Virus record (IMG/VR): IMGVR_UViG_638154508_000001
Coordinates: 1 to 45,449 of that record
DNA: 45,449 nt
Direction: 5' to 3' (one strand)
Origin: a virus
The position numbers and the translations under genes were made by a program. Under the pieces are notes generated by a model, which worked only from the letters and a program-made list of their open reading frames with translations, did no database searches and was not told the origin of the DNA. Shown here in pieces: positions 1 through 45,449 of the stretch (its first letter is position 1; the number at the start of each line of letters is the position of its first letter).

Positions 1-1173
1 ATGAGTATACACGAATATTATACCGATATTTGGCTTCCAAAATTAGAGGAGAAAATTCGGACTGCAGACTACCCCAAGAGAAACAGAGACCTCATTCTGA
101 AGTTTGAAACTTACCTTTTTTCAGAGGGCCTGAAGTCCCTCAGAGTCCTGAAATATCTATTCGTCCTGGATAAGATCGCGAGTGGATCCTCAGTAAGTTT
201 TTCAAAAATGAACGAGCACCATGTCCAGAAAATAATTGCTGATTTTGAAAGATCTGAGCTCGCAGCATCGACAAAACGAGATTACAAGGTAATCATCAGA
301 CGCTTCTTTAAATGGTTGAAGGGGGATAAGAGCCCGGCGGCATGGATAAAAGTTTCAAAGAAGGTCAGTGATCAGAAGCTGCCGGAATACATGATCACCG
401 AGGATGAAGTGAAGCGGATGATAGAGGCCGCAAGCAACGCCCGAGACAAAGCTATCATCGCTTTACTGTACGACTCCGGGTGCAGGATAGGGGAACTCGG
501 GGGCGTTAAGATCAAGAACATCACATTCGACCAGTATGGTGCCGTCGTTGTGGTGTCAGGGAAGACCGGGGCCAGGCGTGTAAGGGTGACTTTTGCAGCA
601 TCGTATCTGGCAGCCTGGCTGGATGTACATCCTTATAAAGAGAAGTCTGAAGCTTTCGTATTCATCAATCTGGAGGGAGTAAAGAAAGGAGAGCAGATGC
701 AATATCAAGCTTTTCAGTACACGCTCAAGAAAATAGCAAAAGCAGCAGGTATAGAAAAGCGAATCCATCTTCACCTTTTCCGGCATTCGAGGAGTACTGA
801 GCTCGCGCAATATCTAACAGAAGCTCAGATGGAAGAGCACCTTGGCTGGGCTCAGGGCTCAGAGATGCCCAGGACATATGTTCATCTTTCAGGAAAGCAG
901 ATTGATGATGCTATCCTCGGGATCTACGGGAAAAAGAAAAAAGAAGACACCATGCCAAAACTTACCAGCCGGATATGCACACGCTGCAAAAAAGAGAATG
1001 GGCCTACTTCATCATTTTGCGCTCAGTGCGGCCTGCCTCTCGATCCGCAGGCAGTGCAGGAAGTCCAGGTGCGTGAAGATGCAATGGCGCAAATCCTTGA
1101 ACAGCTGATGAAGAATAAAGAGCTCCGGGACCTATGGAACGTGGCCGCTGAGGGAAAATCCTCGGAGTCGTAA
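1..1173 (+). CDS. int: Tyrosine recombinase/integrase with a C-terminal zinc ribbon
   Basis: Catalytic motifs DSGCRIGE (R), SGKTG (K), HLFRHS (HxxR), HLGW and RTYVH (Y); C-terminal CTRC...CAQC. Confidence 0.95.
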   Translation: MSIHEYYTDIWLPKLEEKIRTADYPKRNRDLILKFETYLFSEGLKSLRVLKYLFVLDKIASGSSVSFSKMNEHHVQKIIADFERSELAASTKRDYKVIIRRFFKWLKGDKSPAAWIKVSKKVSDQKLPEYMITEDEVKRMIEAASNARDKAIIALLYDSGCRIGELGGVKIKNITFDQYGAVVVVSGKTGARRVRVTFAASYLAAWLDVHPYKEKSEAFVFINLEGVKKGEQMQYQAFQYTLKKIAKAAGIEKRIHLHLFRHSRSTELAQYLTEAQMEEHLGWAQGSEMPRTYVHLSGKQIDDAILGIYGKKKKEDTMPKLTSRICTRCKKENGPTSSFCAQCGLPLDPQAVQEVQVREDAMAQILEQLMKNKELRDLWNVAAEGKSSES

Positions 1174-1213
1174 GCGAACTGCTACACAGCTAAAGGATCG
1201 GAGGTTTTTACGC

Positions 1214-1519
1214 TTAATCACATGAGTCAGTTTTCGGGCAATTCCTCATCCACAACGGAGGATCTCCCGATATCTGACAGATCCACTTTCCGGAAGTCTT
1301 ATCTTTTACAAGTTTTTCGCATTTCTGGCTCGTACAACGGCGAACAGAAGGCCTGAAACCCTCAGGAGGTGGAGTATTTGGTAAAGGACACTGCGAAATT
1401 TTCACAAGACTCTTTCCCGCCAGCTCGCAAAATCCCCGGGGTCCTTTCCTAGAAAGGTGAGGGCATTCCTTTTTTTCGCAGCGGGTGATTGTTTGAGGGC
1501 GTTTTGCCATTATAATCAC
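1214..1519 (-). CDS. Small Cys-rich protein with two tandem C-x4-C...C...CP units (probable start ATG at 1510)
   Basis: RCEKKEC...FCEL...QCP and RCTSQKC...ICQI...NCP; last gene of the late operon. Confidence 0.7.
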   Translation of the reverse strand: MIIMAKRPQTITRCEKKECPHLSRKGPRGFCELAGKSLVKISQCPLPNTPPPEGFRPSVRRCTSQKCEKLVKDKTSGKWICQISGDPPLWMRNCPKTDSCD

Positions 1520-1523
1520 GATA

Positions 1524-2099
1524 TTAAACCTTGATGAGCCATAGTTCGTCTGGGTAATATCCTAAACCTTGACCGAACCTATCGTATATCTGAACAGTCA
1601 CGCTATTGTTTCCAGCTCTGCAAATGCTCGTAATGTTTGCAAGGCCGTAGAACTGCTCATTTCCGAATGGATTAAATCCTATTTGTTGAAAATTCAGCGT
1701 ACCATGTGGGGTGATCGCTCTGATCGCGTCATCCACGTACAGATTTGCGGCTACAGTTTTGCTCGATGAAAGATATATAAGTCCATATCCGTTCCATGAG
1801 AAGATAAAAGTTCCGAGGTCTACAACTTCACCCATATATGCCGCGGATCTGTGCCAATAGTCACAAACTTTGATCGGTAAATGCGTCTGTGATGCCACTA
1901 CGTACCCACCGGCTTTCTGCGGAAAAAGCAGCACCCTATCACCTGGAACCGGCCCAGAAAGTTTCTCGAGGACCTCATAGCCCCGATAAGACGGAACAAG
2001 GATAACACGGTCACCCACCGCAAAAGAAGTTTTCAACGGCCAAGAAAGAAATCCCGTTTTCGTCTGGATGAACGCCCTTCTGTCTCCCGACTCTGCCAT
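1524..2099 (-). CDS. Putative tail-tip/adhesin-associated protein
   Basis: Beta-rich 191-aa ORF coupled to the end of the large tail gene; function inferred from position only. Confidence 0.55.
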   Translation of the reverse strand: MAESGDRRAFIQTKTGFLSWPLKTSFAVGDRVILVPSYRGYEVLEKLSGPVPGDRVLLFPQKAGGYVVASQTHLPIKVCDYWHRSAAYMGEVVDLGTFIFSWNGYGLIYLSSSKTVAANLYVDDAIRAITPHGTLNFQQIGFNPFGNEQFYGLANITSICRAGNNSVTVQIYDRFGQGLGYYPDELWLIKV

Positions 2100-4001
2100 C
2101 AGTCATCTACCTCAACAGTCACTGTTTTTCCGGAATTTGTTTCCATGGTTACTGTTGAACCGTCCACGGAAGTTACGGTCCCGGCTTCAGCTTCTGACAG
2201 GCTATCCAGCCCGGTCTCGATCAGGGAGGATATAGTCGAAAGCAAATCGTCATTGATAGAAATAGATCTTCTGATAGCGTTGTTCCTCTCCACCTGGGCA
2301 GTCACCGAGACCGTTTCATTCGCCATTTCCAGACTGTACGTAATCGACGTAATCCGGAGCCAGCCCAGACTCGTGATACTATCTGGAAATCGTGAATCTG
2401 TGAATTGAATTTTTTGATATAAGCGCAGATCATGCCGTTTTTTGAAATTTAATTCAACCGTTACCGGTCTGACTGAAAAATAATCATACAGAATTGCTGC
2501 CCGAGAATCAGCTGCAGTCTGTGACCCGGCAAATGATGAGGGTTCCTCGATATACTCTCTTGGCCATTCTTCGCCTGCAGTCACTGCAGCACTCTCCTGA
2601 ACGGCCGCATACCAGTTTCCGGATGCATCGCAGCCCCTAACCCTTACCCTGTTAATCCTTTCTTCTACTGAAACACTTATCTTAGGGATATCAACAAGAA
2701 GGTCTTCTTCCCAGTTGATTGTCTCGGCAGTTAATCCGAGACCGTTCTCGGAATCGTCGATATCGTCCTCGGGAATGAAATACGCCCGGGCTTCAAGGTC
2801 CCCGGAGGGGTCCGTGTCCCAGTATACATAGAAAATGTACGAACACCAGTCACAAATTTCCTGTATCGCAGATAGCTTGGAAGTTTTCGCAGTCAGGGAA
2901 ATTTCCTTGTTTCCTGCTGTTGGAACTGAAATCTTGTACGGGACAATACCGGTTTCTTCGAGGAGATAAGAGATCCAATGATCCCATGTAGTGCGGGATC
3001 CCGTCAGAGACATTACTTGCGCATCCGTGGGGATGTACTGTTTTGCCAGGTAAATCCCATAGTCAAACGCCTCAATACTGCCTGACTTTCTCGCGTGTGT
3101 ATATGCAAGATCCGGAGCCGGAACAACTCCATAGAATATCCTATTCAGGTTGCCAGATTTGTCAGTTGCGTTCCAGTAACAGTGCGAATACTCGTCAATG
3201 TCAATTTCACCTGCATAGGAAATTGACATTCTCCAGTAGGCATCCGAAATTGAACGAGTGATTGAGATTTTTGTTGCAGTACCAATTGCGTTTGCAATGT
3301 TGATAATTTTTTGAAGTGGGAGAACAGAAGCAGAAACAGCAACAAACCCTTCCCCCGAAAGAGTGTCAAGTGAGAGAGAAGAATTCCCAGAACTTGAAAA
3401 AATGACCGTTCCGGAACCTGAAAGAACATCTCTCAATATTGAAATTTCTCCGTCCCCTGAAATTATAATGGTTCCGGTTCCAGTGCCGGCATCTGTAAGG
3501 ACATCAGCATTTCCAGAACCTGAAACAATTATATTTCCAGAAGCGTCTAAGTAATCATCTATAACAAGTGGTTCGGTAGGGACAAATTGGGAATTTGGAT
3601 ATACGCATACTAAAGACGCTGTTGGAGGGCTGGAAACATACTTTCTGAATCTAATATATGATACTCGGAGGTCACAATATCCTGTAGAGGTAGTGTCACC
3701 AATAAATATTCCATCTGTATCTGTGATAGTTCCAACACCGATTGCCTTATTTTCCTGCGAACTCTGCAGATTCCAATCAGTGTCAAAAAGATAATAATTT
3801 GAGCCTGTAGATGAATCGGAATCGTCAGCCACACATCTGAATATGTACTCTCCTTCGGAATATGACCCTCCTGTCTTCCATGTTCCTGACTCTCTGTAAT
3901 TCCAGTATGATTGAGAATCACGTACTGGGATTATTGCAGCTATCTTTCTGTTTGATGTAGATCCATCGCATAGATACAGAGCTACTTGATCATATGATCC
4001 T
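2099..4001 (-). pseudogene. 3' part of a large tail protein gene (hub/adhesin-like) split by IS1634
   Basis: The frame stays open upstream of the listed 3832 start, up to the IS end at 4008 (...IGSYDQVALYLCDG...), and joins 7418-7893 in frame. Confidence 0.9.
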
Positions 4002-4112
4002 ATAGATCCTTAATTTGACAGTATCCACTAATTGATATTGAAAATCTATCCTATTCTTAGCTCAAACTAATTTGACACAAGGTTATGAATCCATCTAATT
4101 TTATAATAAATT

Positions 4113-4320
4113 CTATGGAATAGTGCCCATTTTTGTTACAATTAAACTATTGATCTTATCAAAATTAGCAAAAATATAATTTCTGAGTCCATTTTTCACG
4201 AACTTTATTGTAAGTGTCAAATTTTTCAAGCTTTTTTTGATGAATTTTGTGGATTTGTGCTTGATTTCCTCAAATTCATATCGCATCAGCGATATGAATA
4301 ATTGAGCAATAAATCCCAGT
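4113..4320 (-). pseudogene. C-terminal fragment of the IS1634 transposase
   Basis: ILGFIAQLFISLMRYEF... continues HGAI- from 6138-7366 in frame after the nested IS is removed. Confidence 0.88.
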
Positions 4321-4325
4321 ATAAT

Positions 4326-6137
4326 GATAGCGTCGTAAAAGTATAGGACTGTTAAATTTATGATAAAATGTTGCAGATTCCGTTTCTTTTTTATCACAAA
4401 TCAAATCACTTATATATTGCTAACACTTTCATCACATAAAATACATACTTTTTGAGTGATAATATGTTTTCTCCCAGAAAAGGAAAGCAGACTACTTTCA
4501 TTTATGGCCCTGAGATTTATGAGAAACTCGTATCAAAAGACCATCTTCTTTACAAAATTAATGAGTCAGTAGATTTCACTTTCATCAATGAAGAATGTCG
4601 TAATCTTTACTCAGAAAATATGGGTAGACCTGTAACGAACACTCCTGAAATCATGTTTAGATCAGCTATTGTTCAATCTCTCTATAATTACTCAGATCGA
4701 GAAATGGAATACGAAGCACGCTATAATATAATGGTAAAATGGTTCATTGGTCTGAATCTTGACGACTCTTCCTATGATCATAGTGCACTTGGACGTTTCA
4801 GAGATCTTCTGGGGGAAGATAAATGGAAAGAGATATTCTTCAGGCTATTAAAGCAAATCGAAAGTGCTGGATATGCTAAAGGTAAAGCGTATGTAGACGC
4901 TACTCATGTAATAGCAAACATTGCAATTCCAGGTACAATAAACCTGTTAAGACAGGGAATTAAAGATGTAATGAAAGCTATTCAGGAGATAGATCCCGAT
5001 CTATATGAGGAGCTTGGTGGGGAAAAAATTGCCAACGATGATAAAAAGGTGTACAAGTTAAGGCCTGAAGAAAAAGAAAGCAAGCTGGTCGAACTGGTTA
5101 AAAAAGCCAGAGAGATCAACCAGAAATCCGAATGTATTGGGGGAAAAGTAAGTGAAAAAAATAAGCAACTGAAACGGATTCTTTATGAAAACGTAGAAGA
5201 AAATGAAAATAAAATCGTAAAAAAAAAGATGAAACTGCAGACAGACTCGTGAGCCTTGTTGACAAAGATGCAAGACATGGTGCTAAATCAGATAAGAAAA
5301 AGTTTACGGGATACAAAGTAAACTCAATTATGTCGGAAGACGGATTCATAAAAAACATAAATGCAACTCCAGGTAATTCCTATGATGGAGACATACTTAT
5401 CCCTTTAATTGATGAAATGATAGAACATGGATTTAATGCAAGTGAGGTGGTTGGAGATACCGCTTATGGAGAAGTTGACAACAGGAATAAGCTGTTGCTC
5501 AAAGGGATAACTGTTATAGCTCCTTTTAAAAAGGAAACTAATAAGGGGGTTTTTCCACAAAGCAAATTTACAATCGAGGAACATGGGGTTACATGTCCTG
5601 CAGGATGCAGGACAATGGTATGGAATCACAATAAAAAGATTGAAACAATCACGTTCTATTTTAATAAAAATGATTGCGGAAACTGCAAATTAAAGGAAAA
5701 ATGTACTGTCCAGAAAAGAAGGACGATTACCATCAGTCAACATTATGAGCTACTAAAAATAGCAAGAGAATACAATAAAACTGATCATTTTAAGGAAGAT
5801 ATGAAACAAAGAGCTCATATCGAACCAAAGCAAGGAGAAATGAAAAGATATCATGGATTGGTGAGGGCAAAATATTGGGGACTTCCAAAGATGAATATAC
5901 AAGCAACAATGAGTGCAATTGTGGTCAACGTAAAAAGATTTATCACAATGAATAGCTGTGGCTATCAATTAGCATCATAAAATATGTAAAAAGAATGAAA
6001 AATTGAAAGAAAAGGATGAAAAGAATGAATTGGTTTGATGAAAATTACTCCAAAAATTGGAGGATATTTATGAAGTGCAAAATCTTGCGCTGAAATTTTT
6101 ATGATGGCTGACCATTAGCTACTTTTACGACTCTATC
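4326..6137 (+). mobile_element. IS1182-like element (1812 bp) nested in IS1634
   Basis: 18-bp IRs GATAGCGTCGTAAAAGTA and TACTTTTACGACTCTATC (1 mismatch); 5-bp TSD ATAAT at 4321-4325 and 6138-6142. Confidence 0.9.
4452..5980 (+). pseudogene. IS1182/IS5-type DDE transposase split into two ORFs (4452-5252 and 5249-5980) at an A9 run
   Basis: N-terminal DUF772-like part (YNYSDREMEY, VDATHVIAN) and a C-terminal DDE part (VVGDTAYG, RAHIEPKQGE). A -1 shift at A9 (5219-5227) gives KKK-DETADRLVSLVDKDARHG. Confidence 0.85.
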
Positions 6138-7366
6138 ATAATAGCTCCATGAATGCTATTTTCTGACCAAACCCTTAACGGCTTAATCTGTATTTCGTTT
6201 TTAAGCGAGTTGAATATTTTCTCTATAGAGTCCTTTTCTCGATATATTTCCAGTGCCTTTTCAAGTGTCAAATTCTTGTTTGATATAAGGCAGAAAAATC
6301 CTTCTCTTCCATTAATTATGGAACTCTTTAGGAGTTCTATCGCTTCATCATCACTAAGCTCTTCGAGCTTAGTCTTAAAAGAATAGTCAATCTCAATCAA
6401 CTCATTGTTTATTCTGAATTTTTTGGGAAGCTTTTTATTTTTGACAATTATCTCCTGTATCTCTTTTGCTTCCTGTAACTTCTTCAGAACAGTTCTTGCC
6501 TTTGCTTCCAATTGTTTTTCTTGTAATGATTCTGATAAATAGAAATACTTAATGCTATTTGGCTTGACTATTTTTATCCCATAAATTCCTTTCTCAGAAT
6601 CTATCTGTTCTGCTTTAGTTACATCAAATTTCTCAATGATTTTATCGTCACTTGAATTCAGTTTCATGGAAGTAAGATATGTCATCTTATCTTCCTGTAT
6701 CAGCTTTATGTTTTCAACTGTATTAGCGCCTTTATCAAAAACAATAAGAGATCCTTTTTTGAGTTTACTTTTTACCTTGTTATACGTCTCAGGAAAATGT
6801 TTCAGATCAAGAACATTTCCTTTGTTTACTGTAACTCCAATGGGTATGTTAATTGGTTTTTTGAGTTCGCTTACTCCAACTGTTATCTGAAGCTTATCAG
6901 GTCTATGATCTCTGCTATATCCAAACTTTCCAAGCTTGGATTTTGTGCCGTAAAGAGTTATACTTGTCCAGTCAAGGTTTATATCTGTCTCTTCAAAATC
7001 ATAAACGGAAAATAGATTGCCTAAAATATCAGAAAGAATCTCCTCTTTGTTGCGCCCCAGGATCTCAAGTGTTCTGTAAAGAACCTTTTCATGAAAACTC
7101 TCGAGATTCAAAATCTCGAGAATTTCTTTCTGATTTAACCATTTGCCAGCTTCTTTAATGCTAAAATTCTCGGTGAGCTTGTAGCTCACCAAGCCTATTA
7201 ATAAACTATTGAGATCTAAACCTCGGCTTTTATGCTTACCAAAAACATCAGAGAAATTAAGTTTTTCATAAAAGTATTGGACAGCAAGCATCGAGCCGAT
7301 AGGAACACATATATTCTTGTTAGGAATAGTAGGGAATGCTCTTATTTTTGTTTTTAGATTCATCAA
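6138..7366 (-). pseudogene. N-terminal part of the IS1634 transposase
   Basis: DWTSITLYG, FGYSRDHRPD, VFDKGA and YREKDSIEKIF motifs; truncated at the nested IS. Confidence 0.9.
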
Positions 7367-7417
7367 ACCAATAACGAAAATAAGAGTATTTATTTTTATA
7401 GAAATGTCAAACTAAGG

Positions 7418-7893
7418 ATAGATACTTGGTTTGCTCGTATCTCCATAATATATTTTGAAGGAAGATCAAGATCGTACCTCTGTGCGCCTCCTACTAAAGA
7501 AGATGTAGGATTATAAAACCTAAGATACTCTCCATATGTTGTTACTGCAATATTTGACGTATCCCATCCAGAAGTCGAGTTTTTATCAAAAAATTCATCA
7601 AACACATCATCTGGAGAGCTTTCAGATTCTGCTTCCTGATTTCCATAGTAGAAAAGGAATTCTCCGATTCCGATTGGCAACTTTACCCATACAGAAAAAT
7701 ATGTGGATTCTACGCTTTCGATAGCGTATTTTATCTCCTCGCCATAGGGAGTGCAAAAACGGAGATCTGCGCCGTCGTCTTGCATCTCCGGCTGTTTAGG
7801 TACAGAGATTAATACCTGTAGTCCGTCTATGGAAACAACAGAATCAAGTTTGATAAGTCCGTAAGAATCCCAACACGAATATTGAGGAAACAT
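7418..7893 (-). pseudogene. 5' part of the large tail protein gene (DUF2341-like N-terminal domain)
   Basis: DGADLRF...YAIES...VWVKLP...FYYGN pattern; ends at the IS1634 TSD. Confidence 0.85.
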
Positions 7894-7904
7894 CTTACAT
7901 CACT

Positions 7905-8285
7905 TTATCCTGTCTTAACATGACTCCATGCGCTCAGACCGGTTACTGAATATGTGCCATCTGCATTAACGAACCTTATTTTAACATACTTCCCATTTGG
8001 AGGAATTGGGATTACATTCGATGCTTGATTACCTGCATCTACCGGTATTGTTTTCCTGAAAAAGTAATCCTGGTTTGCTCCTATACTGAAGCTAGAACTT
8101 GCCCCGTCTGGGTCAGAATAGGCTTCAAGTGTTACATCTCCAGTAGCTGATCCATCAAATGTAAGTTCATACCCTATCGAAAGACCAAACGCAGAGGAAA
8201 GATCTATACCGTCAGAGTCCTGGTTAGAGGAAGCAGACAGGGTAACGTTATCTATGATTTTAGTAACAGGTGTCCCTATTGTCAT
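7905..8285 (-). CDS. Hypothetical virion/tail protein, beta-rich
   Basis: 126-aa ORF coupled to its neighbours in the tail module. Confidence 0.65.
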   Translation of the reverse strand: MTIGTPVTKIIDNVTLSASSNQDSDGIDLSSAFGLSIGYELTFDGSATGDVTLEAYSDPDGASSSFSIGANQDYFFRKTIPVDAGNQASNVIPIPPNGKYVKIRFVNADGTYSVTGLSAWSHVKTG

Positions 8286-8917
8286 TCTGTCTCACCGTTC
8301 CCAGACGATATAGTTTTTGGCAACGTAACCCCTATGGAAGACTTTATATCTTCAAGTAATGTACTAGACGAATCTTTAATCTCTCTGAATTTAGATATAA
8401 GGCCTTCTTTTAGTTTTGAGTGTCCTGTATTTGAGTTCCACAAAACTGTTATTCCTATAGCGTCGTCCCTTGTTTCTCCTGCATCCATCACATAGGCAGA
8501 TACAAGATATACAGGATCTGTTTGTTCTGTAATCTTTATTGTATCTGAAATGATAATTTCACCATTACCGTCAGATACTTTTTGAGTTTTTTCATATGTG
8601 TCCGTATCTGCCGAAAACAAAGGATTATCAATTGTTATTGCAGCCATACCGGAAAGAACAAGCTCTCTATATTCAATAGCGTCTATCTCTTTCTTGAAAT
8701 AATCTATCGCATCATCCATAGCGAGAGAAAGCGCATTTTTTAGACCCTGTAAGGTTTGCTCTACAACTGTTACTGTGAACTCATGCTGAGGGTTACTCCC
8801 ATCAGAGTAACTATGCAAAGTTTCCTTTAGGGTTATATGAATTACGCCTTCATCATCAACTGTATAGTAAGGTGAAGTTCCCACCGGTATTATATTTACA
8901 AGTACCATTTTTAACAC
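8282..8917 (-). CDS. Hypothetical tail-module protein
   Basis: 211-aa acidic ORF in the operon. Confidence 0.65.
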   Translation of the reverse strand: MLKMVLVNIIPVGTSPYYTVDDEGVIHITLKETLHSYSDGSNPQHEFTVTVVEQTLQGLKNALSLAMDDAIDYFKKEIDAIEYRELVLSGMAAITIDNPLFSADTDTYEKTQKVSDGNGEIIISDTIKITEQTDPVYLVSAYVMDAGETRDDAIGITVLWNSNTGHSKLKEGLISKFREIKDSSSTLLEDIKSSIGVTLPKTISSGNGETE

Positions 8918-8918
8918 C

Positions 8919-9308
8919 TCATGAAGACGTGAAATTGGTGTCTCCGGTTATCTGGACCTGCTGACCTGCGGTGTAATTCTGGTCCTCTGTGAAAATTCCT
9001 CTTGCCAGGAGTGTTCCTCCGGAAGCTGCGTTGAAAATACCCATCTCCCGAATGGTTACATTCCCGGTAATTGTAAGGGTGATGACAACTCTGCCCTTGT
9101 AGTTTTCCGGATATGTGGCAATGCCCTGTGTCCGGACTGCCCCATTAGAATTGTTCTCAGATTCCAGTGCAGTATCTGTATCTGCTGCAGCAGAAGATCC
9201 TGTCCCGGTGCCGATGTAGTCAAATTCGGCGGTAGCTTCTACTCCGACAGCTCTACGGGCAAGAGCTTCTTTACCTGCGTTCGTTATCACCAGTGTACAT
9301 GTTGCCAT
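8919..9308 (-). CDS. Tail protein resembling the tail-collar/fibre N-terminal (DUF3751-like) family
   Basis: ITNAGKEALA...YIGTGTG...TALESE...IREMGIFNAASGGTLLAR pattern. Confidence 0.6.
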   Translation of the reverse strand: MATCTLVITNAGKEALARRAVGVEATAEFDYIGTGTGSSAAADTDTALESENNSNGAVRTQGIATYPENYKGRVVITLTITGNVTIREMGIFNAASGGTLLARGIFTEDQNYTAGQQVQITGDTNFTSS

Positions 9309-9377
9309 TGTCTACCTCATCCTGTTTTTTTTCGATTACCTGGATAGTTCCGGTTCCTGAAATTTTGAGTTCGGCGT

Positions 9378-9719
9378 TCATGCGGTATGCCTCGAAAATT
9401 CAATAGTGTAAGTCCATTTTCCAGTTGGGAAGTCTCCCTCGACTTCTTTGATGTCCCCGAGCTTGGAGATGTAGCAATTAGTAAAACTATCAGAGTCAAT
9501 GACCAGGGTACAGAATGACCCTATCTTTCCTGCAAGCGTTGTGATTTCAGAAATGTTCGTGCAGTAACAGTCAAACTCTTTCGGGAAGGGAGAGGTCTCA
9601 GGGGACAGTTCAGCGTATGTTTTTCCGTTATAGAGCTGAGTTGCATTAGCAATGATGCTGTACCCGTAGCTTTTCGTACCGATCACATTGACTGTAGCTC
9701 CATCGAAAGTGACTGTCAT
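9378..9719 (-). CDS. Putative distal tail protein
   Basis: Immediately downstream of the tape measure gene; beta-rich. Confidence 0.55.
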   Translation of the reverse strand: MTVTFDGATVNVIGTKSYGYSIIANATQLYNGKTYAELSPETSPFPKEFDCYCTNISEITTLAGKIGSFCTLVIDSDSFTNCYISKLGDIKEVEGDFPTGKWTYTIEFSRHTA

Positions 9720-12196
9720 CAGGACCCTCTCGCTCTTTTCTGAGAAGCTAACTGCTTTGAAACATACTCAAAGATCCGCTCCAGGTCCATTTCGGATCCG
9801 ATCGTGTTCGGTCCCAGGTTGATAGTATTGCCTCCGTAGTTGTTTTGGGTAGTCGCCTGGCTTGTTGTATTGTTGATCACCTGGGATACGTTCTGCAGGC
9901 CTGCCTGGACACTGGATTGCATGTTTTCCAGACTGGTCTCGGCGGGAGCTGCGAAGAGGGCGTCCCAATTCGGGAGCTCTGCGAGAGGTCCTTCCTTTGC
10001 AGGGCTATGAGGCAAGAGGTTGCTAACAGAAGATAGGGCAGACGAGACCGCATTATATACAGTTGAAGCCGAGGAAGTAATGCCAGACGCAATGTTTGAC
10101 ATTAGTGAAGCACCAGCATCGACCGCACTTGACGCCACGCTTGAGACTGCGCTGAGAACACTACTCGATGCGGTTTTTACAGCAGTGTTCGAAGCGCTCT
10201 TTGAAACGGACGTCAGTCCGGAGGAGCTGGACGATTTTGACGAGCTCGATGAACTTGAAGTGCTGCTAGCCCCGGTTAGCAGTGATTTTATGGAGTTTAC
10301 CTTTTCCATCACAGAATCGTACAGTTTGGAAAGAGTGTCGAAAACTCCACTGGAAAACGATGAGATCAGCTGTTCTCCTGCATCATACAGATCGAATCCG
10401 AAAATCGCTTGAGAGATCTGGTTCAGAGCGTCAAGGAACATCCTCATCGGAAGTGTTGCCACGGTAGCGATTCCCTGCGCCAGGGTGACTATCAGGTTCT
10501 GCCCGGGCTGCACAAGGCTGAAGGACGTGAGGTAATGCCAGACAGCTGTGAGAGTTTGCTGAATAATCTGTTTAGGCTGGTTTCGCAGGACTGCGGTAAT
10601 TCCGTCAACAAATTCCCGGAACATGTCCCCGCCTTTCTCGGCCATATCCAGACCGGTAAAGTAGCCCCAGACATCTTCGAGCGCATCCTCAATGAAGCCC
10701 AGAACATCAGAAACGATTTCGGAAATTTCTTCCCAGTGAGTGAATCCATAATAGAAAGCTGCAGCTGCTGCAACCACGATAAGGATGGGGCCTGCCAGCG
10801 CAGTAAGTCCGGCTATGAGCCCGCTTATCACAGCCCCTGCTCCGGCCAGGGCACCACCTGCACCAAAGAGCCCTGCAAGTGCTCCAATGCCTGATGAAAC
10901 CGAACCCACAATCATCAGGACGGGTCCAAGGGCTGCGACCAGAGCTGTCGCACCTATTATGAGCAGTTGTATCGGCTCGGGCAGTGCGGCAAACCCTTGG
11001 AGCAGCAGAGATAACACAGGGATTACAGCGTCACGGAGAAATGGGACGAGAGTGTCTGTAAGGATAGGGAGAAGGTCGTTTTGAACGAGAGGGATTAATT
11101 GATCCTGCACTACAGGAAGCATAGCGGCTTGTAGCTCTCTCATCGCCGTTGTCAGGGCGAGCATAGGATTGGAATCGTCCATCTCTTTCGTGACTGCTGC
11201 CGTTGCGCCAGATACATCTTTGATACTTTCTATTTGCGCTGCACTGGCTTCAATGACCTGAGAACGGACATCTTCCCACTGAGTGCCAAATAAAGCAACT
11301 CCAGCAATATTCTGCTGCATAGGGTCATCCATTGCCATGAGTGCTGTCACTGTTGCTATGTACGCCTCTTTTGCAGCGTCACCACCAGCTGCTATTTTTG
11401 CACCCATATCAGCCGCATTTAACCCAATTGCCTCAAACCCTGCTGCCGTGGTGTCGCTGCCATCCTGAGCTCTGACGTTGAATTCCTTGACAGCATCACC
11501 GACCTTGTCGAGGTTCCAGGCCCCTGCCTGAGCCCCGGCAATTAGGGTGGAAAGAAATTCCTCACTTGACAGACCAATGCTGGCAAACTGTGGACCGTAT
11601 TCTCGGAGGGTGTCAAGGAGTTCGCCAGAAAAGTCCCCTCCTTTCTGAAAGCCTACAGTAATAGTATCCAGAGCTTCAGTTCCGGATATCCCGAAGTTTT
11701 TCATCAGGACGCCTGCGGCTGCAGTAACTTCGTCAACGTCTTGCTCGAATACCTGGGCAATCGTTAGCGCCCCGGTCGTGACGGATTCAAGTTCATTATC
11801 CGCCAGCCCTGCCATGTTATGCCGAATCGAGACGATTCCCGCATTAACTTCGTCCAGCGACTCTCCGTATCCGTTTTTCCAGACGGAGATACTCGTCTCT
11901 TCTAAACGCTCTGCCTCTTCAGCTGTAAGCCCGAGAGATGCCCTGAGTTGTCCCTGAGACTTTTCAACGTCGGAAGCCCAGTTCACAAGCAGGGCGCCAG
12001 ACCCAACAATAGCAGCTATCGGGACCGTTACTGCAGAAGTCATCGCCGAGCCGGCCGAACTCATTTGAGCGCCAGCTGCCTTGAATTTCGTGCCGACGTC
12101 CCCTATCTCTTTTTGGACTTTAGTGAAAGCCTGGCTAAGGGTTTTCATGTCCCCTATGATAGAGACTACGAGCTCGCCGACTGACATATCCCCCAC
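9719..12196 (-). CDS. Tail tape measure protein
   Basis: 825 aa, Ala/Gly/Leu-rich; PhageMin_Tail-like segment (DTLREYGPQF...GAWNLDKVGDAVKEF); Ser-rich tract near the C-terminus. Confidence 0.93.
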   Translation of the reverse strand: MGDMSVGELVVSIIGDMKTLSQAFTKVQKEIGDVGTKFKAAGAQMSSAGSAMTSAVTVPIAAIVGSGALLVNWASDVEKSQGQLRASLGLTAEEAERLEETSISVWKNGYGESLDEVNAGIVSIRHNMAGLADNELESVTTGALTIAQVFEQDVDEVTAAAGVLMKNFGISGTEALDTITVGFQKGGDFSGELLDTLREYGPQFASIGLSSEEFLSTLIAGAQAGAWNLDKVGDAVKEFNVRAQDGSDTTAAGFEAIGLNAADMGAKIAAGGDAAKEAYIATVTALMAMDDPMQQNIAGVALFGTQWEDVRSQVIEASAAQIESIKDVSGATAAVTKEMDDSNPMLALTTAMRELQAAMLPVVQDQLIPLVQNDLLPILTDTLVPFLRDAVIPVLSLLLQGFAALPEPIQLLIIGATALVAALGPVLMIVGSVSSGIGALAGLFGAGGALAGAGAVISGLIAGLTALAGPILIVVAAAAAFYYGFTHWEEISEIVSDVLGFIEDALEDVWGYFTGLDMAEKGGDMFREFVDGITAVLRNQPKQIIQQTLTAVWHYLTSFSLVQPGQNLIVTLAQGIATVATLPMRMFLDALNQISQAIFGFDLYDAGEQLISSFSSGVFDTLSKLYDSVMEKVNSIKSLLTGASSTSSSSSSSKSSSSSGLTSVSKSASNTAVKTASSSVLSAVSSVASSAVDAGASLMSNIASGITSSASTVYNAVSSALSSVSNLLPHSPAKEGPLAELPNWDALFAAPAETSLENMQSSVQAGLQNVSQVINNTTSQATTQNNYGGNTINLGPNTIGSEMDLERIFEYVSKQLASQKRARGS

Positions 12197-12361
12197 TTCA
12201 CCGTTTTTGTTGTCGTCTCAATTCGTCTAGCTGCTTTATCGTGTCAGCATACTTCTGTTTCTCTTCGACTTCAGAAACGATTTTAAGCTCTCCGTTTTCG
12301 TAGAGGAGAGCTTTCTGAACCCAGTTCTCCCAGGTCATAATTCCCCCACTTCACCGTTTTT
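12190..12361. repeat. 19-bp perfect direct repeat CCCCCACTTCACCGTTTTT (12190-12208 and 12343-12361)
   Basis: Seen directly; on the minus strand it reads AAAAACGGTGAAGTGGGGG, the initiation region of both the 46-aa ORF and the tape measure gene. Confidence 0.9.
12198..12338 (-). CDS. 46-aa ORF missing from the ORF track (MTWENWVQKALLYENGELKIVSEVEEKQKYADTIKQLDELRRQQKR)
   Basis: Translated by hand; preceded by a GGTGA-containing RBS. Confidence 0.6.
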   Translation of the reverse strand: MTWENWVQKALLYENGELKIVSEVEEKQKYADTIKQLDELRRQQKR

Positions 12362-12367
12362 ATAAAG

Positions 12368-12643
12368 TCACCTGCTAACTTCCCAGGCACCGTCCTTCAG
12401 GATCCCGTCCGGGTGCAGCTCCTTGAACTTCTCAAGTCCCTGGATATTTTCACCTTCACTTCCCCGTAAGGCTTGCCCGAGAACTCCCCAGAAGATTACT
12501 GCGTCTGTTTTTTTTGCTTCCATGCCTTTCTGGTAGAACAGAATTGCCTGTTCCATGCTCATTTTATCAAGGACGTACTCGGGAGTTGCCCAGGCATACA
12601 TCATGCCTAATTGGGCGACGATATCTGCGATGGTAAGTTTTTT
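12368..12643 (-). CDS. Tail assembly chaperone frameshift extension (gpT-like)
   Basis: The -1 frame reads KKLTIADIVAQLG-MMYAWATPEY... from the slippery site and is continuous with the listed ORF 12368-12604. Confidence 0.75.
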   Translation of the reverse strand, partial: KKLTIADIVAQLGMMYAWATPEYVLDKMSMEQAILFYQKGMEAKKTDAVIFWGVLGQALRGSEGENIQGLEKFKELHPDGILKDGAWEVSR

Positions 12644-13005
12644 GCTTCAGCTCCAGACCCTTTTGACCCCACTTCTTTCAGTCTTGCCGTCATCGGCTCG
12701 AAAATGAATTTTGCGAATTCCATAAAGGGAACAATGTCGATGTCGTCCAGGAACCAGTCTTTTGTCATTTCCGGAGAAGATTTTTTACAGATCATTGAGA
12801 CGACGTCTGCAATGTCTTCTACCATCTCCGGGTCCATCCCCTGTGTTTCATCGAGCGCATTGTTTCCCCATTATTTTAGAACTCTAAGGAAGTGCGCTGT
12901 TACCCGGGGAGAAACTTTCGAAACATCAACTTCTTTTCCTCCGATCTTAGCCGTTCGTTTCGGAGGCTCCAAGACGTCAAAGTCTTTCAGAATGTCTTCA
13001 GTCAT
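12607..13005 (-). pseudogene. Tail assembly chaperone (gpG-like) interrupted by an in-frame TAA at 12871-12873
   Basis: ATGA-coupled to the major tail gene; MTEDILKDFDVLEPPKRTAKIGG...LRVLK*WGNNALDETQGMDPEMV... lies in one frame. Confidence 0.8.
12637..12643 (-). other. Predicted -1 ribosomal frameshift heptamer A AAA AAC
   Basis: Correctly phased X XXY YYZ (GCA AAA AAC) near the 3' end of the chaperone gene, upstream of the tape measure gene. Confidence 0.75.
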
Positions 13006-13808
13006 GCCAGGACCCCCTGCTCGTCCACGATCTTGAACAACTGATCTCCTGCAGTGCGAGTTGTATCGACAACTCCTTCCAGAGTGATCTCCGGCTTCAT
13101 AACGTCTGCTGCGTCGTCGGCTGGGAATTCAAGTTTGATCCCATTCTTGTTAGAGGCCTTGTATACCGTCACTTCGAACTTTTTCCCGGCTGCGTTTGTG
13201 TTTGTGAGTCTTGCCACCCGCGGGTTGATCGTGTTCAGACCGCCTGAGCTGAGTTCGATTGAGGCGTTTGGCGTGTATGTGTAGTCTACCTTGGCCGTAT
13301 CCCCATCCGTGAGAACAGTTGACCCCGCTACCCTTGCTATGCAGGTGTACCCCTCTGGATCGAGAGCGAGAATATAGTCTGTGTCCTGGACACAGGCGTT
13401 GTCTGAAGCATCCACCACAGTGACGGAAGTAACGATGGACCCGTCACCGTTCTTGTGGTCCAGACGAGCAAACTCGACACCTGAAAGGATGTGCTCTTCA
13501 TCTGTGACAGGGGTTGCGGATCCTGCAACGTTTGTTTTTGTGTCAATCCCACCTCTTATCAGGTAGAGATTTTCCAGGTTCAACTCCATCATGGAGAACG
13601 CAACGGTTGCGATATGGTTCTTGGTACCGAGGGTTAGTTTTGGACCATTGTCCGGCTTGACCTCTATTGGTTCGAACTCTTCTGTGAAAGAGATGCCTTC
13701 TGCAATACCGAGATCTATGAGAGTTGATTCCGTTTCACCGACCTCAATCTTGGCAGAACCAAAGCGGATAGTGTTTTGGTTCTTCACACCGGTTTGATAG
13801 TTTACCAT
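13002..13808 (-). CDS. Major tail (tube) protein
   Basis: IRFGSAKIEVG...DLG...ISFTEEFE...ATVAFSMME pattern; positioned before the chaperones and tape measure. Confidence 0.85.
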   Translation of the reverse strand: MVNYQTGVKNQNTIRFGSAKIEVGETESTLIDLGIAEGISFTEEFEPIEVKPDNGPKLTLGTKNHIATVAFSMMELNLENLYLIRGGIDTKTNVAGSATPVTDEEHILSGVEFARLDHKNGDGSIVTSVTVVDASDNACVQDTDYILALDPEGYTCIARVAGSTVLTDGDTAKVDYTYTPNASIELSSGGLNTINPRVARLTNTNAAGKKFEVTVYKASNKNGIKLEFPADDAADVMKPEITLEGVVDTTRTAGDQLFKIVDEQGVLA

Positions 13809-13811
13809 TTT

Positions 13812-14186
13812 TTACCTCCTGAATATTACTCGAAAATCGTAAGGGATGTGATAGACTCCAGGGAGGTCCTCGTCCTGATCCGGAGCGTCCAGTGGGATAA
13901 TTCTGATAATTTCAATGCCTGAGACAATCCCGGAAAATCCTTCCAGGGCAGCCTCAACAGCCTTGGAGAGCTGCTGCACTTGCAGATAATCTTCAGTCCA
14001 GCAGGAAATCTGAAACCTCGGGGATCTCGAAATCTGATTGTATGGGTTTGACGGTTTGTGGATTGAAATTGCAGGGAAAGTGCATGTAAGAGGTAGTTTC
14101 TTTGGAAATATCCTGGTCCCTACGAAACCCGTGACAGTTGCATCGTTCATCAGAATTGTTCGGACTGCCTCGTCGATGATCGTCAT
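13812..14186 (-). CDS. Tail terminator (DUF3168-like); probable start at 14186
   Basis: MTIIDEAVRTIL...VGTRIFP...FPAISI...RFQISCW...AVEAAL pattern. Confidence 0.8.
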   Translation of the reverse strand: MTIIDEAVRTILMNDATVTGFVGTRIFPKKLPLTCTFPAISIHKPSNPYNQISRSPRFQISCWTEDYLQVQQLSKAVEAALEGFSGIVSGIEIIRIIPLDAPDQDEDLPGVYHIPYDFRVIFRR

Positions 14187-14614
14187 CCGTATTTCCTCAG
14201 AACTTGCTTCACTTTTTCTTCGAAGGCCTTCTTGATTTCCTCCTCGTTCTCGTCCAGCGCAGGCCTGAGGAATGGTCTCGGAGGCTGGTGAAATCTGCGT
14301 CCCATGCGGTCGGTGTCCATGAAACCTTTTTCGAGCCTCATCATATGCTCGAGAGTACCTCCGACCTGAGAAACACACTTGGTTGCAGACTTCTCTTTCC
14401 TGACTTCGCGGATGTTTCGCATGGTAGCGCCAGTGATCCGTTCCGGATAGTCAGGATGTCCTCGGCCCACATTGATCTTAGCTTCACGAACAACGACTGC
14501 AGCTCCGGCTGAGGTGGCCTGAGAAAGGATCTGCTGCATCTCGAAGTCGATCTGCCTGAACTTTGCCTGCAGTTCCTTGATTCCTTTGACATCGACCCGG
14601 AACACGTCAGCCAT
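14183..14614 (-). CDS. HK97 gp10-like tail completion protein
   Basis: VKGIKELQAKF...LEKG...PPRPFLRPALDEN pattern. Confidence 0.85.
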   Translation of the reverse strand: MADVFRVDVKGIKELQAKFRQIDFEMQQILSQATSAGAAVVVREAKINVGRGHPDYPERITGATMRNIREVRKEKSATKCVSQVGGTLEHMMRLEKGFMDTDRMGRRFHQPPRPFLRPALDENEEEIKKAFEEKVKQVLRKYG

Positions 14615-14863
14615 TCAGATTTTCCCTCCGATGTATGCCAGGATCCCGAGGAGAAGCCCGATGAGGAGCTCGATCACGACCGCTGACAGTTTTGAGTTCA
14701 TCCGGTCCATGCGGTTTTCAAGCCGCTCAATGCCTCTTTCAAGCCTGTCCTGATCCTCTTTCCTGTCTTCCCTTTCCTTGCTGATCGAATCACAGAGGGA
14801 ACCCTGCAGCTTTTCACGGTGTTTCTCACATTGCTCGATTGTGATGTAGACCGGGTCGGACAT
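14615..14863 (-). CDS. Coiled-coil protein with a C-terminal TM helix (possible lysis/holin-like); probable start at 14863
   Basis: Heptad-rich middle and a hydrophobic C-terminus (VVIELLIGLLLGILAYIG). Confidence 0.55.
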   Translation of the reverse strand: MSDPVYITIEQCEKHREKLQGSLCDSISKEREDRKEDQDRLERGIERLENRMDRMNSKLSAVVIELLIGLLLGILAYIGGKI

Positions 14864-14864
14864 C

Positions 14865-15017
14865 TCAGAAACCTCTGTAGTACTGATCTTCATACATTCG
14901 CATCGCTGCAGCTCCGACTGGATGCTCTTCAGCGAATTGCTTCATTTCCTTCTCCCATTCATCGAATGTGTTTTTCAGAGCAAGGAAAAAACTCAGAACC
15001 CAGCCGATCAGTGCCAT
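14865..15017 (-). CDS. 50-aa ORF missing from the ORF track (MALIGWVLSFFLALKNTFDEWEKEMKQFAEEHPVGAAAMRMYEDQYYRGF)
   Basis: Fills the gap between two coupled genes; hydrophobic N-terminus. Confidence 0.55.
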   Translation of the reverse strand: MALIGWVLSFFLALKNTFDEWEKEMKQFAEEHPVGAAAMRMYEDQYYRGF

Positions 15018-15736
15018 CTCTGAATATTCTCCTTTTCCGGCTCGGTGAGTTCGTGCCTGGGGATATCTTTGAATAGTGAGAAAAAGCGTGCACGGTAGTA
15101 CACATCTTCTTTCATGAGGAAGAGAATGATGTCAGCCAGTTGATACATGAACTTCAGTTTTCTTGCATCATCTCCGAACTTTTCGGCAATGAAATACCTG
15201 AAAAAAGCACTTAGATCCAGCAGTCTGGGGTCCTCGTAAACATATGCTTCGGGATCGTAGCCCTGAACGATCTGTCTGTGTGCAGTATCAATTGCCTTGA
15301 TCATGCCAAGCTTCGCAACATCTTGAAGGAAAATTCCTTTCTTATGGAAATATGGGCTGAATCGGAACCCTCCTTTTCCTCTACGCCCTCCTCCGTTCTC
15401 GTTGCCTTTGATCCTGGGATCCGGTTCTGTAGCTGGATTCCATCGGACCTGCTGACCATCCACCTCTATGATAGCAATCATTTTTCCTTCGAGCAGCAAC
15501 TGGTGTTTCAGCTCTACTGACATGTTATATTCGAGCGCTTTCACCCTCCCGGAGAAAATTAACTCAGAAAGATCTTCTCCCTCAGCGGTGATGAGCAGCT
15601 GCCCGTCTACCGAGGCAAGCTTTCCTTCAGCCAGGAGTTTTCCTCTTTCTTCCTTTGAAAAGATGAATTGTACAGGTTTGACCTTGCCCTGCCTGATGAG
15701 CTCTCTTTGCTCTTCTTCTGGGCATGTGAATATCAA
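15008..15736 (-). CDS. Hypothetical protein with four short N-terminal repeats
   Basis: Recurrent E..L...G[KR] units in the first ~85 aa. Confidence 0.65.
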   Translation of the reverse strand: MIFTCPEEEQRELIRQGKVKPVQFIFSKEERGKLLAEGKLASVDGQLLITAEGEDLSELIFSGRVKALEYNMSVELKHQLLLEGKMIAIIEVDGQQVRWNPATEPDPRIKGNENGGGRRGKGGFRFSPYFHKKGIFLQDVAKLGMIKAIDTAHRQIVQGYDPEAYVYEDPRLLDLSAFFRYFIAEKFGDDARKLKFMYQLADIILFLMKEDVYYRARFFSLFKDIPRHELTEPEKENIQRWH

Positions 15737-16353
15737 CTGCGTTTTTTCACCACCTTCAGTTCGACCTCGAGGTGATCGATTTCAGGATCTCCGCTTGAGT
15801 TCAGAAACAGCTCATACTCAGCTCCAACATGCATGACTTTGTAAGGACCTGTGTACCCGGGAACATTGCTTGAGACAAAGTCTCCTTCCTGGATCACAGC
15901 TTCAACAGGAAGGAATAGAAGAGGCTCGGCGACAATGTAATCTCCGCTATCCTGAGACTGGATTGTACCTCCGGACTGGTTAGCCTGCGAGAACCTGCAG
16001 GACGGGCAGTGTCTGGAAGTTGTGGTGAGTTGAGGAGTTCCTACCCCGTCAGTCACTGGCTCGGCCGGTCCGGAGGCAGATGAGGCCCCCCCATGTTCAT
16101 CGTGAATATATTCGCCTGCCTGGAATGTTCCGGAAACGTTTGAGAGGATCAGATGGCCTGTAGCCGTAGAGACTGCCCAGGATCCGGACTCGAGAAATAT
16201 CTCCTTGATGGTTCCTGTAGCTGCCGAGTCTGCTCCCGTCAGGAGAGCTCCAACTGTGAAAGCTACTGAACCATTCGAAAATTCCAGTTTCTGGTCCTGG
16301 GAGATACTCAGTACGTTGCAGGTGTGGATCATTCCAAGCGTCAGCGAGTTCAT
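15733..16353 (-). CDS. Head closure/head-tail joining protein with a beta-rich insertion
   Basis: Position after the adaptor gene; C-terminal IQEGDFV...YKVMHV...DHLEVEL pattern. Confidence 0.6.
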   Translation of the reverse strand: MNSLTLGMIHTCNVLSISQDQKLEFSNGSVAFTVGALLTGADSAATGTIKEIFLESGSWAVSTATGHLILSNVSGTFQAGEYIHDEHGGASSASGPAEPVTDGVGTPQLTTTSRHCPSCRFSQANQSGGTIQSQDSGDYIVAEPLLFLPVEAVIQEGDFVSSNVPGYTGPYKVMHVGAEYELFLNSSGDPEIDHLEVELKVVKKRS

Positions 16354-16359
16354 GTTTTT

Positions 16360-16752
16360 TCAGTCCGTTTTGTTCACTGTCCTGGGCCCTGAACGCCCGT
16401 ATGGAACTCTGTATCCCGGGGAGTAACGGTACTTTTTCATGTATATGGCTGCCTGGTTTTCATGGTCCTGGATGTCCTTGTCAATTGTGTTCTGCTGCTC
16501 ACTGTTTCCGATCTTCACCCGGGCTGCAAGTTCTCCGTTCACTCTCATCTTGCGGAGAACTGCAGCTGCAGAGATGTGGATGCAGGCCAAGTTCAGGAGA
16601 TCATTGTCTGAAGCATCTGCGCTCCCACCCGTTTGGGTAGCCACGGACCGTGAGGTCCTCGCGATGATATTCGCGATATCGGCATTCGTTAACGATCTAG
16701 GAGACACCTCAACACGAACTTCTTCCACAGAACATAGGACCATAGGGATCAC
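16360..16752 (-). CDS. Head-tail adaptor
   Basis: LCSVEEVR...LTNADIANII...LACIHISAA helical pattern after the capsid genes. Confidence 0.65.
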   Translation of the reverse strand: MIPMVLCSVEEVRVEVSPRSLTNADIANIIARTSRSVATQTGGSADASDNDLLNLACIHISAAAVLRKMRVNGELAARVKIGNSEQQNTIDKDIQDHENQAAIYMKKYRYSPGYRVPYGRSGPRTVNKTD

Positions 16753-17012
16753 TTCTTTTCTTCAGTTTGTTCGGATACTCCAGATTTCTTGGCTGTAGCT
16801 GGTGTGGTTGCTGTCGCCCGAGCAGCTGGTGCAGCAGCTACCTTCTGGGCCTTATGTTCTTTTTGTTCAGGGACCTCGGCAAGGATCTTGACAGACTGAC
16901 CAAGGCGCTTCACTTCATCGACTGTGAACGTAACTTTTTCACCTTTTTTGTATGTGTTGTCGCCGATCCTGAGGTGATGTACCATGACTTCCACGTTGAA
17001 TTTCTGAACCAT
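16749..17012 (-). CDS. Small capsid-associated protein
   Basis: GDNTYKKGEKVTF...EVKRLG motif followed by an Ala/Lys/Thr low-complexity tail; directly after the capsid gene. Confidence 0.55.
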   Translation of the reverse strand: MVQKFNVEVMVHHLRIGDNTYKKGEKVTFTVDEVKRLGQSVKILAEVPEQKEHKAQKVAAAPAARATATTPATAKKSGVSEQTEEKK

Positions 17013-17022
17013 GCGATCACCT

Positions 17023-17931
17023 TTATACTGAAGCTGCCGTCGAAAGTGCAGTCATCTTTCCGATTACTGCATTCTTCCGGATCCGGAGAACTCCAGACTC
17101 GAATATTCTTCCGGAAATAGGTCCGGTTCTTGGATGTTTGCCGTCCTGGCCTAGTTCAGTCTGGACTTCAGCTGAAAGGTAGTAGTCAAAGTACTGGCTA
17201 CCGGTATCCGGGGTTGGTGTGAGAAGTGCAGATCCGGTTGTGCTTACACTCGGGAGTGTGTTGCTTTTAAACACGTTACCTGGATTGTTTGGAGTCCCGA
17301 GGAGCTCGAGTAGATCTTTCATTTCCTTAACGTCGTTAGCACTCCGGCTTTTGTTCACTTTGTTGTAGATGTTTGGAGACATTGACAGGTTCCAACGCAG
17401 GCTGTCTGTCGGGACATCAGAGTCATCCATCATTTCATACACATCGGTAACCGCATCCTGGATCCCACCGTAAGTTCCAATAGCCTTGGGTGTGCTGTAG
17501 TCCTGGCCGGCTCCTTCATACAAACCGTTCTTTTCAAAGGTAGTCCCGTTTCTTGTGATACCTCGAAGTATCATCATTTCTTCAGCTGAGGAAACCGTAT
17601 AGGCTGCCTCTAACGCAGCGGAAGCGTCGACGTTAGTGTTCTTTCTCCTCATCGCCTCGTACAGCCTGCGGTCCAAGGTGAAATCTTTCCAGATCAGGGG
17701 AATCTTACTGTTCTGCAAAGAGAAGTCAACAGTATCTTCTGCTCCTGTACTGAAGCTGTAGGCTATCATCGCATCCGACATCGCCTCCAACTCTATCCAA
17801 TCTACACTGAGCTCTCCGATTCCTTCCCCTGGAACGACGTTGACGAGTTTCCTTGCCTTGTTGATCTGCCTGAGCGGTGGGTGGATGATTGTATCCATTG
17901 TCCGCGAAACTTCAAAAAGTGCGTTTGACAT
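17023..17931 (-). CDS. Major capsid protein, HK97 fold, Linocin_M18/encapsulin-like
   Basis: IPLIWKDFTLDRR...VDASAALEAAYTVSSAEEMMILRG pattern; position in the head module. Confidence 0.88.
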   Translation of the reverse strand: MSNALFEVSRTMDTIIHPPLRQINKARKLVNVVPGEGIGELSVDWIELEAMSDAMIAYSFSTGAEDTVDFSLQNSKIPLIWKDFTLDRRLYEAMRRKNTNVDASAALEAAYTVSSAEEMMILRGITRNGTTFEKNGLYEGAGQDYSTPKAIGTYGGIQDAVTDVYEMMDDSDVPTDSLRWNLSMSPNIYNKVNKSRSANDVKEMKDLLELLGTPNNPGNVFKSNTLPSVSTTGSALLTPTPDTGSQYFDYYLSAEVQTELGQDGKHPRTGPISGRIFESGVLRIRKNAVIGKMTALSTAASV

Positions 17932-17942
17932 CGTTTTTCACC

Positions 17943-18389
17943 TCAGATCATTGATTTGATCATGAACTGTACATTCCCGGAAGCATCTTCTGCAGCCCTG
18001 GCAATGATATCGTCCGTCCCTACGGTTGCTGCTGCAAGCTCCCCATTCGCAGCTGGCTTCAAAGGCTGCCCCTTGACAACAGTCTCCCCAGAAGCAAGCC
18101 ATGCTTTCACAGGAAGGCCCGGTTTCTCATGTACTGGCACGAGATCTCCTGCTGCGTAGGCTGTTGTCGTATCAGTTGGTTTGAACACTCCGGCTTTTCC
18201 GTATCCTGCCCAACCGATTGAGTTTCCTGAGGCGTCGCCAGGTGTTATCAGGTCGTCGGTAGATCCTTTTTTCACATGGTGACCCGGCTTTATTGTGGCC
18301 CCTTCTGCTGTGAGATACTCAAGAGGCTCTTCTCCGCCCATCACAACATCGTTGTTAGGGGCCTGGATTCCTTTGAAAGGAGTTACCAT
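17943..18389 (-). CDS. Head decoration/cement protein (probable start at 18389)
   Basis: Gly/Ala-rich beta protein (IKPGHHVK, YAAGDLV, VVKGQPL) between the scaffold and capsid genes. Confidence 0.7.
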   Translation of the reverse strand: MVTPFKGIQAPNNDVVMGGEEPLEYLTAEGATIKPGHHVKKGSTDDLITPGDASGNSIGWAGYGKAGVFKPTDTTTAYAAGDLVPVHEKPGLPVKAWLASGETVVKGQPLKPAANGELAAATVGTDDIIARAAEDASGNVQFMIKSMI

Positions 18390-19365
18390 CAGAAGTCCTC
18401 CCATTTCTTTTCAGCTTCATTCCATCTGCCGACACAGCTCTGCTTCGGACCGTTGTTTGCCGGATACTTGATCTGCGGTCCGCTACCGAATACACTTGCA
18501 GGAGCTATACTTTCATACGATGCAGCGAGATCTTCGATCTGACCTGCAGTCAGACTCTTAATAAGGTTCAGGTCTGGCTCAAGGCCAGCTGACATTGCTG
18601 CTCTTGTGTATCTCTGCGTAGCTGCGTTCTTGGCCTGATCTTCCCTCCAGGCTTCCATCATGGAACTGGCGATAGCCTTTGACCTAGTCTCAACCATTTC
18701 CTGGAATTTATCTGCAGGTATTCCTGAGGCTGCAGCTACTGCTGCGTTGTCGTAGTTCTTTTTCAGCTCCTCAAAAGAAGCTGTCAATGCTGCCATATCT
18801 TCCTTGAGTTTTTTGTTCTCAGCTTCGAGTGCTGCCATTTTAGTGGCATCTAGGTTGTTTTCTGGATCGTTTTCAGGTATGTTTATACCCCCTTTTGATG
18901 CTGAAATTTTGAATCGAGAAATGAATCGGATTTCTTTTTTACCCGGGTCCTTCTTTGAAGCTACAACCGACCACTGTGCTTCCTTCCAGGCTGGATTCCG
19001 GACAAGAGTCATTGACCTGACTTCGATATTTTTTATCCAGCCACTCCCATCGTCATCTCCAAGGGCATACACAGACCAGGTGTTTCCCAGGTCCCTTCTG
19101 AAATCTTCCGCTCGGCGATCGAGTCAGTAATCGATGCTCTGGCCACGATGGTGTTACCTTCCTTCCAGGCGTCTGCTACCCTGCCAATTTCCGAGCTAGG
19201 ATCCTCTACTATGTCGCAGATGTGAGCAAATGCGCGAGAGCAGATCCGGACCACAGCAGATTTGAGAGAAGAGAGAGCGTTGTCTGCCTCTGACGTGGGC
19301 ACGCCCCAGTCGTTAGCGTTTTTCTTGTCCAAAGGGAACGTCGTTCCCTCGATCAGAACAGTCAT
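18389..19365 (-). pseudogene. Prohead protease-scaffold fusion split by a one-base frameshift near 19082-19088 (~325 aa if repaired)
   Basis: Frame 1 ...KISEGTWE joins frame 2 TWSVYALG...MTLVRNPAW with one extra base; the C-terminus is a coiled-coil scaffold. Confidence 0.8.
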
Positions 19366-19375
19366 CGTTTATAGT

Positions 19376-19390
19376 GTTAACGGTGTTAAC
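19376..19390. promoter_or_regulatory. Late-operon palindromic motif, copy 1 (GTTAACGGTGTTAAC), next to a TATA-like TTTATATT
   Basis: 10 bp upstream of the protease ATG; the same motif occurs at 26238 and 28564. Confidence 0.7.
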
Positions 19391-19811
19391 AAATATAAAT
19401 TTATTTGTGTTTATACGTTTGTGAGAGTTTGAAAAACATTCAGGCATGTTATAAATGACAGTGTGAAATTAAAAGATCGGTTCTATATATTGTCTACAAT
19501 CAAATACCTTTCAATGTAGCAACTATATTTTATTGTGACAAAATTTAAAACGCGGAGTGCACAATTCAAAATATGAAACTCTGAAGGCTGAGACGGATCG
19601 AGATGCTTAGATGTAGCAATATTAAAAATACAATGATTTCTTGGGATAAAAAGTTAATAATACTTCTAATAGGTTCATTGATTGTCTCGTTTTTCTTACC
19701 CTACAATTACATTGCATTATTCACTTTTTATTCATTTTTTAGTATTTTAATCACAAAAATCGCTAATACTTTAAACTCATCAGAAAAATCTTTTTTAAGC
19801 GTATACTCTAA

Positions 19812-21530
19812 CCTAGATTCGGCAGGTAAACAAATATCTTAATATTATTAATTTTATATCTTTGTCCTGGTTTTCCCATGGCAGAAAAAGACAGCAGTAG
19901 AAGAGTTGAATCCTCCCTAAAACGTACAAGGTTCTTAGGTCACCTTGGTCTGATAGTTGGAGTGTTCCGAGAACTTGAGGTTGACAATCTGATCGATGAA
20001 AAACTTCCCAAAGAAAGGGATCATACTGTCCCTCACTCAGTCTGCATCCTTGCCATGTTGCTCAATGGTCTTGGTTTCGTAGGGCAACGTCTGTACCTGT
20101 TTCCTGATTTTTTTAAAAACATTTCTACGGAAAGGCTTTTCGGAGACGGTATAACAAGAGAGGATCTGAATCAATACGTTATCGGAGAGACTCTTGACAG
20201 AATCGTAAAATATGGCCCTACAAAACTGTTTACGGAAATTGCTCTTCACATCATGACTCATCTACCTATTCCTGTTCATTGTTTACACGCTGACACTACA
20301 AGTGTCAGCGTTTATGGGGATTATGATGACGAAGAAACTGAGTCTATTGACATTACTTTTGGAATTCCCAAAAACGGAAGATGGGACCTCAAACAATTTG
20401 TACTTAGCTTGATTGTTAATCAGCATGGGATACCTCTTTTCATGAACACACATTCAGGAAATTCTTCCGACAAAAACACAATTCTGGAAGCGATCCAGTC
20501 TCTCAAATCAGTTTTAAGACCTGAAAGCGAAGTTTACTACGTCGCTGATAGTTCCTTTTACACAGACAATAATATCAAGAACATGGGAAAGTCATTCTGG
20601 ATCAGTCGTGTTCCCGCAACAATTACCGAGGCAAAGGAACTGCTAACTGCAAATCTGAACCTGAAAACGCTAAAAAGCGACGAAAGATACTCATTTTATC
20701 AAACCTTTGTGGAATATGGTGGAGTCAAACAAAAGTGGGTTTTGCTGCTTTCTCACAAGATGAAAGAGAAGAAAGAGCAAACTCTCAGGACGAAGCTTGA
20801 AAAAGAGGTTGAAAAAGCAGAGAAGTCTTTTAAAAAACTGAAAGGAGAGGACTTTTTTTGCGAAGAGGATGCATTAAAAGCTGCAGAAAAATGGATTCAA
20901 GATTTCCCTTCTGTCTCATTTGAAAAAGTAGATGTGAAATCCATTAAAAAACGTGAGTTGGGGAAAAGAGGCAGACCTTCAAAAGATGAGCAATTAAAGA
21001 CTTATTGCAGGATTAATGGAATCATAAAGGTTAATGATGCTTTTGTTTTAAATGAAATGGATAAAATGGGACTTTTTATTCTTGCAAGTAATGATATCAA
21101 TCTTTCTCCTGAGGATATGCTGAAGTATTACAAAGGGCAGGATAACGTGGAAAAAGGATTCAGATTCTTGAAAAGTAACACCTTTAGCATATCGAAAGTT
21201 TACCTCAAGAACAAAAAGAGAATTGAAGCGATGACTATGATAATGGTTCTCTGCTTAATGATTTATTCAATTGCAGAATGGAAATTAAGGACAAAATTAG
21301 AAGAAGAAAATGAAACGATTCCAGATCAAAAAGGGAAACCAACAAAAAGACCTACAATGAGATGGATATTTTTCAATTTTCAGGGAATTACAGAACTTAT
21401 TTCTCAGAACAAAGGACAAATGAAGTCAGAAATATTGAATATGGAGGAGATTCACTGGAAGATACTGGGTCTAATGGGAGAGAAATATGAAAATATCTAT
21501 CTCTAATTACGTTAACCTGCCGAATCTAGG
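19812..21530 (+). mobile_element. IS1634-family element (1719 bp)
   Basis: IRs CCTAGATTCGGCAGGT and ACCTGCCGAATCTAGG; 6-bp TSD CTCTAA at 19806-19811 and 21531-21536. Confidence 0.93.
19878..21506 (+). CDS. IS1634-family transposase (intact, 542 aa)
   Basis: LHADTTS, ITFGIPKNGRWDLKQ, VADSSFY and YKGQDNVEKGFRFLK motifs. Confidence 0.93.
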   Translation: MAEKDSSRRVESSLKRTRFLGHLGLIVGVFRELEVDNLIDEKLPKERDHTVPHSVCILAMLLNGLGFVGQRLYLFPDFFKNISTERLFGDGITREDLNQYVIGETLDRIVKYGPTKLFTEIALHIMTHLPIPVHCLHADTTSVSVYGDYDDEETESIDITFGIPKNGRWDLKQFVLSLIVNQHGIPLFMNTHSGNSSDKNTILEAIQSLKSVLRPESEVYYVADSSFYTDNNIKNMGKSFWISRVPATITEAKELLTANLNLKTLKSDERYSFYQTFVEYGGVKQKWVLLLSHKMKEKKEQTLRTKLEKEVEKAEKSFKKLKGEDFFCEEDALKAAEKWIQDFPSVSFEKVDVKSIKKRELGKRGRPSKDEQLKTYCRINGIIKVNDAFVLNEMDKMGLFILASNDINLSPEDMLKYYKGQDNVEKGFRFLKSNTFSISKVYLKNKKRIEAMTMIMVLCLMIYSIAEWKLRTKLEEENETIPDQKGKPTKRPTMRWIFFNFQGITELISQNKGQMKSEILNMEEIHWKILGLMGEKYENIYL

Positions 21531-22863
21531 CTCTAAGATCTCAAAGAATGAAATAAATAATGATAAAAAAAGTAATATAATTGGCACTCTTCGAGACAAC
21601 TTAAAGCATTCTGACGAAGAAATTTTACTTCAGAACTTATATTTTAGGGGTACAAATATAAAGAATTGGTACAATTTTATTTTTGCTACATTAACTGCTA
21701 CTGTTTTTTCATATTAATCTATCCAAGAAATTTAAAATTCCTAAATGAAATTTTAAGTAACGTTTTTTCTTTTGAATCGATCAAAATACAGTTTAGTTAT
21801 TATTTGTCCCCAGTTTTAATTCTTGTACTACCTACTATTTTAGTGTACCTTTTAGCGTTCATTTACTTGAAATACAAAAAATCCCCATTTATAAAAATTG
21901 GCTTGAAGAAGTTAATTCTTAAGTTTATTTTAGGACTACAATTTAATTCATTTGTTATTCTTATATCTGTATTTGCCTATGCGATTCTCCTCTGGGTTCT
22001 TTCACTGATATTACAAACGAAGGATGAATCTCTTACCAATATGTTCATAGGTTTTATATCTTGTTTTGAGCCTAATAATTTTTTTAATTTAAATGGGTTG
22101 GGAGGAAATCAGTTTTCTTTTGCGTCTCTTTATTTCACATTAGCGATAGCGGGAACTATAATTTTTTCAATATCTGATCGATACAAAAAACAAAAAGAAG
22201 TCGTTACACAAAAACAGCTAAAGTTTGCAGAAGAGTATGAGAACTGGTATAAACAGCATGAAAAAGATATTAATTTTGACACAAAAAACTATCATAAAGA
22301 AGATAGAGTAAATAGATTTAATTCAATAATTTCCACTTTACGTGAAACGTTGGATCTTGAAAGCATTGATGAATTAAAAGCCCTTACAGGATACGAAAAT
22401 TGCCTGGTTCTTATAGTCGAATCGTTTCTTGCAGGGATTTGTACACTCATGATCTCTCAAGAATGCTCCGAAGGTTTCTTTTATGCTTTTTTTGTGTTTA
22501 TTTTGATATTTGTTTCATTATGTATATATATTAATCAAGTTTTTACGGACTTGAGATCGTATAGATAAATTTACTAGAATAGTTTGCCAGCCAGAATGGA
22601 GAAACTTAAAACTCATATCCAAATTCCTAATGGTTGGCTATACATAAGGATGAAATTTTGAAATTCTTATTGATGGAGAAATAAAATTGGTTTGGGATAA
22701 GCTGGTTTAATAAAAAGAGTGATTAGCCATCATTGCCCCAGGCACAAATTTACACCAGTTAGTGCCATGTGCGGGTTTTTTCAAACCCTCTGGAAACCGT
22801 ATTTTCGCAGTACATCGGGCGATCATATTCAGGCTCAGGCTGTTTTTTGTGTGGTGATGATTT

Positions 22864-23076
22864 TCAAATGTGTTCGAACTGGATCCCGTGATCTCCGGGA
22901 TAAGGCTTTTTATGGTCGTCGTCGCCTCGCCAAATTTCATCTGGGATACCATCTGGGAAAGCTTCACATATTTTTTCGTTTGATTCAGAATAAGCCTTTC
23001 TGTTGAAATGTTTGCAGGGAAGACAGACAGGACTGTAGATTACCTTGCTTAATTCACTGTCATCTATACCTATCAT
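22864..23076 (-). CDS. Small Cys/His protein coupled to MuF (candidate immunity/partner protein)
   Basis: CLPCKH...[32 protein letters not shown]; ATGA overlap with the MuF stop codon. Confidence 0.75.
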
Positions 23077-24479
23077 GTTTTCTCCTCTATGTATGAATAA
23101 TCAAGATCTGATATATCCTTTGCTGCTCTTGTCCATACTTCATGGGAATGGAGAAGTTCAGCATCTTCTATACTCAATTCTCCATTGTCAATTTTACGCA
23201 GGAATTCTCGTCTTACTTCAGAGTTATGATACTCGTATACATCGCTTATTTTTTTATACCAGAGGTCTGGATACAAGTTTTCTCCATTTTTTGCCTTCAT
23301 GATATAAGTCCGGAATTTCCCAGCTGCTCTTATTTCCTTTAGCTTTGACCTGCATGCTAAACTTATATCCTGCATTGAGAAAGAACTTGACCTCGGGTGA
23401 TTGTGAGTCATGAAAGTCCCTTCAAAAAGTTTTACCTCCTCATCTGTGAATGAGACGTAGTCCACTCCACCTGTTTTTTCTAGCAGAATATTTCCTTTTT
23501 CGTCGAAGAGAATTGCCTTCTCAGTTTTCCTTTTTTTAATATCTACTTCGTAGTCTCTTATAATTGATTCTCTGCTCTTCCCTGATGGCAGCTCGGTCAG
23601 GACCTGAACATTCAACTTCTGCAGCCTAGCCTCGAGATCCTCGTCCAGGATAAACTGATCTATTCGGTATTTCTCGTTGAAGGTATCGATATCCTCAAAC
23701 GTTTTGTCGATGAGATCCTTATCAACCCGGTCATCAAGGGGGTTGAACTTCTGGTCCATTGACCTGCTGAAATTCCTGTTCTCGAACCGCATTTTTGGAT
23801 CCACTTTCCGGGTGACGGGGACAGGGATCAGATCTGATCTGCAGTGGAAATGCAGAGGTGGCCTGTACCTCCGGACCTCGGGAGAATCTGCCCTGAAAAT
23901 TGTGCCGTGCAGCATCCTGCATTGTGGGCTTGTCTTATCATCGATCTTCGCATAGAACTGCAGGTCGTCTATCCCGGAGTCCTGATATCGCCAGAGCTCT
24001 GTATTAGTGGCTACGTCAGCTGTGAAGGTCCTGGTGAACCTGATGGCCTTGTGTTTCTGGTTTCCCCATATATCCCTTACTCTTTTCTCCAGTTTGTTCG
24101 GATGCTCCAGATAAAGGCCATCGTCCTTGAGGATCCGGATAACAGATTCGGTGACTTCCTTTGAGAGGCTTGATGCCTGTCTGACAGCTTCCTCAGTGAT
24201 GGGGAGAGGTTTTGCTGCAGCTGCAGAAAAGCTGGCACTTTTGCTCGCTTTTTTCTTCTTGATACCGAGTCGTTTGTCAGTATAATCTATTGAGCGTAGG
24301 TAGACGTCGTTGATAATTCTGTCAATCTGGACCTGGAAAGTTTTCGACTTGAATTGGGTCTTGACTGATCTCAGGTAAGAGTGTGCAGGCCTTCCTTTGA
24401 TGCCCTTGAAAAGAGTTTTTTCGAAAAGAAGAAGGAAGCTTGTTTCGAGCTTCCGGATTTCAGAGGAGTCAAGGAGCAT
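23073..24479 (-). CDS. MuF/SPP1 gp7-like minor head protein with a C-terminal JAB/MPN-like extension (probable start at 24479)
   Basis: [13 protein letters not shown]...PPLHFHCRS (MuF) and [15 protein letters not shown] (HxH-x7-S-x2-D). Confidence 0.85.
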
Positions 24480-24667
24480 TATTTTTTCACATCTGTTTTT
24501 TCCAGGATTTCGTCGAAATGCTTCCTGCACTCATCAAGGGTAGGTCCTCGAACTACAAGATATACTTCATCGACGCCACTCATATGTGGTGTAGTGTTTT
24601 TCCTGTACTCGATGAAAGGAAGTTGACCTGTATCATTATCGTCCATTTTAGTCCTCTGAGATATCAT
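24479..24667 (-). CDS. Small hypothetical protein between the portal and MuF genes
   Basis: Overlaps both neighbouring genes by a few bases. Confidence 0.55.
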   Translation of the reverse strand: MISQRTKMDDNDTGQLPFIEYRKNTTPHMSGVDEVYLVVRGPTLDECRKHFDEILEKTDVKK

Positions 24668-25889
24668 CTTCCTTGAATCCGCCCCACTTCAGAGCTGCCT
24701 GCTTTGAGATCACTCCGCTGTTGTACCACTCGAGAACTTCCTGTGCTGACATTTTGATCCGGCTGAGTTCTTCGAATTGGACCTCTACAAGGTCAGGGTC
24801 TTTCCGCATAAGAGTGAGAAGTCTCCTGACCCCTTGGTTAGCTATATTTGTGACTGTTTTCTGGAGGCCTTCAAGGCCCATGAGCCGCTCATCTTCGACA
24901 ATGTAACTCGATGCATAGGTCGTACCCTCTGCTTTCCCCATCGTAACCGGACTCTGGAACAGACCGATTGCGAGATCTACTTCGAGACTTTCTTTGTACG
25001 CCAAGACGTCGAGGGCTCCTTTTGCATCCAGTGGGTTGATTTTCACCCCGAAGGTAGCCATGTCCTCGTTTTCTTCCAGGTATTGGTGACTGTCCAGAAA
25101 TTTGTTGACCAGTTCCTGCGCTTTTTCAGGTTCTATCAGGTCGTTTTCCACCAATTTTCCGAGGGCCTCAAAATCGATGTGATAGCGGCCAGCCCCGTAT
25201 TTTTTTACGAATTGAACATAACCAAAATTGATTGAGAGATAGTTCTGGATTGTTAGTTCGAGAGGTTCCAGGATAGATTTTCCATACAACCCGTAGGTCT
25301 GTCTTTTCTTGATATCTTCCTGGACGAAATCCCATTCACCGTTGACACCGAGAACCGCGTCTTCCGGTTTTAGAGTTGTTGGGTTTTTCCCTCCCTCATT
25401 AATCATGATTTTTTCAATTTCGGGTTGCAGCATATCATCTGTTGAAAGTTTGTCGAGGCCTTCCGGAAGAAGAGTGGTAGCTGATAGAAGAAGCGGTTCT
25501 AGTCTGAAAGTTTCTGGAGTGTTGCCTTTAGGAATGGCAATGTAAGTCCCGTCCCTGGGATGTAGTCTGCCGATAGTCTGGAACTGGCCGATGAGGTTTG
25601 TTTTTTTTGCGATTTCCTCTACCTGTTTGACAGCTCGGGCGCTGCGGCCGTCAAACTGCATCCCTTTTGTCAAAGAAAGACCGAGTTTTTCAATTGGAAC
25701 TGATACGTGGGATGTGGATCTGGCCAGCTGCTGGTACCTGGTGAAGCGGTTGTTCTGATCAAAATTTATGTAGCCACCGAACTCTGTTTTTTCTTCCTTT
25801 TTTCGGAGCATTGTAATAGATGCGGCGACTCTCTTCTTCTGAAAGGTACCCGGATCTGCAGCTGCGTTGAACTCAACCATGGACCTCAC
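24648..25889 (-). CDS. Portal protein
   Basis: 413 aa, between TerL and MuF; helical, with an LAIGLFQSPVTMGKAEGTTYASS segment. Confidence 0.8.
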   Translation of the reverse strand: MRSMVEFNAAADPGTFQKKRVAASITMLRKKEEKTEFGGYINFDQNNRFTRYQQLARSTSHVSVPIEKLGLSLTKGMQFDGRSARAVKQVEEIAKKTNLIGQFQTIGRLHPRDGTYIAIPKGNTPETFRLEPLLLSATTLLPEGLDKLSTDDMLQPEIEKIMINEGGKNPTTLKPEDAVLGVNGEWDFVQEDIKKRQTYGLYGKSILEPLELTIQNYLSINFGYVQFVKKYGAGRYHIDFEALGKLVENDLIEPEKAQELVNKFLDSHQYLEENEDMATFGVKINPLDAKGALDVLAYKESLEVDLAIGLFQSPVTMGKAEGTTYASSYIVEDERLMGLEGLQKTVTNIANQGVRRLLTLMRKDPDLVEVQFEELSRIKMSAQEVLEWYNSGVISKQAALKWGGFKEDDISED

Positions 25890-26215
25890 TTACTTGCTGC
25901 GGCGTCGATGATTTTCTTACCCAGGGTCTCTGCCTCGGCTGCAGTGAAGCCACCCTTAGAATACTGCTCAGCCGTATATACGATATCAGCAAGTTCTGCA
26001 AGCGAGATGTTTCCCTTTGCGGTATTGATCTCATTTTTCAGAGTTTCCAGCGATTCCTGAGCAATCTCAAGTTGAGCAGGCAGCTGCTCAAGTTCGGTAG
26101 AAAGGAGTTTGAATCCTTTGCGGCGGGCGTATAAGTAGAGTGTTGTTGCGAAAGCCCCTAGGCCTGCACCAAAAGCAAGTATATCTTCCAGTGAGAAAGA
26201 TTCGAAAATAGTCAT
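25886..26215 (-). CDS. N-terminally membrane-anchored coiled-coil protein
   Basis: ILAFGAGLGAFATTLYLY TM helix followed by a coiled coil. Confidence 0.65.
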   Translation of the reverse strand: MTIFESFSLEDILAFGAGLGAFATTLYLYARRKGFKLLSTELEQLPAQLEIAQESLETLKNEINTAKGNISLAELADIVYTAEQYSKGGFTAAEAETLGKKIIDAAASK

Positions 26216-26237
26216 GTTTTTCCTCGTTTTTTATAAT

Positions 26238-26252
26238 GTTAACGGCGTTAAT
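26238..26252. promoter_or_regulatory. Late-operon palindromic motif, copy 2 (GTTAACGGCGTTAAT), next to a TATA-like TTTTATAT
   Basis: 22 bp upstream of the ATG at 26215. Confidence 0.7.
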
Positions 26253-26301
26253 ATATAAAAAATATTTGTTTTCTAAGAAAAAACAAAGAATTTTCAGAAA
26301 A

Positions 26302-27783
26302 TTATCTTCTTCTGGTCTGGACCATGGCAGAGAGGTCCTTGATTTTCTTTAGTCCTTTCCGAGTCAGGTATTCATGAGCCGCACTTGAGACATCCACGCA
26401 GTCATCGTGATATTTCGGATTCGGGAAATTGATCAGATCGTTAAGGTACTCATGGTTCCAGGGGGCACGCACCACATAGACCAGGCCATTTTCACATGCT
26501 GCCGAGAATGGCTTTGCCCTGGTCACCTTATCGCCTGTGCTGCGTTCTCCTCTGAATGTGTACCCTGAAAATATAGTTCGTTTGAGCCTATCAGCTTCCC
26601 TCTTGCCTGCAGATCCTGGCTCTACCTCCATCCCTATATCGACTTCTTTACCGTCCGTTTCAGCCGTAGTTTTAAGCATTTCTTCCACGCCTGCCGGGGA
26701 TTTCCTATCATGCTTCAGGTCCAAGATGTAGAACCTTCCGTCCAGCTCTCCCATAAGCAGGCCTGCAGTCCAGTCGGGGTCCTTGTTTTCAGAGCTTGGT
26801 TCTGTTGCCGCTGTATCCCACCAGCGGACCTTTCGCATTTTTCCTTTCCTTTTGCGGTATTCATTATCGAGGGATAAGATTTCTGGTTCGCCGATATTTA
26901 ATATTTTCATCTTTTCCGGAACCTCTGAGCGGTCAATAAACGTGAACCAATCCGTCCGGAACATAGTTCCCGCAGTGTGCCTGATCTTCCAGTTGCCACC
27001 TAGAAGTCGTTCGCGTTCCACAAGAGGAAGAGCTAGGAGTCTTCCTCTGTACCCAGGGTCTTTCGTGGTAAGGGCTGGATTGTCTTCCAACTTCGCTGCA
27101 ATAAAAGTAAAGGACTGAGGATGGAAATCTTCTTCCGGGATTATGTCTTTGGTCTGCTCCCGGAGTTCAGTTTTGGTGTCAGCCCAGTAGATATGATCTA
27201 GGTGCCTGACAAAATACCTGATCACACCGGATCTTTCAGGGATGGGATATCCTGTTTCCTGATCAATCCACCAGGCAATAAAGTCTGCAACCCAGCTGTC
27301 AGGATCCGGGTTGCATGTGGCCCGCATATAGGGCTTGACACCGCATGTTGAGCGATTCCTGGAGAGGAGATAAAAGAACTGGCCTTCGGAAAAGTGGCAG
27401 AGTTCGTCAAAGCCGATATAGCAGATCTGTGCGCCCTGATAGTTGTGCTTGCTTTTCTCGTGCTCCAGATGCGCAAACTTAATCGAGTTTCCGGAAACAG
27501 GGAAATACCATAGGAGATCTGATTCTCTTGGTATTGCTGACCCTTTCGGGTAGTAGGGATAGATCTCCTGCGAAGTATCCCACAGACCACCTTCATTTTT
27601 AATCTGAGGGTACGTTCTCCGAAAAATTGTAGAAGTGAAACCTTTGACATGGATATGTCTGAGAGGTTCATAAAGGAGACACCAGGACTTTCCCGACCCG
27701 GCTGACTCCCCATATAAAATTATATCTGCTGGAGAGGAGAGAAAAGTTTCCTGGGGGCCCGGCTGTGGCTTTATCTCTTTCAT
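26302..27783 (-). CDS. terL: Terminase large subunit
   Basis: Walker A-like GESAGSGKS, Walker B IGFDEL, ATCNP, and nuclease-domain WDTA and HDDCVD motifs. Confidence 0.93.
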   Translation of the reverse strand: MKEIKPQPGPQETFLSSPADIILYGESAGSGKSWCLLYEPLRHIHVKGFTSTIFRRTYPQIKNEGGLWDTSQEIYPYYPKGSAIPRESDLLWYFPVSGNSIKFAHLEHEKSKHNYQGAQICYIGFDELCHFSEGQFFYLLSRNRSTCGVKPYMRATCNPDPDSWVADFIAWWIDQETGYPIPERSGVIRYFVRHLDHIYWADTKTELREQTKDIIPEEDFHPQSFTFIAAKLEDNPALTTKDPGYRGRLLALPLVERERLLGGNWKIRHTAGTMFRTDWFTFIDRSEVPEKMKILNIGEPEILSLDNEYRKRKGKMRKVRWWDTAATEPSSENKDPDWTAGLLMGELDGRFYILDLKHDRKSPAGVEEMLKTTAETDGKEVDIGMEVEPGSAGKREADRLKRTIFSGYTFRGERSTGDKVTRAKPFSAACENGLVYVVRAPWNHEYLNDLINFPNPKYHDDCVDVSSAAHEYLTRKGLKKIKDLSAMVQTRRR

Positions 27784-27795
27784 CTATACATCAAA

Positions 27796-28017
27796 TTATA
27801 AAAAATTATATGCATTGTTAATTAAACTTTCAATAATTCTTTTATGATCATTAAGGTAATTAATATATTCTTGCACAGTTTCTTGCACTTTTTCTGCATT
27901 TTCTGAATCAGGGCTACCTTCCATAGGAATTTTGTGAAATGCATCATAAATATTTAAAAAATTACCATGTAGCTCTGCTAATAAATAGTAATCATCATTT
28001 TCATCCATAAAACACAC
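27796..28017 (-). CDS. AT-rich hypothetical protein between TerS and TerL
   Basis: 73-aa ORF with AT-rich composition unlike its neighbours. Confidence 0.5.
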   Translation of the reverse strand: MCFMDENDDYYLLAELHGNFLNIYDAFHKIPMEGSPDSENAEKVQETVQEYINYLNDHKRIIESLINNAYNFL

Positions 28018-28043
28018 ATCCGCTATTCTTTAATAAAGCGATT

Positions 28044-28526
28044 TTATTGTTTTTCAGCTGGTTTTTCAGGTTTAGGGACATCCGGATCCCGGCCATTGTC
28101 CGGGAAGTACATCACGACTCCACCTGAATGTTCCATACCCATGTTTCCGGACAGTTCTACTTTCTGCTTTGTCAGACCCTGTAGCTCTGCGATAGCCTGC
28201 ACGTAATGGAGGTGAGTGTTCTTATCGCCTTCGATGTGATCCTTTTTCAGGTCAAGGCCTTTTAGGCATTCGCGGAGAAGGCCTGCCCGGGTTGCGAGCT
28301 CATTTTTCAGAGTGAGGCGGTCCACTTCTTCCAGAAATATGGGAGATTGCCTCCAGTCATATAAGGTCCTTTCATTTACCCCCACTTCAGAAGCGACGTC
28401 CTCATATTTTTTAGTGCCGAGTGATAACAGTAATGCAGCTTTCTTCCTCAATGGAGTCCATTTCCAAACCGGAGGTTTTCGGGTTGTTTTCTTTTTCGTT
28501 TTCTTCTTTTTCTGAGCTGCTGACAT
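28044..28526 (-). CDS. terS: Terminase small subunit (HTH)
   Basis: HTH YEDVASEVGVNERTLYDW; KVELSG C-terminal motif; upstream of TerL. Confidence 0.8.
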   Translation of the reverse strand: MSAAQKKKKTKKKTTRKPPVWKWTPLRKKAALLLSLGTKKYEDVASEVGVNERTLYDWRQSPIFLEEVDRLTLKNELATRAGLLRECLKGLDLKKDHIEGDKNTHLHYVQAIAELQGLTKQKVELSGNMGMEHSGGVVMYFPDNGRDPDVPKPEKPAEKQ

Positions 28527-28563
28527 GAAGATCTATTTATAAATTAGTTTAAAAGTTCATATT

Positions 28564-28578
28564 GTTAACGCCGTTAAT
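28564..28578. promoter_or_regulatory. Late-operon palindromic motif, copy 3 (GTTAACGCCGTTAAT)
   Basis: Lies in the MCM-TerS intergenic region, 37 bp upstream of the TerS ATG. Confidence 0.7.
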
Positions 28579-28610
28579 AAAAGATGCAAAAATAAAAATA
28601 TAAAAAAATA

Positions 28611-30719
28611 TTATGCCACGAGTTTTACATGCTCCTTGCCCCACATCAGGACATCTCCCTTTGAGGTCATTTTTTTGAGAGTTGTTTCTATCCTCTCTTT
28701 TTTGATGCCATGCTGCTCTGCTTCGTTGAAAAGATCCTGGACAGGTACCTTACCTGCGGGATATTTCCTGCCGCGCTCCTGGAGGACCTCTCTTACCATC
28801 CTAATTACATCCCGCTGGCTCTTTGATGATCCACCATTGAGGACCGATGCATCGACCTCCCCGGATTGAGAGTCAATACCCACAGTCCGGAGACAGTTAA
28901 GCATCAGCCGAGTCGCACGTTTTGCGTCATCGAGTGTAACCCCTTGGCTTAACCTTACCCTTGCAGAGGCCTCGGCGAGCCGTACAGTGGCTTCTTCTTG
29001 CCGTGTGGTGATTGGTATCGATTTTATCTTACTTGACTGTCCCGTTTTCCTAAGGTCCAGGTAAAAATGGTGTATGTGGTCCCTGGCTTCTGTCGTCAGA
29101 ACAGGGAAGATATTCCTCCTTGCATAGGCGACGTGTTTCCGGAAAAGGTCCGGAGGGATCTCGGGTCTAACGTGTGTGGAAGCTTCAGCCAGTTCTTCAG
29201 TTGAGAAGGCGGAATCAGAGACCGTTTCACGCTGTTGCCGCATCTCCCCTGCGGTATGAGTGCCTAACACATGCTCCGATATTCTCGCATCTTCTACAGC
29301 GTTAGGGGTATCCAGCAAAACGAAGATGAGATCAAACCTGGATAGTAGAGAGGGCGGCATATTGATCTGTTCTGCAAGGCCCTCGTAAGTGTCAAATTTT
29401 CCGTACTTCGGGTTTGCGCTCATGAATACAGCAGTGCGGGTTTTCAGGGTTGCGATGATGCCGGCTTTGGCCAGGTTTATCTCCTGCTGCTCCATGGCCT
29501 CGTGTAAAGCATCTCTGTCACCCTGTCTCATCTTATCGGCTTCGTCGACGTAGGCAACGCCCTTGTCTGCCATCACAAGGGCACCGCCTTCAACCGCCCA
29601 CCTACCTTCTCCGAATTTTTCGTCTTTTGTGACGATGGCTGTCAGGCCTCCGGCAGTTGTAGCTTTTCTGCTTGTGAATACCGCCCTTGGGGACCTGGCC
29701 TGTGAAGACTTCATGAGTTTGGTTTTGCCTTTTGAGGGGTCCCCCACACAGAGCAGGTGGATGTCTCCCCTGAGGTATGAACCATCCGGAGCGTTTTTCG
29801 GAACGCCAGAGAAGAGCTGTAGGGCTGTGGCCTCTTTGACGTCATCCATGCCGTAGATAAGAGGAGCTATTGAAGAGATAACCTTATCATAGACTGCCGG
29901 GTCCCTAGCAAGAGTGAGGATCTTCTTCTCGTCTTCAGGCGTGATTTCAATCTCGTCAAAGGCAGTACCCATACGCTCGATGGAATTGACCTCGAGGAAT
30001 ATGTCATAGAAAGTTGATTTCCCATCCCTTATCGTCCTCTGCCTGCTCATGAGGATCCCTGTTAAGATCACTCTCTCTCCGGGTAATATTAAGCCCGTCA
30101 GATCCTCTTCAATTGAGATGTCCAAGTTCTGTGCCTGTGTGCCTCTAAGGTCCTCAGGGGGTTCTTGGACCTGCAGTTTCTGAGCATCTACAAAGATCGA
30201 GTCCTCGATCCTGACTTTGTATGGGCCTTTCTTCCCGCAGGTTTCGTTCTCACAGCCGGAGAAAGGTTCTTCAAACTTGAAAGAAGGCTGGTCCACGAAT
30301 GTAATGTGTTCACACCTTAAGCACTGGAAAGCCGCTTTTGTAATCCTTGGCCTGACTTCTGTTGCCTTCCTGACCATCCCTTCAATAGATATCAACTTTC
30401 CTAAGTGTTTGCTTCTGAGCTCTCCTATGGGAACCCTGGTGGGGACGTTCATAATCCTTACATGGGCATCTTTAAGGATTTTATCAACGGGGAGATCTAT
30501 TTCTTTTAGGTTTGTCTCGAATTCTGGAATTAGTTCTCCGGGGTTGTTAAGTAGATCACGGGCGAGGTATCTGTCGAATTTTTCGACGTTGATGAAGTTA
30601 ATATATAGAGATCGAGTATCCGGGTACATATTAGCGAGTTCAAGGATATCGGTCCAGCAGTAGTCTTTGAAAAACCTTTTTATCATCTGGGCGTGTTTAT
30701 TTTCGTTGTCTTTAGTCAA
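28611..30719 (-). CDS. mcm: MCM replicative helicase
   Basis: Zn finger CLRC..CENETC, Walker A GDPSKGKT, Walker B YVDEADKM, Arg finger SRFD, and a C-terminal winged helix. Confidence 0.97.
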   Translation of the reverse strand: MTKDNENKHAQMIKRFFKDYCWTDILELANMYPDTRSLYINFINVEKFDRYLARDLLNNPGELIPEFETNLKEIDLPVDKILKDAHVRIMNVPTRVPIGELRSKHLGKLISIEGMVRKATEVRPRITKAAFQCLRCEHITFVDQPSFKFEEPFSGCENETCGKKGPYKVRIEDSIFVDAQKLQVQEPPEDLRGTQAQNLDISIEEDLTGLILPGERVILTGILMSRQRTIRDGKSTFYDIFLEVNSIERMGTAFDEIEITPEDEKKILTLARDPAVYDKVISSIAPLIYGMDDVKEATALQLFSGVPKNAPDGSYLRGDIHLLCVGDPSKGKTKLMKSSQARSPRAVFTSRKATTAGGLTAIVTKDEKFGEGRWAVEGGALVMADKGVAYVDEADKMRQGDRDALHEAMEQQEINLAKAGIIATLKTRTAVFMSANPKYGKFDTYEGLAEQINMPPSLLSRFDLIFVLLDTPNAVEDARISEHVLGTHTAGEMRQQRETVSDSAFSTEELAEASTHVRPEIPPDLFRKHVAYARRNIFPVLTTEARDHIHHFYLDLRKTGQSSKIKSIPITTRQEEATVRLAEASARVRLSQGVTLDDAKRATRLMLNCLRTVGIDSQSGEVDASVLNGGSSKSQRDVIRMVREVLQERGRKYPAGKVPVQDLFNEAEQHGIKKERIETTLKKMTSKGDVLMWGKEHVKLVA

Positions 30720-31161
30720 GGAGATCGGCCTCCTTTAATTTTGAAAGAACCCATTCCCTGGTTTCCGAAAGAGAATCGAACAAGAATATTGTCATATTCG
30801 TTTTCCAGTCAATTTTCCCGTTACTAACCTGGATAGCCAGAGACTCTTTCCATTTTTCAAATTTCTCAAGTCTTAATCTTTCAAGACTTGGATCTACATT
30901 CTTAGTCTGTCTCTTTGTTTCGGTTTTAGACATCTGGTCAAGAAGCCTGTAATTAGCCAGCTTCGTTTCTTCTTCTTCTAACGATCTTTTTAACCGTTCT
31001 ATTCTCAATTCACACGCCTGAATTGGGTTCACCTCTTCGAGTCGTCTGAGCATTCCTTCCTCTAATAGATCTTTATAAACTGCTTTACCAGATTCAAAAG
31101 TCATCTCATATGCGAGTTTTATTCGTAAGTCTACAGCAGTTGTAACTTTGTCTTTAGCCAA
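30712..31161 (-). CDS. Hypothetical protein coupled to MCM (candidate loader/initiator or regulator)
   Basis: 149 aa, charged and helical; overlaps the mcm start. Confidence 0.6.
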   Translation of the reverse strand: MAKDKVTTAVDLRIKLAYEMTFESGKAVYKDLLEEGMLRRLEEVNPIQACELRIERLKRSLEEEETKLANYRLLDQMSKTETKRQTKNVDPSLERLRLEKFEKWKESLAIQVSNGKIDWKTNMTIFLFDSLSETREWVLSKLKEADLLD

Positions 31162-31219
31162 GAATGCCCACCGATCACGTTTTTAGTATTTTTGGTTTAT
31201 TTTCTTTGGAAATAGTCTA

Positions 31220-31375
31220 TAGGGGGTTTTCTGTTCAGCTTATACGTACTGTACGTACGTACAGTACGTAGGATAATAGAGCCTCGGCTCATACAACAAA
31301 GCTGAACGTTCAGCCGATACGTATTTTATGGGGGTTTCGGGGGTTTTAGTTGTACGTATTATACGTACGTATTAG
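31220..31375. repeat. Palindrome cluster; candidate viral replication origin
   Basis: Perfect 28-bp palindrome TACGTACTGTACGTACGTACAGTACGTA (31243-31270), perfect 14-bp GCTGAACGTTCAGC (31301-31314), further TACGTA copies and GGGGGTTT repeats; non-coding. Confidence 0.7.
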
Positions 31376-31443
31376 ATCACAAGATCTTCACCCCCTAGAC
31401 CTTTGCAGAAATCTTGAAAAAATAACAGGGGAAAATTCCCCAT

Positions 31444-31788
31444 TTAAACAATCCAGAAACATTCCTCCAGGAGAATATTCGATTCATTTCGAGAGCAACA
31501 TATCTCCCAGTCGTGAACTTTTTTCGTAAGCTGCGCAAGCTCAGAGCTGCAGATCCTGACGATCTTCTGAACTTCCTGCCAACCTTCCCTCAAGAACTGA
31601 GGAAGATATTTTTCAGGACCCAAGAAGAAATCCCAGGGAAGAAAAAACGACTCTGGACCTGTATGGGTATTTTCATGCCTTCCGTCAAGTACCCGAAGTT
31701 CTCCTTTAAGTCTCTCAAGCTCCTTCCTGAGCTTTTCAATTTGATCTGGCACCTGAGAGCTTTGGTACTTTGAATTATCACAGGGCAT
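31444..31788 (-). CDS. Hypothetical protein with an N-terminal coiled coil
   Basis: Abuts the upstream gene; same strand as the operon. Confidence 0.55.
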   Translation of the reverse strand: MPCDNSKYQSSQVPDQIEKLRKELERLKGELRVLDGRHENTHTGPESFFLPWDFFLGPEKYLPQFLREGWQEVQKIVRICSSELAQLTKKVHDWEICCSRNESNILLEECFWIV

Positions 31789-32196
31789 TCAAATCACCAT
31801 CCTGAAAACCTTCGTCCACGCAACGGATTTACCATCAGAAAACGCTGACAACTGGATCTTTTCTGCAGGCACGCGGACAAAAATTACAGGATCTATAGGG
31901 TCCGCAGGATCTTCTTCTGAATGGACACAAAAAAGATACTCTCCACCTGCCTCCGTCAAAGCTTCGTGCTGTGCTTCCTTAAAGAAAAATCTACCAGACC
32001 TGCATTGGGTATTGGGATGACTGCGATCTATTGCAGACTCAACGCATGACTTAATCTCAAGGTGCTTTCCCTTGTATTTTGCATCGAATTTACCATCCCC
32101 GAAGACAACTCCTGGAAGAAGCCTCATAACAAGCTTTTCGATTTTTTTCCCATTCCTGGAGGCCCGGGTGTTCGGTTCTATTGATGCCGCTTTCAC
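31789..32196 (-). CDS. PD-(D/E)xK nuclease-like protein
   Basis: GKKIEKLV...GKFDAKYKGKHLEIKS pattern. Confidence 0.6.
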   Translation of the reverse strand: MKAASIEPNTRASRNGKKIEKLVMRLLPGVVFGDGKFDAKYKGKHLEIKSCVESAIDRSHPNTQCRSGRFFFKEAQHEALTEAGGEYLFCVHSEEDPADPIDPVIFVRVPAEKIQLSAFSDGKSVAWTKVFRMVI

Positions 32197-32295
32197 GATT
32201 CCACCCCGACCCAGTTTAGTCCAGGTTTCCGGGTGATGATCACCCCTGGGGATTTCGGAATGAAATCCGGATCCAAAAAAGAAGGAAGGGTCATT

Positions 32296-32859
32296 TCAAA
32301 CCCCCTGCAAAACCGTTTGCCTTGCAGCCCTTTCTTTTCCCAGGATCTCCAGATCAGAGATGTCTATCCTGAGCTTCCAGACCGACAGCTCATATCCGCA
32401 CTTTGGGCACCGCACATATGGCCACTGTGGCTTTGAATATCCTTTCAGGTGCCAGCCACCGTCGTGGTCATAGGAGCGCAACTCTCCGTTTTTCAAAGGT
32501 TCTCCGCAGCTGCAGGTCTTCCTCTCGCTCTGAAGCACCCTTTCCCAGAGCTTTTTCTGAGTATACCTGGCAAGCCCCGGATACGTAATACTACAGGGCT
32601 CAGGGTGCTGCTCCTCTTTCTCGTCTTCCTGCCGGACTTTTGCCCAGCACACCGGACCGTATCCTCTTTTGATGTTGGCAGCGTCCTTAAGTGCTCTGTG
32701 ACAACGCCGGCAAGTCTTCGAAGGGGTTTCCCCAGTCATAATCCCACCCCCCAGGTCACCTATAGAAAGATTCAAATCAGGGAGTGAGATACTTCCTGAC
32801 TGAGTGAAGCTCTGTCCATCGCAGGTGGCCGCCTTGATGTTTTGCAGTTCTTCACTCAC
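32296..32859 (-). CDS. DUF6011-like Zn-finger protein with a second Zn ribbon
   Basis: CRRCHRALKD..NIKRGYGPVCW; CSCG...CPKCG. Confidence 0.7.
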   Translation of the reverse strand: MSEELQNIKAATCDGQSFTQSGSISLPDLNLSIGDLGGGIMTGETPSKTCRRCHRALKDAANIKRGYGPVCWAKVRQEDEKEEQHPEPCSITYPGLARYTQKKLWERVLQSERKTCSCGEPLKNGELRSYDHDGGWHLKGYSKPQWPYVRCPKCGYELSVWKLRIDISDLEILGKERAARQTVLQGV

Positions 32860-32975
32860 GCTTTCACTTCCCTGGCCTTCAACTGTTTCCTGATCTCGTA
32901 CACAAACCGGGCCCCGGGAGAATTTCGCTTCTTCTCAATGAGAGCTGCCAGCTCAGGGGCGTGTCGAGTAGGCAT
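32856..32975 (-). CDS. 39-aa ORF (MPTRHAPELAALIEKKRNSPGARFVYEIRKQLKAREVKA)
   Basis: Translated by hand; overlaps both neighbours at stop/start codons. Confidence 0.45.
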   Translation of the reverse strand: MPTRHAPELAALIEKKRNSPGARFVYEIRKQLKAREVKA

Positions 32976-33673
32976 CAGGCATCTCCTCCGAACTGAGTTC
33001 TGAGCCGCAGATCTGCAATGATTGCTCTGTCGATTGCCCGAAAAACGTCGTCGTCATGCACAGAGATTTCCCAGTTATATCCCTTTGAGTTCCGTATAAT
33101 TTCCACGCGGTCCTGAGTGACATTTTTTATAATCTGCAGCTGGGACGGCTCCGGTTCAATAGCAGGTTGAGCAGCTGCTTCAATAGGGGGTTTAGCTGGC
33201 TGCCCCACCTGCTCTACAGGGAGTTTAACTTCTTCCGAAAGCTCTTGTTTGGGTGGCTCTACCTTTTCGGGATCGCAGGTAGGGGGGTTCGGGAGAGGAT
33301 GGGGTTCTTCGGGTTTTTCAGTCTGAGCGAGATTCTTAAATTCTTTCATCGCTGTGGATATATACGCGGCAGCAGCAAGCTTCATCTTATCATCAGGTAT
33401 CTCCGAGATCGGCACCTGGTGAAGTTGCGACTGCTCCCAGCTTGAAGCTACAAACCAGGGGTCTCGTTCAGCATCAAGGTTTATGCCGATCACCGTCTGG
33501 CCGAACTTCTCTTTATCCAGGCGCTTCGTGCCGACTGTTATCTTCAGGATCTCTTTGGTTCCAGGCTTTCGGAGTCTGCGGTTTTCGAACATGAACCCCT
33601 TTTCTTTGAGGAAATCCTCCATCTCGATCTTTTCACGAGCAGAAAAAGCAGTCTTGGTTGCTGTGTCCGTCAT
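32975..33673 (-). CDS. Hypothetical early protein
   Basis: 232 aa with a Pro/Glu-rich linker; ATGA-coupled. Confidence 0.65.
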   Translation of the reverse strand: MTDTATKTAFSAREKIEMEDFLKEKGFMFENRRLRKPGTKEILKITVGTKRLDKEKFGQTVIGINLDAERDPWFVASSWEQSQLHQVPISEIPDDKMKLAAAAYISTAMKEFKNLAQTEKPEEPHPLPNPPTCDPEKVEPPKQELSEEVKLPVEQVGQPAKPPIEAAAQPAIEPEPSQLQIIKNVTQDRVEIIRNSKGYNWEISVHDDDVFRAIDRAIIADLRLRTQFGGDA

Positions 33674-34275
33674 AGATCAGCCTCCACAGTCTCAGGCGTT
33701 CTTTTGATAAAAACAGGCTTTTGTTTCTTTCCGGATCCTCTCTTTTTTGAAGTTTTATTGGGGATTTCAGTCTGGGTTTTTTGTCTCTCAAGATCCGGCA
33801 TATCAAAGAGTACAGCTGCAGGAATGTCTGATATGGGCTCCTGAAGGTTCTCAAGCAACTTGTTAACTGCTTCAGACTCTCGCTTCAGATTTTCACCAGC
33901 TCCGAGCAGCAGCCGATTAGAACCCTCTGCAAATATTACTTCGTTTTCAGGAGCATTCGGATCAGAGACTAGCTCAGGTTCTATCACTTCAAAACGAGTT
34001 TGCACTTCAGGCAAAATATCAATGTCCCAATCTTCTATTTTTTTAGGGGTAATTACTGAAGCGAAGGCAACCTTTATAGACATAGAGCTTTCAAGCTTGC
34101 TAACCAGCTTTTCAAAAGCCAGCGCCGGCATATACATCCCATTGAGTCGCAAACTTTCCTGGTATTTGCCTGCAAGTTCGAAGGCCAGCTTTTCGATGAT
34201 AGGCTCGAATGTTTGCAGGATATCCTCGGGCAATTCATGCTTTTCGATGTTATGAGCGGTTTTCACTCCAGACAC
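33670..34275 (-). CDS. Hypothetical early protein
   Basis: 201 aa, acidic, with a basic tail. Confidence 0.65.
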   Translation of the reverse strand: MSGVKTAHNIEKHELPEDILQTFEPIIEKLAFELAGKYQESLRLNGMYMPALAFEKLVSKLESSMSIKVAFASVITPKKIEDWDIDILPEVQTRFEVIEPELVSDPNAPENEVIFAEGSNRLLLGAGENLKRESEAVNKLLENLQEPISDIPAAVLFDMPDLERQKTQTEIPNKTSKKRGSGKKQKPVFIKRTPETVEADL

Positions 34276-34400
34276 CTCCTCATTTCCATCTGTTCAGTCC
34301 TGGCGCAGTCAGAACATAGAGGCCGGACCTCGCTTGAAAACGCGACAATATCCTCACCGCATCTCCTGCACTTGGTTTTTACTTCAACATCATCACACAT
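34263..34400 (-). CDS. 45-aa CxxC...CxxC zinc-finger microprotein missing from the ORF track
   Basis: MCDDVEVKTKCRRCGEDIVAFSSEVRPLCSDCARTEQMEMRRCLE; fills the intergenic gap. Confidence 0.6.
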   Translation of the reverse strand: MCDDVEVKTKCRRCGEDIVAFSSEVRPLCSDCARTEQMEMRRCLE

Positions 34401-34413
34401 TTCAACAACTCCT

Positions 34414-34746
34414 TTACAATCCATTCAGGGGATGTACTACACACGGCAGAGTGTGTGGATTCCCATACTCAATTGAAGTGATGTCGTCCCATCCCCGCAA
34501 GTTTGCGACGATGGCCAGTAAAACCGGAACGTATGTGGATCCGAAGATACACAAAGCGACCGATTCCTGTCCGGTTGTCTTTTTTGCAGTTGCTATTTTC
34601 TTGGCAATATGCTCCAATATTGCAGGAACATGGTCCAGTGTATACTCCTTCCGGACCTGTTTTCCAATGTACACATTCCCAACATCAGCCGGGACGTCCT
34701 CCCGGAGATCAAATCTTACCGTCACATTTTTCGTCACGCAACTCAC
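34414..34746 (-). CDS. Small alpha/beta hypothetical protein
   Basis: 110-aa ORF in the early operon. Confidence 0.6.
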   Translation of the reverse strand: MSCVTKNVTVRFDLREDVPADVGNVYIGKQVRKEYTLDHVPAILEHIAKKIATAKKTTGQESVALCIFGSTYVPVLLAIVANLRGWDDITSIEYGNPHTLPCVVHPLNGL

Positions 34747-35053
34747 CGCTGGTCATACTGTTCACGACAACACTCCTGACGACTATTTTCAGCGCCCGGG
34801 TTGCCTTCTGTCTTTCAAGATTGTGAAGTACACCGGCTGCTACCTGGCGCCCGTAGAAAACCTCAGAAGACTTGCTTTCACACGACAACTGTTCGATTCC
34901 ATTCCCGCGTGCTTTTTCAATTTTCTCGTAGAGGTCTTTAGGCATCCGGAAGGTGCCAGTTATCATGTTTTCTTCATCGATCCAGCTACATTCTGCGCAG
35001 TCGCAGTCCGACTGCTCGTTGTTTCTACTTTCCGATGTTTTATTCTCTATCAC
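34709..35053 (-). CDS. Hypothetical early protein with an RHH-like GTFRMPKDLYEKIE segment
   Basis: A beta-strand/helix pattern typical of ribbon-helix-helix proteins. Confidence 0.5.
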   Translation of the reverse strand: MIENKTSESRNNEQSDCDCAECSWIDEENMITGTFRMPKDLYEKIEKARGNGIEQLSCESKSSEVFYGRQVAAGVLHNLERQKATRALKIVVRSVVVNSMTSGELRDEKCDGKI

Positions 35054-35089
35054 AACTTCACTTCCAAATTTTTTAGTGTATTAACCCCG

Positions 35090-35164
35090 TTGCCCTGCCC
35101 GGATTTGAACCGGGGTTTCTTGATCCAAAGTCAAGAGTGATTGGCCTGGCTACACTACAGGGCT
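35090..35164 (-). tRNA. trnQ: tRNA-Gln(UUG), virus-encoded, with no encoded CCA and an A1:A72 mismatch
   Basis: AGCCCTG acceptor / CAGGGCA; D arm; CTTGA-CT TTG GA-TCAAG anticodon arm; CCCGG-TTCAAAT-CCGGG T arm. Confidence 0.9.
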
Positions 35165-35171
35165 ACACGTG

Positions 35172-35198
35172 CCCCGTCCCGGTTATCCCGGGACGGGG
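35172..35198. other. Perfect 11-bp GC hairpin just 5' of tRNA-Gln
   Basis: CCCCGTCCCGG-TTATC-CCGGGACGGGG. Confidence 0.8.
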
Positions 35199-35342
35199 GT
35201 AGACTATGGTTTACAGTGGTCCGTTTTTCCGTTTATCAACTGACCCCTGAAACCGCCCGTGGGGCCAGCAGGTTTAAACTTATTTATGCTGTTGTCTCAT
35301 CCAGAATTTTTTTTGTTTTTTATTGTGTCCGGGTGGTCCCGG

Positions 35343-35412
35343 ATGCCGTATTCAGGAATCGAACCTGAAAGATCATCGAGGGGAGACAGGATCTTACGTC
35401 CAGTTACGGCAC
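35343..35412 (-). ncRNA. tRNA-like element A (acceptor stem and T arm; no canonical D or anticodon arm)
   Basis: GTGCCGTA/TACGGCAT stem; TCAGG-TTCGATT-CCTGA T arm; AAGATC/GATCTT stem with a 15-nt loop. Confidence 0.65.
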
Positions 35413-35459
35413 GTGGTTCACCCAGGCAGGGAAGCCGGGGGTATGTTCATCAGGATTTG

Positions 35460-35551
35460 TGCCGGTGCCCAGGCTTGAACTGGGGTGTGTGGGTGGTGGA
35501 ATCGAGGTATGATACAGGATCTGAGAAAAGAGTCCTCCCCCGGTCACCGGC
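35460..35551 (-). ncRNA. tRNA-like element B (92 nt)
   Basis: Perfect 7-bp GCCGGTG/CACCGGC plus discriminator A; CCCAG-TTCAAGC-CTGGG T arm; ~60-nt non-cloverleaf interior. Confidence 0.7.
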
Positions 35552-35686
35552 ATGATGTTTTGTTCTGACACTTGTTTCCTGTGAATTGAAATATTTGAAA
35601 ATCCAACTTTTTTCTATTACCAACGAAATACTGCTGGGGTTATTTTTCTGGGGAGGAGTTCTAACTCTGGCAGCTTGTGTCACCAA

Positions 35687-35899
35687 CTATGGGATGTTGC
35701 CGGGAGTATGTTGTGGGGGGATTACTTTCCGGCAGTCCTGTACCGCGTTTTTTTCTGATTCTGACACCCAGAGCTTGGCCATTGTGATCGTGGTCACAGC
35801 ATACATCCTGCCCTGAGCTTTATATCCCTGGATCTCCGCTTCTGGGGTTGCTGCTAGGATCCTGAGGTTTTCCTCGGTCTCAGGATCGAACCGGATCAT
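35687..35899 (-). CDS. Hypothetical early protein
   Basis: 70 aa with a GAGGT RBS; ends in TAG. Confidence 0.5.
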   Translation of the reverse strand: MIRFDPETEENLRILAATPEAEIQGYKAQGRMYAVTTITMAKLWVSESEKNAVQDCRKVIPPQHTPGNIP

Positions 35900-35902
35900 A
35901 CC

Positions 35903-36109
35903 TCAGATCCCCCCGTAGATCCGGACTGAACTCGTCCTGGTACGTGTCCCATTTTCCGTGAGTTTTTCACTTACTCCAGTTCCTATATCCTGTACTGTGA
36001 TGCCGTACTCATCCTCAAACTCGGTGATGATTGACATGATATCTTTCTCAAGCCTGCGCATGGCCTGTTTTGCCTCAGTTACGGTATGGATATCCGGACC
36101 CTGTGTCAT
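35903..36109 (-). CDS. Hypothetical early protein
   Basis: 68 aa; ATGA-coupled. Confidence 0.6.
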   Translation of the reverse strand: MTQGPDIHTVTEAKQAMRRLEKDIMSIITEFEDEYGITVQDIGTGVSEKLTENGTRTRTSSVRIYGGI

Positions 36110-36396
36110 GTGGATGCAGCCTCCTCCTTTCCAAGCAGCTTGTCAACGTGAGTGTCGTAATTCTCCTGCTGCTGTTGCGGGGTCATTGCCCTGTACTCAG
36201 TTCCAAACTTCGCAACAATGGTTCCATCCGGCTCCTGCTTCACAGGAATATTCTCCCTTGCCAGGCTGGCCAGCAGGCCTGCTCTCCACTGCCAGAAGTC
36301 GGAGAGGTAAGCAACTCTGTGCGTCCTGGACTTTCCCCAGCTGGAGTTGCCTGAACTCCCTGACTCAAAGCCGGCACGTTTTGCTGACCAGCTCAT
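36106..36396 (-). CDS. Hypothetical early protein
   Basis: 96 aa; ATGA-coupled. Confidence 0.6.
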   Translation of the reverse strand: MSWSAKRAGFESGSSGNSSWGKSRTHRVAYLSDFWQWRAGLLASLARENIPVKQEPDGTIVAKFGTEYRAMTPQQQQENYDTHVDKLLGKEEAAST

Positions 36397-36566
36397 TGCC
36401 CTACCTCCGCCAGGTGATCGGGATGCTCTGTCCCGGAGCTGTCAAGGATCGCGTTGATTTCGTGGATCAACACCTGGACCTCGGAATCAGGAGGGCTGAG
36501 TTTCGAGATCCTGTCGAGCCTTTCCTGGACTGGGAATACGATCTCGTCGTTGTACCAGTTCGACAT
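36393..36566 (-). CDS. 57-aa ORF missing from the ORF track (MSNWYNDEIVFPVQERLDRISKLSPPDSEVQVLIHEINAILDSSGTEHPDHLAEVGQ)
   Basis: Translated by hand; coupled on both sides. Confidence 0.55.
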   Translation of the reverse strand: MSNWYNDEIVFPVQERLDRISKLSPPDSEVQVLIHEINAILDSSGTEHPDHLAEVGQ

Positions 36567-36763
36567 CACTCTCCCTCCGGAAAATCCTCATACTCAATTT
36601 CACCGAATTCCACTTCACATGGTCCCTCCCACAAAGGGCAGGTCTCAAAACATTTTCTCGCAGCACATGGTTTATCGTCGTCTATTTCGTTGTATAGTTT
36701 CCTCTGGTCCTCGCATACGTATGCATTTATTATGTCAAAGGCTGTAATTTCCATAGTCATCAA
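36566..36763 (-). CDS. Small Cys-rich acidic protein
   Basis: CAARKCFETCPLWEGPC; coupled to neighbours. Confidence 0.55.
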   Translation of the reverse strand: MMTMEITAFDIINAYVCEDQRKLYNEIDDDKPCAARKCFETCPLWEGPCEVEFGEIEYEDFPEGE

Positions 36764-36933
36764 GCCTCCTGCTTCTCACGAGGGCATTCAGAAAAGTTTC
36801 CAGGGATACGATATTCTCCCGAGGGGTGTTTGGTTAGCTGGCAAACTCTTCTCCTGCGGCCATACTGCACTACCTCGATCAGGTCACTGCATCCCCTCGC
36901 TTCGCAGTTTTTGACTGATGGTTTGAAGGTCAT
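36760..36933 (-). CDS. 57-aa Cys4 microprotein missing from the ORF track; paralog of the repeats in 1214-1519
   Basis: MTFKPSVKNCEARGCSDLIEVVQYGRRRRVCQLTKHPSGEYRIPGNFSECPREKQEA. Confidence 0.65.
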   Translation of the reverse strand: MTFKPSVKNCEARGCSDLIEVVQYGRRRRVCQLTKHPSGEYRIPGNFSECPREKQEA

Positions 36934-37146
36934 TGCCCAGCCCCCCTGGGAGTGGAGTTATCCCCATCTGTGCTGCTGCTGGCAGGATTGTGTTTGCATG
37001 GAGAACGAAGTGCATCAAAATTACTGAAGTTTCGACAGCGTTAGAACGACTTGCAAATACTTTTTTATCAACCATTTCTTCGAGTGCACCATCAGCCAGC
37101 CTGAATATGAGAAGCTTGACGAAATTTTACTTTTCCTAACAACCAT
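36884..37146 (-). pseudogene. Probable RHH/CopG-like regulator, apparently frameshifted near 37120
   Basis: MVVRKSKIS (ATG at 37146) plus the -1 frame VKLLIFRLADGALEEMVDKKVFASRSNAVE resembles an RHH protein; the join is inferred. Confidence 0.4.
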
Positions 37147-37160
37147 TCTTTTTTACACCT

Positions 37161-37316
37161 TTACAATTTTTCAACTTCTATGTGATCGCCACAATAGACG
37201 TACTGGAATTTGTCTCCAGGTCTGAGCCCGAGCTTTTCCGCAACCTCATAGGGAAACGGGGCTGAGTTGTTTCTCCACAGTGTGCATCCTTTTCCGAGTA
37301 CGGTTTTTGATTTCAT
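37161..37316 (-). CDS. AbrB/SpoVT-like DNA-binding protein, 51 aa, missing from the ORF track
   Basis: MKSKTVLGKGCTLWRNNSAPFPYEVAEKLGLRPGDKFQYVYCGDHIEVEKL; P..VAEKLGL.PGD motif; first gene of the early operon. Confidence 0.75.
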   Translation of the reverse strand: MKSKTVLGKGCTLWRNNSAPFPYEVAEKLGLRPGDKFQYVYCGDHIEVEKL

Positions 37317-37347
37317 GTTCTTCCTCAATGTCGCAATAATAATGTTC

Positions 37348-37411
37348 CTATTGCAATATACCTATTATCTCATAAACGTATAAATAGTTATCTACAATAC
37401 TATTGCAATAT
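37348..37411. promoter_or_regulatory. Divergent switch region with two CTATTGCAATAT operator-like sites
   Basis: Palindrome TATTGCAATA at 37349-37358 and 37401-37410 (overlapping the repressor ATG); a half-site GCAATA lies near 37333. Confidence 0.65.
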
Positions 37412-37820
37412 GGCAAAGATAGAAAGACGAAAAGTCGCTCTGAATACTACAGTATCTCCACGATTAGGGAAGCAGGTTGATGACCTCGCTGGAACTGGAG
37501 AGTTTTCTAGCCAGAGCGACATTGTTTCTTTCGCACTTACTCAGTTTTTTGTTCGTGAAGAACAGCGAGAAAAAGAAAAGAAAATGGCAGAACTCTATTC
37601 TATCCTAATCCAGCATAAGGAAGGCAGGGAGCTCTTAGAGGAAGTTCCACGAACTCCAAAAGAAAGAGCTGAGGCATTTACAAAAGCAGGCATCGCGTTG
37701 GTTGAAGCCGGAGAATATGAAGAGGCAAAGAAATATTTCGCAAAAGCTAAGGAACTCGAAGACTCTAATTCTAATTCTAAATCTGACGAAGATTATCCAC
37801 GTGAGTATATATTAGAATGA
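37410..37820 (+). CDS. Putative repressor: N-terminal RHH plus a TPR-like helix pair
   Basis: KVALNTTVSPRLGKQVDDLAGTGEFSSQSDIVSFAL; AFTKAGIALVEAGEYEEAKKYFAKA. Confidence 0.75.
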   Translation: MAKIERRKVALNTTVSPRLGKQVDDLAGTGEFSSQSDIVSFALTQFFVREEQREKEKKMAELYSILIQHKEGRELLEEVPRTPKERAEAFTKAGIALVEAGEYEEAKKYFAKAKELEDSNSNSKSDEDYPREYILE

Positions 37821-37851
37821 AAACGTTTTTTAAGGAGGATATAAATTCTCC

Positions 37852-38940
37852 TCACTGATTTCCATTTTCGTAATAACTAATTGTGTTTTTCAACTTGTCC
37901 TCATGGTTATAGATATCATTTAAGTCTATGATAGGGATTTTTTCTTCACTATTTTTGCCTTCTGCAAATAATCCAATATACTTTTGTTTTGTGTTGAAGT
38001 ACAGACGGCAAATTGGTCTTCTATTGTTATCATCCAGCAGAATGCCACAGTATGATTTCTTATCTCTTAGGGCAATTCTTTTGGGGTCAACAGTCACCCT
38101 AAGAATAGATTTGATAATATTATACCCGTCAATCTCTTCATCGGTTGTTATTATATCGTTTACAGATGGAGGGATTTTTTCGTTTTCATCGTTTGTATTT
38201 GATGTGGATGAAACCGAATCTTCGGTCATGGCAAACTTCAATCTGTCGTTTATCCGATCATTTATAAATTGATTAAGTGCATTCTTTGTAATTATAGTAA
38301 ACTTTTCACGGACCGATTGGGTAAAGACTCCTTCCTTTACCTTCTTAGCAAAGAACTTAACAAATTCTTCTGAAGGGTTGTTTATTTCGTTCGCAAGAAT
38401 GAGCTTTATTTCTTTCGTATACTTTAATTCACATGCCACATTCGTTAAATCTTCAGCATTAAAGGACTCCTTTTTAAATCGTTTTAATTCGTTGATTAAA
38501 GGCTCTTTAATATCCAGTAAATTTATTTCCATGAACGATTTATCATCCATCTTATTTGGGGTATCTATATCCGTATAAAAACGATATACTATGCCATTCG
38601 TGAGGATTCCAATTTTTGCTTCACTCACACTAAAATACCTGAATAATTGAGATGCGTGTTCCTTATCGAGATCGGCATCGATATTTTTACATTCAATTAG
38701 TATAATCGGTGCCCCTTCCTGCATTATAGCATAATCAACTTTTTCACCCTTTTTAGTACCAAAATCAGTCGTAAATTCTGGAACCACTTCGGTGGGATCA
38801 AAGACATTGTATCCCAATATGTTTAAAAGAGGCAGAACAAGGGCATTTTTTGTGGCTTCTTCAGTTTTTATGCTTTCAGACAGTTTCGGAATTTTAGCAG
38901 CTAACACTTTAATTTGATCTATGAAATCCACTAACAACAC
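37852..38940 (-). CDS. Stand-alone type I restriction HsdR N-terminal (HSDR_N-like) nuclease-domain protein
   Basis: TEEATKNALVLPLL..LGY...EVVPEF...GEKVDYAI....IILIECK...QLFRYF...ILTNG; no hsdM or hsdS in the window. Confidence 0.85.
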   Translation of the reverse strand: MLLVDFIDQIKVLAAKIPKLSESIKTEEATKNALVLPLLNILGYNVFDPTEVVPEFTTDFGTKKGEKVDYAIMQEGAPIILIECKNIDADLDKEHASQLFRYFSVSEAKIGILTNGIVYRFYTDIDTPNKMDDKSFMEINLLDIKEPLINELKRFKKESFNAEDLTNVACELKYTKEIKLILANEINNPSEEFVKFFAKKVKEGVFTQSVREKFTIITKNALNQFINDRINDRLKFAMTEDSVSSTSNTNDENEKIPPSVNDIITTDEEIDGYNIIKSILRVTVDPKRIALRDKKSYCGILLDDNNRRPICRLYFNTKQKYIGLFAEGKNSEEKIPIIDLNDIYNHEDKLKNTISYYENGNQ

Positions 38941-38974
38941 TCCATATATATAACTATTAAAACGTCAAAAAAGG

Positions 38975-40003
38975 TGTTTTGTCCTGAAATAATTTCGCTT
39001 TGAAACTTTTTTCCTCTTGTCCATGTTTTCACCACCCAAACAATCTCACTCCTATTCTGAACTTTGCCTCAACTGGTAATCTATTCCAGAATGCTTCCTG
39101 TGGCGATTCTAACTGTTCAAGTTTCAAAGCTCCATGAGGCCTCTTGTTATACCACTGTACGAATTCTTCAAATGATTCAAACTCTCCTCTAAACCTTTGA
39201 TATGTATCGAACCATTTCTCTATTTTTCCGTTTGTCTGAGGATGTCTTACCCTTGCAAGTATTGGTTTGATTCCAAGTTCTTCAATGCATCTTTTAAAGT
39301 CACTATCCCATGAACCATCCTTATTAATCCTGTGAGCTCCGAATTCACTTCCATGATCCATAATGAGCTCTCTTAAAGGGTATATGTCCCAGTACTCTTT
39401 AACAAGTTCATCAATCACTTTAATGGTGTTCTCCGTGTTGCAATGAACGTACTCTCCACCTGCAATTATCATTCTTGATGAATCATCAAGAATGGCACAG
39501 ACTTGAAGTCCTAACAGGGGATTCTCATGCCAATCGATGTGTGCAGCAGACATGCTGTGTTCGCGTTCGTATCTACACCATTTTCTTCTCTGTTTCTTTT
39601 TTCGGTTTTCCTTGGCAAGGTCCATGCTAAGTAGATAGTTATGGATTCTGTTATGAGATATCTTACGATTATATTTGCCTTCGATGAGAATCTCAAGGTA
39701 ACAGGCTCCAAACTTATAATCAGAGTAAGTTTGGTCAATCAATTCCTGATCAGAGGAGGATAAGGGGTTCTTTGGTCTTCCAAGATTAATGCCAACTTGA
39801 GGAAGCTGACCAGTTTCAACGTATTCTTTGTAGATCTGCTGAACTCGACGGGCTGAGATCCCCTGGATCTCAGCTATCGTCGAGGTAGATTCACCTTTCG
39901 ATTTTTGAGCAATGATCCAACGTATCTTTTTTCCATTAAGTTTCACAAAAGATAAGGGATTACAACCGACATATTTAGCGCGAAATAATTTCGGGATAAA
40001 ACA
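38975..40003 (-). mobile_element. IS481-family element (1029 bp)
   Basis: TGT...ACA ends; IRs TGTTTTGTCCTGAAATAATTTCGC / GCGAAATAATTTCGGGATAAAACA; 15-bp direct repeat AAACGTCAAAAAAGG at 38960-38974 and 40004-40018. Confidence 0.9.
39029..39946 (-). CDS. IS481 transposase (HTH plus rve); probable GTG start at 39946
   Basis: HIDWH, ILDDSSR, MDHGSEF and HPQTNGKIEKWF motifs. The listed start at 40012 lies outside the element. Confidence 0.9.
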   Translation of the reverse strand: MKLNGKKIRWIIAQKSKGESTSTIAEIQGISARRVQQIYKEYVETGQLPQVGINLGRPKNPLSSSDQELIDQTYSDYKFGACYLEILIEGKYNRKISHNRIHNYLLSMDLAKENRKKKQRRKWCRYEREHSMSAAHIDWHENPLLGLQVCAILDDSSRMIIAGGEYVHCNTENTIKVIDELVKEYWDIYPLRELIMDHGSEFGAHRINKDGSWDSDFKRCIEELGIKPILARVRHPQTNGKIEKWFDTYQRFRGEFESFEEFVQWYNKRPHGALKLEQLESPQEAFWNRLPVEAKFRIGVRLFGW

Positions 40004-40421
40004 AAACGTCAAAAAAGGTTAGTATGTTATTACAGATATATTTGCCGGAATATAATAGATATTAATTTGGAGGAGCAAAGAGTGCTATTAAAAACACTGA
40101 TATGAATTATGATTTAATGTGTATGTATAAAAAAGGAAAGATCAACGAAAGATATAATACACGAAGAAACTCTACATTTTAATACCACGCTAAGGTTTCA
40201 AGCGTTACAGCTTTTGAGAGATATTTTTATATTGCTACTGAAATTTCCTCGTTGTGGAATTTCCGCTTTATTTCATTTGAGAAAAACATATGGAAGTGGA
40301 CCCATCGAAGTTGTGACGCCATAGATGAGATCTTACTGAATCTTCAAATTTCTATCAGTTGTTATTACTTATTCATATTTTTGGTAGATAATTTTATTAC
40401 GATGTAACTACTATCATTTAG

Positions 40422-40501
40422 GCGGCTAGCTTCAAAACAAACTCTTAACCCCCCATACACCCCATACCCACACGTCTTTTTTAAGTATTGAAGCTGGCCG
40501 C
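40422..40501. repeat. 80-bp element with 14-bp terminal inverted repeats (MITE-like remnant)
   Basis: GCGGCTAGCTTCAA ... TTGAAGCTGGCCGC (1 mismatch) around a C-rich core. Confidence 0.5.
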
Positions 40502-40701
40502 TATGAATAAGCAAAGGAGTGCTTTGCAAAAACCAGAGAATTGAAAGGCTCTGATTCTAAAAATTCAAAACCTGATGAAGATTCTCCGCATGAGTGCATC
40601 CCCGAACTTATTCATATTTAATACATACTAGTTTAACATATAAATATAATTTGACAATTTGCCCAACCTTCTTTCTTTCAGAGTATATAAAGAATGCCTG
40701 C

Positions 40702-41219
40702 AGGTCGTAGAACAACTCCGAAAAGACGAGGTTCCTAAGACAGATCACTTTATTGTTGAATGAATTGCTATGGTCGACCATTCTTGGCATATAATACAAA
40801 AGCCATGCCTAAAAATGCAATAACTATACCTATAATTACATACGGCATATCGTATACTATACCAAAGCTAATATAGCTAGCGCCTACAAAAAACAAAAAC
40901 ATTCCTATTAATAGATTTATAGTATACTTTGTAAACTCATTAAAAAACATGACGAATCCCAACAAAACAACTGCTTTCATTTCTTTTTTATATGTCTGCC
41001 GTGACCTATTCACTCATCGGTTTCAATCACATGTATTTATGTTAAACTGTTGATATAAATAAGTATTCCATATTATACCTATGTAGATATACTAACTATA
41101 TGTTTTTCAAAAAAATGCGATGAGTTTTTTCGTAGTAGAGGTACTTCAAAGGCACTTATTTTTAGAGCGGATAAGCAAAGAAAGCATGAAGGTCGCAGGA
41201 CAACTCCGAAAAGACAAGG
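40702..41219. repeat. 30-bp degenerate direct repeat (40702-40731 and 41190-41219, 27/30 identical), each copy downstream of a small membrane gene
   Basis: AGGTCGTAGAACAACTCCGAAAAGACGAGG vs AGGTCGCAGGACAACTCCGAAAAGACAAGG. Confidence 0.8.
40768..41013 (-). CDS. Small membrane protein (2-3 TM), paralog 1
   Basis: NEFTKYTINLLIGMFLFFVGASYISFG...; hydrophobic. Confidence 0.6.
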   Translation of the reverse strand: MNRSRQTYKKEMKAVVLLGFVMFFNEFTKYTINLLIGMFLFFVGASYISFGIVYDMPYVIIGIVIAFLGMAFVLYAKNGRP

Positions 41220-41261
41220 CACCAGATACTACCAAGAGATGTGTCAGCTTTAATGTAACTT

Positions 41262-41474
41262 TCAGTCCCACCTACTTTTTCCGTATGATATCATGGCCAA
41301 GCCAATTAGCCCAACAATCAGGCCAATAATTGTGTATAGTGAACTATGTCCAAACAAAACATAAATTATTCCCAGAAAAACCAATATAAACCCTAGAATA
41401 GAATAACCTAACCGTTTGGTAAATTCAACTAAGAGCCTATCCGAAAAGTGTTGTGACCTACTGTAACTTACCAT
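41262..41474 (-). CDS. Small membrane protein (2 TM), paralog 2 (probable start at 41474)
   Basis: VEFTKRLGYSILGFILVFLGIIYVLFG... aligns by eye with paralog 1. Confidence 0.6.
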   Translation of the reverse strand: MVSYSRSQHFSDRLLVEFTKRLGYSILGFILVFLGIIYVLFGHSSLYTIIGLIVGLIGLAMISYGKSRWD

Positions 41475-41859
41475 TAGCAATATACAAAACCGAAGAGGAT
41501 GCCCTACTATTATAGACCTCTGTGACTTTTTTACATGCATTACTGACTTTTCGGATAGGTTCTTAATTAAAATGTTTACAAATAAATGCATCAAAAGTAC
41601 TACATTTGTTACAGATCATATGCTAACTGAAGATAAATAGAATGAGATTCAAATAAAAAGATTTATTATCGTTATACAGATTACAGTAATGTGAATGTCA
41701 ATTAATGCTTGACTATATTATGAAATATATTCTTATTATAAAATATAACTTGCTAATATATTCAACTTGATCGTTTTTGATCGTGTAATTAGTGCAGTTA
41801 CAACAAAATGATTATTGAAAAAAAGGAAAAAATGAAAGATGATAGAAAGGTGTTAAAAG

Positions 41860-43440
41860 ATGAAATATCAAAACACTAATGTACTCAAGATTTCTGTAAT
41901 CTTTTTGATTATCTTATTTCTTGGAATAATGAGTGCATTTATCACACATGCTGCATCATATAATTTTGTAAAAGTAATTGGTTCTAGTGGTACTGGTTCT
42001 AATCAATTTAGTTCTCCAAAGTACGCTACTACAGATTCGTCAGGTAATATTTACGTTGCTGATACTGGCAATAATCGTATTGAGATATTTGACAAAAATT
42101 TTAATTACATTGACAAATGGGGTTCAGGTGGCAGTGGAAACGGGCAATTTTACACTCCTAATGGAGTTGCTGTAGATTCTATGGGGAATATTTACGTTGC
42201 GGATTATAACAATCACCGTGTTCAGAAATTAGACAGTACAGGTGTATACATTAGTCAATGTGATTCTTCTACAATTGGTGACGGTTTGAGTTTTTATCCT
42301 GTTGATTTAGCTGTAGATTCTTTGGATAATGTTTATGTTTCAGATAGCCGTAGCAATCGAATTGTGAAACTAAACAAAGACGGAAATTACCTAACACAAT
42401 GGGGTTCCAAGGGTGCGAGTAGAAATCAATTTAATGACCCAGAAGGTATTGCTGTCGATTCTTCTGGAAATATTTATGTTGTCGACTCAGGCAATAGTCG
42501 CATTATGAAGTTCGATGGCACAGGTACTTATCTCACAGAATGGGGCACTCCTGGACAGGAAGATGGACAATTCCGATCTCCACATGGTATTGCTATCGAT
42601 TCTTCAGGGGCTATATATGTAACAGATACAGGTAATCGGAGAATTCAGAAGTTCGATAGCACAGGTTCATATGTGACAAAATGGGTTTCTCCAGAAAATG
42701 GTGATGGGAAATTTCAAAATCCTGTAGGTATTGTTGTAGATTCTTCGAATAACGTTTATGTCGTTGACTCATTCTATCATTGCGTTTTTCAATTTGTTAA
42801 ATCGATGTCACCGACAGCTAATTTCGACAGTAGTGAAACTAGTGGTAGTACTCCTCTTCCAGTGAAGTTTACAGACCTATCGGAAAATGCAACTGGATGG
42901 TACTGGGACTTTGGAGATGGGTCAACTTCTACTGACCAAAATCCAATACATGTTTATTATGATGAAGGAATTTACACAGTTAAGTTTACTGCTACTAATA
43001 GTGCTGGCGGGGATACTATTACAAAGTCAAATTATATCTCAGTGAAAAGTGGACAACCACCCGCACAACCACCAGTTGCAGAATTTACTAGTAGTGCAGA
43101 GTCGGTCAATGACTCATTGATTGTCACCTTTATCGACACAAGTAAAGGAGAACCTACTTTTTGGTTGTGGGACTTTGGCGATGGAAATACATCTACTGAA
43201 CAAAACCCAATTCATACTTATGCTGAGCCAGGTAACTATTATGTAACGTTAATAGTATCTAATGGTGCTGGAACAAATGAAGCTATTGAGGAAGTTTCAC
43301 CTTCTTCTGTGTGGGGACCCTTACAAGTCGTAATTGCTATTATCGGAGTCATAGTTGCTATTATCGGAGTCATAGTTGCTATTATCGGTATAGTTATCCC
43401 ATATATAAAAAAATCTAAACAATCACAAGATAATATGTAA
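41860..43440 (+). CDS. Secreted/membrane-anchored NHL-repeat beta-propeller with two PKD domains
   Basis: N-terminal hydrophobic signal; six F..P.GIAVDS.GNIYV.D..N.RI repeats; two W.WDFGDG..ST.QNP.H.Y...G.Y.V PKD domains; C-terminal TM helix. Confidence 0.92.
   Translation: MKYQNTNVLKISVIFLIILFLGIMSAFITHAASYNFVKVIGSSGTGSNQFSSPKYATTDSSGNIYVADTGNNRIEIFDKNFNYIDKWGSGGSGNGQFYTPNGVAVDSMGNIYVADYNNHRVQKLDSTGVYISQCDSSTIGDGLSFYPVDLAVDSLDNVYVSDSRSNRIVKLNKDGNYLTQWGSKGASRNQFNDPEGIAVDSSGNIYVVDSGNSRIMKFDGTGTYLTEWGTPGQEDGQFRSPHGIAIDSSGAIYVTDTGNRRIQKFDSTGSYVTKWVSPENGDGKFQNPVGIVVDSSNNVYVVDSFYHCVFQFVKSMSPTANFDSSETSGSTPLPVKFTDLSENATGWYWDFGDGSTSTDQNPIHVYYDEGIYTVKFTATNSAGGDTITKSNYISVKSGQPPAQPPVAEFTSSAESVNDSLIVTFIDTSKGEPTFWLWDFGDGNTSTEQNPIHTYAEPGNYYVTLIVSNGAGTNEAIEEVSPSSVWGPLQVVIAIIGVIVAIIGVIVAIIGIVIPYIKKSKQSQDNM
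43334..43388 (+). repeat. 21-bp tandem repeat (~2.6 copies) encoding the C-terminal TM helix (IAIIGVIVAIIGVIVAIIG)
   Basis: Unit TTGCTATTATCGGAGTCATAG. Confidence 0.9.
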
Positions 43441-43983
43441 CACTAAAACCAACTAACAAATGAAAAAGAAAGCAAATGACCTCATGAAAAATGGAGCAAA
43501 TTCATCAACAACGTAACGGATAATATGTAAGCTGGTCTCAAAACTGGAGGGATGAAGAGACAGTTAAAATTAACATCCCTCTCTTTTTATTACCTGTAGA
43601 CATCAAGGAAAAAGAGATAGTAAAAATTACTAATACAGCATTTATTAGGCAGTGTCGCAAATTTGCTGTAAATTCAAAGTCATAAGTCCACAGTTGATAA
43701 CCTCATCATATTTATCCACAAGTTACAAAACAATACGCATATTATGTATGTTTTTTGAATTTTTCTATAAAAAGCTTTCAACAAATATATTAAGCATCAA
43801 TTGTTTAATCAGAAGTAAATTCTTCCCTCAAAAAGATTGAAGATGTAGCCGAATTTTCGATCATTGTCTATTTTTCTCAATTATTCTTGGTAATTGAACC
43901 ATATCACTGAATTTTACTAAGAAATGTAAAATTAATTAGATTTATAGCTCTTTTACAAGCTCCATTGATGCCGTTTCACTATT

Positions 43984-44110
43984 TTTTCTGTAAATTTTAC
44001 ACTTTCTCTTGATACCGTTTTACAATTTTACTGTAAAATTTACAAGTTCTCATGATGCCTGTTTTACTATTTTACTGTAAATTTTACATTTTTTACCTTT
44101 TACAGTAAAA
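43984..44110. repeat. AT-rich iteron-like repeats
   Basis: CTGTAAA(T/A)TTTAC at 43988, 44031 and 44075 (43-44 bp period), plus an inverted TTTACAGTAAAA at about 44099-44110. Confidence 0.75.
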
Positions 44111-44303
44111 GTATACACATTTTACTTTTGACTTGAAACTAATGCTTCCCATTTATTCACTCTTTTATCTCAAATCCAGTTCTCTCGCCACCCTTTATGA
44201 TTAAATAGATTTTTGCAAAGATATTTTTATTACTTTCATCCAACTTGAATATTTTTTATATTTACAAACCACGTACCCTCTTCTTTAGGGAGGGTTTAAA
44301 ACA

Positions 44304-44639
44304 GTGTATATAAAATCAAAATGCCCCGTCTGCGGGAGCAATAATTTTCACAATGTCCAGGTCAGAATTGAAGAAACAAGAAAGAATCTATCACTCAAGG
44401 ACGTGAACGTAACGGACACGGTTACGGATGAAGAGCTCGCCCGTGAGGTACTTCACGGACTGAAGCCGCATGTATGTGACGGGATCACCATCAGGGAACT
44501 TTGTAGAGTCATAAAAAAGTACTACGGGGTTGCGGCTGCTTATTGTTGCGATCTGGTGTCCCGGTTGAAAATTGAGATGGGGATGTATTGCCCGGATCGC
44601 CGACATCTATACTTTGTATCCCCCTTTCCTCCACAGTAA
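44304..44639 (+). CDS. Small Zn-ribbon protein with a probable helix-turn-helix
   Basis: CPVCGS at the N-terminus; GITIRELCRVIKKYYGV segment. Confidence 0.55.
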   Translation: MYIKSKCPVCGSNNFHNVQVRIEETRKNLSLKDVNVTDTVTDEELAREVLHGLKPHVCDGITIRELCRVIKKYYGVAAAYCCDLVSRLKIEMGMYCPDRRHLYFVSPFPPQ

Positions 44640-44804
44640 GGGGTTATATTTTATTTTATCACTCAAAATAGAGATCTTAAGGAAAGCCTGAATATACATA
44701 GATTTGCTGAAATATTTACATATAGTCACTATAGCGATATAGATACTCCTTGTGAAATTTTTAAGTAACCCCTGATTAATTTTATAGAATTCACACTAAA
44801 ACGC

Positions 44805-45449
44805 TTGAGTGAGTTCTCTATTAGTGGACATGGGTTGAAAAATATGACAGAGATATTGATGGAACTGAAAGGTGTAAACGGTCAACTTGAACTTTACGGA
44901 GATAAAATAATTATCAAAAGGAAGGGCATTCGTTCGAAATTAACACAGGGATTCTTTAAAGGAGACAAAACGATTTATATAAAACAAATTGCAGGAATAG
45001 AGTTAAAGGAAGGGGGCCTGATCAATGGCTACATACAGTTTACTTTGTCCGGAGGCGTTGAAAGTAGGCGCGGCCTACTGGGTAAAGATGGCGCTGTTAA
45101 CGATGAAAACACTGTAATGTTTGCTAAGAAGGATAATGAACTTGCCAAGAGAATGAAATTAGAGATCGAGAATAGAATGACAAGTTTTTCACAGCCAATT
45201 ACCGTCGCAGTTCAAACCGATGGGGCAGACACAATAAGAAAATATAAACAACTGTGTGACGATGGTATAATTACTCAAGAAGAATTCGAATTGAAGAAAA
45301 AAGAAATACTGGGTATAAAACTCGAAGCACCCAGGGAAAAAACAGCTGTCGGAACAACAGGCACTACTCAAACGAAAAAAGAAAACGGTTGGATGACTGA
45401 AGAACAGAGAAGGGACTTTGAGGCACGATTCAATATCAGCAAAAACTAA
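44805..45449 (+). CDS. DUF4429/bPH-like domain plus SHOCT domain protein
   Basis: LKGVNGQLELYGDKIIIKR...GYIQF...DENTVMF; ADTIRKYKQLCDDGIITQEEFELKKKEILG (SHOCT). Confidence 0.85.
   Translation: MSEFSISGHGLKNMTEILMELKGVNGQLELYGDKIIIKRKGIRSKLTQGFFKGDKTIYIKQIAGIELKEGGLINGYIQFTLSGGVESRRGLLGKDGAVNDENTVMFAKKDNELAKRMKLEIENRMTSFSQPITVAVQTDGADTIRKYKQLCDDGIITQEEFELKKKEILGIKLEAPREKTAVGTTGTTQTKKENGWMTEEQRRDFEARFNISKN

Follow-up and report, generated by a model that had tools for sequence, protein, structure and literature searches.

Two tRNA-like elements, A and B, lie beside a complete tRNA gene in the early region of a tailed Methanosarcina provirus; each combines a tRNA-type acceptor stem and T arm with an interior devoid of an anticodon arm. 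Element B is one of a family, absent from Rfam 15, with at least 12 members in Methanosarcinaceae genomes and metagenomes. Because the stems of this family pair and covary and the T loop is kept while the interior drifts, there is solid support, short of proof with so few and related sequences, for selection on the tRNA top half alone. The chances are about even that B and A are t-element-like signals at which RNase P and tRNase Z would cut the early RNA of the virus, with small RNAs perhaps set free as well.

The window, i.e., the whole stretch of 45,449 nucleotides analysed, corresponds to G000:C1:4680788-4726236 in a single-contig Methanosarcina genome of 5,751,492 bp and holds nearly the whole of a dormant tailed provirus, with genes on the minus strand. 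Besides tail and head genes, the provirus comprises the following landmarks:

1-1173: tyrosine integrase (PF00589)
28611-30719: MCM helicase
34709-35053, minus strand: Cys-rich protein of 114 aa, the first ORF past the array of tRNA-type units
35687-35899, minus strand: last small ORF of the early block (70 aa), upstream of B, recognised by early-block synteny
35687-37328: block of small early ORFs

A 17-bp direct repeat, AGTTTCCAGTTAACAAT, is present 82-98 bp to the left of the window and again 568 bp to its right. It is flanked by the inverted sequences GGTCTGAC/GTCAGACC, and its left copy adjoins the integrase gene. The repeat is likely the att core, which makes the element ca. 46 kb long and places it outside any tRNA gene. 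Neither A nor B qualifies as an att remnant, as they match no host tRNA beyond the similarity of the T loop and the provirus ends in a non-tRNA repeat. Among 20 neighbouring proteins compared with Pfam and PHROGs no RNA-processing or tRNA-related enzyme was found, nor was a known defence gene found among the neighbouring proteins.

The array between the Cys-rich ORF and the early block is composed as follows:

35089-35164, minus strand: tRNA-Gln(UUG), a complete cloverleaf (ARAGORN; Rfam RF00005, 54.4 bits at 35090-35164)
35172-35198, no strand assigned: perfect 11-bp GC-rich hairpin just upstream of tRNA-Gln (inverted repeat I3)
35240-35268, minus strand: 8-bp hairpin CTGGCCCC/GGGGTCAG with one G.U pair, in the spacer from A to tRNA-Gln (read from the sequence)
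35273-35290, minus strand: AT-rich ATAAATAAGTTTAAAC, a candidate archaeal TATA/BRE between A and tRNA-Gln
35328-35343, minus strand: hairpin TCCGGG-ACCA-CCCGGA directly after the A discriminator
35344-35410, minus strand: element A, the shorter tRNA-like element (sequence, relaxed scan, homologues)
35410-35415, no strand assigned: CACGTG at the 5' edge of A, with a second copy at 35166-35171, at the 5' edge of tRNA-Gln
35460-35551, minus strand: element B, a tRNA-like RNA (sequence, strict pattern scan, covariance models, pairing statistics, MFE)

The acceptor stem of B consists of seven perfect pairs (GCCGGTG/CACCGGC) and is followed by the discriminator A; the T arm is CCCAG-TTCAAGC-CTGGG, and the interior is 60 nt long, all as an earlier, sequence-only reading of this DNA had described. 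That reading had also called the interior non-cloverleaf, which holds as far as the missing anticodon arm is concerned, but the interior is not wholly unstructured: a hairpin starting at nt 10 occupies the D-arm position and a C/A-rich linker is present as well. Most members of the B family have such a hairpin at nt 10, the start of the tRNA D stem (CAGG...CCUG, or CAGA-CGCGGAC-UCUG in G050), with a purine-rich loop (GGAGGAC) and then a G-poor, C/A-rich linker. In several members the purine-rich 5' part of the interior can pair with its C-rich 3' part (GGGGAG/CUCCCC, CGCGGA/UCCGCG, AACGC/GCGUU). ARAGORN made no call on B in its standard, intron or mitochondrial modes at normal thresholds, and no Rfam family matched it at E<=10. 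The possibility that B is an intron-bearing tRNA was rejected, since none of the single internal deletions (all those of 6-59 nt, in eight B elements) yielded an ARAGORN tRNA. A coding role was rejected as well, i.e., that of the 55-aa ORF at 35404-35571 overlapping B, given that homologues differ in length by other than multiples of 3 and share no conserved ORF.

Element A was earlier credited with a TTCGATT T arm and an 8-bp stem. The T arm is there (TCAGG-TTCGATT-CCTGA), whereas the 8-bp stem belongs to another register that makes use of a G.U pair; in the tRNA register the acceptor (GCCGTAA/ATACGGC) has 6 pairs and an A.A mismatch at pair 7. The discriminator is A and the interior is 35 nt long. 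ARAGORN, run with or without introns and in mitochondrial mode at normal thresholds, did not call A, and its Rfam matches are non-significant (tRNA-Sec, 16 bits, E=5; Plastid-ycf2, 19 bits, E 0.6, on the opposite strand). In the combined ARAGORN and Infernal/Rfam check that the earlier reading had proposed, tRNA-Gln was thus the one unit called. Two homologues of A are present, one in G007 (L047:8811-8865) and the other in a metagenome contig (L066:6088-6152). In this type covariation is seen at pairs 5 and 6 of the acceptor and at pair 1 of the T stem; mismatches fall on pair 7 in two of the three members and on pair 4 in the third. All three A-type elements are directly followed by an equivalent of the hairpin at 35328-35343, of the form TCCGG...CCGGA. 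From the T arm of A to ca. 60 nt downstream the window and G007 are 80% identical, the figure for neighbouring proteins being ca. 35-55%.

The rarity of such elements was assessed in both strands of the whole genome with a strict pattern (7-bp acceptor, 5-bp T stem and TTCRANN loop). It matched 57 sites, i.e., 50 tRNAs and 7 non-tRNA sites, of which B was the sole GC-rich one. With one acceptor mismatch allowed, 109 non-tRNA sites were found in 11.5 Mb (both strands), 15 of them GC-rich. A and B lie on the same strand, 50 nt apart, beside a genuine tRNA, and with only 109 relaxed non-tRNA sites in 11.5 Mb this arrangement is far beyond chance.

As to the remaining parts of the array, ARAGORN and Rfam bear out the full tRNA-Gln(UUG) reported earlier, in which pair 1 is an A1.A72 mismatch. 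CAA accounts for 25.5% of the Gln codons of the provirus and 23.8% of those of the host, which leaves no codon-supply reason for the viral tRNA. Both GC hairpins noticed in the sequence-only reading (35172-35198 and 35240-35268) are present, and so are the two CACGTG copies it placed at the 5' edges of A and tRNA-Gln. The hexamer occurs three times in the 45-kb window, those two copies included, and it is absent at the A homologues inspected. A sequence similar to ATAAATAAGTTTAAAC, AAATAAATTAAGCC, is found at the equivalent place in G007, and ATAAATAAGTTTAAAC may be the TATA/BRE of an additional promoter located between A and tRNA-Gln. The Rfam match to c4-a1b1 at 35156-35207 scored 17 bits against a threshold of 46.7 bits.

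The first two relatives of B emerged when 59 Methanosarcina genomes were searched at the DNA level. With R1, a covariance model built on the top half, copies were recognised in G007, G050 and G026 (two full and one truncated in the last) and, among the matches listed, in three metagenome contigs; the first metagenome pattern was loose, with more than 120 matches, and three true relatives were recognised among the 80 loci listed. A further model, R2, led to B copies in two other genera of Methanosarcinaceae. Two of the members, G180 and G179, are long forms, each with a tRNA-Thr(GGU) gene ca. 4 kb away. Two others, short forms 69 and 72 nt long, are host-chromosomal and lie outside any provirus; these stray copies are located upstream of operons, a larB-like one in G196 and the aIF2-gamma operon in G202, and 3' of each there is a conserved hairpin with an 11-bp stem. 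The new copies of B matched no Rfam family. In IMG/VR two B patterns gave no matches, and one A pattern matched the record of the G007 provirus alone, which is cut just before B. Weak R1 matches of ca. 99 nt in several genomes were discarded as a conserved coding region rather than relatives, as was a weak top-half match at 26094-26171, a chance similarity inside a coding ORF.

In eight B sequences, 98.9% of the stem cells of the alignment pair and three pairs are altered on both sides; the covariation score was reached by 1 of 500 shuffles, and sliding the partner by 1-3 columns lowered the pairing to 21-46%. With 12 sequences, 140 of the 144 stem cells pair, and the changes on both sides concern acceptor pair 5 (G-C to U-A), acceptor pair 6 (U-A to C-G, with a U.G intermediate), T-stem pair 1 (C-G to U-A, with a C.A intermediate), and T-stem pair 3 (C-G to A-U). 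The T-loop consensus TTCRANN is kept in 10 of the 12. The 32-nt top half has a mean identity of 83%, while the interior, from 37 to 81 nt in length with differences that are not multiples of 3, is not alignable between sub-groups. Stem defects are present in the two long forms, G179 having two mismatches and G180 one.

The position of B is also conserved. At the five loci with enough flanking sequence (the window, G007, G050, the second locus of G026, and L056) it lies ca. 190-560 nt downstream of a homologue of ORF 36106-36396 and on the operon's strand, and in all loci examined it is intergenic and co-oriented. In G007 and L056 the gene directly after B is a homologue of the Cys-rich ORF 34709-35053, which in the window comes after tRNA-Gln instead; this makes the tRNA-type units look like interchangeable spacers between gene blocks. 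The proviruses sharing the anticodon-less layout are only 35-65% identical in their proteins. Alignment of the related proviruses, a check suggested together with the first description of the array, revealed the same anticodon-less elements at the same place and no intact tRNAs. Simple decay and a lack of covariation had been named there as outcomes that would speak against selection for shape; the stems were found to carry compensatory changes, and the proposal that the top halves were kept for their shape once the decoding half had gone has thus gained ground.

The top half of B points to its source. When its pattern was run on one genome per prokaryote species, the matches were mostly archaeal tRNA-Ser genes, and no family members beyond G026 and G050 emerged. 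The closest likeness is that between the tRNA-Ser(UGA) of L178 and the B element of L066, which have GCCGTCG ... CCCAG-TTCAAAT-CTGGG-CGACGGC in common and differ solely at the discriminator. The four tRNA-Ser genes of the host have other acceptor stems. On the strength of this match, B most likely goes back to a gene of the tRNA-Ser type whose anticodon and variable arms disappeared long ago. Compared with archaeal tRNA-Ser, a class II tRNA, B resembles it almost base for base in the acceptor (GCCGTCG/CGACGGC) and the T arm (CCCAG-TTCAAAT-CTGGG), but it is devoid of the anticodon arm and the variable-arm hairpin, and its discriminator is A or U, not G.

The stretch is present in 17 public RNA runs. 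Expression of the array was followed in assembled RNA-seq contigs (Logan), a kind of data from which RNA ends, cuts or a single transcript are not readable. They indicate one further feature:

37335-37342, minus strand: likely start site of the early transcript running leftward across B, A and tRNA-Gln (adapter-ended RNA-seq contigs from two studies; a weak hint)

In the contigs of the two studies adapter ends occur at 37335/37342 and the sequence resumes at 37411/37416, which look like two divergent early starts at a promoter gap. From ca. 37335 the contigs run unbroken through the array to ca. 32.9 and 31.9 kb, giving a weak hint that the array is transcribed within the early RNA in ordinary cultures. 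Several B members, including the two host-chromosomal copies, have an AT-rich TATA-like sequence 15-50 nt upstream, and judging by these sequences some members may be small genes of their own and not punctuation within a long transcript.

The acceptor/T-arm stack is the portion of a tRNA recognised by RNase P, tRNase Z and the CCA-adding enzyme. B has the build by which t-elements are recognised, namely an acceptor on a T arm, a tRNA-type T loop and no anticodon arm. In the mechanism proposed here, B and A would imitate the tRNA top half alone, with the acceptor stem stacked on the T arm, and would sit in the leftward early transcript between the small early ORFs and the replication genes. Host RNase P would cut their 5' ends and host tRNase Z would cut after their discriminators, as both enzymes would at the adjacent tRNA-Gln. 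In this way the long early RNA would be divided into separate pieces, with the small-ORF block parted from the replication genes, and small tRNA-shaped RNAs would be released; expression might be affected as well. Three roles had been put forward at first, i.e., decoys against host defences, processing signals and decoy integration targets, and among them processing signals fit best owing to an archaeal precedent, the Haloferax t-elements, which in vivo are substrates of RNase P and tRNase Z (PMC4326828). One such element lies upstream of the 5S rRNA of Haloferax volcanii (Hoelzle et al. 2008, 2012, as cited in PMC4326828). The likeness consists in an archaeal anticodon-less tRNA-like fold, embedded in a longer transcript there and probably here, at which cleavage would take place here too. 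The Haloferax elements belong to a host rRNA operon, whereas B and A are viral and form their own sequence family, B having a tRNA-Ser-type top half and a long C/A-rich insert of 37-81 nt. The t-elements of plant mitochondria, as described in PMC1920247, define the 5' and 3' ends of mRNAs by means of tRNA-processing enzymes and are likewise acceptor-plus-T-arm mimics between cistrons; they are organellar, come from another domain of life and have no sequence relationship to B or A. No report of t-elements in archaeal viruses was found in the literature searched.

Several other explanations have to be weighed against processing signals. B and A might be stable tRNA-shaped RNAs acting in trans, released from the transcript or made from their own promoters, and binding defence nucleases or toxins at the acceptor end, the CCA-adding enzyme, synthetases or EF1A, or mRNAs by way of the C/A-rich loop. 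This is rather improbable, even though the structural evidence is the same as that for processing and the promoter-like sequences upstream of several members agree with it. The C-rich 3' interior of B resembles an anti-Shine-Dalgarno sequence, and the 10-mer ATCATACCTC from B of the window is the exact complement of the Shine-Dalgarno sequence and start codon of ORF 35687-35899. However, when targets were sought within 3 kb and along the entire early transcript, complements of 9-10 nt arose in 40-65% of the shuffled controls and the duplex energies were within the shuffled range, and the neighbouring proteins comprise no tRNA-directed enzyme or known defence gene. Nor is serylation likely, as G73, the discriminator of tRNA-Ser, is an identity element for SerRS, and the B elements have A or U there and no variable arm. 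Neutral decay of viral tRNA genes, by which the elements would be pseudogenes, is unlikely. The near identity of the acceptor and T arm of B to archaeal tRNA-Ser, the intact tRNA-Gln in the same array, the mismatches in G179, G180 and at pair 7 of the A type, and a T-loop-like TCGATTCC inside the interior of B are what decay would leave. It would, however, strike stems and interior alike, which is not the pattern of nearly complete pairing around an unalignable interior; none of the related loci carries an intact tRNA there, and the same layout recurs in proviruses so diverged in their proteins.

An alternative that makes use of the interior itself is a fold switch between the tRNA-like form and a long hairpin, which would govern read-through at an internal T run into the replication genes. 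A pyrimidine or T run is present in every B, of 4-7 T in most, and it could halt transcription by the archaeal RNA polymerase ahead of the T arm. For five of the eight B elements, that of the window included, the MFE structure is the tRNA-like fold, which lies within 3 kcal/mol of it in the remaining ones. The RNAalifold consensus is a long hairpin of 17 pairs, four of them covarying, which joins the 5' interior to the 3' strand of the T arm; it is the MFE structure in the other three of the eight, i.e., G007, G050 and G026_B2, in which runs of 6-7 T are present. Both the internal run and the RNAalifold consensus also weigh against processing signals. The switch is nonetheless quite unlikely: a T-stem change in G007 (CCAAG/CTTGG) retains the T arm and breaks the alternative pair, L056 has no alternative helix, L066, G026_B1 and G180 have no run of at least 4 T, and the RNA contigs run through B. 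Least probable, and very unlikely by our estimate, is a role at the DNA level as a recombination, module-boundary or attachment site derived from a tRNA sequence. Rearrangement breakpoints do fall in or beside B at three loci. The truncated G026 copy ends inside B, G026_B2 is followed after 66 nt by a 28-bp tRNA-Leu att repeat, homology stops ca. 12 nt past the G180 copy, and the window and G007 are not alike in the order of the genes around B and A. Against this stand the borders of the provirus, formed by the 17-bp non-tRNA repeat beside the tyrosine integrase, ca. 35 kb from the array, which also speak against the earlier notion of a decoy integration target, and the related G026 provirus, located at a tRNA-Ser that differs in sequence from B. 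Moreover, an att scar keeps the 3' part of a tRNA alone, not a covarying 5' acceptor strand, and there is no reason at the DNA level for the T-loop consensus to persist.

Two further systems invite comparison with the processing signals proposed here. The CI RNA of P4 and the C4 antisense RNA of P1/P7 are immunity RNAs cut from early transcripts by RNase P, which pair with target sites repeated within their own transcript. B would likewise be a small structured RNA in the early transcript of a temperate virus, from which it would be released, but in contrast to the C4 and CI RNAs it has no target above the level of shuffled controls. The tRNA-like domain of tmRNA also consists of an acceptor and a T arm with other RNA in place of the anticodon arm. 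B is not a tmRNA: pair 3 is C-G in all members, so that there is no G3.U70, and there is no tag frame or pseudoknots. The ARAGORN tmRNA search was negative and the linker of B has no conserved stop codon. We know of no tmRNA in Archaea.

To our knowledge, almost nothing is known about how archaeal viruses split long early transcripts into separate RNAs. A rather bold possibility, to which we assign a low probability, is that the tailed proviruses of Methanosarcinaceae encode an undescribed family of tRNA-Ser-derived anticodon-less RNAs that would be excised like tRNAs, receive CCA, and act in trans, either as decoys or sponges for host factors or defence enzymes that bind the elbow of acceptor and T arm, or as riboregulators by way of the C-rich, anti-Shine-Dalgarno-like loop. 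The B family would add a new RNA family to Rfam, and in B a tRNA gene would clearly have been turned into an RNA that does not decode. If the conserved tRNA-shaped signal is true, archaeal viruses would borrow the tRNA-maturation enzymes of their hosts, as mitochondria and the rRNA operon of Haloferax do.

B-type elements, tRNA-like units with an acceptor stem and a T arm but no anticodon arm, also occur in short form in the host chromosomes of two genomes, G196 and G202:

L173:8330-8562 (G196), short B-type element of 72 nt, in the host chromosome upstream of a larB-like operon
L174:8170-8397 (G202), short B-type element of 69 nt, in the host chromosome upstream of an aIF2-gamma operon

The two genomes share a module of ~165 nt that includes the short B-type element, while the flanks are unrelated, and a conserved hairpin, TGCATGGTGGG...CCCACCATGCA, lies 3' of both elements.

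The Methanosarcina genome G026 carries B elements among rearranged early genes on its contig C3. Two copies of a 480-bp stretch of the early operon, ~95% identical, lie there (L044:7020-7498 and L044:14569-15085); the upstream one covers just the first 63 nt of B before it breaks off, next to IS fragments. On the same contig, a 4.2-kb remnant lies between 28-bp direct repeats (L046:9337-9364 and L046:13590-13617), the repeat being identical to the 3' end of tRNA-Leu(CAA). Of the early genes the remnant retains only a few, along with a B element located 66 nt from the repeat, and a second integrase gene is found just beyond its boundary.

In the provirus itself, ATCATACCTC in the interior of B (window 35507-35516) is exactly complementary to GAGGTATGAT, the Shine-Dalgarno sequence and start codon of ORF 35687-35899 (window 35895-35904); about half of shuffles would give an equally long complement by chance. 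Between B and the second tRNA-like unit, element A, 18 nt of the spacer (35422-35439) show 78% complementarity to the 3' end of tRNA-Gln (35085-35102), and the spacer may be a further tRNA-derived remnant. The viral tRNA-Gln(UUG) (35089-35164) has an A1.A72 mismatch, vs. A1-U72 in both host tRNA-Gln genes, and the use of CAA in the provirus is no higher than in the host (25.5% vs. 23.8% of Gln codons).

The pattern scan of genome contigs also matched many tRNA-Ser genes of 97-109 nt in Methanosarcinales and DPANN MAGs (L187, L201, L203, and L205, among other loci). These genes, which ARAGORN misses when run without the intron mode, apparently contain introns of 12-25 nt.

RNA-seq contigs from two studies stop or start at window positions 37335-37342 and 37411-37416, with adapter sequence at their loose ends, and these positions are probably divergent early transcription starts. 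The putative rightward start coincides with the ATG of ORF 37410-37820, and therefore its mRNA would be leaderless.

The provirus is bracketed by a direct repeat lying outside the window:

G000:C1:4680690-4680706 and 4726804-4726820, 17-bp direct repeat AGTTTCCAGTTAACAAT, on both sides of the provirus

The repeat is accompanied by the inverted flanks GGTCTGAC/GTCAGACC, and the integrase gene starts ~80 bp beyond its left copy. It is likely the att core of an element of ~46 kb whose insertion site is not a tRNA gene.
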